Positions 1-64,000 of a stretch of DNA of 64,000 nucleotides are shown piece after piece. The DNA lies in contig OZ250165.1 in the NCBI GenBank assembly GCA_965238005.1, positions 2,240,001 to 2,304,000 on the forward strand, given 5' to 3'. The first letter of the stretch is position 1. Each line of letters starts with the position of its first letter. A program made the position numbers and the translations under genes. The notes beneath the pieces are model-generated. The model was not told where the DNA came from, searched no databases, and worked only from the letters and a program-made list of their open reading frames with translations. This DNA is from Longimicrobiales bacterium. GTDB lineage: Bacteria > Gemmatimonadota > Gemmatimonadetes > Longimicrobiales > Gaopeijiaceae.

Positions 1-712
1 CCGCCACGTAGCCCGCCCCTGTCGGGCCCAGTGTGACGGCGATGAGCTTGAGCTCGGGGCCGACGATCTGGGACGCCATCTCCCAGGGATCGCCCATGGC
101 CCGTCCCAACAACTCGAACTCCTCTTCGTTCATCTGAACGGCGTCGAAACAGCGGAGCCAGGCACCCCAGGAGGGGAGCTCCTGGGGGATCCTTATCCCG
201 CTCCGCACCACGCTCAGGAAGAGAGAGTGGAGATCGGCATAGGTTGGCCCTGGAAATGCGCTTCTCAGAGCCCGGGCCGTATCCAGCTCCATCTCGAAGC
301 CGGAGATGAAGTTGATGTAGAGGGCGTCGCAGGTCCCCACTAGCGGACCCAGCTCGGCCCACAACCAAGGGGGCACGCCACCGGTCAACCGCTCGCTGCG
401 GCGCTCGTTCCCGGAGTAGATCAACTCGACCCGGTTGCTGGGCTCCGGCACGATGCGGATCCCCGTCTCCACATCCATACGGGGGAGGTCGCGAAGGAAC
501 CTCCACGCCTCTTCGGAGAGGTCGGATCCGATTTTGACGATGGGCACCAGCTCCCATTCGGGTGGAAGAGCCGCTTCCAAGGCGGATAGGGCGTAGGCTA
601 TCCCTCCCCACTCCTCCACGGGCTCGCTCCGGCCGTCCCGATGCCGAATCGTGTCCCACACGAGGGTCCCCACCACGCCGAGGCGCTTGGGGCCCTTCTC
701 ACACGCCTGCAT
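1..712 (-). CDS. PfkB-like carbohydrate kinase family protein (3' end outside window)
   Basis: Manual translation from ATG 712: [22 protein letters not shown]...WGGIAY...DAVQMNEEE...AVTLGPTGAGYVA, matching ribokinase-fold motifs. Overlaps the upstream GT stop codon. Not in the ORF track because it is truncated by the window edge. Confidence 0.7.
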   Translation of the reverse strand, partial: MQACEKGPKRLGVVGTLVWDTIRHRDGRSEPVEEWGGIAYALSALEAALPPEWELVPIVKIGSDLSEEAWRFLRDLPRMDVETGIRIVPEPSNRVELIYSGNERRSERLTGGVPPWLWAELGPLVGTCDALYINFISGFEMELDTARALRSAFPGPTYADLHSLFLSVVRSGIRIPQELPSWGAWLRCFDAVQMNEEEFELLGRAMGDPWEMASQIVGPELKLIAVTLGPTGAGYVA

Positions 713-1586
713 CAGCCTCTTCGAGCTCGGCAATACCGATTCGCGCTCGCACCTCACCGTTCGCTCGTATGCGATCCCGGATCGCTCGGTTGCCGGCCAC
801 CACCTCCGGACTGCGATACGGCCTCGGATGCCACAGGTGGAGGCAGGGTGCCCGATGGCGGATCTGCCGTCCTGGGACTCCCAGGTTCATCAAGCGCTCT
901 CCGAGGGCCCGGTCCAGACCGCCGTAGCCCATATCCATGTCGAAGCCGTTCACCGCCACGACGGCACTCTTCCAGGTGGAGGCGTTGTGTCCGTTCCAGG
1001 TGGGGCGAGTCGGCGTGACCCGGTCGAGGAGGGACCCCAGCTTCGGCGACCGTGTCAGGCGAAGGCGGCGACGCCCTCCCCGCCACCCCCTGGCCGTCAG
1101 CCACGAGCCTTTGAACACGCTCCCTGATCTCACGTCTTCGAGGGTCATGGCCTCGGAGAGCTCCCAGGGGAGCTTCACGTATCCCCCTGAGAGGAAGGTG
1201 GATGGACGTGCTTCGTGGACGTGCACCGCCACGAAGTCCTCTCTCGGGATGCCATCGCCATCGGAGAATATCAGGTAATCGCCGGTGGCAGCCATAACGG
1301 CACGGTTGAGGATCTCGGTCTTTCGGAATCCCCGATCCTCATGCCAAACGCGGCGAACCGTGAGCGCGGCTTCTTCGCGGAGGCGGTCGATGACGCGGCC
1401 CGTCTCCGGACCCGATCCGTCGTCGGCCACGATGATCTCGAAATCACTGAACGTCTGGTGGGCGTAGCCCCAGAGCACGAGCTCCAAAGCCCGGGGCTGC
1501 TCGTACGTGGTGAGTATGACCGAGGGACCTACGCCGCGCTCAGCCTGCGAGGGCCCCGGCGCGGAAGCCTCTCCGTCGGCGCTCAT
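699..1586 (-). CDS. Glycosyltransferase family 2
   Basis: [24 protein letters not shown] and [13 protein letters not shown] motifs. Confidence 0.9.
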
Positions 1587-3385
1587 GAATCACCGAGTCG
1601 GAGGACCGCCAGGAAGGCCTCCTGCGGAATCTCGACGGCCCCGACCTGCTTCATCCGCTTCTTTCCGGTCTTCTGCCTCTCCAGGAGCTTCCGCTTCCGC
1701 GTGATGTCACCGCCATAACACTTCGCGGTCACGTTCTTGCGAAGGGCTTTCACGTTTGTGCGCGCCACGATCTGGGACCCGATGGCAGCCTGAAGGGCCA
1801 CCTCGAACTGCTGACGTGGGATCAGCTTCTTGAGCCGTCGCACCAGATCACGGCCGTAGTCGAAAGCCTTCTCCTGATGAATGATCACAGAGAACGCGTC
1901 CACGGGGTCGCCGTTCACCATAATGTCGAGCTTGACCAGATCGTCGGCCCGGAACTCCAGGAACTCGTAGTCGAGAGCCGCATAGCCGCGAGTCCCACCC
2001 TTGAGCTTGTCGTAGAAGTCCAGAACGATCTCGGCCAGAGGCAGCTCGAAGTCCATCTCCACGCGCTGGGTGTCGAGGTATTGCATCTCCTTGGAGATCC
2101 CCCGGCGGTCGTGGCAGAGCTTCTGAACGTTGCCGATGTACTCGGCGGGGCAGACGATGCGAGCCCTCACGATGGGCTCCGAGATGCTGTCGATGCGGCC
2201 GTGCTCTGGAAGCGCCGTAGGATTCTCCAGGATCACCTCGGTGCCGTCGGAAAGGCTCACGTGGTATTCCACGTTGGGCACGGTGGTGATGAGGTCCACG
2301 CCGAACTCACGATCCAGACGCTCCTGGACGATCTCCATGTGGAGGACCCCGAGGAACCCGCAACGGTAGCCGAAGCCCAGTGCGGCAGACGTTTCGGCGA
2401 CGTAGTGCAGGCTGGCGTCGTTGAGCTGGAGGCGAGCCAAGGCGTCACGGAGGTTCTCGTAATCGTGTGCATCGGTGGGGTAGAGGCCGGCGAAGACCAT
2501 TGAGCGTACGTCCTTGTAGCCCTCAAGGAGTTCCTCGGCCGTATTGTGCGCGTCCAGGATCGTGTCTCCGACACGGGTGTGCGCTACAACCTTGACGGCC
2601 GCGATGACGTACCCCACCTCGCCCGGCGTCAGCTCGAGTTGTGGCACTCGCCCCAGGCGCATGAAGCCCACCTCCGTGACTTCATAACGCTGGTCGACGG
2701 CTCCGAAGGTGATGGACATCCCGGGCTTTACTACGCCGTCAACGATCCTCACGTTGGGGACGGCTCCCTGATACTGGTCGTACCACGAGTCGAAGATCAG
2801 AGCCCGAAGAGGCGCTTTGGCATCCCCCACGGGAGGCGGCACCTGATGGACTACCGCCTCCAGCACCGACTTGATGCCGATCCCCTCCTTGGCGCTGGCC
2901 AGGAGGATGGTCTCGGGCTCGACGCCCAGGAGGTCGGCGAGCTCCGCCTGCCGTCGCTCCGGCTCGGCCCCTGGCAGGTCGATCTTGTTGATGACCGGGA
3001 TGACCTCGAGATCGGCGTCCAGAGCCAAGAACAGGTTGGAGAGGGTCTGAGCCTGGACGCCCTGCGTGGCGTCGACCACGAGGATAGCGCCTTCGCAGGC
3101 AGCGAGGGACCGCGAGACCTCGTACGTGAAATCCACATGTCCCGGTGTGTCGATGAGGTTCAGAACGTACTCGCCACCGTCCTCCGCACCGTACACCATC
3201 CGGACCGCGTGGAGCTTTATGGTGATGCCTCGCTCCCGCTCCAGCTCGTTGGTGTCCAGGACCTGCTCCCGCATCTCGCGCTCATCGAGCGTGCGGGTCT
3301 CCTCGAGCAACCGATCGGCCAGGGTCGACTTGCCGTGATCGATGTGTGCGATGATGCAAAAGTTACGGATGTGGTTGAGGTCCAC
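1583..3385 (-). CDS. lepA: Translation elongation factor 4 (LepA)
   Basis: [29 protein letters not shown]-terminal [15 protein letters not shown]. Confidence 0.98.
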
Positions 3386-3451
3386 TGGGGAGGCGATTCC
3401 ACCTAGAGGGTCCGACTTGGGCTGAACGCATGAAGATAATCGGGCCGAATG

Positions 3452-3489
3452 GACGAAAGAAGACGGGCCGACGGCCTGTGCCGCCGGCC
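3452..3489 (-). terminator. Possible intrinsic terminator downstream of the DUF4384 gene
   Basis: GC stem GGCCGGCGGC-ACAG-GCCGTCGGCC on the minus strand followed by CGTCTTCTTT. Confidence 0.4.
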
Positions 3490-3539
3490 TCGTGCCGCCC
3501 CACGATCCCTAGTGGTCCTCCTCTAGTCCACCCGGCTCC

Positions 3540-4973
3540 CTAGCCCCCCGGTCTGCGCGACCGTGGCGGCCGTCGCGAGCTACCGGATGAGGCTCCGCTC
3601 GAACGCCGGGGTGGCGGGCTCTTCAGCGCCGGCTGAGACCGGGTCGGGCTGCTGCCGGTAGTAGCCGAACCACGCGATGGGGGCGGCGGCCTCCGAACCG
3701 CGGGAGGCGACCGAGGCGCCGACCTGGAGGGTGGCCTGCGAATCGCTGGAGGCGACGACCTGCCCCGAGTCGCGGAGCCCTGAGGCCGAGGCGGGTTGGC
3801 CCGTGGGGGCGTCACCCGGCTCGAAGAGCCGGATCGGCGGGAGTCCTCCCGCGGCGCCGGAGTCACGCGCGCCCCGTTCGAGGGGCGAGAAGCGGCGGGC
3901 GGGCGCCTCTCCAGCACCGGCCGCTTCGCATCCGGAGCCGTCGCCGGTGTGGCTCGACGGGACCCAGGGCTGCCCTCCCGCCCGTCGGCCGCGCCCTGCC
4001 GGGTCGCCGGGGCCCGGACTCGAGCGTCGCGGTCACCGGACGACGGCTCCCGAGTACCGGCGGTAGTGGGACGTCGGGCGTCCGGGGCCGCCGTCACGCC
4101 GCGCGGGATCGCTCGGCCGCGCTGTCTGTCGCGGGCCGCCGAGCCGTCATCACGACCTTCGGCCGGAACGGGCCGGACAATGGGCGTTCCCGGCTCACCA
4201 CGTGCCCGCTCCTTGAACCCGAAGCGCGGCCCCCCTGGGATGCTCCTGCCCACCAACACGACCCTATCTCCCCGATAGCGCCGGGACGGGTAGAAATAGG
4301 GATCGTCGTAGACGATGACCCTGAAGTTGGTGCAGGTGTAGTGGTACGGATCCCAGAGGTTGTACGGCTTGAAGCCGTGACAGTCGTAGCACAGGAATCG
4401 GGGATACGCGTGCGCCGCGCCTACATTGTAGGAGACGAAGTCGAGGCCGTACGCAGCGTACTCCCAGTCGGAAACGAGCCGTGCGACATAGTCGTCCATG
4501 GCCACGAAGGGGTCCCGGTAGACCCGGTTCCCCACGAGTGAGCGATCCCACCCACCTTGGTAGTAGGAGTAACGGAAATCCGAAAAATCGAACGGCCTGG
4601 GAGATGTCACAATGAAGAAGTACCCTACGCCCGGGCGGTCATCCACGTGCCAGTACGGCGAGTGGGGGAAGAGCAGCCGGTAGTCTCGGCCTGCCCGGGC
4701 GTAGTGGTTCTCGCTGGCCGAGCGGGGGTAAAGCAGCTGCACGGTACCGTCCGTGTCGACCTGGAGGATGGCCACGTACGCGCTCACGCTCGACCGGTAG
4801 TAGACGCGGACCCGGTCACCCCTCTGCAGGACCGGATCGATCCCGCGGTCCAGCCAGATCCGGGCCTCGGGCGCGGGCTCCTGATGTCGGAATGCCGCGA
4901 GACGCGCCAGGTCCCACGGCTCGGGCCCGCCGGTGAGCGCCGAGAGTACGGTGACGGCTCCTGTGATCCACAT
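3540..4973 (-). CDS. DUF4384-domain protein with CxxCH motif and long Arg/Pro/Ser-rich tail
   Basis: ATG 4973 preceded by AAGGAGG; GDRVRVYYR..AYVAILQVDTDGTVQLLYP resembles DUF4384; CYDCH; low-complexity C-terminus. Confidence 0.7.
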   Translation of the reverse strand: MWITGAVTVLSALTGGPEPWDLARLAAFRHQEPAPEARIWLDRGIDPVLQRGDRVRVYYRSSVSAYVAILQVDTDGTVQLLYPRSASENHYARAGRDYRLLFPHSPYWHVDDRPGVGYFFIVTSPRPFDFSDFRYSYYQGGWDRSLVGNRVYRDPFVAMDDYVARLVSDWEYAAYGLDFVSYNVGAAHAYPRFLCYDCHGFKPYNLWDPYHYTCTNFRVIVYDDPYFYPSRRYRGDRVVLVGRSIPGGPRFGFKERARGEPGTPIVRPVPAEGRDDGSAARDRQRGRAIPRGVTAAPDARRPTTAGTREPSSGDRDARVRAPATRQGAADGREGSPGSRRATPATAPDAKRPVLERRPPAASRPSNGARVTPAPREDSRRSGSSSRVTPPRANPPRPQGSATRGRSSPPAIRRPPSRSAPRSPPAVRRPPPPSRGSATTGSSPTRSQPALKSPPPRRSSGASSGSSRRPPRSRRPGG

Positions 4974-5207
4974 ATGCTCCTCCTTGAGCATGCATCCTCC
5001 ACCTCCGGAGCTGGCAGGACTCGTGCCAGCGCTCGATCCGGTAACTGCGGGGAGAATCGCGCGGGTAGGGCCGCGGATCGTCCGAAAAAGTGGACGGCGA
5101 CCGGGAAAGGCCTGGACACTCTCACCTGCTTCGTTCTGGGGCTCTCGCGACTGCCGGGAACCCCATGAGCTCTCACGACAACCCATTGCCTTTCTCGGGT
5201 GACCCGC

Positions 5208-5392
5208 TAGTGTCGTGTTACCAAAGTGTCTCGGCCAGTCGAGGGCACGGTGCATCCGTGGGCTCGGCGTTGGGACTCCTTGCGACCACGCTTCGCGCGG
5301 TGCCCGCTTGCGCCACGCCGCGTCGTCCCGCCTTGATCCCACAACGCCCCGACCCTCTTGGTGGCTCGCGAAATTCGGAAACGGGAACGCTA
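5208..5392. mobile_element. Degenerate MITE-like element (family A, TA-flanked)
   Basis: Starts TAGTGTCGTGTTACCAAAGTGTCTCGGCCA. Shares AAGTGTCTCGGCCA and GGCTCGCGAA with the 44778-44902 element at matching offsets from the ends. Confidence 0.65.
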
Positions 5393-5402
5393 GTGTGGCG
5401 CC

Positions 5403-6338
5403 ATGACTGACATCACCTCCCAGGCGTCGAGCCGGCTGCGCTCGCGACCCGACCTCATGGATCCCCAAACACTCTCACAACTGGGGGGAGTGGAGCTCAT
5501 CGCGCGTCAGGTCGTCGAGGGCTTCATCATGGGACTGCACCGCTCCCCGCACCGCGGATTCTCGGCCGAGTTCGCGGAGCTGAGGGCGTATCAGCCCGGC
5601 GACGACCTGCGCCACATCGACTGGCGGATGTTTGGGCGCTCCGATCGTTACTACGTTAAGCAGTTCGAGGAGGAGACCAACCTCCGGGCGTACATCTTGG
5701 TGGACGTAAGCACCTCAATGGGTTGGAGCTCGAACCCGGACAGCCTTCCGACCAAGCTGTGGTACGCCAAGCACCTGGCCGCCTCCCTCTCGCTCATCCT
5801 GCTTCGACAGGGAGATGCTGTGGGATTGGCCGCGTTCCACGATCAGGTCGTGGCACGCGTGGCGCCGCGGGGAGGGCAGCGCTATTGGCACGAGATCCTT
5901 CGACGGCTGGCGCCCCTCAAGGCGCAGGGGCGCACGTCGGCCCACCCGGCCCTCCGGGATATCGCCGTCCGCCTTCGGCGAGCCGGATTGGTGGTGCTCC
6001 TCTCGGATCTGCTGGTCGACCCTGAGACCACGCGCACCGCTCTGCGCTTCTTGAGGCACCAGGGACACGAGGTGCTCGTCTTCCATCTCATCGACCCCGG
6101 CGAGCGTGAGCTACCTGCAGCGGGTGACACGCGCTTCTACGATCCCGAGACCGCTGAGGAGCTGAGCGTGAACGTGGCCGACGTACGCTCGGCCTATCGG
6201 AACGCGGTACGGGACGCTCTGGCCGAGTGGGACCGGGGACTCCGGCCACACGGCATCGACTACGTGGTCGTCGGAACCGAGACACCCCTCTCCAGAGCCC
6301 TCCGCTTCTATCTGCGAAAGCGAGAGCATCTGGGCTGA
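5403..6338 (+). CDS. DUF58 domain protein (vWA-like, MoxR-associated family)
   Basis: GLHRSPHRGFSAEFAELRAYQPGDDLRHIDW, YVKQFEEETN. Confidence 0.93.
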   Translation: MTDITSQASSRLRSRPDLMDPQTLSQLGGVELIARQVVEGFIMGLHRSPHRGFSAEFAELRAYQPGDDLRHIDWRMFGRSDRYYVKQFEEETNLRAYILVDVSTSMGWSSNPDSLPTKLWYAKHLAASLSLILLRQGDAVGLAAFHDQVVARVAPRGGQRYWHEILRRLAPLKAQGRTSAHPALRDIAVRLRRAGLVVLLSDLLVDPETTRTALRFLRHQGHEVLVFHLIDPGERELPAAGDTRFYDPETAEELSVNVADVRSAYRNAVRDALAEWDRGLRPHGIDYVVVGTETPLSRALRFYLRKREHLG

Positions 6339-8287
6339 TGGGATTCCTCTCACCGCTCTTCCTCCTGGCCGGACTGGCGGTGGCCGTACCCCTGATACTG
6401 CACCTCTTCCACCGTCACGACGCTCGCCGCGTGGCGTTTCCGGCCCTTCGCTACCTACTGCGGACCGAGAAGGAGCATGCCCGAACCATCCGGCTGCGCC
6501 AGCTGCTGCTCCTCCTGCTCCGGATGGCTGCCATCCTCTTGCTGGTTGGGGCCGGTACCCGACCTTTCCTTCGAGGTGGAGGTGGGGTGCATGATCCCAC
6601 CGCTGCGGTCATCGTTCTCGACAACTCCATGAGCTCGGGCCTGATTCGGGGAGGCAATCGGGTTCTCGACCTCCTGAAGGCGGTGGCCCTCAGGAGCGTC
6701 GACGGCGCCAGCGACGAAGACCGCGTCTGGCTCATCCGGGCCGGCCAGGCGTGGGACGTGGCCATCACGGGCACACGGGCGGAGCTGCGGAAAGCCGTTC
6801 TCGCGACCGAAGTCACCGACGCGGCCGGAGATCTCCTCCCGGCTCTCGAAAGGGCGGTCGTGCTGGTCTCCGGCGCGGATCTGCCTGCGAGCGAGATCCA
6901 TCTGATCTCCGACATGCAGGCCTCGGCGTTCGCAGGTGCACCCACGACTGGGGCGCTCCAAGACATCCCCGTCGTCGTCTTCAACGCACGTGCCCCGATC
7001 CCGTGGAACGGTCACCTCGACAGCTTGCTGATCGGAGGGGGTCTGCCGCCCCTGGCCAACCAGCGCACTCGACTCTCCGTCCGTGTGTCCGGCACGGCCG
7101 ACGGCGGCGGCGTGCCCCTCCGCCTGGTGATCGGGAACCGCATCCGTGGCGCCGCCACCGCCCGTGCCGGGGGGTCGACGATCCTCCCCCTCGGGCCCTT
7201 CACCATCGGTCGTGTGAGCGGTTACGTGGAGAGTGATCCCGACGACCTGCGGGGCGACGACCGACGCTACTTCACCTTCCGAGTGCGGCGGCCACCTACC
7301 GTGGCCACCGCTGGGGCATCCTCGTTTTTCCTCTCCGAGGCGTTCCCGGTCCTCACGGACGCGGGGCGGATTCGGTTGACTCCGCCGCGGGATGCGGAGG
7401 TGCTCGTCAGCGTGGCCGGATCCGGGGTGAGGGAAGCGACCGGAGCCGGGCGCGCCACGGTGGTCGTGCCGCCGGGGGATGCCACACTCCTCCCGGGCCT
7501 CAACAGAGCCCTCGCCGCAGCGGGGATTCCATGGCGATACGAGCTCACCGAAGGGCGGGGGGAGGCCGCCGTCACACGATGGACGGGCCCCGTGGACCTG
7601 AGCGAAGTCCGAATCCGGTCCCACTACCTGCTCACTCCCAACGACGGCGGACTGGAGGCGGGCGTTCTCGCGCGCCTGTCGTCGGGGGAGCCCTGGCTGG
7701 TGGAGGGCACGACCCCCAGGGGTCCGTATCTCCTGATGGCCTCGGACCTGGAGCAGGAATCCACCAATCTGGCGGTAACCGCAGCCATGGTCCCGCTCCT
7801 GGAGTGGATGGTGGCCCGCTGGGGAAGTACCGACGCTGGATCGGCAGGCATCATGGCGGGTGGAGCCATACCCACACCGCCGGGAGCCACGGCGATCCGG
7901 GACCCACAGGGAGCCCTGCACCCCGTGGACGGAGCGCAGCCTTTCCGCGCCACCCGATGGACGGGACTGTACGAGGTCCTTCAGAGTGACTCCATCGTGA
8001 ACGTGGTGGCCGTCAATGCGCCCCTGTCGGAGTCGGTCCTGACACCCATCGAGCCCGACGACCTGGAGGCTCTCGTTCCCGGACCCATGACCGTGGTGGC
8101 GGACAGTGCTCGATGGACCCGGTCTCTCTTCTCCACGGGTCAGGGGCCTGAGATCTGGCGATGGCTGTTGGCCGCCGCCGTGCTGGTCCTTCTTGCCGAA
8201 AGCCTCGTGGCCGCCTCCGGACTTGCCGCAACCGGTCGACCCTCGGCTCCCGCCACCCACACGGCTCAGGATCCGACACCCGCCTGA
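6338..8287 (+). CDS. BatA N-terminal / vWA domain membrane protein
   Basis: TGATG coupling to DUF58; MGFLSPLFLLAGLAVAVPLILHL (BatA); vWA MIDAS DNSMSS; LISD; C-terminal TM EIWRWLL. Confidence 0.88.
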   Translation: MGFLSPLFLLAGLAVAVPLILHLFHRHDARRVAFPALRYLLRTEKEHARTIRLRQLLLLLLRMAAILLLVGAGTRPFLRGGGGVHDPTAAVIVLDNSMSSGLIRGGNRVLDLLKAVALRSVDGASDEDRVWLIRAGQAWDVAITGTRAELRKAVLATEVTDAAGDLLPALERAVVLVSGADLPASEIHLISDMQASAFAGAPTTGALQDIPVVVFNARAPIPWNGHLDSLLIGGGLPPLANQRTRLSVRVSGTADGGGVPLRLVIGNRIRGAATARAGGSTILPLGPFTIGRVSGYVESDPDDLRGDDRRYFTFRVRRPPTVATAGASSFFLSEAFPVLTDAGRIRLTPPRDAEVLVSVAGSGVREATGAGRATVVVPPGDATLLPGLNRALAAAGIPWRYELTEGRGEAAVTRWTGPVDLSEVRIRSHYLLTPNDGGLEAGVLARLSSGEPWLVEGTTPRGPYLLMASDLEQESTNLAVTAAMVPLLEWMVARWGSTDAGSAGIMAGGAIPTPPGATAIRDPQGALHPVDGAQPFRATRWTGLYEVLQSDSIVNVVAVNAPLSESVLTPIEPDDLEALVPGPMTVVADSARWTRSLFSTGQGPEIWRWLLAAAVLVLLAESLVAASGLAATGRPSAPATHTAQDPTPA

Positions 8288-8289
8288 TC

Positions 8290-11200
8290 GTGTCCGCCAG
8301 TCCCCACCCCATCGTTCAGGCGATAAGCACGTGCCCCGGCTTCGAGCGGTTGTGCCGTCAGCTGCCGGGCCGCGGGCAGCGTCGCGTTCTCGGTGGCGCC
8401 GTCGGCTCTGCATCCACGGCCGTGGTGGCAGCCCTCCACGAGCGCTTCGCGACCAGGGTGCTGGTGGTCGTCACACCGTCGCCACAATCGGCCACCGATG
8501 CGGAGGCGGACCTGGAGGTCCTGCTCGGTCGAGAGGAGTCCTTCCTGTTTCCCCAGAGGGAGGCCCTCCCCTACGAGTCGAGCGAGCCACATCTGGAGAT
8601 CGGAGGGCTCCGGGTCGAAGCCGTTGAGGCCCTTCTGGGGGGTCGGGCACGGCTGCTGGTGACGACCTTGCGCGCGTTGCAGGAGCGGGCCCCGATCCCG
8701 GCAGGTTTGGCAGAGCTCCGGATCACTCTGCGAACGGGGGGGGAGCCGGGTTTCCAACGCCTGATACAAGACCTCGACAAGCGGGGCTTCGAGCGGGTTC
8801 CCCTGGTGGAGGAAGTGGGGCAGTACGCGGTGCGTGGTGGCCTCTTCGACATCTTCTCGTTCGGGACTCCCGAGCCGTTCCGCGTGGAGTTCTGGGGCGA
8901 CGAGATCGTGTCGCTTCGCTTCTTCGACATTTTGGACCAGCGCTCGAAGGGGTCGACGGACGAGGTCCATATGCTTCCGGTGGACTTCCACAGGGAGCGA
9001 GACAACGGGGCCGTGGTCTCCCGGTCACTTCTGGAGCTTCTCCCCGCGGACGTGCTCCTACTCCGGTTCGGAGACGAGGATTGGTCGGCCGAGCTCACCC
9101 GCACCTGGGGCCATGTGTGTCGGCTCCACGACGAGCTCGAGGCAGAGGGAAAGGCGCCCGACGGGCCCGAGACCCTCTTCGTCGACCCTCAGGAGGCCGA
9201 GGAGCGACTCTCGAGTCACGCCCGGGTCGACGTCTCGCCCGAGTCGAACGACGCCCTCCAGCTGGCGTGCACATCGCCGCCCGTCATCGACCGCGACATG
9301 TCCCGGCTGGGAGCGGAACTTCGGGCGGCCTCCGGCATGGGGCAGAAGAGCCTCGTCCTGTGCGATAACCGCGGCCAGTGCGACCGGCTCGAAGAGATCC
9401 TCGGTGGCCCCGAGAAGATCCCTCCCGGAGCCCATGTCGTAGTGGGCTCTCTCGCCGCTGGCTTCGTCCTCGAGTGCGCTGAGCCTCCGCTTCGGGTCTT
9501 TACGGACCACGAGATCTTCCGGCGCTCCAGGAGAGTGCGCAGGGGTCGGCGCTTCCGAGGGGCCGTGGCGCTGGAAAGTCTCTCGCAGCTGTCCCGGGGA
9601 GACCATGTGGTGCACATGGAGCACGGAGTCGGAGTCTTCAGGGGGCTGGAGCGAGTCGACATCGCAGGCGAAGAGCTCGAGTCCATGGCCATCGAGTACG
9701 CCGGGGGGGAGGTCCTCCGCTTGCCCGTATCCCGCTTGGATCTCGTAGAGCGGTGGGTCGGCGAGTCGGAGACGGCCAAGCCCCCCGCCCTGCACCGAAT
9801 CGGCGGCAAGCGCTGGAAGACCCTGAAGCGCCGAACCAGCCAAGCCATCGAGAAGATGACGGTAGAGCTGCTCGAGCTCTACGCGAGGCGCTCGACGATC
9901 CAGGGGTTCGCCTACTCCCCTGATACCCTCTGGCAAAAGGAGATGGAGTCCTCGTTCCTCTACGAGGACACTCCGGACCAGCGGCTCGCGACGGAGGACG
10001 TGAAGCGCGATATGGAGTCTTCGGGGCCGATGGATCGACTGATCTGCGGAGACGTGGGATACGGCAAGACCGAGGTCGCCATCCGGGCGGCCTTCAAGGC
10101 GGTCCAAGACGGCAAGCAGGTGGCGCTTCTGGCCCCCACCACTGTTCTCGTCGAGCAGCACCGCCACACGTTCGAAGAGCGCCTGGCCGACTACCCAGTG
10201 AAAATCGGCGCCCTGAGCCGCTTCCGGACGCCGAAGGAGCAGAAGCTGCTGCTCCAGAGGTTGAAGACCGGCGAAGTGGACATCGTCATCGGGACCCACC
10301 GCCTCCTTTCCAAGGACGTGGAGCTGGCACGGCTCGGCCTGCTCATCGTGGACGAGGAGCAAAGGTTCGGTGTCCGACACAAGGAGCGCCTCAAGCAGCT
10401 CCGGGCCTCCGTGGACGTGCTGACGCTCACGGCGACCCCCATCCCCCGGACGCTGTACCTGTCCCTCACGGGGATTCGCGACCTCTCACTCATACGAACG
10501 CCGCCCCGGGACCGCGTTCCGATCATCACCCACGTGGTTCCATGGTCCGATCAGATCATCGCCGAGTCCCTTCAGCGGGAGTTGGACCGGGGGGGGCAGG
10601 CGTTCTTCCTGCACAACCTGGTGGCGACCATTCACGGGGCCGCGGGCCGCGTGCGAGATCTGGCCCCGGAAGCCCGGGTGGACGTGGCCCACGGGCAGAT
10701 GAAGTCGCGGGAGCTGGACCGGGTCATGCGTGACTTCGTCGACGGCGAGATCGACGTGCTCGTGTGCTCGTCCATCATCGAGAATGGGCTCGACGTACCG
10801 AACGCGAATACGCTCATCGTAAACCGGGCCGACCACTTCGGACTGTCCCAACTGTACCAGATCCGAGGGCGGGTGGGGCGCTCTGACCGCCGGGCCTATT
10901 GCTACCTGATCGTGCCGGACCACCTCAACGACGAAGCCGAGCGCCGCCTTTGGGTGCTGGAGCACTACACCGAGCTGGGGAGCGGCTACTCGGTAGCGCT
11001 ACGCGACATGGAGCTCAGAGGCGCGGGAAACCTCCTGGGGGGCGATCAGTCCGGGTTCGCCCACGCCATCGGCATAGACGCCTACATGCGTCTTTTGGAG
11101 CAGACTGTGAAGCGGGTCAAGGAAGGCGAGGAGGAGCCCGAGTATCCGCACCCGGAAATCACCATGACGGGATCGGCGTACTTACCCGACGAGTACGTGC

Positions 11201-11601
11201 CGGACTCGGGGCAGAAGCTGCACCTCTACCGTCGCCTGTCGAAGCTCACCCGCATTGCGGAAGTGGACGCCCTCGGCGAAGAGTTGGAAGACCGATTCGG
11301 GGCTCTTCCAGAGGAGGTACAGCGCCTCCTCGACGGAGCCGGGTTGAGGATCCTCGGGCGCAAGCTGGGGATCGAGCGTATCCTCCTTCGAGAGGGAGAG
11401 GCGAGGGTGAACTTCCGCTCCACCGCCATGCCCCGTCTCGCCGTGTTGGAGGGTCCACTCCGCGACCACCAGGTCGATGTCGAGGTCCGGAGAATGGCCC
11501 CTCTCTCCCTGGCCCTTCATCAAGCCGGGCCCGATACGCTAGTTTCGACGCTGATCCTCGCTCTTTCGACTTTATTAAATACTCGAAGTGACACATCCTA
11601 A
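8290..11601 (+). CDS. mfd: Transcription-repair coupling factor
   Basis: GDHVVHMEHGVG, CGDVGYGKTEVA, DEEQRFGV, TATPIPRTL, QIRGRVGRS; start codon approximate. Confidence 0.98.
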   Translation: MSASPHPIVQAISTCPGFERLCRQLPGRGQRRVLGGAVGSASTAVVAALHERFATRVLVVVTPSPQSATDAEADLEVLLGREESFLFPQREALPYESSEPHLEIGGLRVEAVEALLGGRARLLVTTLRALQERAPIPAGLAELRITLRTGGEPGFQRLIQDLDKRGFERVPLVEEVGQYAVRGGLFDIFSFGTPEPFRVEFWGDEIVSLRFFDILDQRSKGSTDEVHMLPVDFHRERDNGAVVSRSLLELLPADVLLLRFGDEDWSAELTRTWGHVCRLHDELEAEGKAPDGPETLFVDPQEAEERLSSHARVDVSPESNDALQLACTSPPVIDRDMSRLGAELRAASGMGQKSLVLCDNRGQCDRLEEILGGPEKIPPGAHVVVGSLAAGFVLECAEPPLRVFTDHEIFRRSRRVRRGRRFRGAVALESLSQLSRGDHVVHMEHGVGVFRGLERVDIAGEELESMAIEYAGGEVLRLPVSRLDLVERWVGESETAKPPALHRIGGKRWKTLKRRTSQAIEKMTVELLELYARRSTIQGFAYSPDTLWQKEMESSFLYEDTPDQRLATEDVKRDMESSGPMDRLICGDVGYGKTEVAIRAAFKAVQDGKQVALLAPTTVLVEQHRHTFEERLADYPVKIGALSRFRTPKEQKLLLQRLKTGEVDIVIGTHRLLSKDVELARLGLLIVDEEQRFGVRHKERLKQLRASVDVLTLTATPIPRTLYLSLTGIRDLSLIRTPPRDRVPIITHVVPWSDQIIAESLQRELDRGGQAFFLHNLVATIHGAAGRVRDLAPEARVDVAHGQMKSRELDRVMRDFVDGEIDVLVCSSIIENGLDVPNANTLIVNRADHFGLSQLYQIRGRVGRSDRRAYCYLIVPDHLNDEAERRLWVLEHYTELGSGYSVALRDMELRGAGNLLGGDQSGFAHAIGIDAYMRLLEQTVKRVKEGEEEPEYPHPEITMTGSAYLPDEYVPDSGQKLHLYRRLSKLTRIAEVDALGEELEDRFGALPEEVQRLLDGAGLRILGRKLGIERILLREGEARVNFRSTAMPRLAVLEGPLRDHQVDVEVRRMAPLSLALHQAGPDTLVSTLILALSTLLNTRSDTS

Positions 11602-11635
11602 CCATATACCATATAGTGATTTAAGGATGATAGCG

Positions 11636-13090
11636 ATGTTTTTGACCGAACCCCTCCACCGGGTGGGACGTGCCGTCCGCGCGACGGCTCTGGGATTGGG
11701 CGCAATCCTCATGGCGTGTGATGCGGGGTCCGACCGGATCGTGGCGACCGCCGGCGACCGCGAGCTCTCGGTCGACCAATTGGTGGACCTCCTGGCCCGC
11801 CAGAACACGGTTGCCAGTCAGCCGCAGGTCGTGGATGCGCTCGCCAACTTCTGGGTCGACTACATCCTCCTGGCCATGGCGGCCCAGGAGGACTCTCTCT
11901 TCAGCGATCTGGATCTGAGCCCTCTCCTGGAGCCTCAGTTCCAGCAGGAGATCATCGACAACTACCTCGGATCGGTCGTCGCGCCGGACACCGCCCTCTC
12001 AGAGGACGAGCTCAGGGAGCTGTGGGACGCGGATCCGCCCGAGGATTCCGTTCGGGCACGGCACATCCTGTTGACCTTTCCGGACTCGGCCACCCAGGCT
12101 CAGATCGACAGCGTCGTAAACCTTGCGATCGAGCTCAAGAACCGGGCCACGGCGGGGGAGTCCTTCGAGGCGCTGGCGCGCCGATACTCCGAGGATCCAG
12201 GCAGCGAGCCGCTCGGCGGAGATCTCGGTTACTTCGGCCCCGGCGCCATGGTACAGCCTTTCGAGGAGGCGACGTACGCCCTCGAAGTCGGGGCCGTGAG
12301 TGATCCCGTACAGAGCTCGGTCGGGCTGCACGTGATCCAGCTCGTCGACCGTAAACCGACAACCTTCGAAAGTGGTGCAGCCTCCTTCCGAGATGTCGTG
12401 GTCGCTCAGCGCGTTCGTGAGGCCGAGTCGACCTTCCTCTCCGCCTTGGACGAGGAAGCTGGCATCGAGGTCACGCCGGAGGCTGTGACAGTCCTGAGAG
12501 AGCTCGCGGCCAGACCACGGGACGCCCTGAGTGGACGGGCCGCCGGTCGGACGATGGTCGACTATCGAGGCGGAGCCTATGCGGCAGGCGATCTCCTCGA
12601 CTTACTGCAGACCAGGCCTCCGGACTTCGCAGCCCAGGTGCTGGGCTCGCCGGACGAGAACCTGAGTGCGCTTCTCCGGCGGCTGGGTCAGGGACGAGTG
12701 CTGCTCGCCAGGGCGGAGGATGCCAGCGTCACCCTATCTGAGGAACGCCAGGACACGTTGTATCGCATGACGCGTGAACGGGTGATCCAGGCATCCGATG
12801 CCCTCGGGATCCGTCAGATAACGGTGCTGGAGAACGAGACGCCCGATGAGGCGCTTGATCGCACGGTGCTTCAGGTCATGCGGGAGCTCGTGGCCGGCAC
12901 ACGCGACGCCATCTCCCTCAGCGTCGTCACCGTGGCACTCCGGAGAGAGACGGACTGGTCGATTTCGGGTCGCTCGATCGCGGCCACGGTCGCGCGGATC
13001 GATGAGTTTATTGGATCCACGGAAGGCACCCAGCCTCAGGCGGTGCCCACCGTGCCGGGCGGGGCCCCGCAGGACACGATCGGGAATTGA
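11636..13090 (+). CDS. Parvulin-type peptidyl-prolyl isomerase, probable lipoprotein
   Basis: Lipobox-like LMAC; VRARHILL, FEALARRYSEDPGS..GGDLGYF, GLHVI. Confidence 0.85.
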   Translation: MFLTEPLHRVGRAVRATALGLGAILMACDAGSDRIVATAGDRELSVDQLVDLLARQNTVASQPQVVDALANFWVDYILLAMAAQEDSLFSDLDLSPLLEPQFQQEIIDNYLGSVVAPDTALSEDELRELWDADPPEDSVRARHILLTFPDSATQAQIDSVVNLAIELKNRATAGESFEALARRYSEDPGSEPLGGDLGYFGPGAMVQPFEEATYALEVGAVSDPVQSSVGLHVIQLVDRKPTTFESGAASFRDVVVAQRVREAESTFLSALDEEAGIEVTPEAVTVLRELAARPRDALSGRAAGRTMVDYRGGAYAAGDLLDLLQTRPPDFAAQVLGSPDENLSALLRRLGQGRVLLARAEDASVTLSEERQDTLYRMTRERVIQASDALGIRQITVLENETPDEALDRTVLQVMRELVAGTRDAISLSVVTVALRRETDWSISGRSIAATVARIDEFIGSTEGTQPQAVPTVPGGAPQDTIGN

Positions 13091-13146
13091 CGGGGACTCG
13101 TCGCTGGCTTCCGGAACATGACTTTTCCAAGAGGTTTAGATAACGG

Positions 13147-14514
13147 ATGACATACGGTCCGACGAGACCAGAAACCGTAATCCGATCCTGTGGTCGGGCC
13201 ATTGGCGCCGTGCTGCTTATCGGGGTGGCCCTGGCGAGCACGGTCAGGCCGGGCTTCGGCCAGAACCCCCCGGGCCTCACCGACGTAGTCGAGCAGGTCG
13301 CCGCAGTGGTGGGCGACTCCGTGATCCTGATGACGGAGATCGATTCCTACCTTCTTCGGTTGGCATCGCAGGGTTGGACACGCCCGGAGACCACGGCCGA
13401 ACTCATGGCCTTCAAAGCCGACGTGCTCGATCTCCTCATCAACGAACAGCTGGTGATCCAGGATGCAGGGCGGGACAGCACCCTCGCGGTCAGTGAAGAG
13501 GAGCTGGAAGGCCGACTCCAGCTGGAGATCGACGGCCAGGTCCGTCAGTTCGGCACCCTCGCGCGGCTACAAGAGGCTCTCGCGGCGCAGAACATGACGA
13601 TGTCCGTCTTCCGGGACCAACGCAGAGACGCCATCAAGCGTCAGCTGCTGCAGGAGCGCTACATGGCGAAGAAGGGGCGGAGTACCACGGAGATCTACGT
13701 CTCCGAGGCGGAGCTCAGAGCCTACTTCGAGGAGAACCGGGAGCAGATGCCCCAGCTCCCTCCCACCGTCCGCTTCATGAATCTCCAGCTAAGGCCCGAA
13801 CCGTCCGACTCCGCCAAGGCAGCGGCGGCCGCGGAGGCGGAGAGCATTCTGCTGATGATCAGAGACGGCACCGCCGACGACTTCGGAGAGCTGGCGAGGC
13901 AGTACTCGGCCGGACCGTCGGCTGGGGACGGGGGAGAGCTCGGCTGGATCCGCCGTGACGGCAGCCTCGTCGAGGAGTTTGAAGAGGCCGCGTTCCTGCT
14001 GGCGCCCGGGATGGTGAGCGACCCGGTGGAGACCGACTTCGGGTACCACCTGATCTTGGTCGATCGGGTGCGTGGCGGAGAGCGACGGGTGCGGCATATC
14101 CTCATCGAGCCGGAGATCACGGAGGCGGATATCACCGCCAACCTGGAACGTGCCATCGAGGTCCGGAATCGGCTCCTCGCCGGAGAGGAGATGGCGGATC
14201 TGTCCGACGAGCCCGTGGACACGCTGGATCTGACCATCGCGGAGGCGAACCAGATCTCTGGCCCCTACGCTCGCGCCCTCCAGAACGCGGGGCCAGGCGA
14301 CATCCTGGGCCCCCTTCGCTTCGAAGACCCCCGATCCGAGAACACGCTCGGGATCGTGAGGGTGATGGAAAGCAAGGGCGGCAGGACGCTCCAGTTCGAG
14401 GACGTCCGGGATCAGATCGAAGCCCGCCTAAAGTCCGAGCTCCTCAGAAAGAAAGTGGTCGATGGCTTGAGGAACCGCGTATTCATCGACGTCCGCCTCG
14501 TCGGAGCGCGCTGA
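13147..14514 (+). CDS. surA: SurA-like periplasmic chaperone / PPIase
   Basis: VAAVVGDSVILMTE N-domain, parvulin GGELGW...GYHLI; directly upstream of pdxA. Confidence 0.8.
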   Translation: MTYGPTRPETVIRSCGRAIGAVLLIGVALASTVRPGFGQNPPGLTDVVEQVAAVVGDSVILMTEIDSYLLRLASQGWTRPETTAELMAFKADVLDLLINEQLVIQDAGRDSTLAVSEEELEGRLQLEIDGQVRQFGTLARLQEALAAQNMTMSVFRDQRRDAIKRQLLQERYMAKKGRSTTEIYVSEAELRAYFEENREQMPQLPPTVRFMNLQLRPEPSDSAKAAAAAEAESILLMIRDGTADDFGELARQYSAGPSAGDGGELGWIRRDGSLVEEFEEAAFLLAPGMVSDPVETDFGYHLILVDRVRGGERRVRHILIEPEITEADITANLERAIEVRNRLLAGEEMADLSDEPVDTLDLTIAEANQISGPYARALQNAGPGDILGPLRFEDPRSENTLGIVRVMESKGGRTLQFEDVRDQIEARLKSELLRKKVVDGLRNRVFIDVRLVGAR

Positions 14515-14529
14515 CGCACTGTATCTGCC

Positions 14530-15474
14530 ATGTCGGTGATCCGTCTAGCGGTCACGCTCGGTGACCCAAGGGGCATCGGGCCCGAGATCGTAGCGAAGGC
14601 CATCCGGAGCCTTCAGGACCGACATGCCGCTTCCCCGGTCGTTCTGGTCGGCCCGCAAGGCTTCGACCCCGGACTTGGCCCCTACGAGTCGGTGGGTCCA
14701 TTCGACGGGTCGGAGGCGTCGGCGGGCGCGGTGGCTGCCCTCGCCATAGAGCGTGCGGTGACCCTGGCCGGGGAAGGGTCGGTCTCGGCCATCGTCACGG
14801 GTCCCATTCACAAACCGGCGCTACGGGCGGCCGGCTATTCCGACCCAGGCCATACCGAGATGCTCCAGCGGCTCACCGGCGCCCCCGAGGTAGGGATGCT
14901 CATGGCGGCCGAGGAGACGAAGGGCGGTGGCCCCCTCCGCGTGCTCCTGGCCACGACCCACGTCGCGCTGAGAAGAGTGTCCGATCTCGTCAGCCACCGG
15001 GTGCTGGTAGCTCAAACGTCTCTCTTGAGCGAAGCACTCAAGACCGACTGGGGAATCAAGGAGCCCCGGATCGGGCTGTGCGCTCTCAACCCCCACGCGT
15101 CGGACGGAGGCCTTTTCGGGGACGAAGAGGCAGTAGTGTTCTTCCCAGCCGTGGAGGAGCTCCGGGAGGCGGGGGTGGACGTCCGGGGCCCTCTTCCAGC
15201 GGATACGGTCTTCGGCCGCGCCCTCAGGGGGGAGTTCGACGCCGTGGTGGCGCCCTACCATGACGTGGGGATGGCCGCGTTCAAGACCGTCGCGTTCGGG
15301 CGGGGTGTAAACGTCACCCTGGGACTGCCCTTCGTACGAACGTCTCCCGACCACGGCACGGCCTTCGACCTAGTGGGAACCGCCCGTGCCGACCCGTCTT
15401 CCATGGAAGAGGCGATCCGCTTGGCCGCATGCATCGTGCAGAGCCGTTTTGACACGCTGGCCGTTCGAGCTTAG
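14530..15474 (+). CDS. pdxA: 4-hydroxythreonine-4-phosphate dehydrogenase
   Basis: TLGDPRGIGPE, GHTE, LNPHA, PADT, YHD, RTSPDHGTAFD. Confidence 0.96.
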   Translation: MSVIRLAVTLGDPRGIGPEIVAKAIRSLQDRHAASPVVLVGPQGFDPGLGPYESVGPFDGSEASAGAVAALAIERAVTLAGEGSVSAIVTGPIHKPALRAAGYSDPGHTEMLQRLTGAPEVGMLMAAEETKGGGPLRVLLATTHVALRRVSDLVSHRVLVAQTSLLSEALKTDWGIKEPRIGLCALNPHASDGGLFGDEEAVVFFPAVEELREAGVDVRGPLPADTVFGRALRGEFDAVVAPYHDVGMAAFKTVAFGRGVNVTLGLPFVRTSPDHGTAFDLVGTARADPSSMEEAIRLAACIVQSRFDTLAVRA

Positions 15475-15510
15475 CTTTCCCTTTCGGGCACTCGTTGCTC
15501 CCGGAAGTGC

Positions 15511-16242
15511 ATGGTAAGCACCAACTTACGGGGTCGCGACAACCGCGTGATCAAGCTCATTCAAGTCACGAAAGAGTACGCCCGGCCAGAGCCGGCCCTC
15601 AAAGACATCTCCTTCCACCTGCCCAAGGGACAGTTCGCCTTCCTCACGGGCCATTCGGGCTCGGGCAAATCCACCACGCTGCGGCTCGTCCACATGGTGG
15701 AGCGACCTACCCGGGGAGAGGTCCGGGTATGCGGATTCTCGTCGCAGCGCACCTCCCACCGCGAAATGTGGAAGCTTCGCCGCCGTGTCGGCTACGTCTT
15801 CCAGGACTTCCGGCTGCTTCTGGACCGCACCGCGATGGAGAACGTGGCCTTCGCCCTCGCGGTGACGGGTGCTTCCAGGAAACAGATCCGGCCCCGTGCG
15901 CAGCGGCTGCTCGCGCAGGTGGGGTTGGCCCCGAAGGCCGGCTCCGCGATTCACGAGCTGTCCGGTGGAGAGCAGCAGCGGGTGGCCATCGCCCGTGCGC
16001 TCGCCAGTGAGCCCCTCCTCCTCCTGGCCGACGAGCCCACGGGCAACCTCGACGACCGCGCCACGCACGGCATGATGGAGCTATTCTGGGAGGTCAATGC
16101 CATGGGGATGGCTGTGCTGATGGCCACACACGACCTGGAGCTGGTCCGCCGGTATCCGTCGGCGCGTGTCCTCGAGCTCGACCAGGGCCGGATGGTCTAC
16201 GACTCGGACGAGAAGCAAGCGGTATCCGGGAGCGCGGACTGA
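15511..16242 (+). CDS. ftsE: Cell division ATP-binding protein FtsE
   Basis: GHSGSGKST, VFQDFRLL, LSGGEQQRVAIARA; next to ftsX; start may be GTG 15547. Confidence 0.93.
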   Translation: MVSTNLRGRDNRVIKLIQVTKEYARPEPALKDISFHLPKGQFAFLTGHSGSGKSTTLRLVHMVERPTRGEVRVCGFSSQRTSHREMWKLRRRVGYVFQDFRLLLDRTAMENVAFALAVTGASRKQIRPRAQRLLAQVGLAPKAGSAIHELSGGEQQRVAIARALASEPLLLLADEPTGNLDDRATHGMMELFWEVNAMGMAVLMATHDLELVRRYPSARVLELDQGRMVYDSDEKQAVSGSAD

Positions 16243-16243
16243 C

Positions 16244-17101
16244 GTGTTGTATTCCCTACGCGAAGCCGTCATGGCCTTCCGGCGAGCCCCGCTTCTGACG
16301 AGCCTCTCGGCCGCCATGGTGGGTCTGGCACTCTTCGTGGTTGGATTGTTCGCGTTGGCGACTCACAACCTGAAGCTCGCCCTTGACATCCTGGAGGAAC
16401 GGGTGGAGATCGTGGCGTACCTCCGGGACGACGCGAGCACCGACGAGATCGCCAACATGGAGAGGGCCATCTCGGCCTTGCCCGAGGTCCTCGCTATCGA
16501 GTTCGTCACGAAGGACGAGGCGCTCGCAAAGGCACGCCGGGAGCTCCCCGAATTCCGCGAAGTGATGACGGACCTGGAGGTGAACCCTCTCCCGGCTTCG
16601 TTGGAGATACAGCTCCGAACGGGCAGCCGGACGCCGGCCACCGTCAAGCGACTGGCCCAGCAGGCGAGGCTGTATCCCTTCGTGGAGGAGGTCCAGTACG
16701 GTCAGGAGTGGGTGGAAAAGCTCTTCACGCTCCGGCGCGTGGGCGGTGTCACCGCCACTGTGCTGGGTTCTGCCTTCGCCGTGGTGGCCGCCCTCATCAT
16801 AGCAACGGCGGTCCGGATCGCCATCTTCGCCAGGCGTGAGGAGATCAAGGTGATGCAACTCGTGGGCGCCCGGAACGGCTTCATCCGACGTCCCTTCCTC
16901 ATCGAGGGCGGGATCACGGGGGCCTTGGGCGGAGCCCTGGCGATCGGACTCACGTACGCGACCTTCAGAGCGGTCTTCCACTATCTCTTTTCCATAGCCT
17001 GGATCCCCGTGGAGTGGGCCGGCGCGGGGCTTTTGATCGGAGTCGTCTTCGGCGTCATCGCCAGCAGCTTCGCCGTGAGCAAGCACCTGAGGGAAGTCTG
17101 A
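16244..17101 (+). CDS. ftsX: Cell division permease FtsX
   Basis: NPLPAS, RREEIKVMQLVGA..FIRRPFLIEG, four TM segments. Confidence 0.93.
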   Translation: MLYSLREAVMAFRRAPLLTSLSAAMVGLALFVVGLFALATHNLKLALDILEERVEIVAYLRDDASTDEIANMERAISALPEVLAIEFVTKDEALAKARRELPEFREVMTDLEVNPLPASLEIQLRTGSRTPATVKRLAQQARLYPFVEEVQYGQEWVEKLFTLRRVGGVTATVLGSAFAVVAALIIATAVRIAIFARREEIKVMQLVGARNGFIRRPFLIEGGITGALGGALAIGLTYATFRAVFHYLFSIAWIPVEWAGAGLLIGVVFGVIASSFAVSKHLREV

Positions 17102-17103
17102 CC

Positions 17104-18315
17104 GTGTCCTCGCTTCGGTCCGTGGGTATCCCCGCTCTACTGGCGGCGGCTCTCTTTGGGCCGTCGAATCTCGCCGGCCAGGCTGGAGACATCCGCAGAG
17201 AGATCCTCGAGAGCCAGCGCCGGCTCGAGGAGGTCCGGGCCGAGCGGGAACTCCTTCGGCAGGAGATGTCCAACCTGGATGGTCGGGTCCGCGACGCGTC
17301 CGGCGAGCTCGCCAACATCGAGCGACAGATCAGTGTCTCCCGGTCGGCCTTGGGCGAAGTCGACTTTCAGGTGAACGCCGTCGCCGACGAGATCGAGAGC
17401 ACGTCCCGGGACCTCGTGGTCACCAGGGAACGGCTGCAGACCGGTGCCGCTGTGCTCAACCGCCGGCTCCGGGACATCTACAAGCGGGGCCCCCTCCATG
17501 AGGTGCGCGTCATGCTTGGAGCCGCATCCTTCTCGGACATGCTCACCCGGTATCGGTACCTGCGCCTTGTCGCCTCGTACGATCGCACCCTGCTGGAGAG
17601 GGTTCAGGAGCTCGAGTCCGAGCTGGTCGTGGAGAACGACGATCTCCAGAGCCACATGTCCGACCTCGGCCGTCTGAGGCAGGCCAAGCAGCGAGAGGTC
17701 GTCTCGCTCCGCTCGGTGGAGGAGCGGTACAGGCGGGCGCTGGAGAACTACCGAGCCGAGGAACGGCGGGCGGGAAGCCGTCTCGAGGAGCTGGACAGTG
17801 ACGAGATTCGTCTTACGCGGCTGGTCACCGACCTGGAGGCCCGGCGCATCGAACTTGAGAGCCGGACGGCCCGCGGAGGCGCCCCGTTCGTCTCCTCCGA
17901 AGACGCGGGCTCGCTGGACTGGCCGGTGGACGGCGAGCTGATCTATCGCTTCGGTCGAGAGCAGAGGCCGAACGGGATCGTCCTCAGATGGAACGGCATC
18001 GGGATCCAGGCCTCCACCGGTACGCCGGTGCGGGCCGTCCGGTCCGGTACGGTCGTGCTGGCCGGGCCCTTCGAGGGGTACGGACCCACCGTCGTCCTGA
18101 GTCACGGTGAGGGCTTCTACACGCTCTACCTCTACCTCGAGGACATCGGAGTAATCCAGGGGCGGCGGGTCGATGCGGGTCAGGTCGTAGGGACGGTCGG
18201 CGGGTCCGATACCTCGGAAGGTCCACACGTCGAGTTCCAGGTCAGGGCGCCGGTGGACGGAGGGACCCCCCAGGCCAGGGATCCGCTCCAGTGGCTTCGG
18301 CCCCGAGGAAGGTGA
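17104..18315 (+). CDS. envC: EnvC-like murein hydrolase activator (coiled coil + degenerate M23)
   Basis: Long coiled coil; LDWPVDG, WNGIGI with Zn ligands lost; follows ftsEX. Confidence 0.82.
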   Translation: MSSLRSVGIPALLAAALFGPSNLAGQAGDIRREILESQRRLEEVRAERELLRQEMSNLDGRVRDASGELANIERQISVSRSALGEVDFQVNAVADEIESTSRDLVVTRERLQTGAAVLNRRLRDIYKRGPLHEVRVMLGAASFSDMLTRYRYLRLVASYDRTLLERVQELESELVVENDDLQSHMSDLGRLRQAKQREVVSLRSVEERYRRALENYRAEERRAGSRLEELDSDEIRLTRLVTDLEARRIELESRTARGGAPFVSSEDAGSLDWPVDGELIYRFGREQRPNGIVLRWNGIGIQASTGTPVRAVRSGTVVLAGPFEGYGPTVVLSHGEGFYTLYLYLEDIGVIQGRRVDAGQVVGTVGGSDTSEGPHVEFQVRAPVDGGTPQARDPLQWLRPRGR

Positions 18316-19460
18316 GCCTCCACCCCCTGGTCGGGCATGACGCTGTCCGCTCCTCGCTCGCCCTCGCCTGGCAGCGGGGCTCTCTTTCCGTCAGCCTGCT
18401 CATCCATGGGCCCAGAGGCGTCGGGAAGCAGCGACTGGCCCTGTGGCTGGGCCAGCTTCTCCTGTGCACGGATCCCACGCCGGACGGTCCCTGTGCCGAG
18501 TGTAAGGCGTGCCGGCTGTCCGTATCCTTGGAGCATCCGGATCTCCACTGGTACTTCCCGCTCCCGAAGCCGCAACGGGTCCGGCCGGACAAGCTCGGGG
18601 ACGCCATGGAAGAGGCCCGCCACCAGGCCATGGCCGACCGCCGAGAGAACACGCTCAGACCGGCCGTGACAGCCGAGGAGCCAACGGGCCTCTACCTTGC
18701 TGTGGCCCAGCACCTGCGCTCGCAGGCCCAGAAGCGGCCGGCCATGGGTCCCAGGCAGGTCTTCGTCATCGGCGAAGCGGAGACCCTCGTGCCCCAGGAG
18801 TCTAGCCCGGCCGCAGCCAACGCGCTGCTGAAGCTCCTCGAGGAGCCACCCGCCAGCACGCTCCTCATCCTGACCTCCAGCGAGCCGGGTCGCCTCCTGG
18901 CCACGATCCGGTCCAGGACCATGCCGCTTCACCTGCCCGGACTCCCGGACCATGAGGTTGAGGCGTTTCTCGTCGAGGTGGCCGGAGCGGACCCGGAGAG
19001 CGCGGGCCGAGCGGCGCTCCTGGGGAGAGGTTCCATAGGCCGCGCCCTGGGGTTTCTCCCCGCCGGTAACGACCCGGGGCCACTGGAAAAGCTCCGACAG
19101 AAGGCCTTTCGTCTTTTGAAGGTGGCTTCCGCCCCGGACGCCGGTTCCATCTACCGGCAGTCCCTCGAATTCCAGCCCGTCCGTGGTCGCGGCCTGATAC
19201 CGCTCCTCGATCTGTTGGAGGAGGCCCTCAGGGACCTGTCCGCCACGGCCGCGGGAGCTCCCGAGAAGGTCATCAGCCGCGATACTGCAGAGTTCCTGGA
19301 ACGGATCCGGACCGAGCGGGATATCCACCCTGGCGCGGTCGCCGACGCCTTCGAGAGGTTGCAGGAAGCCAAGGAGCTGGCGGCGGGGAACGTCAACCCC
19401 CAACTCGTAGTTGCGGGGCTCTTGACCGGGATCCGAGAGGCATTGAATGGCAGCATCTGA
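18312..19460 (+). CDS. holB: DNA polymerase III delta' subunit
   Basis: [16 protein letters not shown] zinc motif, [22 protein letters not shown]. Confidence 0.88.
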
Positions 19461-19959
19461 TCAGGACGACACTCCGGGTAACGGAGGTCTGACCCATCTG
19501 GACCCCAGGGGGCACGCCCGCATGGTGGACGTCTCGGAAAAGAACGTCTCCCAGCGCATCGCCGTGGCCGAAGGCCGTATTCGCATGTCGCCCAAGACCC
19601 TGGCTGCCATCGAGGCAGGCGACGTGAAGAAGGGCGACGTGCTCCAGGTGGCCCGCTTGGCCGCCATCTCGGCCGGAAAGCGCACCGGAGATCTCATTCC
19701 ACTCTGCCACGTGCTTCCGGGAGCCTCCTTCAGCATTGACGTGGCGACGGATCCGGCCCTCCCGGGAATCGTCGTACGCGCCGAGGTGAAGGTCGCCGGG
19801 CAGACCGGAGTGGAGATGGAAAGCCTCACCGCTGTGACCGTGGGCCTGCTTACGGTGTACGACATGGGCAAGTCCCTGGATCGCGGCATGGTGATCGAGG
19901 GAGTCCGCCTCCTCCTGAAGGAGGGCGGGAAGTCCGGTCGGTGGTCCGCCGACGTTTAG
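19447..19959 (+). CDS. moaC: Cyclic pyranopterin monophosphate synthase
   Basis: [32 protein letters not shown]. Confidence 0.96.
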
Positions 19960-19999
19960 ACACCAGAAGGCAACTCTATTCACTCTTGGAGAAGCGTCC

Positions 20000-21580
20000 G
20001 TGAGATACTCATTCCCGCTTCTTTTCGTGGTCCTCGGGGTCGGCGCCTGCGCCGGCGGCGCCCCCATGCAGCCCGCGGCGCCTCCAGCCCAACCGGAAGC
20101 CACGCGCCCCGGAGCCGACTACACGGGCTCCACTAACCGGGCGGCAGCAACCATCAGGGCAGACGAGATTCTCGAGCACATCGAGTTCCTCGCCAGCGAC
20201 GCGTTGGGGGGTCGCGACACTCCGAGCCCTGGCCTCGAGGCTGCGGCCGAATACCTGGCCGCGGAGTTCGAAAGCGCCGGCCTCGAGCCCGCCGGCGACG
20301 ACGGCACGTTCCTTCAGCGTTTCCCTTACACTCGCACCGCCATGGTCCCCGAGCGTAGGCGTCTAGGATACGAGAGTGCCTCCGGAGCGGAGGAACTCGA
20401 GTTCGGACGAGACTACTACGTGATTCCCGGACAGCAAATCGCCGACGACACGGAGGCCGTCTTCGGCGGCCGGGCCGGGCAGCCGGCCGCCGACGTCGTA
20501 CAGGTGGCCCGGGGCAAGGTCCTCCTCTTCGCTACCGACGGGAATCCGGTGGTGGGCACGGGCGAGGCACTCATGAGCGCGTTCCAGGCTGCCGCGCAGG
20601 GAGGAGCCTCCGCGGTGGTCCTCCTTCTGGACGACACCAACACTCCCGACAGCATTCTCGACCTGGCCAGCGGGATCCAGGGCGCCGGATTGGCCACCCC
20701 ACTTCCTGTCGTCGGCCTGTCCCCCGAGAGGTCCCGTGAGCTATTCGCGGCTGCCGGCCTGGACCTGCCGTCCCTGCGCGAGTCCCCTCCGGAGAGCGCC
20801 ATCACCCTGGAAGGCGTCACCATGACGGTGGCGGCACCCTTCGAGATATCGGAGCACACTCCCCCCAACGTAATAGCCATTTTCAGGGGAAGTGACCCCG
20901 TCCTCCGGAACGAGTACATCGTCTACAGCGCCCATTTCGACCACGTGGGCATCGGGCTGACCGACGAAGCCGGGGACTCCATCTACAACGGCGCCGACGA
21001 CGACGCGTCCGGCACCTCGGTGCTCCTTGAGACCGCGGCCGCGTTCGCGGCCATGGATGTGCTCCCGGCACGCTCCGTGATCTTCCTTGCCGTGAGTGGA
21101 GAGGAGAAGGGGCTCCTCGGATCGAAGTACTTCTCCGAGAATCCCACGGTGCCCATCGACGACATCATCATGAACATCAACATGGACATGGTGGGCAGAA
21201 ACCATCCCGACACAATCATCGCTGTGGGCCGACAGTACACCAATCTCGGCGCCCTTACGGACCGTATCCTCCAGGAGCACCCCGAGCTCGGGTTCACGGT
21301 CATCGAGGATCCGAAGCCCGAAGAACAGGCCTTCTTCCGGAGCGATCACCTCCACTTCGTCAACAAGGACATCCCGGCGATTTTCTTCACCACGTGGGAC
21401 CACGAGGACTACCACAAGCCCTCCGACGAAGCACATCTCATCGACTCGGAGAAGACGGCGCGCGTCGCGAAGATGGTGTTCTACCTGGGCGCCCGCATCG
21501 CCGGTGGGGACGAGGATCCGGAGTGGACGGAGGACGGCCTGGCCGAGGTCCAAAGGATCATCGCCAAGAGCGGGAACTGA
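20000..21580 (+). CDS. M28 family aminopeptidase, lipoprotein
   Basis: Lipobox VGAC; SAHFDH, NGADDDASG, GEEKGLLGS, NMDMVGR, RSDH, YHKPSD. Confidence 0.92.
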   Translation: MRYSFPLLFVVLGVGACAGGAPMQPAAPPAQPEATRPGADYTGSTNRAAATIRADEILEHIEFLASDALGGRDTPSPGLEAAAEYLAAEFESAGLEPAGDDGTFLQRFPYTRTAMVPERRRLGYESASGAEELEFGRDYYVIPGQQIADDTEAVFGGRAGQPAADVVQVARGKVLLFATDGNPVVGTGEALMSAFQAAAQGGASAVVLLLDDTNTPDSILDLASGIQGAGLATPLPVVGLSPERSRELFAAAGLDLPSLRESPPESAITLEGVTMTVAAPFEISEHTPPNVIAIFRGSDPVLRNEYIVYSAHFDHVGIGLTDEAGDSIYNGADDDASGTSVLLETAAAFAAMDVLPARSVIFLAVSGEEKGLLGSKYFSENPTVPIDDIIMNINMDMVGRNHPDTIIAVGRQYTNLGALTDRILQEHPELGFTVIEDPKPEEQAFFRSDHLHFVNKDIPAIFFTTWDHEDYHKPSDEAHLIDSEKTARVAKMVFYLGARIAGGDEDPEWTEDGLAEVQRIIAKSGN

Positions 21581-21628
21581 CCGGGAACCCGACCCCGAAA
21601 GGCCACCGCCCAGTCAACTCGCCGGAGG

Positions 21629-21648
21629 AGAGGCTCCTAGGAGCCTCT
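21629..21648. repeat. Perfect 20-bp palindrome between convergent genes
   Basis: AGAGGCTCCTAGGAGCCTCT is its own reverse complement. Confidence 0.8.
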
Positions 21649-22225
21649 TCTGAGCTCGCCGGCCCTGGGAGCCCGTGGGACGACGACCCACTGCCCGATC
21701 TGGAGGCGCCGGGGCTCGATTCCAGGATTGGCGGCCTGCAGAAGGTCGACCCTCACCCCGTAGCGGAGCGCGATGTGGCTGAATGTCTCGCCGCTCCGCA
21801 CCTGTGCTCCAGGAAGCTGACGCGCTGCTCCGGAGGGATGAGGGCGTAATTTCTCTCGAACACGGAGCCTCGACCCCCCGCCACCCGGATGATCCTCTCC
21901 CAGTCCGGCGGTGTGAATCCGCGCACAAGCTGTGGATTAAGGGCTTCGATGGACTCCTGACGACTGTCGGCCGCCTCGGCGATTACGTCCACCGAGGTGG
22001 CGTCCGGAACGATCACCTCCTCGAAGCGCAGAGGGGTCGTGGAAGGAAGCTCGAATCCGTACCGCTCGGGGGAGCCCGCGAGCGTGGAAGCCGCGAGTAG
22101 CTTCGGGATGAAGTCGCGCGCCTCGGGCGGAAGCAACTCGTACAGGACCAGGAACAGGCGCTGCCCGCCAGCAGCCCCAGATTTCCCGCAGCCAGAGCGA
22201 TCCGGAGCACTCCCTTCCCATTCAT
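21637..22225 (-). pseudogene. MltD-like lytic transglycosylase/LysM pseudogene (internal deletion plus frameshifts)
   Basis: Coupled ATG 22225 gives signal-like [24 protein letters not shown]. Another frame gives LYELLPPEARDFIPKLLA (end of SLT domain)...ALNPQL. A further frameshift near 21802 gives LysM VRSGETFSHIALRYGV...ANPGIEPRRLQIGQWVVVP. Confidence 0.75.
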
Positions 22226-23331
22226 CAGTCGAGCACTTGGTCTACCGCGCCCAATAGTCGATCCACGATCTCGTCGGTGGCCGCCGACCCCATGAGCCCG
22301 ATCCTCCAAAGCTTCCCCTCACCAGGCCCCAGGCCGCCGCCAACCTCGATGCCATGCTCCTCCAACAGCCTGAGACGGAGCGGCCCTTCTTCCCTTCCGT
22401 CGGGGAGCTCCACGGATGTGAGCTGCGGGAGGCGGTGGCCCTCCTCGGCGAAGCAGCGGAATCCCCGCTCCTGCAGCTCTTCCTGAAGCCGCTCGCCGAC
22501 GCGCTTGTGGCGGGCGAAGCGGGCCTCGAGCCCCTCCTCCTCGATGGCCACCAGACCTTCGTGCAGGCTATAGATGAGGTTGATGGGCGCGGTGTGGTGG
22601 TAGCGCCGCGCCGCTCCCAGATATCCGGCGATGAGCGTTACGTCGAGATACCAGCTCTGTGACTCGTACTCGCGGGTGCCCACACGCTCCATGGCCTTCT
22701 CGGAGAAGGTAATGGGAGCGAGCCCGGGCGGAACGCCGATGCACTTCTGTGTTCCCGAGTAGCAGACGTCGATCTTCCGGGCGTCGACCTCCACGGGAAT
22801 ACCGGCCAAAGACGTCACGGCATCCACGACGAAGAGCGTCTCGGTATCCGTGAGGGCCTCTCCGACCTCTTCCAGCGGCTGCCACACACCCGTGGACGTC
22901 TCAGCGTGGACCAGGGCGAGCAAACGAGCACCAGGGTGCTGTGCGTGTGCCTCCAGGAGGGCGTCTGCGGGTATGGTCCGTCCCCATTCCGCCTCCACCG
23001 GGACCACGAGGGCTCCCATACGCCGGGCCATCTCCGCCAGGCGGGTGCCGAAGACGCCATTCACTCCGATGATGGCCGTATCGCCCGGCTCCAGAACGTT
23101 GCACAGGGCGGCCTCCATGCCTGCCGATCCGGTGGCTGAGACGGGGAAGGTCATCTCCCTTCCCGTCCCGAAGACCAGCCGGAGCTTGTCCTTGACCTCA
23201 TCCAACAGTTGAAGGAAGCCGGGATCGAGATGGCCCACGGTGGGATGGGCCATGGCGGCCAGAACCCGCTCCGAGACCGGAGAGGGCCCTGGACCCAGCA
23301 GGAGCCGGGCCGGTATGTCGTGTACTCGCAT
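22225..23331 (-). CDS. Alanine-glyoxylate / serine-pyruvate aminotransferase (class V PLP)
   Basis: [40 protein letters not shown]. Confidence 0.92.
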
Positions 23332-23348
23332 GGTAGGTGCGCTGGCTT

Positions 23349-24884
<1,536 letters not shown>

Positions 24885-24929
24885 TTATTGGTCACCATGG
24901 AAGATCTTACCTGAAGGCGTCTCGGGGTG

Positions 24930-25319
24930 TCAACCCTCCTCTTTCGGAGGGTCGCCGGACTCTCCACCTTCGTCGTTTTTTGCTTCATCGAGGCTCGGGA
25001 CGTCGGGCGGGGAGGACTCTCCGAGGGACGGCGTCAACTCCTCCATGAGCTGCTTGCCGGCCGATGACACGCTGGAGAGGACACGGTCGGCAGCGGAGAT
25101 GAGCTGAAAGGCCTCCCGTAGCGTCGCGGGACTCATGGCCTTCTTCCGGAGCTTGTCCTCCATGGCCTCCGCGAATCTCTGGAGACCAGACGCTTCCTGG
25201 GCGATGTCGGTGGCGTATTTGCTCTCGAGGAACTCGATGTAGTCGAGGACCTGATAGACCTGCTCCTCTGGCAGGCTCTCGATCTTTCGCATGAGGCGCT
25301 GCCGGAGTACGTCGTGCAT
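24930..25319 (-). CDS. Small helical hypothetical protein (DUF2281-like N-terminus)
   Basis: LMRKIESLPEEQVYQVLDYIEFLESKY; good codon style. Confidence 0.7.
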   Translation of the reverse strand: MHDVLRQRLMRKIESLPEEQVYQVLDYIEFLESKYATDIAQEASGLQRFAEAMEDKLRKKAMSPATLREAFQLISAADRVLSSVSSAGKQLMEELTPSLGESSPPDVPSLDEAKNDEGGESGDPPKEEG

Positions 25320-25481
25320 GACCGTTATTCCCGAGTTGGTTGCAGGTCCCGGTGAAAAAGGGTTTCGAGCAAGTTAACACAGGCCCCGGGGAGGAAGCGA
25401 CGGCTTTGCAGGGCCGAGGGAAGCCAATATCGTGCACCTTCGTTCCGGAACTCCCTCATCCCTACGGGGCTAGAGGCCGGC

Positions 25482-26306
25482 ATGGTTTTTCTCCCCAACC
25501 GCAAAGTCGATATCGATGCCCACGCGAGTCGTCTCTACGACGCCTGGCTCGGATCCATCGAGGAGCGCCTAGAAGACCCCTCCTGCGATCGCTACGAGCT
25601 GTGCCGGACGGTCCTGACGGAGATCCATTATCCGGATCTGGCCGGGGTCGATCCCGAGACCCTTCCCCCTTCGACTCTAGTCCTTCTGGCGCAGATGGAC
25701 GCCCGGAGCGTCACCCTGGAGCCCGAGTACTACGCCGAGACCGACCTGGAGCGCTACGCTCGGGTGAAGCCCCTCATCTGGCTCTGGGAGGGGTTCGACA
25801 GGAGCGCCCTGGGCGAGAACGTCTACCTGGGGGTCAAGTTCCGGAGGATCCTCGCGCAGCGCATCTTCCGGAGCTGCGGGAGGAACTTCAAGGCCTTTCA
25901 CCACGTGAAGCTCTCCTTCGGTTACAACCTCGAAGTGGGAGACGGCGTCGTGGTACACCGCCACGTGCTCCTGGACGACCGGGGCGGAATCCGGCTCGGG
26001 AATGGCGCCTCCGTCTCGGACTTCGCCAACATCTACAGCCACTCCCACGACGTGGTGGAGGGCAGGGACATCACCACTCCCGTCACCGTCATCGGGGATG
26101 GCGTCCGGATCACCTACCACGCCACCGTGATGTCGGGCGTCCATCTCGCCGACGGCACCATGCTCGGGTCGTTCGGGATGGCCACCCGGGACACGGACCC
26201 CCACACCATCTACGCGGGGATCCCGGCGAAGAAGATCAAGGACAAGCCGGTTCGCGAGCGGCCGCCACCCACGCCCGATCCCCTTGCCGACGATCCGGAC
26301 GAGTAG
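25482..26306 (+). CDS. Hexapeptide-repeat (left-handed beta-helix) acyltransferase
   Basis: NLEVGDGVVVH, IRLGNGASV, VIGDGVRI, YAGIPAKKIK. Confidence 0.85.
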   Translation: MVFLPNRKVDIDAHASRLYDAWLGSIEERLEDPSCDRYELCRTVLTEIHYPDLAGVDPETLPPSTLVLLAQMDARSVTLEPEYYAETDLERYARVKPLIWLWEGFDRSALGENVYLGVKFRRILAQRIFRSCGRNFKAFHHVKLSFGYNLEVGDGVVVHRHVLLDDRGGIRLGNGASVSDFANIYSHSHDVVEGRDITTPVTVIGDGVRITYHATVMSGVHLADGTMLGSFGMATRDTDPHTIYAGIPAKKIKDKPVRERPPPTPDPLADDPDE

Positions 26307-26395
26307 GCAATCCCCCGCGGAGGTCGCGAGGCCAGCCGGGGATGACCTCGGAACGGGTACCGGCGACTCCGGATTCTGACGAGTCCCCTGAAGGC

Positions 26396-28354
26396 TTACC
26401 CCTCTTCGGCCTCGTACTGCTTCTGCAGCCGCTCCACAACCGCGGGATCGGCCAACGTCGTGGTGTCGCCCAGAGCATGGCCTTCTGCCACGTCCTTCAG
26501 CAGACGTCGCATGATCTTGCCCGATCTGGTCTTGGGCAGGTCCGCGGTGAAGACGATGATCTCGGGACGGGCGATGGCGCCGATCTTCTCGACTACGTGG
26601 CCCTTCAGCTCGCCTTCGAGCTCGTCGCTGCCGTTGAGGCCCTGCCTGAGCGTCACGAAGGCGGCGATGGCCTGACCCTTCACGTCGTGCGACTTGCCGA
26701 CGACAGCCGCTTCGACCACAGCCTCGTGGTCGACGAGCGCGCTCTCCACCTCCATCGTCCCGATTCGATGGCCGGCCACGTTGAGCACGTCGTCCACGCG
26801 GCCCAGAATCCAGAGGTACCCGTCGTCGTCGAGCTTGGCGCCGTCGCCGGGGAAGTAGATCCCGTCCCACTTGGACCAGTACGTCGCGCGGTACCGCTCC
26901 TCGTCACCGTAGATGGTGCGCAGCATGGCTGGCCATGGCTCCGTGATGGCGAGGAAGCCGGCCTTCACCTCGTTGCCGTCATCGTCGAGAAGGGTGACCG
27001 AGATGCCGGGGAAGGGCTCGGTGGCGCTGCCCGGGCGGGTCTCGGTCACAGCGGGGAGGGGTGTAATCATGATGGCCCCCGTCTCGGTCTGCCACCACGT
27101 GTCGACGATGGGGCACCGCTCGCCTCCGATCACCTCGCGATACCACATCCAGGCTTCGGGGTTGATGGGCTCCCCCACAGTCCCCAGGAGCCTAAGCTTG
27201 GACAGGTCGTGCTTTGCCGGCCACTCGTCACCCCACTTCATGAAGGCGCGGATCGCCGTGGGTGCCGTGTAGAAGACCGTGACTCCGTACTTGGCACACA
27301 GCTCCCAGAATCGGTCGTTCTCCGGCCAGTTGGGGGCCCCTTCGTACATGAGGGCCGTAGCGCCGTTCGCCAGCGGCCCGTACACGATGTAGCTGTGCCC
27401 CGTGACCCAGCCCACGTCGGCCGTGCACCAGTAGACGTCGTCCTCCCTGAGATCGAAGACGCACTTGGTCGTGGCGTACACCTGCGTGAGGTAGCCACCC
27501 GTGGTGTGGACCACACCCTTCGGCTTGCCGGTGGTCCCCGAGGTATACAGGATGTAGAGCAGGTCCTCCGCATCCATGACCTCGGGCGGACAGTTGGCGC
27601 CGGCATCGGCGACCAGCTCGTGATACCAGTGGTCCCGGCCCTCTTCCATATGCGCGTCGACCTCGGCGGTGAGTTCTGCGCCACGGGCCACGACCACCAC
27701 GCTCTCAATGGTCGGGCACGACTCGACGGCCTTGTCGGAGTTGACCTTGAGGGGCACGATGCCACCTCGTCGGTAGCCTCCGTCGGCGGTGATGAGCACC
27801 TTCGCCTCGGCGTCGTTGATCCGGTCTGCCAGGGACTCCGGGCTGAAGCCGCCGAAGACCACCGAATGGGGGGCTCCGATCCGCGAGCACGCCAGCATGG
27901 CGATGGCCGCCTCCGGGATCATGGGCAGGTAGATGGCCACCCGATCGCCCTTCCCAACCCCCAGGCCCTTCAGAGCGTTGGCGAACTGGCACACCTCCCT
28001 GTGCAGGCTCCAGTAGGTGTAGACCCGGGTGTCGCCGGGCTCTCCCTCCCAGATCAGGGCCGCCTTGTTACGACGGGGGCCGTCCAGGTGGCGGTCCAGA
28101 CAGTTATGGGAGACGTTGAGCTTTCCGCCCACGAACCACTTCGCGTGGGGCGGATCCCATTCGAGAACCGTGTGCCACTTCTCGAACCAATCCAGCTCCT
28201 CCGCCCAAGACTCCCAGAACGCCAGACGATCGTCGGCGGCCTGATCGTAGGGCCGTCGATGCTCCACGACCGCCCCTTCCTTGAAGTGCTCGGGTGGGGG
28301 AAAGCGACGTTCTTCCGTCAGGAGTACATCGAGAATTCCGCCTTCGGCACTCAT
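26396..28354 (-). CDS. acs: Acetyl-CoA synthetase
   Basis: [33 protein letters not shown]. Confidence 0.97.
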
Positions 28355-28490
28355 TCAGCTACCTCCAAGCGCAGGGACGATTCGATCGCGTGTTGGATCC
28401 GGGGCGTCGGGGAAAAGGTCCGACCGGCGTCGGAGCGTGAGATTAGGGGCGTGTTGTAGAGTCGGGCAAGCGTTCCGCGGACGTCTTCGG

Positions 28491-29051
28491 CTAACCACCG
28501 CCGTCGTGAAGCAACCTGAATTCCTCCTGAGCCATGGCCCGCTCGAACGCCGCCACGGCGGCGGACGCCAGAGCCGAGACGGCATTCGCCCCGGCCCTCA
28601 TCGCCTTGGCGGGAATTCGGAGCTTGAGGCGAACCTCACTCTCTGCCTCGTCGGGATCCTGGTCCGGTCCGTTCAGGCGCAGGCGAACGGTGAGGGGGGT
28701 CCGATACCCTTCGGGCATGCACTCCTCGGTCATGCGAGCGAGAGAGGTCAGGAGTTCCTTCATGGGCCCGAGGCTGGCCAGCTCCGGGCCTTCCACGACC
28801 AGCGCCAGATTGCCCTTCAGACCCTTCGATGTCTCGTCCAGGAACACATCGATGCTCACGAAATCGGGGGCTCGCTCGTTGTGGAAGAAGAGGTAGGCGC
28901 TTCTTGAGGTCTCCCCTTCCCACCGTCCCTCGAACTGGTGACTCGTCGTCTTCTGTAGACCCGACAGTTCCCAGCCTGCCCCCGATACCCCGTCCTGAAC
29001 GGCTTCGATGAGCGGCTCCAGGGTCAGAAGTGGCTCACTCGTCGTCGTCAT
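28491..29051 (-). CDS. Hypothetical protein
   Basis: 186-aa globular-looking ORF in the only plausible coding frame; no family recognised. Confidence 0.65.
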   Translation of the reverse strand: MTTTSEPLLTLEPLIEAVQDGVSGAGWELSGLQKTTSHQFEGRWEGETSRSAYLFFHNERAPDFVSIDVFLDETSKGLKGNLALVVEGPELASLGPMKELLTSLARMTEECMPEGYRTPLTVRLRLNGPDQDPDEAESEVRLKLRIPAKAMRAGANAVSALASAAVAAFERAMAQEEFRLLHDGGG

Positions 29052-29086
29052 GGATCAACACCGAGGCTCAAGGGTATGGCGGCAAC

Positions 29087-29557
29087 ATGTCCAGAGCATC
29101 CAAGTCCAGCGACCAGATCCTCCGTGAGGCACTCGAGGCGCGGGGGCATCGCTTCACCGATCAGCGCGCGGCGGTCTATCGGCTTCTCGCTCATACCACC
29201 GTTCACCCCACGGCGGACGAAGTGTTTCTCGGCGTGAGGGACGAGGTGCCCGGAATCTCGCTGGCCACCGTGTACAAGAGCCTCGAGACTCTCGTGTCGT
29301 GCGGTCTCGCCAGCAAGCTCAGTCACGCCGACGGGTCGGCTCGCTACGACGGGAGGACCGATCCTCACCACCATGCCAGGTGTCTCGCCTGTGGATCCGT
29401 GTCCGACGTCCCGGGCCAGCTCCGTGACTCCGAGCTCTCCCACGTCCGGTCGGAGGCCAATGGCTTCCAAGTCACCGGATATCAGCTGGAGCTCACGGGA
29501 TACTGCCCGGAGTGCGCTGGGAAGATAGATGGCGAGGCGGCCGCCGCCGTCGGTTGA
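29087..29557 (+). CDS. Fur/PerR family transcriptional regulator
   Basis: HPTADEV, SLATVYKSL, HHHARCLACG, GYCPEC. Confidence 0.92.
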   Translation: MSRASKSSDQILREALEARGHRFTDQRAAVYRLLAHTTVHPTADEVFLGVRDEVPGISLATVYKSLETLVSCGLASKLSHADGSARYDGRTDPHHHARCLACGSVSDVPGQLRDSELSHVRSEANGFQVTGYQLELTGYCPECAGKIDGEAAAAVG

Positions 29558-31103
29558 AGACACTACCCTGGGCGCGCTCGCTCGGCTTCCAGCCCTCAGG
29601 GGTGAGATTCTCCTGGACGATCTTTCCCTCGCCCCCTACGGCACCGCATCCGGACCCGTAAGCATCTCGCCGATCGCTTGCGCTCGACCGCTGGACGAAG
29701 ACGACCTCTCCAATCTCCTGTCCTGGGCGCTCCACGAAGGGGAGTCGCTGATCCCCCGGGGGGCGGGCACCGGAATGCCCGGTGGCAACGTGGGCTCGGG
29801 TATCGCGCTGGACCTCAGCGCACATTTCACTGGCATGGGTCCCCCTCAGACCGAGGACCTGAGCATCAAGGTCGGCGCGGGCGTCGTGGCTGCCGACGTC
29901 GAGGAAGCTGCCCGGGCCGTCGGTCTCTTCTTGCCGCCTCTCCCGTCGAGCGCACCGCGATGCACCGTCGGCGGAATGGTGGCGAACAACGCCGCAGGAG
30001 CACGAACCTACAAGTATGGAGCGATCCGCGACTGGGTTCGCGAGCTCGACGTGGTGATGGGCGATGGATCGCAGCATCGGCTCACCCGGGGACGTCCCGG
30101 GCCGGACGTGTTCGAGACCGTACACCGATCCCTTCGCGAGGAGTTGGGACCCGTGACGGACCTCTGGCCGTGCGTGCGCAAGAACTCCAGCGGATATGCC
30201 CTGGATCGCTTCCTGCCCGATGGAGATCCCGTCGAGCTTGTCGTGGGAAGCGAGGGGACGCTGGCTGTGGTCACCTCCATTACTCTCGACCTGGCCCCCG
30301 TCCCGGAGGCCACGGCGCTGGTCCTGGTATCGGTCCGGAGCGTCGACGACATCCCCTTCGTGCTCGACACGGTCGCGGGCATCGACGCGTCCGTCTGCGA
30401 GTTCTTCGGTCGTCGCTTTCTGGAGATCACGTCCATGTCCGCCCATCCATTGGTCGGACCGTCGGTGGAGGGCGCCGGAGCGGCTTTTCTCATTGAGCTC
30501 GACGGAACCGCCGCCGAAATAACCGGGGGCGTGGAGGCGTTGCGACGACTCGGACGCGAGCTAGGTTCTCGTTCCATCACCGCCGTGGAAGCAGCCGATA
30601 GGGAGGCCCTGTGGGACATACGATATGCCGCCAGTCCCTTGACCGCCGCCTGCGCCGATCGAGGACTCGTGTCGACGCAGATCATCGAGGACTCGGTCGT
30701 TCCGATTGGAAGCCTCGGCCGATACCTCACGGGGCTCGATGGTATTCTCGAAAGGTGGGAGACGGATGCCGTGGTCTTCGGTCATGCAGGTGACGCCAAC
30801 GTCCACGTGAACCCCCTCTTGGACGTCACCCACTCGGCCTGGGGTGAGCGAGCGCGAGGGATTCTGGAGGATACCGCCGACCTCGTGGCCGACCTCGGCG
30901 GGACGCTGGCCGGTGAACACGGAGACGGGCGCATTCGGGCACCGCTTCTCGAGCGGATCTGGGGGCCCTCCCTGACTCGAGCCTTTCGTGGGATCAAGGA
31001 CTCTCTCGATCCTACAGGCATTCTCAATCCCGGTGTGATCCTGCCCCTTCCCGGCCAGGACCCACTGGAGGGGTTGTGGCCCCGGTACGGCGGGGCGTCG
31101 TGA
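29529..31103 (+). CDS. FAD-linked oxidase (GlcD / D-lactate dehydrogenase family)
   Basis: RGAGTG, TVGGMVANNAAG, GSEGTL, FGHAGDANVH, GEHGDG, ILNPG. Confidence 0.9.
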   Translation: MARRPPPSVEDTTLGALARLPALRGEILLDDLSLAPYGTASGPVSISPIACARPLDEDDLSNLLSWALHEGESLIPRGAGTGMPGGNVGSGIALDLSAHFTGMGPPQTEDLSIKVGAGVVAADVEEAARAVGLFLPPLPSSAPRCTVGGMVANNAAGARTYKYGAIRDWVRELDVVMGDGSQHRLTRGRPGPDVFETVHRSLREELGPVTDLWPCVRKNSSGYALDRFLPDGDPVELVVGSEGTLAVVTSITLDLAPVPEATALVLVSVRSVDDIPFVLDTVAGIDASVCEFFGRRFLEITSMSAHPLVGPSVEGAGAAFLIELDGTAAEITGGVEALRRLGRELGSRSITAVEAADREALWDIRYAASPLTAACADRGLVSTQIIEDSVVPIGSLGRYLTGLDGILERWETDAVVFGHAGDANVHVNPLLDVTHSAWGERARGILEDTADLVADLGGTLAGEHGDGRIRAPLLERIWGPSLTRAFRGIKDSLDPTGILNPGVILPLPGQDPLEGLWPRYGGAS

Positions 31104-32704
31104 CGAGCCCTCGTGCCTTGCTGCTGGGCCTCGGCGCCCTGCTGATCGCGTCCGCGCTCTGGAGGCCTGGCGCATCGGTGGGCGCCGACTCCATGACGTC
31201 GTCAGACCAACAGAGCACCCCGGAGGAGAGCACTCCACCCCCACGGCCGCTCGGCCCCGAGGTCGAGGCGCTCCGCCGCGACCTGTCCGGATTCCTGGAC
31301 GGCACGCGGCTACGATCAGCGGAGTGGAGCGTTCTCGTCGTCTCGCTCGATCGGGGCGATACGCTCTTTGCCCGGAACGAGAGCCTCCTCGTCACCCCGG
31401 CTTCCAACATAAAGGTGGTGACGACGGCCGCCGCGCTCCACTTCCTGGGCCCCTCCTTCACGTACCAGACCTTCCTCCTCGGCGACGGCCCCGTGGAAGA
31501 AGGGCACCTCCGGGGTGATCTGATCCTGTATGGAACCGGAGACCCGGGGATCTCGGATCGGTTCTTCCGTACACGCACTCGTGTGTTCGAGAACCTGGCG
31601 GAGCAGCTGGCCGCCGAGGGCATCACCCACATCGACGGAGCCATCGTGGGTGACGCAACATATTTTTCGGGGCCAGACCTTGCGCCCGAGTGGGATCCGA
31701 GGGATCTCAACGAGAGGTTCGCGGCGCCGGCCTCCGCTCTCTCGTTCAACGAGAATATCGTCACGCTGCGGATCACTCCCGCAACCCGCCTGGGAGGCGT
31801 GCCCACAATCGAGACAATCCCGCCCGGATTCCCCCTGGAAATGAACAACACCGCTGAGACGGTCGCGGGGCGACCGCGGCCGAGACTGTGGCTCGATCGG
31901 CCGACGCCGACGTCCCTTATTCGGGTCGACGGCGAGATCACCCAGGGCGGCCCGGACATCTGGCGGCGTCTCACCGTTCCGGATCCCGCCCTGTTCGCTG
32001 CCCGAGCGCTGCGCGAGGTGTTGGAATCCCGGGGCTTCATCGTGGGCGACGGTTCCACAGCCGTTCACCGAGCCGCCCGATCCCGGATCACCGGCCGGGA
32101 GGCTTGGGCCCCGAGGCTCATGGGAGACGCAGAGCCGCGCATTCTGGCCCGCCATTCCTCACCGGAGATGATCGAGTATCTGAACGTGGTCAACCACGAC
32201 AGCCACAACCTCTTCGCCGAGACCATCTTCAAGACCATGGGCAAGGTCGTGATGGGTCAGGGATCCTTCGAGGGAGGCGCACGAGCGGTCCGGGCCTTCA
32301 CGGCTGGTGAAGTCGGGCTGGACGATCGCGACATCGTCGCGGTGGACGGCTCGGGGCTCTCGGACAGCAACCGGGCGACGGCAGGCGGATTGGTAGGGGT
32401 CCTGCGGTACGTAGCCGCGACGCCTCACTGGGATGCGTTCGTTTCCACGCTTCCCGAAGCGGGCCGTTCGCTGCGCCGGATGTACCGGACCCGGGCGGCC
32501 CGAAATCTCCGGGCCAAGACGGGGACGATTGACGGAGTCTCGGCCCTTACGGGAGTAGTCTCGGCACGGAACGGTGAAAGGCTGCTCTTCAGCATCCTCT
32601 CCAACGACGTCCCATCGACGAGCGCCGCCAAACGGGTGGAGGATCGGATCGGGGCCAGGCTCGCCGACTTTCGGAGAGCCGCACCCGACCTGCCAGGCTC
32701 CTAG
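31100..32704 (+). CDS. dacB: D-Ala-D-Ala carboxypeptidase/endopeptidase (PBP4, S13)
   Basis: PASNIK (SxxK), SHN, DGSGLS, AKTGT. Confidence 0.93.
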   Translation: MTSPRALLLGLGALLIASALWRPGASVGADSMTSSDQQSTPEESTPPPRPLGPEVEALRRDLSGFLDGTRLRSAEWSVLVVSLDRGDTLFARNESLLVTPASNIKVVTTAAALHFLGPSFTYQTFLLGDGPVEEGHLRGDLILYGTGDPGISDRFFRTRTRVFENLAEQLAAEGITHIDGAIVGDATYFSGPDLAPEWDPRDLNERFAAPASALSFNENIVTLRITPATRLGGVPTIETIPPGFPLEMNNTAETVAGRPRPRLWLDRPTPTSLIRVDGEITQGGPDIWRRLTVPDPALFAARALREVLESRGFIVGDGSTAVHRAARSRITGREAWAPRLMGDAEPRILARHSSPEMIEYLNVVNHDSHNLFAETIFKTMGKVVMGQGSFEGGARAVRAFTAGEVGLDDRDIVAVDGSGLSDSNRATAGGLVGVLRYVAATPHWDAFVSTLPEAGRSLRRMYRTRAARNLRAKTGTIDGVSALTGVVSARNGERLLFSILSNDVPSTSAAKRVEDRIGARLADFRRAAPDLPGS

Positions 32705-32718
32705 AAGCCTAGCCTAGT

Positions 32719-33003
32719 CTAGGAGCCTGCCCGAGTAATGGGGCGAGCCGCGAGAGGAGGACTGGAGGCGCGTCCCATCGCCGAGCGCAGTCGCCTGCGC
32801 AGCTCGACCTCCGATATGGTGGCCAGCGCTCGTTCAGCCGTGCCGAGGCTGTTCCAGCGCACGTCCAGGAGGTTCACGCCTTCATCGTCAGTCCCACCCC
32901 TGGGGTGGAGGTGGAGGTAGTAGCGACCCTTGTAGTCCGTACCCGACTCCGATCGTACGGTGGCCACCCAGGTGCGTCGGTCTTCGTCCAGGAAATCCGT
33001 CAT
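32719..33003 (-). CDS. Small hypothetical protein
   Basis: MTDFLDEDRRTWVA...VRWNS...ELRRRLRSA; lies about 50 nt downstream of the AraC gene on the same strand. Confidence 0.65.
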   Translation of the reverse strand: MTDFLDEDRRTWVATVRSESGTDYKGRYYLHLHPRGGTDDEGVNLLDVRWNSLGTAERALATISEVELRRRLRSAMGRASSPPLAARPITRAGS

Positions 33004-33053
33004 GAGATTCGCTTGGCGTTGATCATTTGGGCACCCACAAGCGCCGGCCGAAA

Positions 33054-33857
33054 TCAGGCCACTGATGCTCGCGACGCAGCCGAGATCTCAAACCCGCAAT
33101 CGCGGAAAAAGTGCCTGAGCACGAATGACAACCCCCCCCTCGCGGCCACCATCGTGGGCGTGGCGCCGGTATAGCTCTTCAGGGCCCTGCGGAACGCCGC
33201 CCCGGATGAATACTCCAGCTGCCGGCTGACGCTCTGCCCCGTCCGCCCGGGATCCCCCAGCCAGTGACCCGCATGGAGGAGCCGCGACCACACCAGGAGG
33301 CGTCCGATGGCCGGCAAACCGGCCCTCTTCAGGCCTACGCTCAAGAAGGGTCGAGAGAGACCCATGAGGTCGGAGAACTCCTCGGCCGACCAGCACTTGT
33401 GGACTTGGTCCAGTACGAGCCTCAGAGCCTTCGTTTCACGCGGTGGAAGCTCGGGGCTCACCTCACGAAGCACCCGAGACGTCACGCCTCTCTCTCGCGC
33501 CTTGTCGACGCTTCGCAACAATCGCCAGGCCTGATCTTCACTGCCCAGCAGAACCAGGCTCCGGAAACCGAGGCGTCCCACCTCGAAGAGAGTTCGCGGA
33601 TCCTCCTTGGCAGTGGCCAGAAGAACGAATCCCACGCTCGGAAAGTCCCGCCGCAACCTCAAAAGCCGCTCCAGCCCGCCCGGACCCCATCCCATGGACG
33701 TCAGATCGACCAGGCATACGCTCACCGGCCGCTCCCGAAGGGACAGCGCAAGCCAGCCGAGCGTCCTGGACTCAGCGACGTCGTGTACGGCCGAGAGAGC
33801 ATCTCGGAGGCTGGACTGGACCCGTGGATCCCTGGTGAACGTACTTGCGAGCGCCAT
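33054..33857 (-). CDS. AraC-family regulator with receiver-like N-terminal domain
   Basis: N-terminal VCLVDL...LRRDFPSVGFVLL (REC-like); C-terminal double HTH ...VSRQLEYSSGAAFRRALKSYTGATP; start could be 33902. Confidence 0.8.
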   Translation of the reverse strand: MALASTFTRDPRVQSSLRDALSAVHDVAESRTLGWLALSLRERPVSVCLVDLTSMGWGPGGLERLLRLRRDFPSVGFVLLATAKEDPRTLFEVGRLGFRSLVLLGSEDQAWRLLRSVDKARERGVTSRVLREVSPELPPRETKALRLVLDQVHKCWSAEEFSDLMGLSRPFLSVGLKRAGLPAIGRLLVWSRLLHAGHWLGDPGRTGQSVSRQLEYSSGAAFRRALKSYTGATPTMVAARGGLSFVLRHFFRDCGFEISAASRASVA

Positions 33858-33894
33858 GACCTTCGGAAAAGATATACCCGTGGCCGGAAATGAT

Positions 33895-33919
33895 TGCGGC
33901 ATCTAAGGATGCCGCATCC
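33895..33919. promoter_or_regulatory. Inverted repeat in divergent promoter (candidate operator)
   Basis: TGCGGCATC-TAAG-GATGCCGCA, overlapping GGATGC-C-GCATCC, next to an AT-rich stretch. Confidence 0.45.
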
Positions 33920-33984
33920 ACCTTTATCAAGTTATATGGTGCAGTCGCGCCTCACCAGCCCCACTTTCGGAGGACATCGGTCTC

Positions 33985-34154
33985 ATGAGGAAGCGCTTCG
34001 CATCTTATTCGCCGTCGCCACCTTCTCGTTCGCATTGGGTGCCTGCTCGTCCCCCGCCGGCCTGGACTGCACCACCGGAGATAGCTTCTGCCAGTCGGGC
34101 AGCAATGGTCACAATCCGGGCAGCAACGGTCACAACCCGGGCAGCGGCGGCTAA
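33985..34154 (+). CDS. Small lipoprotein-signal peptide with GSNGHNP repeats (apparent 1-nt frameshift after start)
   Basis: GGAGG at 33969 and ATG 33985. Adding one base after ATGAGGAA gives MRKALRILFAVATFSFALGA-CSSPAGLDCTTGDSFCQSGSNGHNPGSNGHNPGSGG. In-frame upstream ATGs exist at 33909 and 33936. Confidence 0.7.
34098..34145 (+). repeat. 21-bp coding tandem repeat (about 2.3 copies)
   Basis: GGCAGCAAYGGTCACAAYCCG x2 plus GGCAGC; copies differ only at synonymous positions. Confidence 0.9.
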
Positions 34155-35965
34155 GTAACCAGCTCGCCCTCCGTCGACAACTGGCCCCGCATAGCGTTCA
34201 GCTCGCTGCGGACTCCGTCGATGCCCTCGAGGGTCGCGGGTTCGGTGGGTGCACTCGCACCCTCTGCTGCGAATTCTCCGGCGCTTAGGGCTTCGAGGGC
34301 AGCCTCCGCCTGGAAGGAGATCTGGTTGTTGCCGTGCTCCTCGGAGTACGTCTTCGCTTCCGTGAGTCAGCGTTCAGCCAACTCCATGTCCCCCAGGAGG
34401 CCATAGGCCTTACCGCGATAGAGAAGTAGCTCGGAGACCATGAAGGGCGACCCGCTTCGCCAGGCCGTCTCGTCGACGGCCTCGAGTCGAGCCTCGAACT
34501 GTTTTCGACGGCCCAGAAGAGCCTCGATGTAGGCCAGGGCGTCCAGCGCGTAGACCCGATAACGGAAGTCCTGCGTACAGTGTGCCACTACCGTGTAGGC
34601 GTCTTCCGCAGCCGCGAGCTCACCCACCTCGACAAAGGCCCAGGCCAGGTCAGAGAGGGCCTGCAGCTGGTCCCGCTCCGAAGGATAAAGGCGAACCGCC
34701 TCCCAACCGTGCCGGATCGCCTTCCCGGGGCGACCGGACAGCTTCTCGTCGGTCATGAGGTCGTGGTGACTCAATCCCTGCACGTAGCGGTCGCCATCCG
34801 CCTCTCCCCACTCCAGGGTCTGTCGATGCAGCTCGAGGGCTCGCGGCAGGTTCCCCTTCTCCCGGAGGGCGTTCCCCAGCCCCAGAGTCGCCATAGCCGA
34901 CAGCCGGCCGTCGTCGAGCGCCCCACCCAGGTCCTGGGCCACCCCGTACCACTGCTCGCTCTCGTCCCATGCGCCGAGCCGGCGATGGGCTCTGCCGAGG
35001 AAGCGGGCGGCGGATCCGGCGATGGCTCCCGATCCACAGGTCACCGCTACCAGGTAGGCCAGGTTGAAGACCTCCCGAGCCCCGTGCAGGTGCCCGAGCA
35101 TGTCCACGCGGTCCGTCAGCTCCAGGAGAGAGCGTCCCAGCTCTACCCCGTCGCCGGAGCCGAGGGCTTCCAAGACCGCGCTCCAGCTCGCTCGCTCGGG
35201 ATCGCCCCGGTCCACCGCGTCGAGCTCGCGCCCAACTCCCTCGACCTGCTGACACAGGGCCTCGGGATCCAAGATGAGCTCCTCGTCCAGTGCGGACCGT
35301 ACCGCACGGGCAACGAGGAAGCGCGCGGCGATCCGGCGATTCGTCTCGGCGTCGGCCTCTCGCCCCTCCAGGTCCTTGAGGATCGCCCATCCGGAAAAGG
35401 TCTCCCCCGCCTCGGGACCGGCGCCCTTCCGCGGGCGCCTCGAACCGGCCGCTTTGCGGTCCAGATCCTGATGAAGAACCACGGCCGCCGCCTCACCAGC
35501 GAGGAACATGAGCTCGTCCGTGACCTCCACCGCGAGCCGCGCTCGGGGCGTCAGAGAGTCGACTATGAGGAACCAAGCCCTGGTTCCGTCGCTGCCCATG
35601 GCGACGCAGCAGGAGCTGCGGACGCCCGAGATCGGGATCTCACCGGAGCGCTCGGTGTCCGGCAGGTCGAGGAGGCCTGGCACACCCTTGCCCCACACGA
35701 CGCGACACGCCTGCATCGCGAAGTCTCGCCGGGGGGGATTCCCCACGAGGTCCAGCAGGCAGTGAACGTGAACCAAGCCGGGCCCGTATTCATCGACCCA
35801 AACGACGGCGGCCCGATCGGCCCCGACCAGCTCCTGCGCCGAGGTGAGATACCCCAGGAGGCATGAGCGCGCCGGGTCCCCCCGGTAGAGCGCGGCGGTC
35901 TGCTCGGACCGTTTCGCCCGCCCGCTCCGGTAATCTGCGAGGCGTGGAACGTTCGAAGTAGACAT
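34151..35965 (-). CDS. GAF-like + TPR-repeat protein with in-frame TGA at 34367-34369 (possible pseudogene)
   Basis: N-terminal AQELVGADRAAVVW...VRSSCCVAM...AWFLIVDS...ELMFLAGEAAAVV (GAF-like); TPR helices (LGRAHRRLGAWDESEQWY, LGNALREKGNLPRALELH); frame stays open 71 codons past the TGA to TAG at 34151. Confidence 0.75.
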
Positions 35966-36064
35966 CTATGCCGGACCAAATAGCTTGTCGGGGGGATCCT
36001 TTAAAACTAGGTATCGGGAGCGGGAAAAACAACGGTGACCTCTATCCCCAATCACACCTCGTCT

Positions 36065-37027
36065 ATGGCCGCAACCGCCGAAAACGGAGGGTCAGGCGCC
36101 CCGCCAGCCCCGGGTTCGCAGGCCGAAAGGCCCGTACTGCGGGTCGACATCCTCCTTGTTGTATTATGTGTCATCTGGGGAGTGAACTTCTCCGTCATTA
36201 AGGTGGCGCTGGTCGAGATCGAGCCCCTCGCGTTCAATGCCCTCAGGTTCCCCCTCGCCGCCGTAACGCTCTTCGTGCTGTTGAGATGGCGGGGTCCTAT
36301 CCCCCTTCCCCAACGGGGCCACCGGGCTCGCGTTGTCCTTCTAGGTCTTCTGGGCAACCTCGTGTATCAGTTTCTGTTCATCTTCGGGATCGACGGGACT
36401 CTGGTCGGAAACGCGAGCCTCGTCCTCGCAACAACGCCGATCTGGACCCTGGTCCTCTCCACCGCGCTCGGCCAGGAGCAGCATGCGGTGGCCGTCTGGG
36501 TGGGCGTGCTGGCGACCCTGGGAGGCATGGTGCTCGTCGTCGCCGGAGGCAGCAACGCCGTAAGCTTCGCGGACGGTCTCCCCAGGGGCGATCTGCTCCT
36601 GGTTGCCGCTGCCGTCACATGGTCCGTCTACACCGTCGGAGCTCAGGATCTGACCCGCCGGTACGGAGCGCTCGCCGTTACATCCTGGACCCTGTGGATC
36701 GGCACCGTGGGCCTTGTAGCCGCCGGCGCCGCCTCCGTCGCTGAGATGGACCTTCGCGCGGTCTCTCCCATGGCATGGGTCGGGGTCGCCTACGCCGGTA
36801 TCCTCGCTATCGCCATCGCGTATCTGCTGTGGAACCACGGGTTGCAGCACATCGGCAGTGCGCGGACTGCGGCGTTCTCGAATCTCGTTCCGGTCGTCGC
36901 GCTCATCACCGCGGCCCTGTGGCTCGGCGAAGAGCCCTCCGTTCTCCAGATGGCAGGCGCAATAACCATCATCGGAGGGGTGTGGCTGGCCCGTGTGGCC
37001 AGGACCAGAGAGGGATCGTCCGCCTAA
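36065..37027 (+). CDS. DMT/EamA family transporter
   Basis: IWGVNFSVIK, two EamA repeats, about 10 TM segments, LWLGE. Confidence 0.92.
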   Translation: MAATAENGGSGAPPAPGSQAERPVLRVDILLVVLCVIWGVNFSVIKVALVEIEPLAFNALRFPLAAVTLFVLLRWRGPIPLPQRGHRARVVLLGLLGNLVYQFLFIFGIDGTLVGNASLVLATTPIWTLVLSTALGQEQHAVAVWVGVLATLGGMVLVVAGGSNAVSFADGLPRGDLLLVAAAVTWSVYTVGAQDLTRRYGALAVTSWTLWIGTVGLVAAGAASVAEMDLRAVSPMAWVGVAYAGILAIAIAYLLWNHGLQHIGSARTAAFSNLVPVVALITAALWLGEEPSVLQMAGAITIIGGVWLARVARTREGSSA

Positions 37028-37821
37028 CCCTTCGAGCCCGACTCCAGCCTCGGGTGATGCCGGACCTCGGGGAACTCGTACACGATGATCCCCTGGTTGG
37101 TCACATCCGAACGGACCCTGAGCCCGTCGTCCATGGACTCCAGCACGCTCTCGGCCACGGCCAAGGAGAGGTTGAGCGAGGCGGCCACCTCGGTCACGGT
37201 GAGGGTCCCGCCTTTTTCCGTGGCCAGGAGCAGCACGCGGCGCTGCAGCCGCGTCATGAGGGCCCTTCGACGATCCTGGCGGGCCTTGAGCCCCCACCAG
37301 ATGGTAGCGGTGCCCCCCGCTCCCATGACGCTGCCCACCGCCACGGCGGCGAGATCGAACTCGACGAAGCCCACGGAGATTATGAGCGCAGCCGCGAGGA
37401 CAATAGCCACACCGAAGACTCTCCGGCCGATCCCACGTCTGGGAAGCGGCTCGTCGGCCTCGAAATGCGGACCGACTGCGACCGAGCCCGCCAACGCCGG
37501 CGCACGGGCCGCTCCGGGACCCAGCACTGCCGCGTTCTCCCAGCCCAGGCCGCACTGGGGACAGATCCTGTGTTTACGGCGGGCCAGCCAGTATGCCAGC
37601 CCCCCCAGACCGTACGTGAACAGCGAAACACCGATGAGGAGACCCATGTGTCCGGGCCGCTTGAAATACTCGATTCCGTTCCCCACGTATGCGCACCGCG
37701 GGCAGCTCCGCACTCCCAACCCCACCGGACGCGCGACGGAGCGCAATGAAACCGCCACCCCACAAGTGGGACAAGCGGTTTCGTGCTCTCTCAGATGCTC
37801 ACCACAGGTAGAACAGCGCAT
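37024..37821 (-). CDS. Membrane protein with four CxxC motifs and a C-terminal winged-helix-like segment
   Basis: CSTC/CPTC, CPRC...CPQC, TM helices, GTLTVTEVAASLNLS...GIIVYEFP. Confidence 0.75.
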   Translation of the reverse strand: MRCSTCGEHLREHETACPTCGVAVSLRSVARPVGLGVRSCPRCAYVGNGIEYFKRPGHMGLLIGVSLFTYGLGGLAYWLARRKHRICPQCGLGWENAAVLGPGAARAPALAGSVAVGPHFEADEPLPRRGIGRRVFGVAIVLAAALIISVGFVEFDLAAVAVGSVMGAGGTATIWWGLKARQDRRRALMTRLQRRVLLLATEKGGTLTVTEVAASLNLSLAVAESVLESMDDGLRVRSDVTNQGIIVYEFPEVRHHPRLESGSKG

Positions 37822-37914
37822 TTATCCTCGACGAAGGAGTCTCCTCAACGTAGACACTCGACACTACGTGTTCGTTCCGGAGAAGATTCAGCCTTTCCGC
37901 GGGCCACCGAGCAG

Positions 37915-40086
37915 CTAGAACAGCCTCACGAGTTTGAGTCGCAAACCGGCCTGCAGGGGAGCCGGCCCCCCCTCTGGGCCCGCCAGGTTCAAGGCCAATC
38001 CTCCTTCCCCACTTCCCAGCAAGAAGTATGCACCTGAGGACGACCAGAGCCGTCCCTCGGCAAAGAAATCCCCGACCGTGATGACCGTGGGCCTCAACGA
38101 GAAGGACCCGACGCCTTCCGAGAGGGTCTCCACCAGATCGATACCCGGGAACTGCAGGGCCGCCCTCACCGGGATCTGGCTGTTCCCAGAGAGCTGCCCC
38201 TCCACCGCGATCGCCGCGCTCCAGTCCGAGAACAGAGCCTCCCAGTCCCGGCCCGTCACCGCCTCCACGTTATCGATTCCGGTCCGCGTGGTCTGGGTCA
38301 GCGACGCCAGGACGGCATCGCTGCCCGCCTGGTCCCTCAGGTAGCGAACGAACAGCCAGCCCGCGCCACGCTCTTCGAGCGTCCCCTGGCCGATGACGAC
38401 GATCAGGCTCACGTCGGCCGGATCCGCAAGGAATCGATTCGCTCGTCGCCAATTGCCCTTCTGAAAGTCTTCGGCATCGAGGCTCCCTCGCCTACGCAAC
38501 TCCTCTCCGACGAGGTCCTCGCTCATCTGGGCAAGCCCCTCGGAGAGCCAGAGCACGTCGGCACGCTGCCCGCCTCGCTGAATGATCCGCTCGTTGTGGT
38601 GGATCATGTGCTGGAGCTCGTGGGCGAGAATGGCCGGCACGGTGGCTCGGATGAGGTTCAGGCTTTGGACGTTGCCGTACCGCCCCGTGGGGTCGGGAAT
38701 CATCACGTAGAAGATCTCGGCCGCATTGCTGTCTTCGGCCTCGGTGAAGAGATCCAGGCCGAAGAAGAATCCGCCCACGAAGTCGCTGGAGCCCGGTGGG
38801 GTCAGTCGATTGACGGTGGGGGTGAAGAGGATGATGACCTTCTCGTTTCCGTCCACGTCGGAGAGTTGTCCGAAGGCTCTCACGTCCACGGTGTAGATCG
38901 GATCGTCGAAGACGCTGCCGAAGCGCTCCAGGTCGGCTGGTGCCAGGCTGCCGAGGGCTGCGACGTCCACATACAGGAGGGCTCGCTCCGACACCCCGCG
39001 AACCTCCGCCGTGACCTGATCGAACTCGCCGTCGGCCCCCACCACCTTGAAGTCCCTACGGTCCCCCACCTCGGGCGCTCGCGCTGCCGGTGAGAGAGCG
39101 GGCCGCGCCAAGGATGCTCGCTGCTTGCCGAGGAGCTCCTCCTCCAGGGCCCGCAGGAACACCTTCCACTCCTCCCGAATCGCCCGGTCATGAGGCTCGG
39201 AAGCGGTCAGCCCTCCACTCGAAGGAGACACCAGGCGGGCTGCCGGTGTTTGCGACGACCGCCGCAGGCCTGTGAGCGCGTAGTCGAATCGGGCCGCACC
39301 GATGGAGCTCGCAGACTGGGCAACGGCCAGCCAGTTCCCCACCGCCAGGCGGAGGCACGAAGGGCCGTCTCCGATGACGACGGTCGTATCGGCCCCGAAG
39401 TCCGGATCGAGCGCCGCACCGGAAGCCCGAATACCCAGGGAAAGCGCTCTGCTCGCTTCGTCTCCCAAACGCACCGACACGTCCACCGTCGTGCTGGGCA
39501 GACATGGCGGCACCTCTACGGAGAGCCGGGTCGGCCCTGCGGCCATGACGGATCCGCGAATCCCCGAGAAGAGTACCACGTTATGAGATGCGATCGCGCT
39601 GAAGTTGTCTCCGTCCAGCGTGATGAGGTCTCCGGCATCCGCGGTGACTGTAGACAGCCCCGTGAGCTGTGGGGGAAGCACGGCCCATGCCTCGAACTCC
39701 ACGAACCGCTCGGGTTGGTCTCGAAGCCGAGCCTGTATCAGGTAGCGGCCCAGGCCGTTGCCCAAGCGGAGGCGTGCCGTCGCCAGCCCGGTGGAGTCGC
39801 TCTGGCTGGTCCCGGGGTCCAACTGCGCGCCGGAGCCTTCTACGACCGACCACTCCACCACGACGCCCTCCACGGGCCGTCCATCGCCGATCCGCAGAGC
39901 CGACACGGTCAGGGGATCTATGAGGAACTGACCGGAGGGTCCGAATTGGCCGCTCCCCGACACGGCCACCAGGTCGACTTCCGGTGTGGGCGGCTCGGTA
40001 GGACCGTCCTCGGAGCAGGTCGTGATGCCCAGTGAAGCGAGGAGGGTGACTCCGACGAGGAGCCTGCGCGAAAACGGGTCCATCAC
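37915..40086 (-). CDS. Lipoprotein with Ig/IPT domains and M30-like zinc metallopeptidase domain
   Basis: Signal peptide with ITTC; Ig-like SDSTGLAT; IPT ITLDGDNFS; AHELQHMI and WLSEGLA. Confidence 0.8.
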   Translation of the reverse strand: MMDPFSRRLLVGVTLLASLGITTCSEDGPTEPPTPEVDLVAVSGSGQFGPSGQFLIDPLTVSALRIGDGRPVEGVVVEWSVVEGSGAQLDPGTSQSDSTGLATARLRLGNGLGRYLIQARLRDQPERFVEFEAWAVLPPQLTGLSTVTADAGDLITLDGDNFSAIASHNVVLFSGIRGSVMAAGPTRLSVEVPPCLPSTTVDVSVRLGDEASRALSLGIRASGAALDPDFGADTTVVIGDGPSCLRLAVGNWLAVAQSASSIGAARFDYALTGLRRSSQTPAARLVSPSSGGLTASEPHDRAIREEWKVFLRALEEELLGKQRASLARPALSPAARAPEVGDRRDFKVVGADGEFDQVTAEVRGVSERALLYVDVAALGSLAPADLERFGSVFDDPIYTVDVRAFGQLSDVDGNEKVIILFTPTVNRLTPPGSSDFVGGFFFGLDLFTEAEDSNAAEIFYVMIPDPTGRYGNVQSLNLIRATVPAILAHELQHMIHHNERIIQRGGQRADVLWLSEGLAQMSEDLVGEELRRRGSLDAEDFQKGNWRRANRFLADPADVSLIVVIGQGTLEERGAGWLFVRYLRDQAGSDAVLASLTQTTRTGIDNVEAVTGRDWEALFSDWSAAIAVEGQLSGNSQIPVRAALQFPGIDLVETLSEGVGSFSLRPTVITVGDFFAEGRLWSSSGAYFLLGSGEGGLALNLAGPEGGPAPLQAGLRLKLVRLF

Positions 40087-41084
40087 CGCGGGATGGTCGA
40101 CAAAGCCAGCAACTCGAGGATCGGGCTCCCGGTCAGGGTCGCGGATCCGGTTCTGACTCGTCCGATGACGCGAATACGCTCCAGAGGGCTTAGGCCCTCG
40201 GCCTCCTGGAGCCGCTCCGGCGGAATCGCCACATAAACGAATACGCCTTCTCCACGCCCAATCCTGGTGAGGAGGAACGGCTCTCCCTCGTAGAAGTCCG
40301 TTCGGATCTTCTCAGCCCGTTCTAGAGAGATGAATTGGAGATCCCACTGGAGCACCCGGCCGCGGTACTCGAGGGGTGCGGCAGCGACGTCTTCGGTGCT
40401 CACGTCCGTGAGGACAGCGGTCTCGCCCTCCACGGCCGCGCCCTCCGGAAGCCACGTCCACCCGTCTAACCTGACCCTCGCCCAGTTTCCCTCTCTCGCG
40501 AGGATCCTCAAGTTCGCCCCGGGCACGGCCGTGGCCAACGTGTCTCCGTCGGGAGTGCTGAGGATGGTCGCCTCGGTCTCCCCACTGCTGGTCCACTGCT
40601 CGGCGAGAATGACCTCCGCCCCCCGAGGGGCATCGCCCGGCGCCGGGCCTTCGAGTTCCACGGACTGGCTCCAGATCCACGCACTTCGGCGCACCCTGAC
40701 CCATCCGGGCACCCTCTCCACCTCTTGCAGGAGGGTCCCTTCCTCCAATCGACCGATGACATCCCCCGACGGAGTAACCCTGATGTTCTCACCGCCCGAG
40801 GCCGACACCACAAGGTCGGAGTCGACGCGGCTGACCACCTGAAGCGATCGGGTCCAGACCCACCCCATCAGCTCGAACTGGAGCCAATCGTCGGCGAGGT
40901 CCAGAACCGCAAGGGCCGCACCGGGGCGGAGTTGGCCCAACAGCGTCCCGTTCGGCTGGGCGCGAAAATTCTCGTCTGCCGTCACGGTTCCGCTCTGTCC
41001 GACGAGACCCTGATTGAAAAGCACCGCAAGACAGGCGCCGAGGAAGACCGTAGTGGCCCGCAATCGCTGAAAATCCTCGCTCAT
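40083..41084 (-). CDS. Exported protein with SH3b-like repeats and C-terminal OB-like domain
   Basis: ENFRAQPNGTLLGQL, ENIRVTPSGDVIGRL, REGNWARVRLDGW; start approximate. Confidence 0.7.
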   Translation of the reverse strand: MSEDFQRLRATTVFLGACLAVLFNQGLVGQSGTVTADENFRAQPNGTLLGQLRPGAALAVLDLADDWLQFELMGWVWTRSLQVVSRVDSDLVVSASGGENIRVTPSGDVIGRLEEGTLLQEVERVPGWVRVRRSAWIWSQSVELEGPAPGDAPRGAEVILAEQWTSSGETEATILSTPDGDTLATAVPGANLRILAREGNWARVRLDGWTWLPEGAAVEGETAVLTDVSTEDVAAAPLEYRGRVLQWDLQFISLERAEKIRTDFYEGEPFLLTRIGRGEGVFVYVAIPPERLQEAEGLSPLERIRVIGRVRTGSATLTGSPILELLALSTIPR

Positions 41085-41226
41085 CTTCCTGAAACGATCC
41101 TCGACAGACGGTGTTGAAAGGGTGATCTTCCGGCCCTCTGGACGACGGCAGACGTCACTTGGACGAATGTGTTCCAACCAGTGACGGTCGTCAAATACCC
41201 CTAAACCAAACGTCGAACCAGCTTTC

Positions 41227-41925
41227 ATGCCACACCCGAGAACAATCTACTTCCTACTCCTAGGAGCGTTTCTGCTCGATTCCGGCCCGGCCACCGCCCA
41301 GGACATTCCGTCGTCCTACCGCTTCGTCGAGAACTCCCAGGAGGGAGGCCTCTTCATCGGAACTGCGAGCCTCAATGCAGGTCAGCTCGGCCTGGGGCCG
41401 AAGTCGGCGAACGTCTTCGGAGGCCGCTACTCCGTCATGTTCGGCGGTGCTTTCGCCTTCGAGGGCGACGCTACCGTCTTCAAGGGCGAGCGGGACGTGA
41501 TCGACATCCGCCGGAGCGAGGATGATCGGGTTCTCGGGCAATCCACCATCGACCTCGTCGCCATCGACGCCCGCTTCAGGCTCAACCTGACGGGCCACCG
41601 AATCTGGCGGGGCTTGCAGCCCTTCATCGCCTTCGGGGGTGGGATGGCCTGGGGTAGCGATCTGGAGCGCACCCTGGAGGATGAAGTCGACATGCCGCTC
41701 CTGGACCGGTACGATTTCGGAAGAAAGTTCTTTGCGACTCTTTCGGGAGGCACGAACCTCCACCTCTCATCTCGCTTCATGCTGCGGCTGGATGGCGTAA
41801 TGAATCTCTTGAAGATCAGCACGCCGACGGGATGGCTCACCACCGATGCCGATCTGGGAGCGATTCCAGAGGACGAATGGGTATCGGCGCGAAACCTCTC
41901 CATCGGAGCCAGTTGGCGCTTCTGA
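41227..41925 (+). CDS. Outer-membrane beta-barrel protein
   Basis: Signal peptide ATA-Q, amphipathic strands, QPFIAFGGG, terminal IGASWRF. Confidence 0.8.
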   Translation: MPHPRTIYFLLLGAFLLDSGPATAQDIPSSYRFVENSQEGGLFIGTASLNAGQLGLGPKSANVFGGRYSVMFGGAFAFEGDATVFKGERDVIDIRRSEDDRVLGQSTIDLVAIDARFRLNLTGHRIWRGLQPFIAFGGGMAWGSDLERTLEDEVDMPLLDRYDFGRKFFATLSGGTNLHLSSRFMLRLDGVMNLLKISTPTGWLTTDADLGAIPEDEWVSARNLSIGASWRF

Positions 41926-41926
41926 G

Positions 41927-43240
41927 GTGACAGACTTCGAGTTCAGGGCTGCCGATTGGCTCTCAGTCGGGGAGGCTTTGCAGCGAATCCTGGCTGCGGT
42001 CTCACCCCTCGACGTGGAAAGGGTGCCACTGCGAGGCGCTCTTGGGCGCGCTCTGGCGTCGGACATCACCGCCCCTACCCAGCAACCGCCGTGGGAGAGC
42101 AGCGCCATGGACGGCTACGCCGTCCGCGGTGAGGACGTGGCCGGTGCCAACCCTGACGGACCCGTCGAGCTCACCGTAGTAGGTGCGGTGCTTCCGGCCA
42201 CGCGCTTCGACGGGAAGGTGGCTCCGGGCCAGGCCGTGCGGATCATGACAGGCGGATCCGTACCCGCCGGTGCGGATACCATCATTCGCGTGGAGGACAC
42301 CGATCGCGAGCAAGGGGAGCCGGGTCGGATCGTCATCCACTCGGACCGTGATCGGGGACGACATGTGCGGCCAGCCGCGGAGGATTGGGGTCGGGGTGAC
42401 GTTGCACTGAGGGCGGGCACGGGCATTGGTCCGGGTCAGATCGGTGTTCTCGCCAGTGCCCACGTCGCGAACGTACCCGTGCACCGAAAGCCGGTCGTGG
42501 CCATCCTCGCCAGCGGCGACGAGCTTCAGGACGTTGAGATCGCGCCTCCCGGCCCCGACCGAATCCCTGAGAGCAACAGTCATGTCGTCGCCTCTGCCGT
42601 CCACCTGGCCGGCGGTACACCATTGCGACTGGGGATCGCCAAGGACGACCCTGACGACATTCGCGCGCACCTCGAAAAGGCCGGAGAGGCGGATGTTCTG
42701 GTGACGCTCGGCGGAGCGTCGATGGGAGAGGGGGACCTCTTCAAGAGGGTTCTCGACGACGCAGGCTTTCGGTTGGACTTCTGGCGGGTGAAGATCCGGC
42801 CGGGGACCCCGACGAGCTTCGGCCACCTGCCCCGGGAGGGCGGTCCGGACCAGGCCATCTTCGGCCTACCCGGGAACCCGGCTTCGACCTTCGTGACCTT
42901 CGAGATCCTGGTGCGTCCGTTCCTTCTGGCGTTGGCCGGATACACACGCGTTCATAGGACCGTGATAACGGCTCGCGCCGGTGATGACCTTCGCGCTCCC
43001 AAAGCAATCACCGCCTTCCTGCGAGTGACACTGAGTCACACGGCGAACGTCACGGAAGCGTCCCTCACGGGCCCTCAGGGCTCCGGCCTGGTCAGTAGTC
43101 TGGCGACTGCGGACGGGCTGGCGGTGGTCCCGGAAGGGGTCCAAACCGTCGCCGAGGGCTCGCCCGTCGACGTCATCCTCCTCGATGACACACCCGGGCT
43201 CTCCACCGGAACCCCCTGGCTCGGGCCGGCCCGGCCGTGA
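41927..43240 (+). CDS. moeA: Molybdopterin molybdenumtransferase
   Basis: SAMDGYAV, RIMTGG, SGDEL, FGLPGNP, QGSG. Confidence 0.95.
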   Translation: MTDFEFRAADWLSVGEALQRILAAVSPLDVERVPLRGALGRALASDITAPTQQPPWESSAMDGYAVRGEDVAGANPDGPVELTVVGAVLPATRFDGKVAPGQAVRIMTGGSVPAGADTIIRVEDTDREQGEPGRIVIHSDRDRGRHVRPAAEDWGRGDVALRAGTGIGPGQIGVLASAHVANVPVHRKPVVAILASGDELQDVEIAPPGPDRIPESNSHVVASAVHLAGGTPLRLGIAKDDPDDIRAHLEKAGEADVLVTLGGASMGEGDLFKRVLDDAGFRLDFWRVKIRPGTPTSFGHLPREGGPDQAIFGLPGNPASTFVTFEILVRPFLLALAGYTRVHRTVITARAGDDLRAPKAITAFLRVTLSHTANVTEASLTGPQGSGLVSSLATADGLAVVPEGVQTVAEGSPVDVILLDDTPGLSTGTPWLGPARP

Positions 43241-43692
43241 GATCGCGGGTCGCCGCCCGAGCGTCCGCACTCCTCTGCCTGGTCGGTGCGGCCGCCTGCA
43301 GCGTCTCGCGTTGGCCGGTTGAGGGACCCCTCGGGGCACCCTTCGGCGTACGCTGGGACGGCGCTCTCCCCGATCTCCATCGAGGCGTGGACATCCTGGT
43401 GCCGACCGGGACGCCGGTGGCTGCGATGTCCGACGGAAGGGTCCGCTTCGCCGGAACCATGGAGGCCTTCGGTGTCGTGGTCTGGCTCGACCACGGCGAC
43501 GACGTCCTGACCGTCTACGCCCACCTCTCCGAGCTTCGGGTCGAGACCGGGGGGCAGTTGGCCAAAGGCGAGATCATCGGGCTGAGCGGAAGCTCAGGAA
43601 ACGCCACCGGACCACATCTCCACTTCGAGATTTGGCGACGCGGGCTGCAGATCGACCCCGTGAGCATGCTGGGCGGCCCTCCAGGGCCGTGA
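43237..43692 (+). CDS. Small M23 metallopeptidase, probable lipoprotein
   Basis: AAAC lipobox; HRGVD, YAHL, TGPHLHFE. Confidence 0.88.
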   Translation: MRSRVAARASALLCLVGAAACSVSRWPVEGPLGAPFGVRWDGALPDLHRGVDILVPTGTPVAAMSDGRVRFAGTMEAFGVVVWLDHGDDVLTVYAHLSELRVETGGQLAKGEIIGLSGSSGNATGPHLHFEIWRRGLQIDPVSMLGGPPGP

Positions 43693-43711
43693 CACGACGC
43701 CTCTCGGTGAC

Positions 43712-44698
43712 CTATCCTTCTGCCAGCAGGGCCTCGATCTCCTGAGTGAGTCGCGGCAACACCTCGAAGGCGTCGCCCACGATGCCGTAATCGGCAACCC
43801 CGAAGATCGGGGCATCGGCGTCCTTGTTCACCGCCACGATGGTCTGAGACGTCCTCATCCCGGCGAGGTGCTGAATGGCCCCCGATATGCCGACGGCGAA
43901 GTAGAGCATGGGAGCCACGGTCTTTCCTGTCTGGCCCAACTGCTCCGAGTGGGGCCTCCAACCCGCATCCACAACCGCTCGGGACGCGCCCAAGGCGGTC
44001 CCGGGACCGAGAGCGTCGCGAAGGTCCTCCAAGAGCGACCAATGCTCCGGATCCTTCATGCCGCGACCCCCGGAGACGATGATGCTCGCCTCGGACACGT
44101 CCACCGATCCAGCCTCGGCGGTCTCGAACCCCACCCTGCGCATGCCAACATCCGCCGGGATGGTCGGGCTCAAGGCTTCTACCGCGCCGGCCGCCCTGAT
44201 CTCCTCGGCACCGAACGAGTTGGGTCGAAGCGACATGACGGCCGGAGAGGCCTGGAATCTGACCCGGGCCAGGGCCTTTCCTGCGTAAATGGGCCGAGCT
44301 GCAACGAGCTCGCCCCCGTCCACTTCCAGGCGTGTGATGTCCGACGCCAGGGGAGTGTCTAGCAATGCCGCCACACGGGGCGCCAGATCCTTGCCCTGAG
44401 CCGTGGCTGGAAAGAGGATCGCGTCGTAATCGCCAGATCGGGCGACCTCGGCTACGACCGGCGCGTAGGTCGCAGGGGAGTACTCGGCCAACGCATCGTC
44501 TTCGGCTACTCGAATGCTCGCGGCCCCGTAGACTCCAAGTCCATCCGCCGCATCTCCCACACCCGGGCCCCCAAGGACCAGGGCATGTGCCGAGCCACCC
44601 AGCTCGGCCGCCGTGCCCGCGGCCGCGGACAGCACTTCATGGGCCGCCGCCCTCACCTGGCCGGCCCTCTGTTCTGCAAAGGCGAGAATGTCGCCCAT
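43712..44698 (-). CDS. etfA: Electron transfer flavoprotein alpha subunit
   Basis: SGGRG, GASRAVVDAGW, QLGQTGK, GISGAIQH. Confidence 0.96.
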   Translation of the reverse strand: MGDILAFAEQRAGQVRAAAHEVLSAAAGTAAELGGSAHALVLGGPGVGDAADGLGVYGAASIRVAEDDALAEYSPATYAPVVAEVARSGDYDAILFPATAQGKDLAPRVAALLDTPLASDITRLEVDGGELVAARPIYAGKALARVRFQASPAVMSLRPNSFGAEEIRAAGAVEALSPTIPADVGMRRVGFETAEAGSVDVSEASIIVSGGRGMKDPEHWSLLEDLRDALGPGTALGASRAVVDAGWRPHSEQLGQTGKTVAPMLYFAVGISGAIQHLAGMRTSQTIVAVNKDADAPIFGVADYGIVGDAFEVLPRLTQEIEALLAEG

Positions 44699-44777
44699 TC
44701 TAATCTCCGATGTTTGTCAGTCTGAGAGTCCGGTTGGTCTCGCCTAGAAGCTGTTGAAGAAGTACGGCGCAGCCTTT

Positions 44778-44902
44778 TAGTGTGGTGTCCCAGAAGTGTC
44801 TCGGCCATTGATCTCGCTGCGCTCGATCCTCTCGCGGTCAACTCGGCGCTCACGACGTGCATGAAGGTCGCTCGGCTCGCGAACTTCTGGGACACCACAC
44901 TA
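44778..44902. mobile_element. 125-bp MITE-like element (family A) with perfect 20-bp terminal inverted repeats
   Basis: TAGTGTGGTGTCCCAGAAGT (44778-44797) and ACTTCTGGGACACCACACTA (44883-44902); TA at both ends. Confidence 0.85.
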
Positions 44903-45649
44903 GAGCACGTTGGCCTCTTCCCGAAGGAGCCGAACCAGTTCGGGCACAGCGTCGGCGCCTTCACCCACGATGCGACCCTCGGCCCGGGCCGGGGGATACT
45001 CCAAGCGCTCCACGGTGAGGCGGCTTTCCGCCACCAGGGCTTCTTTCTGCTCCAGAGGCTTCTTCTTCGCCGCCATGATCCCCTTCAGAGAGGCATAGCG
45101 CAGCTCGAACCCACTCTTCGTGATGGATATCACCGCCGGAAGCTCTAGCTCGACCACCTCGATTCCGCCCTCCACCTCCCGGTGACACCGCACCGCCCCG
45201 TCGGCCAGCGCGAAGCTCGTCACGTTGGAGGCACAGGGACGGCCGAGGAGAATCGCGACCATGGGACCCACCTGCTGCTGGTCGTCGTCGACCGCCTTCA
45301 CCCCGAAGAGAATGCGCGGGGCATCCCGCCCCTCGAGCTCGGCAGTCAGGGCCTTCGCCGTGGCCAGCCCGTCCATGGTGACGGTCCCCGTGAGGAGGAC
45401 CGCGGCATCGGCGCCCACGGCCAGACCGGCCCGCAGCGTCTCCTGAGCACTGTCGTCGCCGAGGGTCAGCAGGGTGACTTCGCCTTCATCCCGCTCCTCC
45501 TTCGTGCGAAGAGCCGCCTCGAGAGCGAACTCGTCGTACGGGCTCATGACGTACTTCACGCCGCCGGGATCGATGTCCTTCTCGCCATCGGCGAGGCGGA
45601 CTCGTGTCTCGGTGTCCGGGACGCGCTTTATGCACACGATGATATTCAA
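44900..45649 (-). CDS. etfB: Electron transfer flavoprotein beta subunit
   Basis: IIVCIKRVPD, PYDEFALEAAL, RYASLKGIMAAKKK. Confidence 0.96.
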   Translation of the reverse strand: MNIIVCIKRVPDTETRVRLADGEKDIDPGGVKYVMSPYDEFALEAALRTKEERDEGEVTLLTLGDDSAQETLRAGLAVGADAAVLLTGTVTMDGLATAKALTAELEGRDAPRILFGVKAVDDDQQQVGPMVAILLGRPCASNVTSFALADGAVRCHREVEGGIEVVELELPAVISITKSGFELRYASLKGIMAAKKKPLEQKEALVAESRLTVERLEYPPARAEGRIVGEGADAVPELVRLLREEANVL

Positions 45650-45675
45650 GCTAGTCTACTCCGATTCGTTGCCGT

Positions 45676-46362
45676 TCAACGATTTGGCTCGCTAAACTTA
45701 CTTTCCCGAAATAGGCGTCCTCCGCGCCGGCTTCGAGACACCGACGCATTGCCCAGGACGTAGAAGCGGAGCGGCCATTCTTTTGCTCGGCTGATCCCGA
45801 TTCGTGGCGATACGCCAATGGAGGAGGGCGCCACCGGCCATCCCGCCAGGAGCCTCAGAGGCGGAGCTGAGAGGTCGTGTCCGTCTAGTGCTCCTGTCAC
45901 GCCGAGCGCCTGACTGACCCGCCCCGGACCGGACCCCAGATCCCGCGATCGGCCTCGCCGGTCGGACATGACATCCAACCCATCCACGGGGTCCACGGCC
46001 CGGATGAGGACTGCGCACGGGTCGTCCTCACCTCCGGCGACCACGTTCAGACACCAGTGGATCCCGTAGCTGAGATACACGTAGGCCAGGCCGGGCGGGC
46101 CGAACATGGTGGCGTTGCGGCGGGTCCGGCCGATCCTGGCTGCCGCGTGAGAGGCCGGATCGGATCGGCCGAGGTACGCCTCGACCTCGACGATGACTCC
46201 CTCCGCCCTCCGCCCATCCACGGCAGAGACCAACCGGGTACCGAGGAGATCGGGGGCCACCTCCTGGGCGGGGCGGGCGAAAAAGCCCTCGTCCAGGGCC
46301 TCCGGAGACGGTGGGCCCGCCCACCACCCCGGGGGCGTCACGCTCACCGACCCACTCCTCAT
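45676..46362 (-). CDS. mpg: 3-methyladenine DNA glycosylase (MPG/AAG family)
   Basis: IVEVEAY, DPASH, YVYLSYGIHWCLNV, AVLIRA, SGPG, RIGIS. Confidence 0.93.
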   Translation of the reverse strand: MRSGSVSVTPPGWWAGPPSPEALDEGFFARPAQEVAPDLLGTRLVSAVDGRRAEGVIVEVEAYLGRSDPASHAAARIGRTRRNATMFGPPGLAYVYLSYGIHWCLNVVAGGEDDPCAVLIRAVDPVDGLDVMSDRRGRSRDLGSGPGRVSQALGVTGALDGHDLSAPPLRLLAGWPVAPSSIGVSPRIGISRAKEWPLRFYVLGNASVSRSRRGGRLFRESKFSEPNR

Positions 46363-46374
46363 CCAATCTTTCCG

Positions 46375-48351
46375 TCAGCTCTTCTCTTGGTCGGACCCGG
46401 GAGACTGTCGCCTGGAGCCTCGGCGAGTCCTCCTCGCCCCCCCGCGACCGCGCGGCACGGCCCTGGAGGAGGACGGCTCTTCGCCCAGCCGGCCTCTTTC
46501 GCTCCTGGGGTCGCTCTGCCTCTCTGCGGGGCGGTGCTCTCCCGAGGGCTGACGCCCTTCCTTGGGCTCGCGTTCCTCCCGCTGCTGGCGCTCCGACCTG
46601 GGCTGGAGCCCTGTCTTGGGCCAGCGCCCCCCTTTCGGACCACGCTCGTCAGGCTGGTCGGCCTCGGGATTGGGCGTCGAGGCGGATGCCTCCTCTCGCC
46701 GCCGAGTCCCCTCGGTCCGGCGCGAGTAGTCCGTCCGCCACTCCGCCAAGACCTGCTCGGCGCGCCGTGGTACGACCTCGCTTACACGATACGGCGCATT
46801 CTGGAAGACCTCGAAGAGAGCTTTACCGAACGCCTCCACGAGAGCCTCCGCCGTCTTCTTGCCCACGCCCTTGTAGGAGTTCGTGAGGTAGCTGATCATG
46901 GCCTCGCTTCCGGCGGGCAGACCCAAGCCGCCCACCTGGACCGCATCCTCCTCAGAGGCTCTTGAACGTCCCTTCGTGCTCTGGCCGACCACCTGCCCCT
47001 CGAAGAGGACAGGATCGCCCGAATCGCGCCGCCGCCCCGACCCCCCTCTGGGCCCCAGGCGACCCGAAGATCCCTGGTCGGTTGTGCCGTGAGGTTCAGC
47101 CGAACTCCGAGCCTCCGCGGTGCCCGGAGAGTCGATAGCCTCCTCGGACCCCTCCTCTTGCCCCGGGTCGGAGCCGGCGTCGTCCTCCGTGAGGGAGACT
47201 TGGTAGTTGCCGGTGTGGGTCCTGTCGAGATAGACCACCCCATGCTCCTCGGCCTGCTGGAGAAACCGGCTGAACTTCCCGAAGCCGAGCTCGGCCTCGT
47301 CGAAGCTCGAGTCACGCTCGAGCATCTTTCGCTTGACGTCGGAATCCCGGACCGATTCCCTGCCCCTTTCCTTGAGGGCGCGGAGGCACACCAGCATCAG
47401 CTCGTAGGCGCTACGGAGCGGATCGGCGCCGTCCTCGTCCAAAGACCCCGACCGCTCTTCGATCTCCTCCGACCGCTCGGGCCTCCCCGAGCGTGGCTTC
47501 TCGGATCTCACCCTCCGGGAAGAGGTGGAACCCCTGCCCTTGCGGTCGCGATCGCCGTTATCCGACGCCGCGCTCCCCCCCTTGCGGGCGACCTTCACCT
47601 CGTATTGACCGTTCTCCAGCTTGTGGAGCTTGACGATGCCGCGGGATGACGCCTCGGCCAAGAACTTGGAGAACTTACTGAACCCGTAGCTCCCCTCGTC
47701 AAAGTTGCCGTCGATCTCGATCATCACCTGCTTGAGGCGATCCGACCGCATGATGTCATTCCGCTTGGTCATGCGGGTCAGGGCATCTGCCACCAGCTCC
47801 CACGGATCCGTGGGCTTGCCGACGCTGTCCGTGGTCTGCCGCAGGCCGGTGAGGCTCGTGTACGAGTAGTACTCGTCACAGTTCTGCACGAGGATGTCGG
47901 AGCTGGACTCCTGGATCCCTACGCCGATGACGTACTTCCCGTACTCCTTGAGCTTGAGAACCAGGCTCGAGAAGTCGGAGTCGCCGGTCAGGAGGATGAA
48001 GGTCCCGATCTCGGGGCGAATGAAGACCAGCTCCACTCCGTCGATGGCCATCCGGATGTCGGTGGCGTTCTTCTTCGAGCTCCCGTAGGCGGGGGCGAAG
48101 ATGAGGTCGACGGAAGCTTCGGAGAGTGGGACGATGTACTGTGGGTAGCGACGCCAGTCGGCATAGGCCCGCTGAACGGTGACCTTACCCCGAATGATGT
48201 CCGACTGGAGGAGGCTCTTCAGCTCCTTGGAAAGGTCACTTCGCATCCCCATCGTGACGTTGTCGAAGTCGATGAGGAGGGCCGCGTTGGGGGCATCGGC
48301 CAATGCCTTGCTGGGCCCCTCCACACGAGGGGCCTGGGAATACGGTTTCAT
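46375..48351 (-). CDS. NYN (LabA/DUF88) nuclease with two OST-HTH/LOTUS domains and an HhH segment
   Basis: IDFDNV, KNATDIRMAID, TGDSDF; FDEGSYGFSKFSKFL and FDEAELGFGKFSRFL; YKGVGKKTAEALVEAFG. Confidence 0.85.
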   Translation of the reverse strand: MKPYSQAPRVEGPSKALADAPNAALLIDFDNVTMGMRSDLSKELKSLLQSDIIRGKVTVQRAYADWRRYPQYIVPLSEASVDLIFAPAYGSSKKNATDIRMAIDGVELVFIRPEIGTFILLTGDSDFSSLVLKLKEYGKYVIGVGIQESSSDILVQNCDEYYSYTSLTGLRQTTDSVGKPTDPWELVADALTRMTKRNDIMRSDRLKQVMIEIDGNFDEGSYGFSKFSKFLAEASSRGIVKLHKLENGQYEVKVARKGGSAASDNGDRDRKGRGSTSSRRVRSEKPRSGRPERSEEIEERSGSLDEDGADPLRSAYELMLVCLRALKERGRESVRDSDVKRKMLERDSSFDEAELGFGKFSRFLQQAEEHGVVYLDRTHTGNYQVSLTEDDAGSDPGQEEGSEEAIDSPGTAEARSSAEPHGTTDQGSSGRLGPRGGSGRRRDSGDPVLFEGQVVGQSTKGRSRASEEDAVQVGGLGLPAGSEAMISYLTNSYKGVGKKTAEALVEAFGKALFEVFQNAPYRVSEVVPRRAEQVLAEWRTDYSRRTEGTRRREEASASTPNPEADQPDERGPKGGRWPKTGLQPRSERQQREEREPKEGRQPSGEHRPAERQSDPRSERGRLGEEPSSSRAVPRGRGGARRTRRGSRRQSPGSDQEKS

Positions 48352-48487
48352 TGATTCCTTCTCGCGATTTGAGTATGCCGGCTGCACTCGCGAGACCTCC
48401 CCACCCGTGCCAGGTCATCGTGCCTCGATGGGCAGTCGAATCTGGTAGGGGAAGGGGGGGCCAGGTATCAGAGTGCCCGGCAGTCCT

Positions 48488-50086
48488 TCATGTCCTGTAG
48501 CGCTCGTGCGTCGCCCGAACCCTGCGTGAGAGCTCCACTCGTCGGACCTGTCCAGTGCCCGTCAACGGAAACTCGTCCACAAAGTGGACGAGGTCGGGAA
48601 CCTTGTAGTCCGCGAGCGTGACCGCACACCAGTCGATGATCTCCTGACCGGTGACGATGGCACCCTCGTCGGGAACGACGCACGCGCAGATGGCCTCTCC
48701 CAGAACATCATCTGAGACCCCGGCCACCACGGCCTCACGTACCGCCGGGTGTGAGTGAAGTCGATCCTCAACTTCCCGGGGGTAAACGTTGTAACCACCG
48801 CGGATTATAACCTCTTTCTGCCGCCCGACCAAATGGACGAACCCGTCCTCGTCGATAATACCGAGGTCGCCGGTCAGGAAGAACCCGTCGGGGTCGAGAG
48901 AGTTGGATGTCTCCCTGGGCTGCCTGTAGTAGCCGTGCATGACGCCGGGTCCGCGCACTCCGATCTCGCCGACGCTCTCCACGGGAAGCTCTCCGCCGTC
49001 CGGATCGAGGATCTTCACCTTGGTGCCCTCGATGGGGCGTCCGACCGTGAAGAGACGCTTCGACGGCGGGTCTTCCTGCCGGGTGATGCAGACCGTCGAG
49101 GAGGCCTCGGTGAGGGAGTAGGCGATGAGCAGATCCGGACAGAGATGCTCCGTCACAGCCCGAACGAGGTCGTCCGAGACGGGTGCTCCCGCCACCAGAC
49201 CCACCCTGAGCGAGGAGAGGTCGCGGGGTTGCGACTTCTGCTCGTGGAGCTCGGTCACGAAGAGTGTGGGCACACCATGATGGACGGTGGCCCTGTGACG
49301 CTCGATATGGTCCAGGGTGCCCGCGCCCTCGAAGTCATCCTGGAGGACCAGCGCCGACCCGGAGACGAGGGACCCCAAGATCCCCGGGCCAAGGCCGAAT
49401 ACGTGGAAGACCGCCGTGACCCCTACCACTCGGTCGCTCGAGCTCAAGCCCAGCACCTTGGCCGTGCTTTCAGCCACGCCCAGGACGTTGGCGTGCGTCA
49501 GCTCGACGCCCTTGGGCTTGCCGGTGGTCCCCGACGTATACACGATGGCGAACAGGTCCTCGCTCGGGTCCACGGACTGGGCCGAGTAGTCCCGACCGCG
49601 CCCCGCCGACAGAAGATCCTCGAACTGGAAGATCCGATCGTCGTACCAGAGATCCTCCTCGCCCACCGTGATCATGTACTGAAGATCCGGGAGCTGTACC
49701 AAGAGGTCTTCGAAGAGCTCAAGGAAGTCGACACCCTCCAGCGTCTCGGCCGTAATGGCCGCCACCGTCTCGGAGTGTCTCAGGGTGTACTGGAGGTCTG
49801 GGCCGGTGAGCCGTGGATTCAGCGGCACCAGAACGGCTCCGAGCTTGGCCACGGCGAACATGGAGACGACGAACTCCGGCCAGGGGGGCATGACGACTGC
49901 GACGCGGTCCCCGGCCTCGATTCCGAGTCCGGCGAGAGAAGCGGCCAGGGCCTCAGCCCTGCTCTCCATCTGGCCGAACGTGACCTCGTCGTCCTCCAGG
50001 ACCAAGAACACCTCCTCGGGATCCGACGTCGCCCTTGCCGAAAGGACGGCAGCCACGCCCTGGCCCGTGACGCGCCCCAGCTCCAT
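48488..50086 (-). CDS. Long-chain acyl-CoA ligase (AMP-binding family)
   Basis: [36 protein letters not shown] 50086 with GAGGGAG. Confidence 0.9.
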   Translation of the reverse strand: MELGRVTGQGVAAVLSARATSDPEEVFLVLEDDEVTFGQMESRAEALAASLAGLGIEAGDRVAVVMPPWPEFVVSMFAVAKLGAVLVPLNPRLTGPDLQYTLRHSETVAAITAETLEGVDFLELFEDLLVQLPDLQYMITVGEEDLWYDDRIFQFEDLLSAGRGRDYSAQSVDPSEDLFAIVYTSGTTGKPKGVELTHANVLGVAESTAKVLGLSSSDRVVGVTAVFHVFGLGPGILGSLVSGSALVLQDDFEGAGTLDHIERHRATVHHGVPTLFVTELHEQKSQPRDLSSLRVGLVAGAPVSDDLVRAVTEHLCPDLLIAYSLTEASSTVCITRQEDPPSKRLFTVGRPIEGTKVKILDPDGGELPVESVGEIGVRGPGVMHGYYRQPRETSNSLDPDGFFLTGDLGIIDEDGFVHLVGRQKEVIIRGGYNVYPREVEDRLHSHPAVREAVVAGVSDDVLGEAICACVVPDEGAIVTGQEIIDWCAVTLADYKVPDLVHFVDEFPLTGTGQVRRVELSRRVRATHERYRT

Positions 50087-50115
50087 TTCAGCTCCCTCTG
50101 AGAGTTCCACGACTT

Positions 50116-50427
50116 AGAGGCCTGTGGAAGGAGTACAGCGGGTCGCGTTAGGAGCGCCGAGGGTCCAGCGCGTAGGCGGCGCGACGACGCGATGCTGAAG
50201 TATCGGGGAGGAGCGCCAACACCCGGGGCACCGCGCGGAGCGTGGTCGGGCCCTCGCCGCCCTAACCCGAAGGGCACAGGGGGGCTGCGGTCTCATAGGT
50301 CGTCTCTCCTCCTCGCCGTAGCCCTGCTACGACTCGTCGTCGTTCCTACTCTGAGCCTCGCAAGACCGGGGCACCCGCGCCGAAGGCGTGGGTCGCGCGA
50401 CCCACTGCACTCCTGCCACAGGCCTCT
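50116..50427. mobile_element. About 312-bp MITE-like element (family B) with 32-bp terminal inverted repeats
   Basis: AGAGGCCTGTGGAAGGAGTACAGCGGGTCGCG versus reverse complement of 50396-50427, 29/32 identical; TTA/TCA flanks; no convincing ORF. Confidence 0.82.
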
Positions 50428-50438
50428 CATCCTTCGCA

Positions 50439-51566
50439 TCACCCTTTCGTAGCCATCGAATTCAACAGATCTAGCACCAGGTTCTCGTCTACCGGCTGAC
50501 TCCAGGAGTCGTCGGTGCGGTGTACCATACCGATTCGAGAGAGGAGCACAAACCTCGGTCGGCCGAGCCGAGCTTTCTTGTCGAGCCCAAGATATGTCAT
50601 GATCTCCCTCGGCGCGGCCCCGCCCGGCAATACGAGATCTATCTCGAGGATCCCCGCGATCCGGCCGAGACGCTCCGCGACGCCGCGCTCGGTCACTCCC
50701 AGCCGCTCCCCCAGGCGGGCCTCCAGAGACATACCCACGGCCACTGCCGTCCCGTGAGGGACGCCGTATGCAGAGGCGCCTTCGATGGCGTGACCCAGGG
50801 TGTGGCCGAAGTTGAGGACCTCACGCCGGCCTGACTCCCGCTCGTCCGCCGAGACCACCTCGGCCTTGAGCTCCACCGAGCGGGCGACGGCCCACTCCAC
50901 AGGCCCGACCTCGCCGTCCAGCAGCGCAGGCATGTCCCGCTCCAGTTCGTCCAGATAAAGGCCGTCCATGATGGCGCCGTGCTTCACGGCCTCGACCAGT
51001 CCCTGAGCGCGCTCCTCGCGCGGCAGCGTCTGGATCACCTCCGGATCCGCCACCACGAGGTTCGGCGCGTGGAAGGCCCCTACCAGATTCTTGCCTTCCT
51101 CGACGTCCACCCCCGTCTTGCCGCCGACGGAGGCGTCGATCATGGCTACCAAACTGGTTGGCACCTGAACCACAGGAACTCCGCGCATGTAGGTTGCAGC
51201 CACGAAACCGGCCAGGTCCCCCACCACACCTCCACCGAGCGCGACCACGCACGAATCCCGGGCGAAGCCTCCTTTGAGCAGGCCGTCGGTGAGGTCCGCC
51301 CACTGTGTTCTGGTCTTGTGCCGCTCTCCGGCCGGGAACGAGAACAGCTCGACCCCGAGGCCCGCTCCCCGCATGGTTTCGAGCACGGCGTGCCCGTAGA
51401 GCTCAGCAACGGTCGAGTCGGAGATCACGGCGTAGCGATGTGCCGGCGCGTGCTCCCGGAGCAGATCCGGCAGCGAGGCAAGCAAGCCACTCCCCACCAG
51501 CACCCGGTATTCGAAAGCGTGTCCTCCACGGCGTACCGAGGTCGAGACCACGTTGGAAGGGGTCAC
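50439..51566 (-). CDS. aroB: 3-dehydroquinate synthase
   Basis: GERHKT, GGGVVGDLAGF, DASVGGKTG, KNLVGAF, LNFGHTLGHAIE; start approximate. Confidence 0.95.
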   Translation of the reverse strand: MTPSNVVSTSVRRGGHAFEYRVLVGSGLLASLPDLLREHAPAHRYAVISDSTVAELYGHAVLETMRGAGLGVELFSFPAGERHKTRTQWADLTDGLLKGGFARDSCVVALGGGVVGDLAGFVAATYMRGVPVVQVPTSLVAMIDASVGGKTGVDVEEGKNLVGAFHAPNLVVADPEVIQTLPREERAQGLVEAVKHGAIMDGLYLDELERDMPALLDGEVGPVEWAVARSVELKAEVVSADERESGRREVLNFGHTLGHAIEGASAYGVPHGTAVAVGMSLEARLGERLGVTERGVAERLGRIAGILEIDLVLPGGAAPREIMTYLGLDKKARLGRPRFVLLSRIGMVHRTDDSWSQPVDENLVLDLLNSMATKG

Positions 51567-51571
51567 GGAGA

Positions 51572-52846
51572 TCAGGACCCCGCCGGGCTCTCCAGAGACG
51601 CCTCCACTCCCGGGGCACCCCCGATCACAAGACGGGCTCCCGGCCGGCCGGCCACATCCATGGCGCCCAAGGAGGCCTCCACAGGGAACCCGCTCAGGTG
51701 CGGCCACAGGGCATCGATGAACCCGTCGCGCTGGCTCTCGCTGTCCCAGACGCTGACCCACACCAGCGCTCGGGTCCCATCCCCATTCTCCAGTAGGAGA
51801 TAACGATCCCCGTCCCAGCCTTCCGCCGAGGCCCGAGAGCCCGTGTGCATCTCCAGCAGGATTCCGGTCTCGAGCTCACCCAAGCTGTCGTCGTAAAGCC
51901 GGCTCCACCCGGCCGGCGTCGTCACGTCCACAGTCACGGGCGAGTCCCGCCCGTCACCGAGGAACTTCTCGGGATGGAGGATCTGCTCGGTGGACACGGG
52001 AAGTTGTGGGCCGAAGGGTGGGGGGCGTCCCGGCCCGTGCTTCCACAGAGCTTCCACGAAGGCGGCTCCGCCAAGATACGGGAAGAGCAGGGACTCCTGG
52101 AGCACCAGAGGTGCCTCGGCCAAAGCCGGTGACTGAGTCCGCGCCGCCTCGAGAGCGGGACGCACCAGCTCGGTGAAGTTCGTGATCTTCGTCAGGTCCA
52201 ACGAGCCTCCCTGCGGCGCCATGAGGAACTCGAACATGACCAGGGTGGCGTGTCCTTCGATGGCCGCCTGTGCCGCCACCTGGCGGTCGTTGCCCAGATC
52301 CGGATCGGTGATGGCATCCAAATCGATGCTCTGATCCTGGATCGCATGGACGAGCTCGTGGACGAGAAGCGACTCCAGAGCCTCCTCGGGCTGATCGTCG
52401 AGGACGAAGAGCGTGGTGGAGTCCGGATCGTAGAAGCCGGCGACTTGTTCCAGATAGAGCCCCTTCAAGACCGCCCGTAGGTTCATATCCCGGGGCACCA
52501 GACCGAAGAGTCCATAGGACTCGGTGAGAAGCTCGGCCTCGGAGTCCGGGAGCTCCTCGTCGAGCTTGAACTCCAGGTAACGCTCCAGCTCGCCACGCGT
52601 GCGGCGCTCCAACCGCACGGGCCCCCGCAGCTCCAGGCCGGAGCGGTTCGCCAGATCGGGTAGGAGCGCGGCGGCAGCCCGGGCCAACAACGGGTCTGAC
52701 GACGTCACGAGGGCGGCCGCTTGGTCCGTCTGGGCCGGGGAGCACGCCACGCACGTGGCGAGTGGGATCGCCAGAAAAGAGATCACCCTTGCCCCTATCT
52801 GCACCTGTCGCAAACGGAGGTCACCCCCCCGCGGGAGCCCGGCCAT
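51572..52846 (-). CDS. Exported/lipoprotein HEXXH zinc-peptidase-like protein
   Basis: VAC signal; AGFYDP, HELVHAIQDQ, AAIEGHAT, PVSTEQILHPEK, GWDGDR; start uncertain. Confidence 0.7.
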   Translation of the reverse strand: MAGLPRGGDLRLRQVQIGARVISFLAIPLATCVACSPAQTDQAAALVTSSDPLLARAAAALLPDLANRSGLELRGPVRLERRTRGELERYLEFKLDEELPDSEAELLTESYGLFGLVPRDMNLRAVLKGLYLEQVAGFYDPDSTTLFVLDDQPEEALESLLVHELVHAIQDQSIDLDAITDPDLGNDRQVAAQAAIEGHATLVMFEFLMAPQGGSLDLTKITNFTELVRPALEAARTQSPALAEAPLVLQESLLFPYLGGAAFVEALWKHGPGRPPPFGPQLPVSTEQILHPEKFLGDGRDSPVTVDVTTPAGWSRLYDDSLGELETGILLEMHTGSRASAEGWDGDRYLLLENGDGTRALVWVSVWDSESQRDGFIDALWPHLSGFPVEASLGAMDVAGRPGARLVIGGAPGVEASLESPAGS

Positions 52847-53186
52847 ACCGGTCCTCCAAGCGGACGACGTCGCTGAGATGGGGGGTGGAGGCCTCGAGCA
52901 CATCACAGTCCGTGACGGCGATCATGCGATGGATGGTGCCTGCCCGTACGTGATAGCTCTCGCCGGCCTTCAGATCTATGTCCTCGAGCTCATCGGGTGA
53001 CGCGCCCGCTTCGAATCTCATCTCGCCAGAAAGCAGGTGTATGGTCTCGTCCTTTTGCTCATGGTACTGCAGAGAAAGAGCCTCACCAGCCCGGATATGG
53101 AGGATCTTGCCCACGTACTCTTCTGTCTCGGCCCAGATGAGCTCATGGCCCCAGGGCTTTTCCACGCGTGTTGGGGTTCGTTTCAA
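52821..53186 (-). CDS. Cupin (mannose-6-phosphate isomerase type II-like, standalone)
   Basis: VEKPWG, LSLQYH..KDET, HRM, DVVRLEDRYGR. Confidence 0.88.
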   Translation of the reverse strand: MKRTPTRVEKPWGHELIWAETEEYVGKILHIRAGEALSLQYHEQKDETIHLLSGEMRFEAGASPDELEDIDLKAGESYHVRAGTIHRMIAVTDCDVLEASTPHLSDVVRLEDRYGRAPAGG

Positions 53187-53194
53187 GGTCGGGA

Positions 53195-53731
53195 TCAGTC
53201 GGCTTCGGCCTGAAGAAGATGCAGCGTTTGGAGCTCGGCTTCCAGGTCGGCGAGCATGCGCTCCACCACCGCCGCCAGATCGGCGTCCAGCGGCTCCGTC
53301 GGTTGCCACGCCCCATCTGTGGTGGTGCGCGCCTGATACTCCGACCGGAGGCTGAAGCGGAAGGGGGTGGACGTCCCTCCTCTACCGGCCGCCCCCCTGC
53401 GACCCTGGATGGTGATCCGGTAGCGGGTGTCAGTGTACCCGGCCGAGCGCCCTTCCGGCGTGGGATCCCGTGACTCCCACTCGAACTCGTAGGTCACCGT
53501 CCGGAGCTGCTCCTCCTGGCGACTCAGCGTATGGCCGTAGCGGCCGACGACCACGGCATCCATGGCTGCCCTGAAGCGGTCTGCGTCAACACGCCCCAGA
53601 TCTCGCGTACCAAGCACGCCCTGCGGCTGTGGCGCGGCGCTCTCCCTGGGCCCGCCCGCTCCACCACCTCCACCACACGCCAGAGCAGGGCCGGAAATCA
53701 GGATAGCGAATGCGAGAGTGGTCCGCTTCAT
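53195..53731 (-). CDS. Hypothetical lipoprotein
   Basis: MKRTTLAFAILISGPALAC lipobox followed by Gly linker. Confidence 0.75.
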   Translation of the reverse strand: MKRTTLAFAILISGPALACGGGGGAGGPRESAAPQPQGVLGTRDLGRVDADRFRAAMDAVVVGRYGHTLSRQEEQLRTVTYEFEWESRDPTPEGRSAGYTDTRYRITIQGRRGAAGRGGTSTPFRFSLRSEYQARTTTDGAWQPTEPLDADLAAVVERMLADLEAELQTLHLLQAEAD

Positions 53732-53993
53732 GTGCGTCTCTGGTGTGAAGGACGAGCCGTCGGTGTCTACACCGGCCGGTGACGAATGTCACTACACCCG
53801 GTTCATGGCATGAAAGCTGCAATCACGTGGGAGCTCCCGCGATGGTAGGGACCCTGGTGGTCGCTGACCGGTACTTCGAGATTGTCCGAGAGCGTCCCCG
53901 TGTCGGCGCTCCGGCTGGGGCCCGAGCCACAGCACGAGGCCCGAACCGCAGCGCGGGGTCCGAGCCGCACATGAACCGACGGAGAACGAATCT

Positions 53994-56129
53994 GTGATCA
54001 AGAAGCCATGGCATCCTCGGCTGTTGCTTCTCACCGTCTTTCTCTTGGTCGGGGTGGGGTCCGGGTTGGCGTGGGGATCTTGGCAGAACCTCTGCTCCGA
54101 CTGTCCTTCGGTCGCCCAGATCCGCACCTTCGAGCCCGAACAGACCAGCAAGCTTTACAGCCACGACGGCAGGCTCCTCGCGGAGATCGGCATCGAGCGT
54201 CGCACGCCCGTGTCCATCAACGCACTCCCGGACTACGTGCGGCACGCGTTCGTAGCGGTGGAGGACAAGCGCTTCTACGACCACCACGGCGTGGACATCC
54301 GCGGAGTTGCCAGGGCGGTGGTGGGTGTGCTGACCGGGCGTAATCTGGGAGGGGGCAGCACCATCACACAGCAGCTCGCCCGGAACATGTTCGAGAGCCA
54401 GATCGGGTTCGAGCGACGCATCGTACGGAAGCTGAAGGAGCTCCAGGTGGCGTTCGCCCTCGAGCGATCGTACACGAAAGACCAGATCCTCGAAGCCTAC
54501 GTCAACGAGATCAACTACGGTCACGGCTGGTGGGGCATCCAGACCGCTGCCCGGAACTATTTCGCCAAGAACGCGTCGGATCTGAATCCTGCGGAGACGG
54601 CACTCCTGGCGGCCATCCCCAACCTGCCCGCCTACTACAGCCCCCTTCTCCGCCCCGAGAACGCGCGGCGGCGCCGTGACCTGGTGCTACGGCGCATGGT
54701 GGAGCAGGGCTTCCTCCCGCCCGAGGATCTGGAGCGGTACACGGCCGCCGCCATCCCGACCGAACGGGCCGTGGCGGGTGGAAGCATCGCCCCGTACTTC
54801 GAGGAGTGGGTCCGCCAGATTCTGGACGACCGCTTCGGGAGCAAGCTCTACACGGCGGGCTTGAGGATCTACACCACCCTGGACGTCCGCATGCAGCGGG
54901 CCGCCGAGGTCTCCATGAGAGAGGGATGGGCGCGCATCGAGGCCCGACCCGGCTTCGAGCACTTGACGTACGAGGCCTACCAGGACTCCGTCGCCGCAGG
55001 AGTCGACGTCTCCGAGCTTCTCTACGTGCAGGGGGTCTTCGTGGCGCTCGATCCGTGGACTGGCTCCGTCCGGGCCATGATCGGTGGACGGGACTTCCAG
55101 GTGTCGAAGTTCAACCGGGCGACCCAGGCGCTCCGGCAGGCCGGCTCCGGGTTCAAGCCGTTCGTCTACACCGCCGCCGTGGCCGCTCGCATTCCCCCGA
55201 CGTTCGTGGTGCTGGACGCGCCGGTGGTGACCATGCAGGTCGACGGCACCGAGTGGAGGCCGGCCAACTTCTCCAACCGGTTCGAAGGGCCCATGACCAT
55301 CCACACGGGCCTCATGAAGTCGCAGAACATCATTGCCATCAAGCTGGCCCAGGAGGTGGGGCTCGAGAGCGTTGCGCAGACGGCCCGGCGGATGGGGATC
55401 AGGAGTGAGATCGAGCGCTACCCGTCCACCGCCATCGGGGCGGCCGAGGTGATCCCCCTGGAGATGGCCGAGGCGTACTCCACCTTCGCGAACCACGGCA
55501 CCAAGGTGCGTCCCTTCCCCATCCTGAGGGTAGAGGACGCCCAGGGCCGCATCATCTGGGACCCAGAGCCCGAGCGGACACAGGTCCTGGATCCTCTGGT
55601 GGCCCGGATCATGATCTCCATGCTGCAAAGCGTGGTGGACGGGGGTACCGCGAACATCGCCATCCGTATCGTGGCTGGGCTCAATCGGGAAGTGGTGGCC
55701 GCGGGAAAGACCGGCACGACCAACGACGGCACCGACGTGTGGTTCAACGGGGTCACGCCGAACCTCATGGCCACCGTGTGGTTCGGGTTGGACCTGCCCC
55801 GGGAGATCCGACCTTCCGCCACCGGTGGAGGCGACGCCGCCCCCGTGTGGGGGAGCTTCATGCGTCGCGTCTACTACGGGGATCCGGAGACCCTCGACGA
55901 GGAGATGCGCGAGCCGGTCCTGCCCATCCCCGAGCCGTGGCCGATCCCGGAGGGCCTCGTCACCCGGCTAATCGACAAGACCACCGGAAAGCTGGCGTCT
56001 CAGTGGTGCCCCCAGGAGGACCAGATCCTGGAGCTCTTCCTGCCGGGAACGGAGCCTACCGAGTACTGCGATCGTGACGACTCCCGCCTCTTCCGGATCC
56101 CCGCCGACATCGGCGAGAGGGGGAACTGA
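53994..56129 (+). CDS. Class A penicillin-binding protein (PBP1A family)
   Basis: EDKRFYDHHG, GGSTITQQL, SGFK (SxxK), SQN, KTGTT. Confidence 0.95.
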   Translation: MIKKPWHPRLLLLTVFLLVGVGSGLAWGSWQNLCSDCPSVAQIRTFEPEQTSKLYSHDGRLLAEIGIERRTPVSINALPDYVRHAFVAVEDKRFYDHHGVDIRGVARAVVGVLTGRNLGGGSTITQQLARNMFESQIGFERRIVRKLKELQVAFALERSYTKDQILEAYVNEINYGHGWWGIQTAARNYFAKNASDLNPAETALLAAIPNLPAYYSPLLRPENARRRRDLVLRRMVEQGFLPPEDLERYTAAAIPTERAVAGGSIAPYFEEWVRQILDDRFGSKLYTAGLRIYTTLDVRMQRAAEVSMREGWARIEARPGFEHLTYEAYQDSVAAGVDVSELLYVQGVFVALDPWTGSVRAMIGGRDFQVSKFNRATQALRQAGSGFKPFVYTAAVAARIPPTFVVLDAPVVTMQVDGTEWRPANFSNRFEGPMTIHTGLMKSQNIIAIKLAQEVGLESVAQTARRMGIRSEIERYPSTAIGAAEVIPLEMAEAYSTFANHGTKVRPFPILRVEDAQGRIIWDPEPERTQVLDPLVARIMISMLQSVVDGGTANIAIRIVAGLNREVVAAGKTGTTNDGTDVWFNGVTPNLMATVWFGLDLPREIRPSATGGGDAAPVWGSFMRRVYYGDPETLDEEMREPVLPIPEPWPIPEGLVTRLIDKTTGKLASQWCPQEDQILELFLPGTEPTEYCDRDDSRLFRIPADIGERGN

Positions 56130-56188
56130 GCTCCGGTTCTGGCGCCGTGGGGGACGGCCGCTTCTGACCCCCGACGTCGAGCGGCTCC

Positions 56189-57523
56189 CTAGGAGCCGAG
56201 CACCTCTACGCCGTCCCGGGTGACGCGGTGCGAGATCAGGGGTAGAGCCGGCAGATCTGCCTCCAAGCCGACCCGAACCGCCTCCCTCAACGCACGGACC
56301 GCCACCTCCGCCGAGGCCTCGTCCGTGGCGTGCACCTCGCCCAACAAATCACCGGAAGCCAGGTGATCGCCCGGGTGAGCCGACACCACGAACCCGACGC
56401 CGGGATCGATGGTGTCTCCTATCTCCCGGCGACCCCCACCCATCTCCACCACCGCATGGCCGAGGGGCCGGGGAGACACTTCCTGGACGACCCCGTCCGT
56501 CTCAGCGCGGACCTCCACCTGCACCAGTGCACGCGGCAGGCGGTCGGGGGCCTCGATGATCGACGCGTCTCCCCCCTGGGCATCGACGAGTCGACCGAAC
56601 CGCTCCAAGGCCACTCCCGATGCCAGGGTCTCGCGGCAGCGGTCCTCGGCTTCTGCCGCGTCGGACGCCGCCCCACCCAGCACGAGCATCTCACCGGTCA
56701 ATGCCACCACGACGTCCCTGAGATCGGAAGGCCCTTCGCCTCCGAGGCACTCGACCGCCTCGCCTACCTCCAAGGCGTTTCCGATGGCCCGTCCCAGGGG
56801 ACGGTCCATGGCCGTAACGAGGGCCACGGTGGGGGTGCCCCACCTACTCCCGATGTCCACCATGGTCCGCGCCAGTGCCAGTGTGTCCTCCAGATCCGGG
56901 AGAAAGGCCCCGGAGCCCGCCTTAACGTCGAGAACGAGCCCGTCCAACCCCTCCGCGAGCTTCTTGCTCATGATGCTGGCGGAGATCAAGGGGATGGCCG
57001 GAACGGACCCGGTGACGTTGCGCAGCTCGTAGAGGCGCTTGTCCAGAGGCGCGATCTCGGCGGTCTGGCCGATCATGGCGCACCCAACGCTTTCGAGGAT
57101 ATCCCCGAACTCGGAGAGGCTCACATCGGTGCGAAAGCCGGGGATGGCCTCGAGCTTGTCGAGGGTGCCGCCGGAATGCCCCAGGCCGCGGCCCGACATC
57201 ATTGGGACGAAAAGGCCGAGCTCCGCGGCCAGAGGGGCGAGGACCAGAGAGACTTTGTCACCCACGCCACCCGTGGAGTGCTTGTCCACCTTCGAACCGG
57301 GGAGGTGGTTCAGCTCCAGCACGTCGCCAGAATGGAGCATGACCTCGACGAGGCACTCGAGCTCCCCGGGAGAGAGCCCCTGGAAGAGAACCGCCATGAG
57401 GAAGGCGGACATCTGATAGTGGGGTAGCTCGTCCTCGAGGTATGCCCTCAGAAAGGCCTCGAGATCCTCAGGATCGAGCCCGTGGCCGTCCCGTTTCTCC
57501 TCGATTAGGCGGGAGGGAATCAA
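56189..57523 (-). CDS. pdp: Pyrimidine-nucleoside / thymidine phosphorylase
   Basis: DKHSTGGVGDK, SGRGLGHSGGTLDKLE, SIMSKK. Confidence 0.93.
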   Translation of the reverse strand: MIPSRLIEEKRDGHGLDPEDLEAFLRAYLEDELPHYQMSAFLMAVLFQGLSPGELECLVEVMLHSGDVLELNHLPGSKVDKHSTGGVGDKVSLVLAPLAAELGLFVPMMSGRGLGHSGGTLDKLEAIPGFRTDVSLSEFGDILESVGCAMIGQTAEIAPLDKRLYELRNVTGSVPAIPLISASIMSKKLAEGLDGLVLDVKAGSGAFLPDLEDTLALARTMVDIGSRWGTPTVALVTAMDRPLGRAIGNALEVGEAVECLGGEGPSDLRDVVVALTGEMLVLGGAASDAAEAEDRCRETLASGVALERFGRLVDAQGGDASIIEAPDRLPRALVQVEVRAETDGVVQEVSPRPLGHAVVEMGGGRREIGDTIDPGVGFVVSAHPGDHLASGDLLGEVHATDEASAEVAVRALREAVRVGLEADLPALPLISHRVTRDGVEVLGS

Positions 57524-57539
57524 CGAGGTTCCGTCCTCA

Positions 57540-57788
57540 TCACTTCGTTATCAAGCGCTTGCGGGCCCCACGGACCGCATCGTCTACCCTCGCCTTCACA
57601 TCCTCCGCGAAATCGTCCAGCTGATCCGTAGCGGAGTCCTTCAGCCCTCCTGCCACCCGACGGATCTTTCGACGGGTCCGGTTTCCGGCATCCGGGGCCG
57701 TGAGCAGGGCGATGCCCGCTCCGACGATAGCCCCTAGAAGGAAGCCGGATACGAAGTTCATGGCATTCACATCCTGGTCGTATTCCAT
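57540..57788 (-). CDS. YtxH-domain protein
   Basis: FVSGFLLGAIVGAGIALLTAP.AG..TR. Confidence 0.85.
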   Translation of the reverse strand: MEYDQDVNAMNFVSGFLLGAIVGAGIALLTAPDAGNRTRRKIRRVAGGLKDSATDQLDDFAEDVKARVDDAVRGARKRLITK

Positions 57789-57989
57789 CGTCGACTCCCG
57801 GAAGCCTGTTGAAGAAGTGGGGCGAGCCACGCCACGTGCAACACATGCCCGGCCGTCGTCTCCGACGCCGGCGCACCCCGCTTCGAGTTGTCGTCTTCGT
57901 CACCCGGACCGGCCGGAAAGGGCCACTCCGGGTGTATATTGAGCACCGGTCGTATGTACTAATGTATCCGAACCTTTTGTAAGGGGGAT

Positions 57990-58415
57990 ATGCGCGCCCT
58001 GGGAATCGATTTCGGCGAGCGGCGGGTCGGTGTCGCGGTTAGCGACCCGACCGGCGTAATCGCCCAACCACTCCCCACCCTCCGACGGAGGGCGGGCAAG
58101 CGCATGCCCCTTCGAGCCCTCGAAGAGCTCGCTGAGGAGTATGGGGTCCAGGTCATCGTGGTGGGACTTCCCTTGGCCCTTTCGGGAGACGACACGGACT
58201 GGACGCGCACGGTGCGGGACGTCGCCGGCAAGCTGGAAGAGCGGTCGGGGCTGCCAGTCCAGCTCGTGGATGAGCGCTTCACCTCCGCCCGGGCCGAGCG
58301 GGCGGTCCGGAGCCTCGGTCTCCCCAAGAGCAAGAGAGAGGAGAAAGACCGGGTGGATGCGGCTGCCGCCGTGCTGATCCTTCAGAGCTGGCTGGACACA
58401 CAGAGAGGCTCATGA
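57990..58415 (+). CDS. ruvX: YqgF/RuvX pre-16S rRNA nuclease / resolvase-like protein
   Basis: LGIDFGERRVGVAVSD, VVGLP, DERFTS, VDAAAA. Confidence 0.93.
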   Translation: MRALGIDFGERRVGVAVSDPTGVIAQPLPTLRRRAGKRMPLRALEELAEEYGVQVIVVGLPLALSGDDTDWTRTVRDVAGKLEERSGLPVQLVDERFTSARAERAVRSLGLPKSKREEKDRVDAAAAVLILQSWLDTQRGS

Positions 58416-59422
58416 GACCCGCCCGGCTCCGGAGGCCCACGCTGCTCCTCGCTCAAGCCCTCGTGGCGTGCCTCGCCTACGTCGCCTGCAGTTCGGGTGA
58501 GCCGGGCGAACCGGTGAGGGTCACTGTTCCGCCGGGCGTGACCTTCGAGACCGTCCTGGACACGCTGGTGGAGCGTGGAGTCGTGATCGGGCCCCGTCGA
58601 TTCCGACTCTACGCTCGACTGAAAGGCGCCGATCGCCAGATCCGAGCAGGGGACTACGACCTGGTCCCGGGCGGGGCTTGGAGCGAGATCCTCGAGTTCC
58701 TCACGACGGGTCGGGTCAGCACTGAGGAAATCACGATCCCCGAAGGCTTTACGCTCGCCGCCATGGTCGATCGGATCGCCGAAGTCACGGAAGAGCATCC
58801 GGACAGCGTCCGGGCGGGTCTGTCGGATCCCTTGGCCCACGAGCGCTGGAACGTCCCGGGTCCCGGCCTCGAAGGGTACCTTTTCCCCGATACCTACCGC
58901 TTCGCCAGGGGCGTCGGCCTCGACGTGGTCGTGGAGGCCATGATCGACCAATACCGCTCGATGTGGACACCCCAGCGGGTGGCGCGACTCGACGAGCTCG
59001 AGATGAGCGAAGCGGAGGTCGTTACCCTGGCCTCCATCATCCAGGCCGAAGTGCGGCAGGTTTGGGAGATGCCCACCATCTCGGCCGTGTACCACAATCG
59101 GCTCCGCCTGGGGTACCTCCTCCAGGCGGATCCGACCGTCCTGTATGCTCTGGGTGGCCGTCGCGAACGACTGTTGTTCGCGGCCATCGACTCCGTAGCC
59201 GACAGTCCCTACAACACCTACACTCGAAGGGGTCTTCCCCCGGGACCCATCGGGGCGCCGGGCGACGCCGCGCTGCAAGCCGCTCTCTATCCCTCGGACG
59301 AGCCCTACCTCTACTTCGTAGCGCGCCCGGATGGTAGCCACCTCTTCACCAACAGCCTCGAGGAGCACAATCGGGCACGTGGGGTCGCCCGCAGGGAGTG
59401 GGACGAGTCGAACCGCCCCTAA
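58412..59422 (+). CDS. mltG: Endolytic transglycosylase MltG
   Basis: TIPEG, LEGYLFPDTY, LASIIQAE, LQADPT, SPYNTY..GLPPGPI. Confidence 0.95.
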   Translation: MRPARLRRPTLLLAQALVACLAYVACSSGEPGEPVRVTVPPGVTFETVLDTLVERGVVIGPRRFRLYARLKGADRQIRAGDYDLVPGGAWSEILEFLTTGRVSTEEITIPEGFTLAAMVDRIAEVTEEHPDSVRAGLSDPLAHERWNVPGPGLEGYLFPDTYRFARGVGLDVVVEAMIDQYRSMWTPQRVARLDELEMSEAEVVTLASIIQAEVRQVWEMPTISAVYHNRLRLGYLLQADPTVLYALGGRRERLLFAAIDSVADSPYNTYTRRGLPPGPIGAPGDAALQAALYPSDEPYLYFVARPDGSHLFTNSLEEHNRARGVARREWDESNRP

Positions 59423-59424
59423 GG

Positions 59425-59442
59425 GGCCTGTGGAAGGAGTAC
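59425..59442 (+). repeat. Solo terminal-repeat remnant of MITE family B
   Basis: GGCCTGTGGAAGGAGTAC is identical to 50119-50136. Confidence 0.7.
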
Positions 59443-59450
59443 GGTCACCG

Positions 59451-60095
59451 GTGGATCACTCCCAGCTCGGCAGACGGCTTCGCCTCGTGGTGATCACGGA
59501 TGAGAGCCTGGCCGAGCCCCTCGGACTCGAGCACGTGCTCAGCCAGGCCCTGGAGGCGGGGGCGCCAGCTATCCAGCTGAGGGCCAAGGACGCCACCCCC
59601 CGAGAGGTCACGGCCATGGCTCGGAGACTCCTTCCCATGATGCGCTCCGCAGGCGCCCTCTTCTTCGTGAACGACCGGCTGGACGTCGCCCTCACTACCG
59701 GCGCCGACGGAGTCCATCTCGGGCCCGACGACCCGCCGGTCAAAGAAGTCCGGTCCGCCGTCCCCAGGGACTTCATCGTGGGATACTCCACCGACGATCC
59801 CGAAGAAGCCGCAAGAGCCGAGGCGGACGGCGCCGACTACCTCGGCTCCGGCACGGTCTATCCGACGACCAACAAGTCCGACCCCGGAGAGGTGATCGGC
59901 CTGTCGGGGCTCCAGCGTGTCGTTGAGGCCGTGTCGATCCCGGTGGTGGGAATCGGAGGCATCACCCCGGAGCGAGCGGCCGACGTGGCCGGAGTCGGGG
60001 CCCGAGGTGTCGCGGTCATCGGGGCGGTCATGAGCGCCCCGGATCCGGGGGAGGCCGTGCGGGGGCTCCTGAGGCCGTTCGGATCCGACGCGTAG
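59451..60095 (+). CDS. thiE: Thiamine phosphate synthase
   Basis: QLRAK, VNDRLDVA...ADGVHLG, PTTNK, GIGGI. Confidence 0.92.
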   Translation: MDHSQLGRRLRLVVITDESLAEPLGLEHVLSQALEAGAPAIQLRAKDATPREVTAMARRLLPMMRSAGALFFVNDRLDVALTTGADGVHLGPDDPPVKEVRSAVPRDFIVGYSTDDPEEAARAEADGADYLGSGTVYPTTNKSDPGEVIGLSGLQRVVEAVSIPVVGIGGITPERAADVAGVGARGVAVIGAVMSAPDPGEAVRGLLRPFGSDA

Positions 60096-60103
60096 CCTCC
60101 CGT

Positions 60104-60922
60104 CTACATCCCTCCCGCCTCCAGTAGATTCGCCACCTCTTCCTGGGTGACGAAGAAGTCTCCCAGTGCGGCTCCACCGTCGGGAGTGTGCCAGTCGGAG
60201 CCACCCGTCATCAGCAGGGCCGAAGCCTGGGCGGCTCGCTCGAGCTCGAGGATGTGATTGGGTCGCGATCGGGGCCGGTAGACCTCCAGGCCGCGGAGCC
60301 CCTCCTGTACAAACTCGGGAAGGCGTCGGGGCAGGAGGTCGGCGTGGGGATGGGCCCAGACGGGGATGCCCCCAGCGTCCAGGATGATCTGGATGGCTTC
60401 GCCCGGAGTCGACAGCCGGGTCGGGACGTGAGCCGGATGGCCATCACCGATCAGGCGGGTGAACGCATCCGGCGTCGAGGACGCGTATCCCCCAGCCACC
60501 AGTGCCCGGGCCAGGTGAGGCCGACCGATGGCCGAGCGCTCGGGACCCGCCTCCTCGAGGACGTCCTGGTACCCGATCAGGAGCCCCTGGCGCCGGAGCC
60601 GATCCACCATCTGGAGCATCCTGCGCTCGCGCCCCTCCACCGCCCTACGCTGGTGGGCCTTGAGAGACGGCGCATCCGGATCCACGAAGTAGCCCAAGAT
60701 GTGGTATTCCTCGTCCTCGAAGGTGCTGCTGACCTCCACCCCCGGGACGACATGGACGCCCTGTCCGGCAGCCGCCTCCAGGGCCCGCGGAAGCCCCGCC
60801 ACGGTGTCGTGATCCGTGATGGATATGACATCGAGACCGGCTTCGCCGGCGAGGGTCACCACCTCACCGGGATTACACGCCCCGTCGGAGGCCGACGTGT
60901 GTACGTGGAGGTCCAGCCTCAT
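60104..60922 (-). CDS. PHP-domain phosphoesterase (TrpH/YciV-like)
   Basis: DLHVHTSASDG, ITDHD, GRPH, WAHP, GGSDWH. Confidence 0.9.
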   Translation of the reverse strand: MRLDLHVHTSASDGACNPGEVVTLAGEAGLDVISITDHDTVAGLPRALEAAAGQGVHVVPGVEVSSTFEDEEYHILGYFVDPDAPSLKAHQRRAVEGRERRMLQMVDRLRRQGLLIGYQDVLEEAGPERSAIGRPHLARALVAGGYASSTPDAFTRLIGDGHPAHVPTRLSTPGEAIQIILDAGGIPVWAHPHADLLPRRLPEFVQEGLRGLEVYRPRSRPNHILELERAAQASALLMTGGSDWHTPDGGAALGDFFVTQEEVANLLEAGGM

Positions 60923-60950
60923 CCGTCCGTGTCTCTCATCGGCACCGTCG

Positions 60951-61282
60951 TCAGGCTCCGCCCCCCATCGCCTCGAGAATGGCACCCACATCGACCCTGG
61001 CACCGGAGGGCAGCTCTTCCGGGGCCTCCGATCCCGCGTACTCCGTCAGTATCGTGAGCTCTGAGCCCTCCACCTTCAGAACGCCCCCAGCCACGAAGAA
61101 GCTCTCGCTCCCGCCCTCGGGCAGATCGATGGACAGCTCCCCCGACCCGAGAAGGGCGATCATCGGAGCATGCCCGGGGAGTATCCCCACCTTGCCGTCC
61201 CAGGCCGGTGCGACCACCGAGGCAGCCAGGCCCTCGAACAGGAGCGCCTCCGGGGAGACCACTCGAACGTTCAAGCCGGCCA

Positions 61283-61283
<1 letters not shown>
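60951..61283 (-). CDS. atpC: ATP synthase epsilon subunit
   Basis: VVSPE, GKVGILPGHAP; follows atpD. Confidence 0.92.
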
Positions 61284-62746
<1,463 letters not shown>

Positions 62747-63610
62747 CTACTCGAGGGCGGCCGCACCGCCGACGATCTCGGCGATCTCCTGAGTGATCTG
62801 GGCCTGGCGGGCCCGGTTGTATGTGCGTGTCAGGTACTCGAGCACGTCACCCGCATTGTCGGTCGCGCTCTTCATGGCGCTTCGCCGGGCACCCTGCTCC
62901 GCGGCGGCGTTCTCCACCAACGCCCGGTAGGTGGCATTGCGGAGGTACGCTGGCAGCAGCCGCTCGAGGAGGATCTCGGCCTTCGGACTGAGGAGGTAGT
63001 TGTCCAGCGAGGCCGCCCCCCCGTCGGCAGGTCGAATCGGCAGCAGCTCCACCACCCTGGGCGGCGTCGACAGGGCGGACCGGAACTCGGAGCCCACCAC
63101 GTGGACCGCATCGACGCGACCCGCCGCGAAGTCCTCCCGAAGTCCAGCGATGACCGATTCGGCATCGTCCATGGACGGGCTGTCTCCGATATCGACGTTG
63201 CTCGACGCGATCGCACGACCTCGGAAGCGGAAGTAGGCGATGCCCTTCTTGCCTACGATGTGGAAGTCGGTCTCGACGCCTTCGCTCTCGAGCCGCTCCA
63301 GGAGGAGTCGTGCCTCTTTGACCAGGTTGGCGTTGAAGCCACCCGCCAGCCCCCGGTTCGCGGTGAGCAGGAGTACCGCCGCCCGCCGGACGCGCTCGGG
63401 GCTGCGGAGAAGCGGGAAGCGGTCGGAGAGCTCCGGTGCGTACAGACTGCGGACGATTTGCGCCAGTGAGTCGGCGTAGGGCCGGGCCGCCCGGACCCGG
63501 TCCGTGGCCTTCTTGAGCTTAGAGGTGGCCACCAGCTCCATGGTTCGGGTGATCTGCCGGGTGTTCTCGACCGACTTGATCCGTCGCTTGACATCACGCG
63601 CGCCCGCCAT
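62747..63610 (-). CDS. atpG: ATP synthase gamma subunit
   Basis: RIKSVENTRQITRTMELVA, RGLAGGFN, NRARQAQITQEIAEIVGG. Confidence 0.97.
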   Translation of the reverse strand: MAGARDVKRRIKSVENTRQITRTMELVATSKLKKATDRVRAARPYADSLAQIVRSLYAPELSDRFPLLRSPERVRRAAVLLLTANRGLAGGFNANLVKEARLLLERLESEGVETDFHIVGKKGIAYFRFRGRAIASSNVDIGDSPSMDDAESVIAGLREDFAAGRVDAVHVVGSEFRSALSTPPRVVELLPIRPADGGAASLDNYLLSPKAEILLERLLPAYLRNATYRALVENAAAEQGARRSAMKSATDNAGDVLEYLTRTYNRARQAQITQEIAEIVGGAAALE

Positions 63611-63642
63611 CGGCTAGTTCCCGTCGCCTCTGGTGTGCCGGC

Positions 63643-64000
63643 TCAGGCCGACGCCCCTGCTGTGGCCGTGTCGGCGGTCGGCTCTTCTGCCTCCATCTCG
63701 GCCGCGAACACCTCGTTGTACTCCGCGATGGCGGCCACCAGCTTCTCGGTGATCTCGTCTGTGAGCTGGCCCCCCTGTCTGATTCTGGACAGGATGTCGC
63801 CCTCGTGCGTGCTGAGGAATTCGTGGAAGCCCCGCTCCCACCGCCTCAGGTGGCGGACCTGGATGTCGTCCACGTGCCCTTGGGTGACGGCGAAGATGGC
63901 GCACACCTGGTTCTCCACCGGCATCGGCTGGTACTGCCCCTGCTTCAGGATCTCCACGGTGCGCTCACCGCGGGCCAGCTGGCGCTGCGTAGCGGCGTCG
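63643..64000 (-). CDS. atpA: ATP synthase alpha subunit (C-terminal part)
   Basis: DAATQRQLARGERTVEILKQGQYQPMPVENQ. Confidence 0.95.
   Translation of the reverse strand, partial: DAATQRQLARGERTVEILKQGQYQPMPVENQVCAIFAVTQGHVDDIQVRHLRRWERGFHEFLSTHEGDILSRIRQGGQLTDEITEKLVAAIAEYNEVFAAEMEAEEPTADTATAGASA

Follow-up and report, generated by a model that had tools for sequence, protein, structure and literature searches.

A set of three neighbouring genes lies within the window, the 64-kb stretch of DNA analysed here, and encodes a protein with a GAF-like domain and a TPR superhelix (the sensor), a short predicted lipoprotein with a tail of heptad repeats, and an AraC-like regulator (Table 1). The frame of the sensor runs from 35965 to a TAG at 34151-34153, and its stop overlaps that of the peptide gene on the other strand by the 4-base CTAA. 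The peptide gene has a GGAGGA Shine-Dalgarno sequence at 33969-33974, an ATG at 33985 and a TAA at 34152-34154, and the frame that carries the lipobox (LGAC, Cys codon at 34044-34046) and the C-terminal ...GSNGHNPGSNGHNPGSGG ends at this TAA, with the heptad repeats visible in the DNA as a 21-nt tandem repeat at 34096-34145.

Table 1. Positions of the cassette genes and their associated elements in the window.
Feature	Position	Strand	Remark
Pseudo-receiver and AraC-type regulator gene, orphan	33054..33857	-	ORF open to 33902, 282 aa from there
Conserved DNA element TTCGGAAAAGATATACCC	33862..33879	+	next to the regulator Met16 codon
Inverted repeat TGCGGCATC-taag-GATGCCGCA	33895..33916	+	between the conserved element and the peptide gene
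Lipopeptide gene, frameshifted	33985..34154	+	orthologues in 66/66 loci
GAF-like and TPR protein gene (sensor), 605 codons	34151..35965	-	interrupted by TGA 34367-34369
Sensor C-terminal helix, conserved	~34154-34219	-	
Sensor TPR superhelix	~34283-35389	-	AF2 model
Sensor N-domain	~35450-35941	-	GAF-like

The three genes are a real conserved unit in Longimicrobiales (Gemmatimonadota). We collected 78 related loci, 66 of which were usable, having a complete TPR gene and enough flanking DNA. The AraC-like gene lies downstream of the TPR gene on the same strand in all 66, and between the two, on the opposite strand and convergent on the TPR gene, a small lipobox gene is found in 66/66 as well (the first lipobox pattern recognised 62 of these, and the other four were found by eye and with a wider pattern). 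Because it recurs in every usable related locus the arrangement is far above chance expectation, and the conservation of gene order on which the original prediction had been staked is thus borne out. The convergent stops of the TPR and peptide genes overlap by 4 nt in 13/65 loci and lie 0-30 nt apart in 35/65, the median being 13. At one locus, L071, the lipobox gene is interrupted by Ns.

The unit is also inherited as such. Of the 24 genomes compared within the family, 13 have both a TPR and an AraC orthologue and 11 have neither, and in the cassette-less genomes of the family the flanking Zn-ribbon gene and the gene for a 94-aa protein are 0-1.2 kb apart (5/5). The three genes are co-inherited, being gained or lost together. 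Their conserved neighbourhood comprises EamA, the Zn-ribbon membrane protein, the 94-aa protein, an S13 peptidase and an FAD oxidase, and the whole of it (Zn-ribbon, EamA, cassette and 94-aa gene) is syntenic in the family; the unit of insertion and deletion consists of the three cassette genes only, and the cassette as defined by this neighbourhood and this unit includes no protease and no importer. Every related record comes from a Longimicrobiales or Gemmatimonadota MAG. An insertion in locus L018 carries a DDE_3 transposase (Pfam), and the ORF on the other strand of this insertion has no Pfam match.

Related modules extend beyond the family. In sister families, TPR-only paralogues of ~430 aa likewise adjoin an AraC-like gene, and in 9/14 of these loci a small lipoprotein gene converges on the 3' end of the TPR gene, where it stays even when the AraC gene is on the opposite side. 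Seven of these nine lipoproteins terminate in GSG[GSN]. A scan of the flanks for short lipobox ORFs, which had been proposed as a check, thus finds ones ending in GSG[GN] beside TPR homologues, in the paralogous modules of sister families too. Some lineages have several paralogous modules per genome. In the literature we found no published description of such a cassette.

The AF2 model of the sensor (pLDDT 87.4) places the TPR helices at residues 193-561, forming about nine repeats, and TPR_12 is matched above the Pfam cut-off. Ahead of them, residues 9-172 fold into a five-stranded alpha/beta domain. GAF_2 is weakly matched by 7/44 sensor members (best E 0.0037), ESM Atlas returns GAF clusters at 0.97 and the topology fits GAF, while a sequence-profile search of the PDB with this domain gave no match; from the weak sequence matches, the ESM Atlas clusters and the topology we call the domain GAF-like. 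The sensor has no signal peptide, membrane helix or N-terminal hydrophobic segment, and a 19-aa window with KD >=1.6 occurs in 1/60 members. Neither Pfam nor the AF2 model revealed a DNA-binding domain in it, in keeping with the receptor lacking a visible one that had been predicted. Searches of the cassette with NCBIfam and PADLOC gave generic TPR matches only, far under the cut-off.

With Foldseek the best match of the sensor was LGN/Pins (E 1e-8) and RapI ranked 33. VIA, for which the query was the whole 605-aa model and the matches listed all cover the TPR part, gave Z scores of 19.3 and 18.6 for LGN/Pins, 17.5 for designed TPRs and 15.8 for MalT, and among peptide receptors 17.1 for RapH (with Spo0F, 3q15), 16.9 for Rap phi105, 15.8 for PlcR, 15.7 for RapI and 15.3 for NprR. 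As modelled, the TPR fold is therefore no closer to Rap, NprR or PlcR than to LGN, MalT and designed TPRs. Structures of peptide-binding LGN/Pins, of RapH-Spo0F and of Rap with peptide share the long TPR superhelix with the sensor. The TPR part of the sensor has diverged most, with a mean distance of 0.58 against 0.51 for its N-domain and 0.54 for the regulator.

The precursors encoded across the loci are 29-87 aa long. In 63 distinct precursors the signal peptide is 17-22 aa and the Cys is invariant within x-[AST]-[AG]-C, with A/G/S at position -1, mostly A/T/G/S at -2, often Ala at -3, and G/S/T at +2. Given a basic n-region, a hydrophobic core and the lipobox Cys, the precursor is a predicted lipoprotein; since position -3 is often Ala the sequence is compatible with signal peptidase I as well, which may cleave at A-x-A instead of lipoprotein processing. 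The genome encodes LspA (Peptidase_A8, 1.6e-34) and has two intact genes for family-5 solute-binding proteins (SBP_bac_5), which only permit the peptide re-import that we predict below. The mature part begins with a short linker, in many cases with a Cys-Cys loop closing it, and continues with 1-8 copies of a lineage-specific heptad up to the C-terminus, many orthologous precursors holding just one or two units. The units have a common shape, [H/Y]-x-[P/L/I]-[G/D]-x-G-x. In the 47 genes with at least two units, adjacent copies are separated by 399 synonymous versus 25 non-synonymous changes (pS 0.47, pN 0.009, ratio 0.02), and the sequence of each unit is therefore under strong purifying selection. 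We take this selection signature on the repeats to indicate that the heptad is recognised by something, independent of any mechanism.

The open frame of the regulator extends beyond the start given in Table 1, and yet Met16 (33857), and not 33902, is probably the true start: it is invariant in 46/46 orthologues, and the DNA upstream of it is conserved but the reading frames there differ. The protein consists of a receiver fold (residues 18-138) followed by two HTH motifs (~154-270). HTH_18 scores 27.4 bits in the window regulator, under the Pfam cut-off of 33.6, and across the family it is matched by 56/56 members and HTH_AraC by 43/56; the family profile matches the AdpA DNA-binding domain at 2.2e-11, and also VirS, GadX and SoxS. 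The N-terminus has a (beta-alpha)5 CheY-like receiver fold in the AF2 model (pLDDT 90.7), for which Foldseek returned RcsB, StyR, FixJ, NarL, the HupR receiver (TMt 0.74-0.78, rmsd 3.5 A) and CheY4 (TMt 0.79, rmsd 2.7 A). HTH family matches and fold model thus agree on the AraC protein with a receiver-like N-terminus of the original prediction. In the list of the 25 Pfam families that 56 regulator members match most often (E 1), Response_reg does not appear. Asp66, at the place of the phospho-acceptor, is kept in 43/46 orthologues and Asp25 in 39/46; position 24 is Arg in 27/46 and the end of beta4 is Arg in 28/46, and the full acidic pair, the Thr/Ser and the beta5-alpha5 loop Lys that true receivers have are lacking. 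The regulator gene has no kinase gene next to it. The regulator combines a pseudo-receiver, its active site degenerate, with an AraC DNA-binding domain.

The DNA between the divergent regulator and peptide genes carries a conserved element. The pattern TTCGRARADKRYR occurs once in the window versus 0.12 expected, and it is found at the same place in the window and in 66/66 usable family loci (67/67 sequences); the paralogous modules L025-L039 are devoid of it. We infer that the element TTCGGAAAAGATATACCC is probably an operator or promoter element common to the divergent gene pair. On its peptide-gene side lies the inverted repeat of Table 1, and at the equivalent place a perfect inverted repeat of at least 6 bp is present in 22/67 sequences, with arms that vary between genera yet remain complementary; the repeat may form a 5' hairpin in the peptide mRNA. 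Rfam (E up to 1, 32600-36200) gave no match, the inverted repeat included, and a scan of 33750-34450 for sigma-70 promoters and intrinsic terminators found 0 sites.

The copy in this genome carries two lesions, neither of which figured in the original prediction. An in-frame TGA (34367-34369) stands at codon 533 of the sensor gene, so that the ORF is 532 aa, whereas the orthologues are open for ~600 aa and have Trp at column 533 in at least 90% of 60 sequences. The same TGA is present in short-read contigs of runs X1 and X2, which come from different studies. The possibility that TGA is a sense codon was rejected, as the frame of a close relative is ordinarily open there and no sign of another genetic code was seen. 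The peptide gene has a 2-nt insertion at ~33993-33995, after codon 3, in comparison with 4/4 aligned relatives. Because of the two extra bases after ATGAGGAA, ATG 33985 is out of the lipobox frame, in which the starts are ATG 33936 (72 aa) or TTG 33894 (86 aa). This insertion is also found in short-read contigs of X1, X2 and X3, and X4 has a contig without the two extra bases. Of the lipoprotein peptide of ~56 aa that had been predicted, the lipobox and the C-terminal repeat frame are therefore there and the 56-aa ORF itself is not, on account of the frameshift; of the GAF-TPR gene of ~600 aa, the 605-codon frame and the CTAA overlap stand, and the continuous reading frame gives way to one of 532 aa. 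With a premature stop in the sensor and a frameshift in the peptide gene, the cassette copy in this strain is probably inactive or decaying and not a working example.

Taken together, these data lead us to propose, tentatively and with rather less than even confidence, that the family-specific three-gene regulatory cassette serves peptide signalling of the Rap-Phr kind, and that the copy in the window is probably an inactive or decaying one. The lipoprotein would be exported and lipid-anchored, proteolysis would free the heptapeptide units, and an Opp/Dpp-type importer would bring these back into the cell, where they would bind within the TPR superhelix. By protein-protein contact the TPR protein would then control the pseudo-receiver-AraC regulator, whose target would be the conserved element between the divergent genes. 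The cleavage of the lipoprotein, the re-import, the peptide-TPR binding, the TPR-regulator contact and the DNA target are steps that we infer. Spelled out in full, this would be a diderm pheromone system in which up to 8 heptapeptides are cut off an anchored precursor in the envelope, re-imported and read by a GAF-TPR receptor that controls a kinase-less pseudo-receiver-AraC regulator in a Rap-like manner, and in so specific a form we consider it possible and rather doubtful. A point against signalling is that the sensor is cytoplasmic whereas the peptide, in a diderm, is predicted to sit anchored on the far side of the inner membrane, and both release and re-import have to be assumed. The RRNPP-like system that had been predicted thus keeps its conserved unit, its lipobox precursor and its selected heptads.

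The co-variation of peptide and receptor that had been expected of such a system did not materialize. Mantel and partial Mantel tests over the 32/66 loci in which all genes are full-length found no peptide-TPR co-variation beyond shared phylogeny: peptide distance correlates with that of EamA, outside the cassette, at r = 0.615 versus 0.605 with that of the TPR domain, and the partial correlations are 0.18 for peptide and TPR given EamA and 0.22 for peptide and EamA given TPR. Peptide types, when mapped on a quick TPR tree, follow the clades and have changed independently only a few times. Prediction of a complex between the full TPR protein and the mature lipopeptide from the nearest relative with an intact copy scored 0.03 against a mark of 0.32, a run without controls that we regard as neutral.

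The lack of TPR-specific co-variation is in line with another explanation, which we think somewhat unlikely and nevertheless a serious one, namely that the lipoprotein is a regulated output. As the N-domain of the sensor is GAF-like, another ligand could be the input: the GAF-TPR protein would sense a small molecule, for instance, and together with the regulator switch the lipoprotein gene, the tail of which would act in the envelope in binding, adhesion or as a decoy that some other partner recognises. The divergent orientation of the regulator and lipopeptide genes with the conserved DNA element between them (67/67 sequences) is what such a circuit would look like, the GAF-like N-domain is the best-conserved part of the sensor, and the cassette is without protease or importer. 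Against this, in loci with the AraC-TPR gene order the convergent peptide gene stays at the TPR gene and not at the regulator, TPR-only paralogues retain the lipopeptide without having a GAF domain, and up to 8 identical copies (pN/pS 0.02) together with a conserved motif right at the C-terminus are more readily understood in a released ligand than in a structural tail.

It is also conceivable, if improbable, that the TPR protein binds the tail of the unexported precursor in the cytoplasm, with the heptads lying along the superhelix, so that what the cassette reports would be how well the cell can export or mature lipoproteins, and not a signal from outside. Synthesis of both partners is cytoplasmic, heptads (up to 8) and TPR units (about nine) are similar in number, and the best fold matches, LGN/Pins, have been solved in complex with partner peptides, which bind in extended form. 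The many orthologues with just one or two heptads fit this poorly, and we know of no precedent for TPR sensing of an unexported lipoprotein tail. We give even less credence to the small gene being a RiPP precursor with several core peptides: the short repeated units do begin with an aromatic residue or His, and the TPR protein weakly and generically matches NF041717 (cyclophane RiPP clusters; 28.6 bits versus a cut-off of 1125), but no modifying enzyme is found in the conserved neighbourhood or the three-gene indel unit and the leader is a lipoprotein signal peptide. Least credible of all is that the genes have no functional link and the repeats are a drifting low-complexity tail, since inherited synteny, which does hold for the whole neighbourhood, is at odds with the presence or absence of the three genes as a block between constant flanks and with paralogous modules that retain the same three parts in other genomic settings, and drift is excluded by the pN/pS of 0.02 between repeat copies.

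Gemmatimonadota are widespread, poorly cultured bacteria of soil and sediment. If peptide signalling by this cassette is true, RRNPP-like communication would for the first time be seen outside monoderm Bacillota, in a Gemmatimonadota family whose lineages have their own 'pherotypes' and in which natural null alleles like the window copy occur. A conserved cassette of receptor, propeptide and regulator in this phylum would place such logic behind an outer membrane, and a multi-copy precursor anchored by lipid would join the known routes of signal making. The cassette also offers testable reagents, in the form of defined heptapeptides and of a confidently modelled receptor and regulator.

Each part of the cassette has likenesses among known systems. 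The best structural match of the sensor TPR superhelix is to LGN/Pins, which are eukaryotic polarity proteins, and the likeness is limited to repeat architecture. The regulator, in which an AraC-type double HTH comes after a receiver fold, recalls the YesN-type architecture of a receiver with an AraC-type output domain; unlike the latter, it lacks an adjoining kinase gene, and of the active-site residues the Thr/Ser, the Lys and one acidic-pair Asp are absent. Multi-copy identical peptides are known from eukaryotes, in the precursors of yeast alpha-factor and of neuropeptides, which are processed at dibasic sites and act on surface receptors. The cassette precursor shares with them the identical short peptide copies within one exported precursor, the identity of which is kept at the protein level; no cleavage motif or protease was identified for it.

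The closest parallels to the proposed signalling are found among RRNPP systems, which are described for Bacillota and their mobile elements (PMC10075063); the large screen in that paper covers Firmicutes and viruses only, with receptors of 250-500 aa. PlcR-PapR, NprR-NprX and AimR-AimP likewise combine a TPR receptor with an adjoining exported propeptide (Z 15.8 for PlcR and 15.3 for NprR), and unlike the sensor these receptors have an N-terminal HTH of their own, in the place of which the cassette encodes a separate regulator. Pfam and NCBIfam, with generic TPR matches only, showed no specific sequence kinship of the sensor to Rap-Phr. The cassette differs from Rap-Phr in its diderm Gemmatimonadota host, in a propeptide that has a lipobox with an invariant Cys and up to 8 identical heptads, in a receptor with a GAF-like N-domain versus the helical bundle of Rap, in a partner that joins a pseudo-receiver to an AraC domain, and in genes that are convergent and overlapping. 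Despite these differences, both encode, beside a short exported propeptide (export being predicted in our case), a TPR protein that is cytoplasmic and has no DNA-binding domain, and in both the signal, here a candidate one, is at the C-terminus of the propeptide, where, as PMC11343458 describes for Phr propeptides, tandemly duplicated pheromones occur. Multiple paralogous modules per genome are found in some lineages, as with Rap-Phr, and the output of both would pass through a separate protein of the response-regulator type, as proposed here for the regulator and as seen in the structure of RapH with Spo0F (3q15).

The three genes of the cassette, encoding a GAF-like and TPR protein, a small lipopeptide and a pseudo-receiver-AraC regulator, are tightly packed in the window between genes for a FAD-linked oxidase, an S13 D-Ala-D-Ala carboxypeptidase and a 94-aa protein on one side and genes for an EamA transporter and a Zn-ribbon membrane protein on the other. 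The original prediction of a peptide-signalling cassette at this site described a real arrangement, and the sharing of the four bases CTAA by the stop codons of the TPR and peptide genes was borne out in the window sequence. That description nevertheless read the locus too smoothly, as it passed over two lesions, an in-frame TGA in the TPR gene and a frameshift in the peptide gene.

Features of the cassette and its surroundings in the window
Feature	Coordinates	Strand	Remarks
94-aa protein gene	32719-33003	-	no known family; directly downstream of the regulator gene, same strand
AraC-like ORF	33054..33902	-	ORF reading
Conserved element	33862-33879		TTCGRARADKRYR, then ATACCC; adjoins the regulator's invariant Met16 codon
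Inverted repeat	33895-33916		9-bp arms; just downstream of the conserved element
Peptide frame	ends TAA 34152-34154	+	encodes ILFAVATFSFALGAC; C-terminal end GSNGHNPGSNGHNPGSGG
TPR gene frame	35965 to TAG 34151-34153	-	605 codons; ORF reading

The near-identical and related loci that we found come from Longimicrobiales or Gemmatimonadota MAGs. Clear TPR orthologues, 38-95% identical over nearly the whole length, are present in 13 of 24 genomes of the same family, and AraC orthologues (40-98%) are present in the same 13, neither gene being found in the other 11; one unpublished genome (G025) enters these tallies and no others. With a profile of the N-terminal domain we scanned 300 genomes sampled evenly across the phylum. 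The full-length form was detected in 3 of 47 family genomes, a fourth containing just an isolated N-domain paralogue, and the full-length form was missing from all of the roughly 250 genomes of other families, indicating that the cassette has a patchy distribution within a single family. Scanning species-representative genomes with a profile yielded 78 loci, 66 of which were usable, their TPR gene being complete and followed by no less than 500 nt of sequence. An AraC-like gene lies downstream of the TPR gene on the same strand in all 66, and the two are separated by a small oppositely oriented ORF that encodes a signal peptide and lipobox cysteine. This ORF was picked up in 62 loci by our first lipobox pattern and in 65 by a wider one, and in the last locus the lipopeptide gene, broken by Ns, is visible by eye. 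The gene order on which the original proposal depended is thus conserved in 66/66 usable loci; the lipopeptide gene carries an in-frame stop in one of them and occurs as two tandem copies in another. In 13 of 65 loci the convergent TPR and peptide genes share 4 nt at their stops, and in 35 the stops are separated by 0-30 nt (median 13).

The neighborhood is also syntenic, with the Zn-ribbon gene found in 62/66 loci, the EamA gene in 40/66 and the 94-aa gene in 55/59. In 5 of 5 cassette-less family genomes examined the 94-aa and Zn-ribbon genes are 0-1.2 kb apart. As the flanks adjoin in these genomes, the three genes behave as a unit that is gained or lost, and as the 94-aa gene is kept beside the Zn-ribbon gene, it belongs to the flank and is not a member of the cassette.

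The 63 distinct lipopeptide precursors are 29-87 aa long and begin with a predicted signal peptide of 17-22 aa ending in x-[AST]-[AG]-Cys, with G, S or T at position +2; in 28 of the 63 a further Cys-x(4-9)-Cys pair precedes the repeats. The remainder consists of 1-8 tandem units, nearly always of seven residues and mostly reaching the C-terminus. Within the last seven residues, position 1 is H/Y in 43/63 precursors, position 3 is P/L/I in 54, position 4 is G/D in 51, position 6 is G/N in 50 and position 7 is N/G/S in 49. The units vary by lineage (HNPGSNG, HTLGSGN, YQPGPNG, YNPDPGQ, IQPGTGN, YDLGSDN and others), and their types follow the TPR tree; one intact relative carries six HNPGGNG units. 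Comparing adjacent copies in the 47 genes that have at least two units, we counted 399 synonymous versus 25 non-synonymous differences (pS 0.47, pN 0.009, ratio 0.02). All heptad copies of a gene are constrained to one amino-acid sequence, and given this ratio the repeats are neither fresh products of slippage nor a drifting low-complexity tail. The window's two full copies differ at two sites, both being Asn AAT to AAC changes. The locus with tandem lipopeptide genes (L063, 4331-4635) has one gene ending in IIPGPNT and another in which IIPGPNT is followed by YTCE.

Two sister families carry TPR-only relatives of about 430 aa beside AraC-like genes, and a single genome can have as many as nine TPR matches. 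As these relatives match our query only from residue 183 or later, they are devoid of the N-domain. The original proposal called for a scan of the flanks for short lipobox ORFs with a C-terminal GSG or GSN motif, and in the sister families this search succeeded: a small lipoprotein gene converges on the 3' end of the TPR gene in 9 of the 14 paralogous loci fetched, and seven of these nine lipoproteins end in [H/Y/T/L]-x-G-S-G-[G/S/N]. Where the AraC and TPR genes come first and the convergent peptide gene last, the peptide gene stays at the TPR gene and not at the regulator gene. Stand-alone paralogues of the GAF-like N-domain, with open frames of 175-350 aa, were seen in the window genome (G000:C1:4746534-4747013) and in three other genomes (G013, G151 and G314). 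The window genome also holds a second receiver-AraC paralogue, 30-32% identical and with a 442-aa frame (L039 3146-3934; G000:C1:62151-62957), beside which no TPR match was found.

The conserved element is present at the same place in the window and in 66/66 orthologous loci (L040-L115), is absent from the paralogous modules and occurs once in the 64-kb window versus 0.12 expected. It is probably an operator or promoter of the divergent regulator and peptide genes, and in a locus with a transposase insertion it remains on the peptide-gene side. The stretch previously taken as the regulator's first 15 codons is conserved at the DNA level but with differing reading frames, and Met16 (numbering of the window protein) is therefore the likely start. 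The ATG previously read as the AraC start falls inside the inverted repeat. A perfect inverted repeat of at least 6 bp is found in 22 of 67 sequences, and its arms change between genera with complementarity kept; the lipopeptide mRNA may form a 5' hairpin here.

The cassette of the window is a damaged copy. The TPR gene, originally read as a full-length ORF of about 600 aa, is interrupted by an in-frame TGA at 34367-34369 that leaves an ORF of 532 aa, whereas the orthologue in the congeneric genome G002, 95% identical, is open for 605 aa. The affected residue, Trp533, is kept in at least 90% of 60 aligned homologues of about 600 aa, and truncation would cost the protein its final one and a half TPR units together with the conserved C-terminal helix. 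As for the peptide gene, the lipobox frame and repeats are present as described, but ATG 33985, preceded by GGAGGA 11 nt upstream, is out of the lipobox frame. When the DNA is aligned to that of four close relatives, the window alone has two extra bases after ATGAGGAA, and a 9-nt in-frame loss is visible in the first repeat. We compared Logan short-read contigs from four runs of three studies over 33850-34500; no RNA run was among the sequencing runs found to contain the region. Contigs of X1 and X2, which come from different studies, match the window across both lesion sites, and that of X3 matches across the frameshift site; hence the lesions are not assembly errors. X1 is possibly the sample behind the assembly, in which case X2 is the independent witness. 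A variant contig of X4 lacks the two bases at 33993 and represents the intact form. The base at 33936 is A in the window but G in contigs of other strains, and the A creates an in-frame ATG that could yield a 72-aa precursor; as this ATG is in the frame that the 2-nt insertion puts into register with the lipobox, the substitution may be compensatory.

Lesions are found in five of the six closest loci, the window included. Besides the nonsense codon and frameshift of the window, both confirmed by short-read contigs, the TPR gene of G001 (L003/L019/L052), also of the same genus, is split over three frames and its repeat array is broken, and the AraC gene of G002 (L002/L016/L040) is split over three frames; these frameshifts may be long-read indel errors instead of real decay. 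In L018 (= L042) a DDE_3 transposase gene (6216-7283) separates the AraC-like gene from the conserved element, severing the 5' end of the regulator gene. One of the six has a single degenerate unit and one is intact. In the lipopeptide gene of L080 (4279-4545) an in-frame stop separates the lipobox part from the heptad repeats, an apparent further null allele. The window genome carries other pseudogenes too, as a third SBP_bac_5 gene (G000:C1:544438-544959) has two internal stops.

The model of the regulator (pLDDT 90.7) shows a receiver fold and a double HTH; the acceptor-site Asp is kept, the remainder of the phosphorylation site is gone, and no kinase gene adjoins the regulator gene. LspA and two intact Opp/Dpp-type binding proteins are encoded in the window genome, a finding that is permissive only. 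A minus-strand gene (37915-40086) some 2 kb away from the cassette, which is syntenic in at least the relative L009, encodes a 723-aa protein with an N-terminus resembling that of lipoproteins, a weak match to the TIG domain and a HELQH (HExxH) motif. From these features it may be an exported metalloprotease; to regard it as a candidate processing protease for the lipopeptide is speculation only.

The test of peptide-receptor co-variation that the original prediction called for did not set the TPR domain apart, since the correlation of peptide divergence with the TPR domain (r = 0.605) is equalled by that with EamA (0.615), which is outside the cassette; as partial correlations they fall to 0.18 (TPR domain given EamA) and 0.22 (EamA given the TPR domain). 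When the TPR domain and the regulator are compared as correlates of the peptide, it is the TPR domain that keeps the signal (0.36 vs -0.02). We consider peptide signalling, with the TPR protein as a candidate peptide binder, the best available reading, and one with strong comparative support.

The TPR protein, in which a sequence scan found no signal peptide or membrane helix, is modelled (pLDDT 87.4) as an alpha/beta N-domain (residues 9-172), its best-conserved part and GAF-like on weak but concordant grounds, followed by a disordered linker, a TPR superhelix (193-561) and a C-terminal helix. Among the top full-text matches listed, none combined Gemmatimonadota with pheromone, RRNPP or TPR signalling, and the single mention of Gemmatimonadota was in an unrelated paper. 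According to an account whose screen took in Firmicutes and viruses only, the known RRNPP systems belong to Firmicutes and to the mobile elements of these bacteria (PMC10075063). Phr propeptides with tandemly duplicated pheromones have been reported (PMC11343458). The superhelix is closest to LGN/Pins (Foldseek E 1e-8; VIA Z 19.3 and 18.6), with lower Z for RapH-Spo0F (17.1), a phage Rap with peptide (16.9), PlcR and MalT (15.8 each) and NprR (15.3), so that its likeness to the Rap, PlcR and NprR folds is within the range that repeat proteins reach.

Follow-up and report, generated by a model that had tools for sequence, protein, structure and literature searches.

The window analysed here, i.e., the whole stretch of 64,000 nucleotides, contains a locus in which the best start signal and a lipoprotein-type reading frame do not match. 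On the plus strand, a Shine-Dalgarno-like GGAGG (33969-33973) precedes an ATG at 33985, from which a frame of 57 aa (MRKRF...) remains open to 34158. One frame over, the ORF at 33894..34154 (plus strand) reads ...ALRILFAVATFSFALGA before and CSSPAGLDCTTGDSFCQSGSNGHNPGSNGHNPGSGG after the putative cleavage site, up to its stop codon; its signal part is ...HEEALRILFAVATFSFALGA, and its Cys codons lie at 34044, 34068 and 34089. The ORF carries a repeat with a 21-nt period (2.4 copies with 93% matches at 34096-34145, Tandem Repeats Finder), the two full copies of which, in the register of the preliminary description of this locus, differ only in AAT/AAC at two Asn codons. That description had pointed out the mismatch between start and frame, and the sequence is indeed as it stated. 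The questions that arise are which frame constitutes the gene, whether the gene is intact in this organism, and what role a small lipoprotein that ends in heptapeptide repeats might play.

Reading frame and state of the window copy

The features of the locus and of its two neighbouring genes are as follows (window coordinates):

33054..33857, minus strand: gene for a predicted regulator with receiver-like domain and AraC-type HTH (Pfam HTH_18), divergent from the lipoprotein gene
33861..33916, no strand assigned: conserved motif CTTCGGAAAAGATATACCC (33861-33879), GGAAATGAT (33886-33894) and a GC-rich stem-loop (33895-33916), from cross-genus comparison
33936..33938, plus strand: lineage-specific ATG (GTG in relatives), the only plausible in-frame substitute start; no Shine-Dalgarno sequence, 36-aa signal
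33969..33973, plus strand: Shine-Dalgarno-like GGAGG of the ancestral start; GGAGG or GAGGA lies 8-11 nt 5' of the ATG in most orthologous loci
33985..33987, plus strand: ancestral ATG start, out of frame here, in frame in the same-genus genomes G001 and G002
33993..33996, plus strand: GCGC versus GC in both same-genus genomes, a duplication of 2 bp after codon 3 and the cause of the frameshift (alignments)
33996..34043, plus strand: predicted hydrophobic core and lipobox (..FALGA), read in the same frame as ORF 33894..34154 (alignment with relatives)
34044..34046, plus strand: predicted lipobox Cys, +1 of the mature protein (column C20, invariant in 31 of 31)
34044..34109, plus strand: spacer CSSPAGLDCTTGDSFCQS and truncated first unit (GSNG), with the Cys pair at 34068 and 34089
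34110..34151, plus strand: two heptapeptide units, HNPGSNG and HNPGSGG, up to the stop codon (repeat analysis)
34152..34154, plus strand: TAA stop, which shares bases with that of the convergent TPR gene (34151-34153, minus strand)
34151..35965, minus strand: gene for a GAF-like plus TPR protein of 605 aa in G002; here a TGA at 34367-34369 leaves 532 aa and a tail of 71 aa

Related genomes decide between the two frames. A DNA search of 41 genomes (40 related ones and G000, the genome of the window) detected the locus at 92% identity in G002 and at 88% in G001. Both read ATGAGGAAGCTTCGC, which places the ATG in the reading frame of the lipoprotein, and M-[KRT]-[KRT]... is the N-terminus of all 31 aligned family members. 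Since it is in frame in G001, G002 and all relatives found, the ATG at 33985 represents the ancestral start. That the real gene is instead the 57-aa frame (MRKRFASY...AAAAK) has a negligible probability: this frame has the best start signal and stays open to 34158, but in G002 and G001 it is interrupted by stops and has no connection to the ATG, and the differences between the repeats are synonymous in the lipoprotein frame. Conservation of the alternative frame had been named beforehand as a point that could overturn the lipoprotein reading; the stops in both same-genus relatives favour the lipoprotein frame and refute the 57-aa frame as a gene. Nor is the lipoprotein ORF a product of chance, since all 30 related loci fetched have this ORF, with the same architecture, in the corresponding position. 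In its own genome, a paralogue search returned a single match, the peptide itself. Sequence comparison thus supports a real, selected lipoprotein-type gene, which is hidden behind an out-of-frame Shine-Dalgarno/ATG pair.

The 3' part of the locus differs from the same-genus genomes in two further respects. The stops of the convergent lipoprotein and TPR genes overlap at 34151-34154, with six extra bases between them in G001 and G002, and an in-frame deletion of 9 nt relative to both genomes at about 34097 has removed the HNP of the first unit.

The preliminary description had proposed to restore one missing base. However, relative to G001 and G002 the window has two bases too many (GCGC versus GC). 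The lesion was checked in Logan contigs of sequencing runs, the run type of X1 and X2 being absent from the record. In X1 (study P1, depth about 14), record 6 spans 33949-34063 with 0 differences and has the +2 form; in X2 (study P2, depth 2.2), record 18 covers 33854-34397 (544 nt) with 0 differences, which links the +2 form to the TGA at 34367. In X4 (study P3), a form without the two bases accounts for 8.63 of a depth of 25.1 and carries G002-like substitutions. It is very improbable that the frameshift arose as an error of sequencing or assembly while the organism has an intact gene. The genome is a single 4.84-Mb contig, which suggests long reads, and indels are also present in the sister assemblies; however, the exact +2 form occurs without differences in independent contig sets from two studies (one of which may be the source of the assembly), one 544-nt contig ties it to the TGA of the TPR gene, the duplication site is not a homopolymer, and the other differences linked to the in-frame allele of X4 assign that allele to another strain. 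The GC insertion is real with high confidence, and its presence in contigs of two studies makes it probably an inactivating mutation rather than a base to restore.

In this genus, the other genes of the cassette are damaged as well. In G000, the TGA of the TPR gene (34367-34369, minus strand) replaces Trp533, which is invariant in 42 of 42 homologues, and the frame is then open for 71 codons to 34151. The TGA is found on record 18 of X2, and X4 and X17 have the Trp codon (34367 T>C). The TPR gene of G001 carries a +1 and a 50-bp deletion, and the regulator gene of G002 has gained one base and lost another at a distance of 438 nt; two of these indels, the insertions of T at 33832 and at 34593, are also seen in X4 contigs. 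Because sister genomes carry other lesions in the cassette, it is decaying in this genus, and the occurrence of different lesions in different cassette genes of three genomes suggests relaxed selection on the cassette as a whole.

The window copy might nevertheless be functional if translation began at the ATG at 33936, which the +2 brings into frame and which would provide a long signal of 36 aa. The frame is open from 33894 to 34154, base 33936 is A in this lineage only and G in relatives, and from this start the lipobox pattern is still found, with an Arg within the first seven residues. At this position, A>G is a minor variant in X1 (4.5 of 18.1) and makes up 14.1 of 17.1 in X4. Such a rescue is nonetheless improbable: 33936 is not preceded by a Shine-Dalgarno sequence, and the strong Shine-Dalgarno/ATG pair at 33985 would load ribosomes into the wrong frame. 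The Cys would be at position 37, outside the range of 15-35 in the lipoprotein rule used below, and two Glu stand directly before the hydrophobic core. Moreover, a stop in place of an invariant Trp shortens the partner TPR gene, and lesions also affect the cassette of G001 and G002. The best explanation, to which a probability of about 0.75 is assigned as a whole, has as one of its parts that the window at 33985-34154 contains a disabled local copy of a very small lipoprotein gene; given the lesions across the cassette in three genomes, this copy is most likely a young pseudogene.

Small lipoproteins with heptapeptide arrays

With the intact G002 protein (58 aa) as query, six of six matches were small proteins of the same build with 2-6 units, which read HNPGSNG, HNPGGNG, HNPGSGG, HNPGPNG or LAPGGNG. 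A profile of these matches recovered the protein in 50 of the 201 genomes searched from the window's taxonomic family and in 29 of 81 genera, and a small ORF with a lipoprotein-type signal is in place in all 30 loci fetched (29 in a first scan, L036 by another script). A second profile comprised 31 members and left out the frameshifted window copy, L033 (with two repeat-less paralogues) and L036. Among 1.84 billion representative clusters, it matched 125 at E<=0.001, including 36 at <=1e-10. Seven of these 125 proteins are longer than 130 aa and were set aside as probably spurious; of the 118 representatives of up to 130 aa that were kept, 114 have a lipobox. Two to seven tandem units form the end of the protein in 58 clusters (20, 11, 13, 9, 3 and 2 clusters with 2, 3, 4, 5, 6 and 7 copies, respectively), which is an undercount because arrays followed by a few trailing residues were scored as one copy. 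These 58 repeat-bearing clusters contain 56 different unit sequences. The family is characterized by a short positively charged N-terminus, a hydrophobic core, a lipobox Cys, a short spacer and a single heptapeptide repeated head to tail in one to seven copies, the last of which ends at the stop codon. The spacer often holds a Cys pair, which is missing from part of the family.

Two loci deviate from this build. In L033 (G056), the position of the gene in the cassette is occupied by two tandem paralogous lipoprotein ORFs without repeats, which end in ...IIPGPNT and ...PNTYTCE. In L064 (G042), a stop codon ends the lipoprotein ORF ten residues into the mature part, and the units follow in a different frame; one of the representative proteins, P0287, is an intact look-alike.

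No Pfam or NCBIfam family was found for the lipoprotein, and a search of the ESM Atlas with the G002 protein returned unnamed clusters only (best score 0.86). Several named families are alike in size and in a signal peptide with lipobox, namely LptM (13.6 versus a cut-off of 27.7 bits), YgdI/YgdR (12.8 versus 42 bits), PG1828 (13.5 versus 50 bits) and DUF4223 (score 0.78 in the ESM Atlas). However, the three NCBIfam scores fall short of the cut-offs and derive from the signal peptide alone, and none of these families has C-terminal heptapeptide arrays. Judged by these comparisons, the predicted lipoprotein is outside every named small-lipoprotein family. It probably belongs to Gemmatimonadota, a phylum assignment that was derived from source labels (Gemmatimonadota/Longimicrobiales) on homologues of neighbour genes. 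For genome annotation, this means that genes of 40-100 codons with no family-model match are easily missed or mis-started, and the window copy is disrupted in addition.

The assignment as a lipoprotein relies on an invariant residue and on a rule. All 31 aligned members have the Cys, Ala at -1 and Ser at mature +3 (two residues after the Cys) are each present in at least 90%, and all 31 members pass a lipoprotein rule that combines n-region charge, hydrophobic core and a lipobox Cys at about position 15-35, similar to the PROSITE pattern. For the window copy, the rule is passed only if the protein is read from the ancestral start, an ATG that is out of frame here. The genome itself encodes one Lgt (PF01790, 166.7 bits) and one LspA (PF01252, 120.8 bits). 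From the invariant Cys and this rule, the protein is predicted to be a lipidated lipoprotein, and as far as tested it works like one; the A-x-A-like residues that precede the Cys would be compatible with signal peptidase I too.

The repeats bear a strong mark of selection at the peptide level. In 89 units from 29 loci, codon columns contain 110 synonymous versus 6 non-synonymous extra codon types, counts that do not represent independent events since the differences are partly shared by descent among related genomes. For pooled pairs of units within the same gene (Nei-Gojobori), pS is 0.563 and pN 0.0176, a ratio of 0.03, which bears out the earlier claim that the frame of the repeats is the selected one. 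With synonymous sites nearly saturated and pN low, the copies must be old, yet they are identical as peptides. Between lineages, the unit sequence varies, while the units of one protein are identical. When units are read in the register that starts with His or Tyr, every protein ends exactly at a unit end; among the 25 loci of family f1 with at least two units, 21 have units that begin with His and 4 have units that begin with Tyr, and in the wider representative set the first residue can also be I, G, V, F or L.

A change within the genus illustrates how the units evolve. Both units of G001 read HNPGSIG, as opposed to HNPGSNG in G002 (loci L009 and L012), and each has retained its own synonymous marker (AAT/AAC became ATT/ATC). 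The same replacement of N by I therefore happened twice and does not reflect conversion. In addition, a 10-bp insertion in G001 (L012/L003) brings a stop after unit 2 and thereby cuts off a third unit, which is unchanged.

The three-gene cassette

The lipoprotein gene lies antisense between the genes for the GAF-TPR protein and the receiver-AraC protein, both on the minus strand. A homologue of the TPR gene adjoins the peptide gene in convergent orientation in 30 of 30 loci, and an AraC-like gene adjoins in 28 of 30, the exceptions being a contig that is too short and a larger gap (tblastn in both cases). Conversely, 15 nearly complete genomes of the family gave no match to the peptide; 12 of them have neither the TPR nor the AraC-like orthologue, and the same three have both. 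These three do carry the small ORF, which has a GTG start in one of them, is interrupted in another and has only one unit in the third. Such counts do not come from independent samples, as the genomes are related, and the synteny could partly be inertia, as PBP4 and EamA are also conserved neighbours. However, in G011 and G005, PBP4-orf94 and the EamA gene abut with nothing between them, so that the three genes form the indel unit and orf94 is outside it. The comparison of gene order shows that genomes have the cassette of three genes between orf94 and the EamA gene either as a whole or not at all. That lesions are spread over the genes of the cassette likewise suggests that the three genes work together.

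The neighbourhood comprises Peptidase_S13, orf94, EamA, an FAD oxidase and a TIG-domain protein (Pfam/NCBIfam scan). In the ESM Atlas, orf94 matches unnamed clusters, the commonest phylum of which is Gemmatimonadota. At 32698-32718, a CTAG-rich palindromic stretch lies between the convergent PBP4 and orf94 genes, with differences of 16-21 nt among the three same-genus genomes.

In the model of the GAF-TPR protein (605 aa, pLDDT 87), residues 9-165 form a GAF-like alpha/beta domain and residues 194-561 a TPR superhelix, and the C-terminus is a helix. Foldseek ranks peptide-binding TPR domains of LGN/Pins first (E 1.6e-8), and the Bacillota receptors RapI (2.5e-5) and NprR (1e-4) follow at ranks 33-42; a PDB sequence search gave generic TPR matches only. 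An HTH was found neither by the Pfam scan nor in the structure model. In the regulator model (pLDDT 91), a receiver-like domain is combined with an AraC HTH, and its best Foldseek matches are the response regulators StyR, FixJ, RcsB and NarL. Homologues of the regulator mostly have 266-268 aa, and the window gene encodes 267 or 282 aa depending on the start. The regulator probably starts at the ATG at 33857 and not at 33902, the 45 nt 5' of 33857 being conserved non-coding motif.

This intergenic motif and GGAAATGAT are kept across genera. The stem-loop, which has 9 bp and a TAAG loop in the window, changes in sequence between genera while its pairing is kept, as judged by eye and by an exact inverted-repeat scan. 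RNAalifold found no consensus in a MAFFT alignment of 29 upstream regions, because the stem-loop shifts its register between genera. A scan of 33600-34400 gave no match to Rfam, and no sigma-70 promoter or terminator was found at 33700-34400. A contig of X17, a metatranscriptome library, covers 33995-34192 of a relative's copy with 21 differences and has an in-frame ATG in its 5' loose end, which is a hint of transcription only, as the library may hold DNA.

Similar gene pairs occur beyond the family. Two other families of the order have TPR/AraC pairs, with a small lipoprotein ORF at 7 of 24 loci, and these small ORFs end in a single C-terminal motif (...[YH]xGSGG, ...YAGSGC or ...G[YF]xNNN). 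Tandem amplification of the unit is therefore typical of the window's family. Genomes of family f2 contain up to four TPR-profile matches each, and an AraC-like gene adjoins at all 12 loci fetched, so they seem to possess multiple paralogous sensor/regulator pairs. As orthologues of the window's TPR gene, the family f2 matches were rejected, being multiple paralogues in which only the TPR part is covered.

Possible roles of the repeated units

On these comparative grounds, the cassette may be a peptide-signalling cassette. In intact copies, the precursor would be exported, lipidated by Lgt and cleaved by LspA, and its C-terminal units would constitute the specific ligand of the cassette. Released as heptapeptides, the units would be sensed by the cytoplasmic TPR protein, which would act on the receiver-AraC regulator and, through it, on the shared promoter region. 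A role as signal is favoured by the identity of the units within a protein, their diversity between lineages, their C-terminal position, the presence of a TPR protein and a regulator that travel with the lipoprotein gene, and the precedent of tandemly duplicated pheromones in Rap-Phr propeptides (PMC11343458). A released heptapeptide ligand that is sensed by the TPR protein is the leading guess, albeit a tentative one. The putative multi-copy pheromone of the preliminary description has thereby gained circumstantial support, from the cassette with TPR protein and regulator, the pattern of the units and the protein end at a unit end. When a complex between the TPR protein and the mature lipoprotein of G002 was predicted, the scores were 0.02 and 0.01 (mark, 0.32), values that speak neither for nor against an interaction.

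About equally likely is a regulated envelope lipoprotein that stays anchored. In this case, the lipoprotein would be the output of the TPR/receiver-AraC pair, and its tail, rich in Gly, Pro, Asn and Ser, would serve as a flexible spacer, a metal-binding string of His/Tyr or a coat of the cell surface. The regulator and lipoprotein genes are transcribed away from each other across a common intergenic region in which a motif is conserved (a classic regulator-target layout), the lipobox implies membrane anchoring, and the first unit residue is always His or Tyr in the 25 loci mentioned above. However, the 56 units of the 58 clusters, with I, G, V, F or L also found as first residue, have no common chemistry, the units are kept identical within each protein despite near-saturation at synonymous sites, and the parallel replacement in both units of G001 is hard to explain for a mere spacer.

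By comparison, it would be very surprising if the repeats were RiPP precursor cores modified by dedicated enzymes. Identical repeated units do resemble multi-core precursors, and the TPR protein has a weak NCBIfam match to a RiPP-associated TPR protein (HaaT model). However, the match scores 28.6 bits versus a cut-off of 1125, the cassette is a three-gene indel unit with no modifying enzyme in it or adjoining it, and a Sec/lipoprotein signal would carry the peptide away from cytoplasmic enzymes. The preliminary description had itself remarked that modifying enzymes are not visible nearby, which agrees with the Pfam/NCBIfam scans of the neighbours; its suggestion of a RiPP-like precursor finds no support in these data.

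Among known systems, the candidate signalling cassette most readily invites comparison with the RRNPP(A) peptide signalling of Bacillota, for which Rap-Phr propeptides with tandemly duplicated pheromones are described (PMC11343458; see also PMC10075063). In both, the gene for a cytoplasmic TPR protein has beside it one for a small precursor of about 40-100 aa that is exported, or here predicted to be, the candidate active part is C-terminal, 6-7 residues long and present in several copies per precursor, the peptide differs between close lineages, and some genomes, here those of a sister family, have several pairs, in this case of TPR and AraC type. As regards the defining features of RRNPP systems, a small gene for a candidate propeptide adjoins a TPR gene in all 30 loci, but a receptor of the Rap, NprR, PlcR, PrgX, Rgg or AimR type, with an N-terminal HTH or Rap-type helical domain, was not found. 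The cassette of the window is in another phylum, which we take to be diderm. Moreover, the precursor has a lipoprotein (SPII) signal, unlike known propeptides, the candidate receptor has a GAF-like N-domain and no HTH, with DNA binding residing in a separate receiver-AraC protein, and the two systems share no detectable sequence homology and a fold similarity at the generic TPR level only. The cassette is thus not a member of RRNPP, and the putative circuit would be analogous and not homologous. The most far-reaching version, a pheromone circuit of a diderm phylum with an origin independent of RRNPP, a lipid-anchored precursor with up to seven copies of a lineage-specific heptapeptide, uptake of the released peptides by cells in which the GAF-TPR sensor reads them and controls the regulator, and unit types that act as pherotypes, must be regarded as rather unlikely.

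Other precursors offer partial parallels. Enterococcal sex pheromones are signals of 7-8 residues that are cut from the hydrophobic signal peptide of lipoprotein precursors. The candidate system shares with them a lipoprotein precursor as the source of a short signal peptide, whereas its repeated units are hydrophilic and located at the C-terminus of the mature part. The alpha-factor of yeast is made from a multi-copy precursor with spacers and processing sites between the units. Here, too, several identical units per precursor are kept identical by selection and vary in copy number; in contrast, the units abut, and a common cleavage residue is not evident, as they end in N, G or S.

A literature search retrieved no work that links Gemmatimonadota to peptide signalling of this kind, and no description of a small lipoprotein with heptapeptide repeats. 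Gemmatimonadota are common in soil and water, with few cultured members. If the units are signals, they would represent peptide-based cell-cell communication in this phylum, and the many lineage-specific units would provide ready ligand/receptor pairs for testing. Even if the protein is only a regulated envelope lipoprotein, the family is a remarkably clear example of selection that keeps repeats identical as peptides.
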